Positions 1 through 3,307 of a stretch of 3,307 bases of DNA are shown piece after piece. The stretch lies in the NCBI GenBank assembly GCA_000004985.1, contig GG739228.1; one strand, given 5' to 3'. The number at the start of each line of letters is the position of its first letter. Position 1 is the first letter of the stretch. The notes under the pieces are model-generated. The model had not been told where the DNA came from and did no database searches. It was given only the letters and a program-made list of their open reading frames with translations. Source of the stretch: Naegleria gruberi (taxonomy: Eukaryota). The position numbers and the translations under genes were made by a program.

Positions 1-18
1 AAGAATTCGAAAATGAAG

Positions 19-258
19 CAATTTAATGAGCTCACTTCGACATCCATGTATTGTGAGCTGTTTTGGAGTTTCTCTGACAACCAATGGAAAATATATGATT
101 GTAGAATATTTGGAAAATGGAAGTCTAGAAAAGGCAATTTATAATTCAAAGATGGGAAGAACAATTTTGAGATTTGAAACCAAGTTGAAAATATTAACTG
201 ATGTTGCCAAAGGATTAGTTTATTTACATTCAATCAAACCTCATAGAATTATTCATAG
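19..258 (+). CDS. Protein kinase (TKL-like Ser/Thr kinase), internal exon covering subdomains IV-VIb (LRHPCIV, MIVEYLENGSL, LKILTDVAKGLVYLH, IIH-R split codon); 5' boundary approximate, gene 5' end outside window
   Basis: The open frame translates to ..NLMSSLRHPCIVSCFGVSLTTNGKYMIVEYLENGSLEKAIYNSK..LVYLHSIKPHRIIH, matching kinase subdomains IV-VIb. An in-frame TGA at 14-16 and an AG at 17-18 imply that an intron acceptor precedes this exon. The GTATGT donor sits at 259, leaving the exon in phase 2 (ca|t ag). Confidence 0.85.
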
Positions 259-303
259 GTATGTTTACTAGTTTTATTGGAATAGATATTAATTATGGAA
301 TAG

Positions 304-433
304 AGATTTGAAACCAGGAAATTTATTACTCGATAAGAATATGAATGCAAAAGTTGGGGATTTTGGATTGAGCAAAATTGTTTCGAATAATTCTGCAACA
401 ATGACAGCAAATGTAGGAACTTTACTTTACATG
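304..433 (+). CDS. Protein kinase exon: catalytic loop and activation segment ([44 protein letters not shown])
   Basis: Intron 259-303 (45 nt, GTATGT...AATAG) joins 'ag'+'a' to give Arg of HRDLKPGN. HRDLKPGN and DFG motifs are in frame. The exon ends in phase 0 at ATG (431-433), directly followed by GTAAGT at 434. Confidence 0.85.
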
Positions 434-479
434 GTAAGTCGATAATTTCACAAATTGAATTAAAGTGTTATCAATTTAG

Positions 480-485
480 GCGCCA
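480..485 (+). CDS. 6-nt micro-exon GCGCCA encoding Ala-Pro of the kinase 'APE' motif
   Basis: The exon is flanked by acceptor TTTAG (478-479) and donor GTAAGT (486-491). Without it the conserved Y-M-A-P-E-L-L motif is lost. Reading through from 480 gives APVSNFE..* and a stop. A single intron 434-536 would delete the AP. Confidence 0.7.
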
Positions 486-536
486 GTAAGTAATTTCGAA
501 ATTCAATTCATTAAAATTTCGAATATTTTACAATAG

Positions 537-944
537 GAATTACTTTCGAATGATCACAAAGGTCAAAGTACAAAAGTGGATATTTATTCATTTGGAATTA
601 TTATGTGGGAAATTTTATTCGAAGAATCACCATTTTCAAATGAAATTGATGGTTTCACTAATGTTTTCCAAATATTGAAGAAAGTTACAAAAGGTCATCG
701 ACCACCCTTACTATTCGAAACTAGTGCTTTATTGGAGGGAGATAAAAACCAGAAAGTTGATGAATGGATTGATCATAACTTCACAAAGAAACAAATCGAA
801 ACTATTGGAAAGGAAAATATTTCTAAATTATATGAATCGTATATAGAAATTATGGAACAGTGTTGGAATCATGACGCATCTAAAAGACCTGAATTTATTG
901 AAATTACAGATCAATTAGAAACCTTGCAATCGAACTTTGCTTAA
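537..944 (+). CDS. Protein kinase terminal exon: subdomains VIII(E)-XI (ELLSNDHKGQSTKVDIYSFGIIMWEIL ... KGHRPPL ... CWNHDASKRPEFIEI) ending at TAA 942-944
   Basis: Intron 486-536 (51 nt, GTAAGT...CAATAG). The exon is in frame with the supplied ORF 576..944. DIYSFG (subdomain IX), G-RPP (X) and CW..D..RP.F.EI (XI) are present. Confidence 0.85.
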   Translation, partial: ELLSNDHKGQSTKVDIYSFGIIMWEILFEESPFSNEIDGFTNVFQILKKVTKGHRPPLLFETSALLEGDKNQKVDEWIDHNFTKKQIETIGKENISKLYESYIEIMEQCWNHDASKRPEFIEITDQLETLQSNFA

Positions 945-1001
945 TTTCCTTTATCCAATCTTTTTTAGGAATTACTAACTTTCTGGAATGTTTTCCAAGT
1001 T

Positions 1002-1007
1002 TTTATT
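1002..1007 (-). promoter_or_regulatory. AATAAA polyadenylation signal for the minus-strand vWA gene
   Basis: Plus TTTATT reads AATAAA on minus, 16 nt downstream of the TAA stop. Confidence 0.5.
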
Positions 1008-1018
1008 TCTTTCAAAGG

Positions 1019-1024
1019 TTTATT
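1019..1024 (-). promoter_or_regulatory. AATAAA hexamer overlapping the TAA stop codon of the vWA gene
   Basis: The minus strand reads gaaaTAATAAAcc. The hexamer overlaps stop codon 1023-1025. Confidence 0.4.
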
Positions 1025-1262
1025 ATTTCTTGTTGATGTCACTAAATTCATAGATTCCATTTCCATATTGTGCCATTTCTTGCATGTTAGGTGCAGAACC
1101 TGACCCAATTCCAGTAAAATGGAAGTTGGTGTCTGGATGTGCATCTCTAATAGATTTAAAGGCATCAACAGAGCTGATATCCTGAATATGACCATCACAC
1201 ATAATCAAAATATTTTCAATCTTTGGAAATTTTCTAAAAGTTTGGTTTAGGGTTTGGTGAGG
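1023..1262 (-). CDS. Second half of the same vWA domain (PHQTLNQTFRKFPKIENILIMCDGH ... HFTGIGSGSAPNMQEMAQYGNGIYEF) ending at TAA 1023-1025
   Basis: It is in the same reading frame as the 1446-2264 ORF: the two in-frame TGAs at 1443-1445 and 1263-1265 are 180 nt apart. ILIMCDG corresponds to the vWA 'llTDG' strand and GIGSGS to the 'GiG' strand. Spacing from the MIDAS Asp fits the vWA domain only if 1263-1445 is removed. Confidence 0.75.
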   Translation of the reverse strand, partial: PHQTLNQTFRKFPKIENILIMCDGHIQDISSVDAFKSIRDAHPDTNFHFTGIGSGSAPNMQEMAQYGNGIYEFSDINKK

Positions 1263-1393
1263 TCACCAAGAATGGAACATTTGCAGAGTTTGCAGTTTTT
1301 AAGGAGAAGGAATTGGTTAGAAAACCTGATTGCCTAGATTTTGATCAAGCTTCGATAATGCCTGCTATTGGAATGGCTATTGTGGAAATGTGT
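1253..1393 (+). pseudogene. Fragment of a medium-chain dehydrogenase/reductase (quinone oxidoreductase / zeta-crystallin-like) gene, antisense to and embedded in the vWA gene
   Basis: The plus-frame translation FGEVTKNGTFAEFAVFKEKELVRKPDCLDFDQASIMPAIGMAIVEM matches the MDR signature G-G-x-AEY-x-V...(K/I)P-x-x-L-x-F-x-(E/Q)-AA-x-P...TAY. Compare the human CRYZ region [37 protein letters not shown]. The open frame runs 1238-1486, but homology decays after VEM and the rest of the MDR fold is absent from the window. Confidence 0.55.
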
Positions 1394-1445
1394 CGATCAC
1401 ATGATTGGATTTTACCAATTATTGAAAGAGAGGCAGATAGAATCA
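1263..1445 (-). other. 183-nt segment interrupting the vWA ORF: non-coding on the host strand (7 stops in 61 codons), length divisible by 3, bounded by in-frame TGAs; a possible insertion, non-canonical intron or pseudogenising lesion
   Basis: Removing plus 1263-1445 joins ..GNTLL to PHQTLNQTF..ILIMCDG in frame, giving vWA-consistent spacing. There is no GT...AG at these boundaries, and no phase-compatible canonical donor/acceptor pair that keeps the GNT loop. Confidence 0.55.
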
Positions 1446-2264
1446 AAGCAAAGTATTACCCAATAATGGAACTGACCACACATTAAGAAATTGGTTTAGA
1501 GCATCCAAATCAGTAGGTTCAATTGTGTCTCTGTGTTTAAACCACTCAGTTGTAGATCCCCATAAGGCAATGGAAATTTTTAGATCTCCAGTAATAAACG
1601 CCTTGGATTGAACAAAATTATTAAAACAATCAATTAAAGTTTTGAAAGGAGATCCTTTCATTGATCCGGAAGCATCACCCAGAATAACAATCTGGCCCTC
1701 TTCAATGATAGATGATCCAGCAAGTTTTGAATTCTTACTGGTTGTCTTGAGAGAGGTATTGATTTTCAAAGCATCTGCTCTAGTGGTCACTTGAGCTGGT
1801 TCAATAATCTTTGAATTCACCTCGATACCAAAAGAAGGTATGTTGATATCCACAAAACCAGGAGGAAGAACTTGCTTGAATCTTCCATTCATATCTGTCT
1901 TGCACTCAAAGTGAGTAAAGTGAGTGTCTCTTTCGTTTTTTCTTAATTTGCAAATAGCTTGTTCATTGCTAACAGCTTCATCATGGTTTTTAAATTCAAA
2001 ACTAATATCTACCACTTTAAGATCATAGAAATCAGGGGCAACACTTCCATTACGTTCCACCTTGAACTTGAACTCTGTTAGAGGAATACTTAATTTTGCC
2101 TCACCCATTTCAATTCTTGGCTTGCAACTATAATCACCAGGATTCAACTGCTTGGTGTCAATAAAGGCAGTACAAGTTTTGACATGAGTGGTGTTTTTGA
2201 ATACCTCCAACTTGATATCTTCAGAGTATGGATTAACATAAATGGTATTTTCCTTTGGAAACAT
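1446..2264 (-). CDS. vWA-domain protein: N-terminal ~190-aa region of unassigned fold plus first half of a von Willebrand factor type A domain (MIDAS DASGSM ... GNT loop). The frame is closed by TGA at 1443-1445, which lies at the edge of the interrupting segment
   Basis: An 822-nt ORF (supplied 1443..2264). QIVILGDASGSM matches the vWA DxSGS MIDAS start, and GNT sits about 73 residues after that Asp, where the vWA GGT motif is expected. ATG at 2264 has poor context (gtccATGt), so the true start may be upstream. Confidence 0.8.
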
Positions 2265-2331
2265 GGACCTACTACTTACTTTTCAGCATCTTTGTTCTTC
2301 TTGTCAATGTCTTCTACGTTGTTCTTGACAG

Positions 2332-2616
2332 CTACAGTTGCAAAGACATCATCAAGTTGGAGATCTTTGAGCTGTTAGAACCCTCTCCACTTTTAAACTT
2401 TTCCTGCATAGCTTTAATGCTACCTCTTCTTTTTGACAATTCAGTTACTTCCTCTCTTTCCTTGGTAATTGTACTGCTTGAAGTAGAAGCAATCAAAGGA
2501 ACTTGAAGTAATGATGGCTTGACTGGAGTCCTCAAATACTTTTGATCAGTTTCATTGCTTGGCTTTTTCTCAAATTGTTGGGAAAGATTTTTAACACTGT
2601 TTGTTGTTGGTATCAT
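2332..2616 (-). CDS. Possible 5' exon (or upstream ORF) of the vWA gene: Ser/Thr/Lys/Glu-rich low-complexity 94-aa ORF starting at ATG 2616 behind an A-rich leader
   Basis: ATG has good context (aaaaaaaatcaactccaacATGa). The ORF has the same orientation and lies immediately upstream of the 2264 ORF, but in a different frame, and no strong donor/acceptor pair links them. Candidate introns of 61-124 nt exist, with weak GTAGCT/GTCTTT/GTTCTA-type donors. Confidence 0.35.
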   Translation of the reverse strand: MIPTTNSVKNLSQQFEKKPSNETDQKYLRTPVKPSLLQVPLIASTSSSTITKEREEVTELSKRRGSIKAMQEKFKSGEGSNSSKISNLMMSLQL

Positions 2617-3270
2617 GTTGGAGTTGATTTTTTTTGATTATTATTTTTCCATGACAGCAAGTCAAATGAAAGAATTTCAAATTATTATTGTAAACTGATT
2701 TTTTAGCAAATTTGCACCAACCTACCCTGTTTGATGGAAAAGAGCAACCAATCCCCAAACAGAAATAAATCAAACATGTCTGTGTTGACCTTATTTCATA
2801 TTTTTCTGGCACTAAAGGCAAGAAATAGTACTCTAGTACAGATAATATTTCTTTACAATCTTCCACTACAGTTTTCATGTCAAATCACCTGATAAATTTA
2901 TCAACCATGTTCCATTCCGACCAAATATTGTAAATTGTAATCCAACATCTCAGTTCTTGAGTGAGTAAAGGAGTTGTTCGTGAAAATTAATGATGGAAAG
3001 CAAGAGAAGGAATGCTTATATATTTCTATTGCGTATGCACCACGAATATTCTTGTTGTTATTGGGTGATATTTATTATTAATCTCCATTGAATATTATTC
3101 TTGATGATGAATTTAAAAATCCAAGGAAGGCTTCCGAACATGTTTTTTCTTGCTTGTTGCGCTTTCATTTTCCGTTAAAAATTTGCAAATAAAAAATATT
3201 TCAAAATTAAAATCACTGATGATGAAGCCATCAATTATTTCAAATAATACTTGTATCTATTATATGTAGT
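2617..3270. promoter_or_regulatory. Non-coding 5' flank / putative promoter region of the minus-strand gene, possibly a bidirectional intergenic region
   Basis: There is no sustained ORF on any frame. The A-rich leader is immediately upstream of ATG 2616. A 14-nt perfect palindrome TGATAAATTTATCA lies at 2890-2903. An AT-rich tract 3160-3270 precedes ATGATGATG at 3274. Confidence 0.35.
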
Positions 3271-3307
3271 AATAATGATGATGAAACTGGCCAAAACTCT
3301 AGAAAGC

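What the first reader, a model, noticed from the sequence alone, without database searches (positions are those of the whole stretch)
434..536. 6-nt micro-exon (GCGCCA) encoding the Ala-Pro of the kinase APE motif between 46-nt and 51-nt introns
The activation-segment motif reads ...GTLLYM | AP | ELLSNDHK. The AP is supplied by a 6-nt exon at 480-485, bounded by acceptor TTTAG and donor GTAAGT. Exons this small are rare and hard for gene predictors to find. A predictor would most likely call one 103-nt intron and produce a kinase lacking the AP of APE. Recognition of such an exon by the spliceosome, with introns of only about 50 nt on each side, is mechanistically interesting.
Basis: seen in the sequence. 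Interest (0 to 1): 0.55.

Follow-up and report, generated by a model that had tools for sequence, protein, structure and literature searches.

The report
Six-base exon in Naegleria kinase gene
A receptor-like protein kinase gene of the amoeba Naegleria gruberi almost certainly carries a real 6-base exon supplying the Ala-Pro of the conserved kinase "APE" motif; this is a tidy, unannotated example of a known phenomenon (micro-exons), not a new kind of biology.

Summary
The window is a 3307-bp N. gruberi scaffold. The gene is a CTR1/TAK1-like (TKL) receptor-like kinase with no annotated protein found in the database searched.

Evidence for the micro-exon:
- Of 26 open GT-AG splice models, the micro-exon model scores best against a family HMM, 309.6 bits against 293.8 for skipping.
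- Every complete close homologue has two residues ([AS][PN]) at this position.
- The chance of such a site in 103 nt of intron-like sequence is about 1e-5.
- An independent contig that is about 98% identical (L005) keeps the arrangement inside an intact 618-codon reading frame, with dN/dS about 0.11.
- The intron directly after AP is old. Four relatives, including an annotated N. lovaniensis gene, have it at the same phase-0 position.

The intron before AP appears only in the window and L005, so the micro-exon probably arose by gain of a second intron 6 nt upstream.

Caveats: there is no transcript evidence, and the window copy has a 1-nt frameshift at 22-24. Micro-exons of 1-15 nt are well documented elsewhere, so interest is modest.

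The parts
1..258 (+). Kinase exon, cut by the scaffold end. It encodes ...EFENEAI / LMSSLRHPCIVSCFGVSL...LHSIKPHRIIH(R). A 1-nt frameshift lies in the T-run at 22-24.
   Evidence: Translation. Pfam Pkinase/PK_Tyr_Ser-Thr hits. L005 has one extra T here and an intact frame.
259..303 (+). Intron 0, 45 nt, GTATGT...AATAG, phase 2. It splits the Arg codon of HRD.
   Evidence: Sequence. Joining the exons gives IIHRDLKPGN. Two substitutions relative to L005.
304..433 (+). Exon encoding (R)[43 protein letters not shown]: catalytic loop, DFG and activation loop.
   Evidence: ungapped alignment to CTR1.
434..479 (+). Intron 1, 46 nt, GTAAGT...TTTAG, phase 0. Seen only in this gene and L005. Inferred to be the younger intron.
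   Evidence: 3 substitutions relative to L005, splice sites intact; absent in L001, L089, L091, L007.
480..485 (+). 6-nt micro-exon GCGCCA = Ala-Pro of the APE motif.
   Evidence: Identical in L005.
486..536 (+). Intron 2, 51 nt, GTAAGT...AATAG, phase 0, between the P and E of APE. An old, conserved intron position.
   Evidence: An intron at the same position and phase, starting GTAAGT, occurs in L001 (46 nt), L089 (36 nt), L091 (41 nt) and N. lovaniensis L007 (68 nt). Identical in L005.
537..944 (+). Terminal exon ELLSNDHKGQSTKVDIYSFG...QLETLQSNFA plus the TAA stop at 942-944.
   Evidence: 97% identical to the L005 ORF P0124.

Best explanation
Positions 480-485 are a genuine internal coding micro-exon of a Naegleria gruberi receptor-like TKL protein kinase. 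The gene has an ectodomain, one transmembrane helix and a CTR1/TAK1-like kinase domain. The pre-mRNA carries two short GT-AG introns only 6 nt apart, and removing both inserts GCGCCA (Ala-Pro) to complete the activation-segment APE motif.

The downstream intron sits between the P and E of APE in phase 0. It is an old intron position shared by relatives in several heteroloboseans. The upstream intron is seen only in this gene and its ~98%-identical copy L005 (the closest paralogue could not be checked), so the micro-exon was most likely created when a second intron was gained 6 nt upstream of the old one.

Inferred mechanism (not shown): each roughly 50-nt intron is recognised as a unit (intron definition) through its perfect GTAAGT donor. 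A 6-nt exon cannot hold a 3' splice-site complex and a U1 snRNP at the same time, so the two introns are probably removed one after the other. The first splice fuses the micro-exon to a normal-sized exon.
For: Anatomy and reading frames:
- No unspliced reading is open. Of 26 open GT-AG models in 401-600, the micro-exon model scores 309.6 bits against a family HMM built from 18 homologues without this gene. The best alternative, skipping, scores 293.8.

Homologues:
- All complete close homologues have [AS][PN]E here with no gap.
- The solved CTR1 structure aligns GTPEWMAPEVL to GTLLYMAPELL without a gap.

Chance: the expectation is about 1e-5.

Independent copy: L005, an ENA metagenome contig at about 98% identity, keeps both introns and the micro-exon within an intact 618-codon frame. 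Coding differences are 9 synonymous to 4 non-synonymous, giving dN/dS about 0.11 with binomial p = 1.6e-4.

Old intron: an intron immediately after AP/PP/SN, starting GTAAGT, is present in L001, L089, L091 and in the annotated N. lovaniensis gene P0010/L007.

Literature: micro-exons of 15 nt or less, strong flanking donors (GTRAGT) and competition or sequential removal of flanking introns are documented (PMC8831610, PMC8378409, PMC10250204).
Against: - No cDNA, EST or RNA-seq evidence was available, so inclusion is inferred.
- The window copy has a 1-nt frameshift at 22-24. It lies on an odd 3.3-kb scaffold whose neighbouring VWA gene is interrupted by a 189-nt insertion, so this particular copy could be a dead allele or a poor assembly.
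- Conservation of the micro-exon is shown only in a copy 2% diverged, which is weak. The micro-exon plus intron 2 show 0 differences in 57 nt, but only about 2-3 would be expected.
- The closest N. lovaniensis relative lacks intron 1.
- The DNA of the 77%-identical N. gruberi paralogue could not be obtained.
- Skipping would preserve the frame, so some or all transcripts could lack AP.
- Splicing order and intron definition are inference from other organisms.
Confidence: 0.82

Rival explanations
1. A single 103-nt intron (434-536) is removed. GCGCCA is never included and the kinase lacks the AP of APE, making it an inactive or atypical kinase.
For: Skipping preserves the frame and gives an open model scoring 293.8 bits. 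The outer donor and acceptor are strong. Steric interference is known to disfavour very small exons (PMC8378409).
Against: - It loses 15.8 bits relative to inclusion.
- None of the listed homologues that reach this position lacks these two residues.
- A GC-rich in-frame Ala-Pro hexamer flanked by TTTAG and a perfect GTAAGT inside an AT-rich intron has a chance expectation of about 1e-5.
- The internal GTAAGT sits exactly at the conserved ancestral intron position of the family.
- A 103-nt intron would be longer than the 36-68 nt introns at this site in relatives.
Confidence: 0.06
2. The exon is an alternatively used cassette. Both AP-plus and AP-minus mRNAs are made, and the AP-minus form is a catalytically impaired receptor isoform.
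For: The 6-nt length preserves the frame. Exon skipping and intron retention occur in N. gruberi transcriptomes (PMC6142364).
Against: No data bear on isoforms. Both donors are perfect GTAAGT, which is typical of constitutive inclusion. No regulatory element or significant RNA structure was found (z = -1.7).
Confidence: 0.08
3. The window copy is a pseudogene or a mis-assembled scaffold, so the micro-exon is only a relic or artefact here.
For: - There is a 1-nt frameshift at 22-24.
- There is a 189-nt foreign, MDR/ADH-like insertion in the neighbouring VWA gene, and a roughly 550-nt segment absent from L005.
- The kinase has no annotated protein in the database searched.
Against: - The micro-exon region is reproduced exactly in an independent assembly from another sample, where the whole gene is open.
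- dN/dS of about 0.11 between the two copies indicates selection on the coding sequence.
- The frameshift is a homopolymer-length difference that could be a sequencing error.
- This rival concerns the status of this copy, not whether the micro-exon is real.
Confidence: 0.25

Closest known systems
Plant coding micro-exons of 15 nt or less (Yu et al. 2022, Nat Commun, PMC8831610)
   Same: These are internal coding exons of a few nucleotides flanked by GT-AG introns with strong GTRAGT donors. They encode parts of conserved domains; Pkinase and PK_Tyr_Ser-Thr are the top domains for micro-exons in Chlamydomonas. They are frequently missed by annotation, and flanking introns are thought to be removed one after the other.
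   Different: The organism here is a heterolobosean amoeba with roughly 50-nt introns. There is no RNA-seq support yet. Conservation is shown only in one near-identical copy, not across a clade.
Extreme micro-exons: the 1-nt exon of Arabidopsis APC11/VPS55 (PMC8831610) and the 1-nt exon of Fusarium CYP621A (PMC12940212)
   Same: They show that spliceosomes working by intron definition can join exons far smaller than 6 nt, and that homology to a conserved protein motif is how such exons are found.
   Different: Those cases are validated by RT-PCR or RNA-seq and conserved across many species. The present exon is larger, in frame, and supported by comparison only.
Animal neuronal micro-exons (3-27 nt, SRRM4/PRP-40 dependent; PMC8378409, PMC10250204)
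   Same: The steric problem of a 3' splice site and a 5' splice site a few nucleotides apart is the same. So are the reliance on strong 5' splice sites and on ordered, intron-defined removal.
   Different: The animal exons are regulated cassettes flanked by long introns and need tissue-specific factors. Here the introns are about 50 nt, nothing suggests regulation, and SRRM4-type regulators are an animal innovation (my own knowledge).
TKL-group kinases CTR1 and TAK1 (PDB 3ppz, 2eva)
   Same: These are the best solved-structure matches (E 3e-39 and 1e-37). HRDLKPxN, DFG and APE all align without gaps.
   Different: The Naegleria protein is a single-pass receptor-like kinase with an uncharacterised ectodomain that has no Pfam hit. 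It also has a family-specific insert in the C-lobe.

Membership tests
Spliceosomal coding micro-exon (15 nt or less) | Internal exon bounded upstream by an intron ending in AG and downstream by an intron starting with GT, each intron complete with its own donor and acceptor | tested here: met
   434 GTAAGT...TTTAG 479 | GCGCCA | 486 GTAAGT...AATAG 536.
Spliceosomal coding micro-exon (15 nt or less) | Inclusion restores the reading frame or conserved residues better than any alternative splice model | tested here: met
   Best of 26 open GT-AG models: 309.6 bits against 293.8 for skipping. Every listed homologue that reaches this position has two residues here.
Spliceosomal coding micro-exon (15 nt or less) | Presence of the exon in mature mRNA (junction reads or cDNA) | not testable with these tools
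   No transcript collection is available. N. gruberi RNA-seq exists as PRJEB23822.
Spliceosomal coding micro-exon (15 nt or less) | Conservation of the micro-exon and both flanking introns in orthologues | tested here: inconclusive
   Kept in L005, which is only about 2% diverged. Intron 2 is conserved in four relatives, but intron 1 is absent from them. DNA of the 77% paralogue is unavailable.
Eukaryotic protein kinase, TKL group | Pkinase/PK_Tyr_Ser-Thr domain with HRDLKPxN, DFG and APE motifs, closest to TKL kinases | tested here: met
   Pfam Pkinase 1e-42 and PK_Tyr_Ser-Thr 4e-39; 1.5e-52 on the full L005 protein. Best PDB hits are CTR1 and TAK1. APE is present only if the micro-exon is included.
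Recursive (ratchet) splice site | Acceptor AG directly abutting a regenerated donor (AG|GTAAGT), meaning a zero-length exon that leaves nothing in the mRNA | tested here: not met
   Six in-frame coding bases separate the AG (478-479) from GTAAGT (486-491).
Introner / transposon-derived or duplicated intron (as the origin of intron 1) | Sequence similarity of the intron to other introns or repeated copies | tested here: inconclusive
   The intron 1 against intron 2 alignment is no better than shuffles (p about 0.1). No other copy was found in the window or in 91 fetched loci. The N. gruberi genome itself could not be searched.

The most novel reading that the evidence does not exclude
The 6-nt exon is a regulated cassette. 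Skipping preserves the frame and would produce a receptor kinase lacking the Ala-Pro that positions the APE glutamate, a built-in inactive or dominant-negative isoform. This would be a micro-exon activity switch in a free-living protist outside animals, plants and fungi. It would have been created by a recent intron gain 6 nt from an old intron.
Probability: 0.08. Interest if true: 0.55.

Novelty: new member of a known kind. Interest (0 to 1): 0.3.

Why it matters
It adds a well-supported micro-exon from Heterolobosea, a lineage in which two full-text searches here found no paper describing one. It sits in the most conserved motif of the kinase fold.

It shows how the N. gruberi annotation may fail around such sites. 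No protein model for this gene was found, and the paralogue's model stops four codons before the site.

It gives a clean example of a micro-exon created by adding a new intron next to an old one.

In practice, homology-guided micro-exon search would improve Naegleria kinome annotation, including that of the pathogen N. fowleri. It does not open or settle any long-standing question.

Tried and rejected
1. DNA of the N. gruberi paralogue P0006 and of P0121 is not on record, so the micro-exon could not be checked in the closest paralogue.
2. The metagenome scan with the family alignment returned only relatives at 40% identity or less, apparently generic Ser/Thr kinases of no use here, because the patterns HRDLKP[GA]N and DFGLSK are too general.
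4. Origin of intron 1 by duplication of intron 2: the alignment score is 23 against 18 ± 3.5 for shuffles, p about 0.1. Rejected as unsupported.
5. Repeated or introner-like copies of either intron: none in the window or in any fetched locus.
6. RNA structure bringing the splice sites together: the MFE z-score is -1.73 and the only feature is a small palindromic hairpin in intron 2. Not significant.
7. A search with the terminal exon alone found only the L005 ORF and no N. gruberi model.
8. Recursive splicing was rejected because six coding bases lie between the AG and the GT.
9. Literature searches found no paper on micro-exons in Naegleria.

Full report
**What the window is**

The window is 32% G+C. 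The minus-strand VWA_3 gene product P0121, "predicted protein [Naegleria gruberi]", lies on a contig of exactly 3307 bp, and its three exon segments map without mismatch to the window. The window is therefore a small unplaced N. gruberi scaffold.

The plus strand from 1 to 944 encodes the C-terminal two thirds of a protein kinase domain. Pfam gives Pkinase 1e-42 and PK_Tyr_Ser-Thr 4e-39. The best solved-structure matches are CTR1 and TAK1, which places it in the TKL group.

**Check of the observation**

- Exon ...GGAACTTTACTTTACATG ends at 433.
- Intron 1 is 434-479 (46 nt, GTAAGT...TTTAG).
- GCGCCA occupies 480-485.
- Intron 2 is 486-536 (51 nt, GTAAGT...AATAG).
- The next exon starts with GAATTACTT at 537.

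The spliced product reads ...[47 protein letters not shown]... Retaining intron 1 stops after VSR. Retaining intron 2 stops after APVSNFEIQFIKISNILQ.

A third intron (259-303, GTATGT...AATAG, 45 nt, phase 2) splits the Arg codon of HRD. The stop codon is at 942-944.

With the composition of these introns (C 7%, G 14%), an AG+GCN+CCN+GT site is expected 1.4e-5 times in a 103-nt intron, and 1.6e-7 times with a GTRAGT donor. The arrangement is not a chance feature.

**Is the micro-exon the right gene model?**

I enumerated every GT...AG combination with one or two introns of at least 20 nt between 401 and 600 that leaves the frame open to the stop. There are 26 such models, and no unspliced reading is open.

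Each model was scored against an HMM built from 18 homologues that excludes this gene. The micro-exon model is best at 309.6 bits. Skipping (one 103-nt intron, YM|ELL) is second at 293.8 bits. All others score 291 bits or less and use poor donors or delete conserved residues.

In the alignment of the closest homologues, and in the activation segments of the listed hits that reach this position, two residues ([AS][PN]) always precede the Glu, and none lacks them. CTR1 aligns GTPEWMAPEVL to GTLLYMAPELL without a gap.

**Independent copy**

The VWA protein led to L005, a 7886-bp contig from an ENA metagenome (ERZ929261). It matches window 1-1256 at 97.9% identity on its reverse strand.

L005 has the same two introns and the same GCGCCA. 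Intron 1 shows three substitutions, none in a splice site. The micro-exon and intron 2 show none.

L005 extends the gene upstream into one long open frame with an ectodomain that has no Pfam hit, a transmembrane helix (LAAILSSVILGIILITIILAALIVIA), a juxtamembrane region and the full kinase domain. With the three introns removed this gives a 618-residue receptor-like kinase, still cut at its N-terminus by the contig end.

Between the two copies there are 9 synonymous and 4 non-synonymous differences in 265 codons. That gives pS 0.057, pN 0.006 and a ratio of 0.11, with binomial p = 1.6e-4. The introns differ at 5 of 142 positions. The gene has therefore been under purifying selection, which requires both introns to be removed so that the frame stays open.

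**Caveat on the window copy**

At 21-24 the window reads ATTT-AATG where L005 reads ATTTTAATG. The window therefore shifts frame between EFENEAI and LMSSLRHP. This is a homopolymer-length difference. It may be a sequencing error on a low-coverage scaffold or a real inactivating mutation of this allele.

The scaffold has other oddities:
- A 189-nt insertion (1257-1445) sits inside the VWA gene.
- About 550 nt (2265-2817) has no counterpart in L005.

None of this affects 434-536, which the independent assembly reproduces.

**Age of the two introns**

Among the hits, three metagenomic ORFs read ...AP/PP followed by VS..., the signature of reading into GTAAGT. Their DNA, together with an annotated N. 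lovaniensis gene, shows an intron exactly after the AP-equivalent codons, in phase 0, always starting GTAAGT:

| Locus | Sequence around the intron | Intron length |
|---|---|---|
| L001 | FYIAP \| intron \| EILED | 46 nt |
| L089 | YYMPP \| intron \| EVILE | 36 nt |
| L091 | YYMAP \| intron \| EVILG | 41 nt |
| L007 / P0010 | FYMSN \| intron \| EMISG | 68 nt |

Other relatives (P0001-P0003 and P0005; loci L002-L004 and L008) have no intron at either site.

None has an intron before AP. Intron 2 is therefore an old family position. Intron 1 is seen only in this gene and in L005. The most economical reading is gain of intron 1 six nucleotides upstream of the old intron.

I found no evidence on how it was gained. 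It is not significantly similar to intron 2 (p about 0.1). It has no other copy in any sequence I hold.

**Annotation status**

Searching the spliced protein, and separately the terminal exon, found no N. gruberi protein derived from this gene. The best hit to the spliced protein was 51% identical over the full length, and the terminal exon matched only the L005 ORF.

The nearest N. gruberi paralogue, XP_002678082 (77% identical), is a partial model that ends at ...NVGT, four codons before the site. This fits the idea that the region troubles gene finders, but it does not prove it. The paralogue's DNA was not retrievable.

**Mechanism**

*Shown.* Two complete short introns with perfect GTAAGT donors lie 6 nt apart, and the coding requirement is met only if both are removed.

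*Inferred from other systems.* Exons this small cannot be recognised by exon definition, and a 3' splice-site complex and a U1 snRNP cannot sit 6 nt apart. Micro-exons therefore depend on intron definition and strong flanking signals, and the flanking introns are removed one after the other (PMC8378409, PMC10250204, PMC8831610). With introns of about 50 nt, intron definition is the expected default.

Once either intron is removed, the micro-exon is part of a normal-sized exon and the second intron is ordinary. Which goes first is unknown. No significant RNA structure spans the region (z = -1.73).

From established kinase structural biology (my own knowledge), the APE Glu anchors the activation segment to the C-lobe. 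The PKA Glu208-Arg280 pair is the classic example. Deleting the two residues before it would be expected to impair the kinase.

**Comparison with what is known**

Coding micro-exons of 1-15 nt are documented and experimentally validated in plants: 2,398 in ten species, mostly unannotated, with kinase domains among the top hosts in Chlamydomonas (PMC8831610). They are also known in fungi, including a 1-nt exon in Fusarium CYP621A (PMC12940212) and a regulated micro-exon in Trichoderma (PMC11121469), and in animals.

The present case meets the sequence-level criteria of that class. It lacks transcript proof and deep conservation. It is not a recursive splice site, because six coding bases remain between the AG and the GT.

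I found no paper on micro-exons in Naegleria. This is a new member of a known kind.

**Verdict**

Novelty is low to moderate and interest is 0.3. The most interesting residual possibility is a frame-preserving on/off cassette, at a probability of about 0.08.

Noticed in passing
window 21-24: There is a 1-nt frameshift in the kinase. The window has ATTT-AATG where the 98%-identical contig L005 has ATTTTAATG. The window reading frame therefore breaks between EFENEAI and LMSSLRHP. This could be a sequencing error in a homopolymer or a dead allele.
   Followed up: partly
window 1257-1445: A 189-nt segment is absent from L005 and interrupts the minus-strand VWA_3 gene, whose annotated product P0121 stops just inside it. 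On the plus strand it is one open frame, EVTKNGTFAEFAVFKEKELVRKPDCLDFDQASIMPAIG... This frame weakly resembles zinc-type alcohol dehydrogenases/MDR (PDB 2eih, E 0.04; no Pfam hit). It looks like a gene fragment inserted or mis-assembled into the VWA gene.
   Followed up: partly
window 2265-2817: About 550 nt, including the annotated first exon of P0121, has no counterpart in L005, where roughly 80 nt of different sequence lie instead. This is a structural difference between the two copies or a chimeric scaffold.
   Followed up: no
window 2127-2284 and 2330-2427 (minus strand): The annotated N. gruberi model P0121 removes as an intron a stretch (MFPKENTIYVNPYSED...QLNPGDYS) that is open in the window and largely retained in the L005 ORF P0122. 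A likely frameshift also lies between ...SGEGSNS and LKDLQLDDVFATVAVKNN. The VWA gene model is probably wrong in its 5' half.
   Followed up: partly
L005 reverse strand, upstream of the window's position 1: The full gene is a single-pass receptor-like kinase. Its ectodomain of about 225 residues has no Pfam match and is followed by a transmembrane helix. The extracellular part is uncharacterised.
   Followed up: partly
L089 490-526; L091 367-408: Relatives carry very short introns of 36 and 41 nt at the APE position. The 36-nt intron is a multiple of three without a stop codon, so a prokaryote-style gene caller read straight through it (P0015: ...YYMPPVSSSNFFVSHYQEVILE...).
   Followed up: yes
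window 492-503: Intron 2 contains a perfect 12-nt palindrome, AATTTCGAAATT, and a second TTTCGAA at 516-522. These form the only stable hairpin in the region. The overall fold is not significant.
   Followed up: yes

What the first reader, a model, noticed from the sequence alone, without database searches (positions are those of the whole stretch)
1238..1486. vWA domain bisected in frame by a 183-nt stop-laden segment carrying an antisense quinone-oxidoreductase (MDR) gene fragment
The minus-strand vWA ORF terminates at TGA 1443-1445, immediately after the GNT (GGT-loop) position. It resumes in the same frame after a second TGA (1263-1265) with PHQTLNQTFRKFPKIENILIMCDG...GIGSGS. Excising exactly 1263-1445 (183 nt, 61 codons) gives a vWA domain with canonical spacing: MIDAS Asp to GNT about 73 residues, and to the TDG-equivalent about 100 residues.

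The excised piece has seven stops on the host strand and lacks GT-AG ends. On the plus strand it reads as an unmistakable MDR/zeta-crystallin-type motif (GTFAEFAV...KPDCLDFDQAS..P). Three explanations are possible:
(a) a recent insertion or template-switch capture of a piece of an oxidoreductase gene that pseudogenised the vWA gene;
(b) an intron harbouring a decayed antisense exon, spliced non-canonically;
(c) an unknown small insertion element.

All three are unusual, and nothing else in the window explains the structure.
Basis: partly seen in the sequence, partly recalled or inferred. Interest (0 to 1): 0.78.

Follow-up and report, generated by a model that had tools for sequence, protein, structure and literature searches.

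The report
Gene fragment patched into vWA gene
In one of two copies of a Naegleria gruberi von Willebrand-A gene, a 191-base piece copied from the amoeba's own oxidoreductase gene sits backwards in the coding sequence and truncates the protein; this looks like a scar of sloppy DNA-break repair, a known process rather than a new kind of element.

Summary
The window is a whole 3,307-bp scaffold of Naegleria gruberi NEG-M (gene NAEGRDRAFT_54905).

- **The break in the gene.** The minus-strand VWA_3 gene is interrupted at 1253-1445. Seven stops follow in the host frame, the first being TGA at 1443-1445.
- **The donor.** Bases 1253-1443 copy codons 92-155 of the same strain's MDR oxidoreductase gene NAEGRDRAFT_69111. 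The match is 64/64 amino acids. It is 97.4% over 191 nt to the orthologue in a related strain. The copy lies antisense to the vWA gene.
- **Empty sites.** Two uninterrupted copies exist. One is a 98%-identical metagenome contig (L001). The other is a second NEG-M copy on a 175-kb scaffold (NAEGRDRAFT_54202). Both read ...GNT(L/M)LKQALNQTF....
- **Junctions.** There is no target-site duplication, no terminal repeat, no poly(A) and no usable GT-AG pair. There is a TTG microhomology on one side, 2 filler bases on the other, and a 3-7 nt target deletion.

This is the signature of a templated insertion, or "patch", at a repaired double-strand break. It truncates the domain at profile position 79 of 155.

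It is a clean example of a known process in an organism where I found no report of it. Interest is modest. An assembly artefact is unlikely but not formally excluded.

The parts
1253..1443 (+). Tract copied from the MDR oxidoreductase gene NAEGRDRAFT_69111 (codons 92-155). It is sense on the + strand and therefore antisense to the vWA gene that hosts it.
   Evidence: blastn against the orthologous MDR gene on L003 (951-1141): 97.4% over 191 nt, no gaps, E 9e-91. BLASTP against N. gruberi P0012: 64/64 identical, residues 92-155, E 2e-45. Exhaustive phmmer: E 1.8e-33.
1254..1256 (.). Left junction. TTG is shared by the target (CTTG) and the donor (TTTG), giving a 3-nt microhomology. T1253 agrees with the donor, not with the empty sites.
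   Evidence: Three-way alignment of the window, the MDR donor and the empty site. The empty-site copies encode Ala (GCC) where the window has Thr (ACC).
1444..1445 (.). Right junction. The 2 bases CA match neither donor nor target and are read as filler. Together with T1443 they form the premature TGA on the minus strand.
   Evidence: Alignments. Donor homology ends at 1443 and target homology resumes at 1446.
1443..1445 (-). Premature stop codon TGA created at the insertion junction. The deposited gene model P0001 ends here.
   Evidence: Translation. P0001 ends ...VPLLGNTLL.
1446..2264 (-). 5' part of the vWA gene: a 273-codon ORF with an N-terminal region, the MIDAS motif DASGS and the first half of the VWA_3 domain.
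   Evidence: Pfam VWA_3 profile 2-79/155, E 3.5e-16. 98.9% identical to L001 5571-4761.
1023..1252 (-). Orphaned 3' part of the vWA gene: the second half of the VWA_3 domain, still open in the original frame, ending at TAA 1023-1025.
   Evidence: Translation. Contiguous with the 5' part in L001 and in P0014. The full VWA_3 match is restored on excision.

Best explanation
**What it is.** The window is a small scaffold of Naegleria gruberi NEG-M. It carries a second, about 2-3% divergent copy of a kinase-vWA locus, either an allelic haplotig or a recent paralogue.

**What happened.** In this copy a chromosome break inside the vWA coding sequence was repaired with a patch.
- 191 nt were copied from the middle of the strain's own intron-less MDR oxidoreductase gene NAEGRDRAFT_69111 (codons 92-155).
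- The patch was joined in inverted orientation.
- One junction used a TTG microhomology.
- The other junction gained 2 untemplated bases.
- The target lost 3-7 nt.
- The donor gene stayed intact, so this was a copy, not a move.

**Consequence.** The net +186 nt keeps the downstream frame by chance. The antisense MDR sequence introduces seven stops, so translation ends at TGA 1443-1445 after half of the VWA_3 domain. This copy is a truncated gene or pseudogene, tolerated because an uninterrupted copy (NAEGRDRAFT_54202) exists.

**Shown:** the donor identity, the orientation, the empty sites, the junction anatomy, and the truncation of the domain.

**Inferred:**
- that a double-strand break was the initiating lesion;
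- whether the patch was captured as a free DNA or cDNA fragment by end joining, or copied in by a microhomology-primed template switch;
- that the truncated product is non-functional.
For: - **Organism and contig.** P0001, 'predicted protein [Naegleria gruberi]', lies on a contig of 3307 bp.
- **Donor, protein level.** Exhaustive phmmer gives one strong hit, P0003, at E 1.8e-33. The next best hit is the N. lovaniensis orthologue at 48% identity. The 90% cluster of P0003 holds N. gruberi NAEGRDRAFT_69111 (P0012, 390 aa, on a 397-kb scaffold). The window translation is 64/64 identical to P0012 residues 92-155. P0012 is a full MDR protein: ADH_N 1.2e-14 and ADH_zinc_N_2 5.2e-11.
- **Donor, DNA level.** The match to the related strain's MDR gene is 191 nt, 97.4% identical and ungapped. 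This equals the general divergence between the two strains (97.9-98.9%). At both amino-acid differences the window carries the NEG-M state, so the copy was made in the NEG-M lineage.
- **Empty sites.** L001 joins window 1256 to window 1446 with only AAA between, and reads GNTMLKQALNQTF. NEG-M's own P0014 reads GNTLLKQALNQTF.
- **Junctions.** TTG microhomology, CA filler, loss of the Lys codon, no target-site duplication, no terminal inverted repeat, no poly(A).
- **Splicing.** No GT-AG or GC-AG pair restores the domain.
- **Domain.** VWA_3 covers 2-155/155 when the segment is excised and 2-79/155 as it stands.
- **Published precedent.** The junction signature matches class 2 templated sequence insertions: no TSD and no poly(A), with microdeletion, microhomology and non-templated nucleotides (PMC5110952).
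Against: - The window is a 3.3-kb orphan scaffold of a Sanger draft assembly. I could not see reads, coverage or independent NEG-M data for the junctions. No ORF of the window was on record in other assemblies.
- NEG-M DNA of the donor gene and of the uninterrupted vWA copy was not retrievable. Identity to the NEG-M donor is therefore shown at the protein level only, and the age of the insertion is not measured.
- The right junction can also be read differently, as a 3-nt deletion in the donor tract plus CAA. The exact end-processing is therefore ambiguous.
- There are no transcript data, so truncation of the protein is predicted, not observed.
Confidence: 0.86

Rival explanations
1. The patch was copied in by a replication-based template switch (MMBIR/FoSTeS or polymerase-theta-type synthesis on an ectopic template). 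On this view it was not a free DNA or cDNA fragment ligated into a break. This is a variant of the mechanism, not of the identity of the segment.
For: - Microhomology at the left junction (TTG; 3 of 4 bases of CTTG/TTTG).
- The inverted orientation and the intact donor are typical of template switching.
- The same copy carries several other blocks absent from L001: about 537 nt, 85 nt and 35 nt. These could be further switches.
Against: - The right junction has 2 bases that match neither partner and no clear microhomology. That fits end joining of a fragment better.
- No donor was found for the other blocks, so a multi-switch event is unsupported.
- Polymerase-theta insertions described in the literature retrieved are generally short and local (my knowledge).
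Confidence: 0.25
2. The insertion is an artefact of cloning or assembly. On this view a chimeric read or clone placed MDR sequence inside the vWA sequence on an orphan scaffold.
For: - The window is a 3,307-bp stand-alone scaffold, while the uninterrupted copy sits on a 175-kb scaffold.
- No independent data set containing the junctions was found.
Against: - The structure is A-B-A. The vWA sequence resumes within 3-7 nt of where it left off. That needs two coincident chimeric joins, whereas co-ligation chimeras give a single A-B join.
- The junctions carry the microhomology, filler and microdeletion typical of cellular repair.
- The scaffold also differs from P0014 and L001 at private substitutions and other indels. 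It is therefore a genuinely distinct copy, not a mis-join of reads from the main locus.
Confidence: 0.06
3. The segment is a newly gained spliceosomal intron, created by break repair, that is removed from the mRNA so that the vWA protein stays intact.
For: - The net length is a multiple of 3, and the downstream half of the domain is still an open frame with few changes.
- Intron gain through break repair with inserted DNA has been proposed in other eukaryotes (my knowledge).
Against: - Enumerating all GT/GC...AG pairs gave 14 frame-preserving combinations. All 12 GT-AG pairs delete the GNT loop, and the two weak GC-AG pairs (donor GCTTTGAT) delete the following helix region instead. The only pair that keeps GNT and removes little else (1449 to 1234) still deletes 9 residues.
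- The introns of the neighbouring kinase gene are 45-51 nt with GTAAGT/GTATGT...YAG ends. The segment ends look nothing like these.
- The deposited gene model terminates at the TGA.
Confidence: 0.03
4. The segment is a small mobile element, or a gene fragment carried by one (Pack-MULE, Helitron or retroposed fragment).
For: Gene-fragment capture by transposons is known (for example PMC6544945, listed).
Against: - There are no terminal inverted repeats, target-site duplication or poly(A).
- The whole tract from first to last base is donor coding sequence, with no element sequence around it.
- There is no other copy in the window.
- Only the donor gene and its orthologues appear in the exhaustive protein scan.
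Confidence: 0.02

Closest known systems
Class 2 templated sequence insertions / polymorphisms (TSI, TSIP) of human cells (Onozawa et al.; reviewed in PMC5110952)
   Same: - A stretch of about 100-200 nt copied from a distant locus of the same genome is inserted at a break.
- The donor is left intact.
- There is no target-site duplication and no poly(A).
- The junctions show microdeletion, microhomology and non-templated bases.
- The insertion is present in one copy and absent in others.
   Different: - The organism is a heterolobosean amoeba.
- The insertion lies inside a coding exon and truncates a domain.
- The human events are argued to pass through RNA. That cannot be tested here because the donor gene has no introns.
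Filler-DNA capture at double-strand breaks in yeast and plants (mitochondrial DNA, Ty cDNA, linear fragments; e.g. PMC1976456, PMC2567098, PMC11372161)
   Same: Break repair by end joining incorporates an unrelated DNA fragment. Junctions show 0-4 nt microhomology and small deletions (papers listed).
   Different: The captured piece is nuclear single-copy coding DNA, not organellar or retroelement DNA. This is a natural event, not an induced break.
Microhomology-mediated break-induced replication / FoSTeS template switching
   Same: The tract is inverted, templated and non-reciprocal, with microhomology at a junction.
   Different: Only one junction shows microhomology and the other has filler. 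A single short switch is seen, and no complex rearrangement has been demonstrated.
Intron gain by break repair, and introner-like elements
   Same: New sequence is inserted into an exon of one copy and is absent from close relatives.
   Different: There are no functional splice sites and no repeated element family. The result is truncation, not a new intron.

Membership tests
Templated insertion at a repaired break (class 2 TSI type) | The inserted tract is a copy of a sequence elsewhere in the same genome, and the donor remains intact | tested here: met
   P0012 (NAEGRDRAFT_69111) is a full-length 390-aa MDR protein on a 397-kb NEG-M scaffold. The window matches its residues 92-155 at 64/64.
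Templated insertion at a repaired break (class 2 TSI type) | An empty site exists in an allele, paralogue or close relative | tested here: met
   L001 (98% identity) and NEG-M P0014 both read straight through GNT(L/M)LKQALNQTF.
Templated insertion at a repaired break (class 2 TSI type) | No target-site duplication of 5 bp or more, and no poly(A) tail | tested here: met
   The junction alignment shows a 3-7 nt loss of target, no duplication and no A/T run at either end.
Templated insertion at a repaired break (class 2 TSI type) | End-joining scars: microhomology, microdeletion, non-templated bases | tested here: met
   TTG microhomology on the left, CA filler on the right, and the target Lys codon lost.
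Templated insertion at a repaired break (class 2 TSI type) | RNA or cDNA intermediate (claimed for the human class) | not testable with these tools
   The donor gene is one uninterrupted ORF on L003. Absence of introns in the patch therefore says nothing either way.
Spliceosomal intron | GT-AG (or GC-AG) ends whose removal restores the reading frame and the domain | tested here: not met
   There are 14 frame-preserving pairs, and none keeps both the GNT loop and the following helix.
Spliceosomal intron | Removed from mature mRNA | not testable with these tools
   No transcript data were available.
Transposable element / MITE | Terminal repeats, target-site duplication, several copies | tested here: not met
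   There are no TIR or TSD at 1253/1445 and no other copy in the window. The exhaustive scan found a single close donor. The whole NEG-M assembly could not be searched at the DNA level.
MDR (medium-chain dehydrogenase/reductase) superfamily, as the origin of the fragment | ADH_N (GroES-like) plus Rossmann ADH_zinc_N domains in the parental protein | tested here: met
   P0012 has ADH_N at 28-117 (E 1.2e-14) and ADH_zinc_N_2 at 219-388 (E 5.2e-11). The fragment alone has no Pfam hit at E<=1 and only weak PDB hits to MDR enzymes, E 0.04-0.19.
VWA_3 (PF13768) domain, for the host gene | Full-length profile match including the MIDAS motif DxSxS | tested here: met
   With the segment excised the match is 2-155/155 at E 7.4e-39. 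As encoded, only 2-79/155 lies before the stop.

The most novel reading that the evidence does not exclude
The interrupted vWA copy may still be transcribed. If so, its RNA carries 191 nt perfectly antisense to the mRNA of the MDR gene NAEGRDRAFT_69111. It could pair with that mRNA and feed an RNAi pathway. That would make the broken gene an accidental antisense or endo-siRNA regulator of its donor, as described for some mammalian pseudogenes. Nothing here tests this. It rests only on the orientation of the tract and on the intact upstream half of the host gene.
Probability: 0.04. Interest if true: 0.6.

Novelty: new member of a known kind. Interest (0 to 1): 0.3.

Why it matters
**Annotation.**
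- It explains why gene model NAEGRDRAFT_54905 ends in the middle of a vWA domain.
- It shows that the 3.3-kb scaffold is a damaged second copy of the locus that holds NAEGRDRAFT_54202.

**Biology.**
- It is a textbook-clean natural example of a templated patch insertion. Donor, recipient and two empty sites are all identified, in a heterolobosean, a deep-branching eukaryote where I found no report on the outcomes of break repair.
- It shows that this route of gene disruption, and potentially of exon shuffling or intron birth, operates there.

It does not reveal a new mechanism.

Tried and rejected
- **Pfam on the plus-strand fragment.** No hit at E<=1. The fragment alone is too short for the family profile.
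- **The search for homologous proteins with the 82-aa fragment and the 94-aa upstream ORF.** Both returned 'no candidate'. These negatives are uninformative. The word index missed P0003/P0012, which are 95-100% identical to the first query. It also missed P0001, which contains 64 identical residues of the second.
- **Same tool with the vWA protein.** It also missed P0013 and P0014, which only surfaced through the exact-sequence cluster look-up.
- **Exact-product look-ups.** P0001, P0012, P0014 and the window's 273-aa and 94-aa ORFs are not on record. No NEG-M DNA for the donor or the uninterrupted copy could be fetched, and there is no independent confirmation of the junctions.
- **JGI metagenome scans.** Both the vWA protein and a 22-mer from the 537-nt block found nothing.
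- **Local duplication of flanking sequence.** Rejected: the best local alignment of the segment to the rest of the window scores no better than shuffled versions.
- **Alternative genetic code (TGA reassigned).** Rejected: the segment also contains TAA and TAG stops, and both genes end at TAA.
- **Organellar origin (NUMT-like).** Rejected: the donor is a nuclear gene.
- **Rfam and tRNA scans of the window.** Empty.
- **PRJEB11402, the project of the metagenome that holds L001 and L003.** Not found in the paper library.
Full report
**1. What the window is**

The window has 32.7% G+C. On the plus strand it carries a protein kinase gene with short GT-AG introns. On the minus strand it carries a gene with a von Willebrand A domain.

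A protein search identified the deposited model for the minus-strand gene as a 'predicted protein [Naegleria gruberi]' (P0001, NAEGRDRAFT_54905). Its only contig is 3,307 bp long, so the window is an entire small scaffold of the NEG-M assembly.

**2.

- The minus-strand frame opened by ATG 2264 runs through the MIDAS motif (GDASGSM) to ...VPLLGNTLL and stops at TGA 1443-1445.
- Six more stops follow. The same frame then continues from 1262 as PHQTLNQTFRKFPKIENILIMCDG...INKK and ends at TAA 1023-1025.
- As encoded, only positions 2-79 precede the stop.
- The deposited model also ends at this TGA.
- The plus strand is open across the whole segment.

**3. An empty site in a close relative**

The vWA search also returned P0002, from a metagenome assembly (ENA ERZ929261). 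Its 7,886-bp contig L001 is 97.9-98.9% identical to the window.

L001 aligns to window 1-1256 and to window 1446-2260, with only three bases (AAA on the gene strand) between the two blocks. Its reading frame passes straight through as ...VPLLGNTMLKQALNQTFRKFPKIENILIMCDG.... This ORF matches VWA_3 13-155/155. About 189 nt of the window are therefore extra relative to a near-identical locus.

**4. The donor**

- Pfam did not recognise the plus-strand translation.
- PDB gave only weak matches, although consistently to MDR alcohol dehydrogenases (E 0.04-0.19).
- The word-indexed protein search found nothing.
- The exhaustive HMMER scan of 1.84 billion representatives gave one strong hit. P0003 matched at E 1.8e-33, 95% identity, query residues 5-69 against protein residues 92-156.
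- The next best hit was P0004, a Naegleria lovaniensis enoyl-reductase-domain protein, at 48% identity. More distant hits followed.
- P0003 comes from the same metagenome as L001 (contig L003).
- Its 90% cluster contains N. gruberi NAEGRDRAFT_69111 (P0012, 390 aa, on a 396,977-bp scaffold).
- P0012 has ADH_N and ADH_zinc_N_2 domains, so it is a genuine MDR-superfamily protein.
- The window translation is identical to P0012 at 64 of 64 residues, positions 92-155.
- At the DNA level, window 1253-1443 matches L003 951-1141 at 97.4% over 191 nt without gaps, E 9e-91, plus strand to gene sense strand. The tract is therefore antisense to the vWA gene.
- The five differences from L003 match the general divergence between the two strains. 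At the two amino-acid differences (R/G and D/N) the window carries the NEG-M state. The copy was therefore made from a NEG-M-lineage donor after the two strains split.
- The donor gene is one continuous ORF, so the tract is an internal piece of an exon and is not bounded by introns.

**5. The junctions**

A three-way alignment of window, donor and empty site shows the following on the plus strand.

- **Left junction.** The target reads ...TTAGGG CTTG TTT AAGCA..., the donor reads ...TTTTTG GTGAAG..., and the window reads ...TTAGGG TTTG GTGAGG.... TTG (1254-1256) is shared by target and donor. T1253 agrees with the donor and not with either empty site, both of which encode Ala there.
- **Right junction.** Donor homology ends at T1443. 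CA (1444-1445) matches neither partner. Target homology resumes at A1446.
- **Target loss.** The target lost its TTT (the Lys codon), or CTTGTTT if T1253 is counted as donor.
- **Net change.** The net change is +186 nt.
- **Absent features.** There is no target-site duplication, no terminal inverted repeat and no A or T tail. The segment resembles nothing else in the window beyond chance.

Microhomology, filler and microdeletion together are the published signature of class 2 templated sequence insertions, and of filler-DNA capture at double-strand breaks (PMC5110952; PMC1976456 and PMC2567098, listed). N. gruberi appears in a figure legend of a DNA-PKcs phylogeny paper (PMC8021618). I saw only that list of taxa, so this is at most weak, indirect support that it has classical end joining.

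**6. Not an intron**

I enumerated every GT or GC donor and AG acceptor around the segment. Fourteen pairs preserve the frame. All 12 GT-AG pairs delete the GNT loop. The two pairs that keep it use the weak GC donor GCTTTGAT. The shorter of these, 1449 to 1234, still removes nine residues of the following helix.

The kinase introns next door are 45-51 nt with GTAAGT/GTATGT...YAG ends. The uninterrupted copies have no intron at this position.

**7. A second, uninterrupted copy in the same strain**

An exact-sequence cluster look-up of L001's 150-aa vWA ORF (P0013) showed that it clusters with N. gruberi NAEGRDRAFT_54202 (P0014, 231 aa) on a 174,974-bp scaffold.

- P0014 reads ...VPLLGNTLLKQALNQTFRKFP... 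without the segment.
- Its N-terminus (MDHNHNNLMPEP...) corresponds to a 55-nt stretch that L001 has and the window lacks. L001 therefore looks like the orthologue of the main-scaffold copy.
- The window, P0014 and L001 each have private amino-acid states.

The window is therefore a distinct, about 2-3% divergent copy. It is either an allelic haplotig that failed to co-assemble or a recent paralogue. I could not fetch the NEG-M DNA to decide between these.

**8. State of the host gene**

- Between the window and L001 the vWA coding sequence shows about 3 synonymous and 6 non-synonymous substitutions. The kinase shows 6 synonymous and 4 non-synonymous.
- L001 has a 1-nt deletion upstream of the MIDAS motif, plus a compensated 2-nt and 1-nt deletion pair further upstream.

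The counts are small, but they suggest weak constraint on this gene family. This fits with toleration of the truncating insertion.

**9. Mechanism and rivals**

The best-supported account is a templated patch inserted during repair of a break in one copy of the vWA gene. Whether a free DNA or cDNA fragment was ligated in, or the patch was synthesised by a microhomology-primed template switch, cannot be decided from one event. The filler at the right junction leans towards end joining. The inverted orientation and the other copy-specific blocks leave template switching open.

An assembly or cloning artefact is unlikely. The vWA sequence resumes within a few bases of where it stopped, the joins carry cellular repair scars, and the scaffold has its own private substitutions. 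It is not excluded, because I saw no reads.

A mobile element and a functional intron are both rejected on tested features.

**10. Verdict**

The boundaries are refined to 1253-1445, and the donor gene and two empty sites are identified.

The phenomenon belongs to a known class, so it is a new member of a known kind. It is useful for annotation and is a neat natural example in a heterolobosean, but it is not a surprise to a DNA-repair specialist.

Noticed in passing
window 434-536 (+): The kinase gene seems to contain a 6-nt micro-exon, GCGCCA (480-485), that encodes the Ala-Pro of the conserved APE motif. It lies between two introns of 46 nt (434-479) and 51 nt (486-536), both with GTAAGT...AG ends. 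Splicing it in gives ...GTLLYMAPELLSND... and a full Pkinase match. All three substitutions against L001 in this stretch (442, 457, 465) fall inside the 434-479 intron, so the micro-exon and every splice site are unchanged in L001.
   Followed up: partly
window 2281-2817, 2846-2930, 2970-3004; L001 4612-4761: The 5' region of the vWA gene differs structurally from L001. The window has about 537 nt in place of 15 nt of L001. This block includes the 94-codon ORF 2332-2616(-), which the deposited model uses as exon 1. The window also has an extra 85 nt and an extra 35 nt or so, and it lacks a 55-nt stretch present in L001 and, judging from the P0014 N-terminus, in the main NEG-M copy. I could not find where the window-only blocks come from, so it is open whether they are further captured pieces or deletions in the other copies.
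   Followed up: partly
L001 4803, 4839, 5258 (window 2218-2217, 2180, 1760): The empty-site contig is not a perfect gene either. Relative to the window it has a 1-nt deletion in an A run just upstream of the MIDAS motif, which splits the gene into two ORFs (P0002 and P0013). It also has a 2-nt plus 1-nt deletion pair that shifts 13 codons near the N-terminus. Either that strain's copy is also decaying, or parts of this region are not coding.
   Followed up: partly
window 2127-2616 (-) and P0014: The two deposited N. gruberi models for the two copies (P0001 with 309 aa, P0014 with 231 aa) use completely different 5' exons. Both splice out the ORF region MFPKENTIYVNPYSED...NPGDYS, which is continuous with the rest of the gene in the window. 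P0014 additionally lacks HPDTN and has an extra NN near the C-terminus. The true gene structure is unverified.
   Followed up: no
window 1266-1278 and 1460-1472 (+): There is a 13-nt near-repeat, CCAAGAATGGAAC / CCAATAATGGAAC (12/13). One copy lies 13 nt inside the left end of the MDR tract and the other 14 nt beyond its right end in vWA sequence. It could have helped the two loci pair during repair. Repeats of this size are common by chance in this AT-rich window: one search lists 25 such families.
   Followed up: partly
L001 626-3573 (-): In the related strain, the locus upstream of the vWA gene encodes a biotin-carboxylase / HMGL-like (pyruvate-carboxylase-type) gene split into several ORFs. 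This is useful as a flank marker for deciding whether the window is allelic to the 175-kb-scaffold copy.
   Followed up: no
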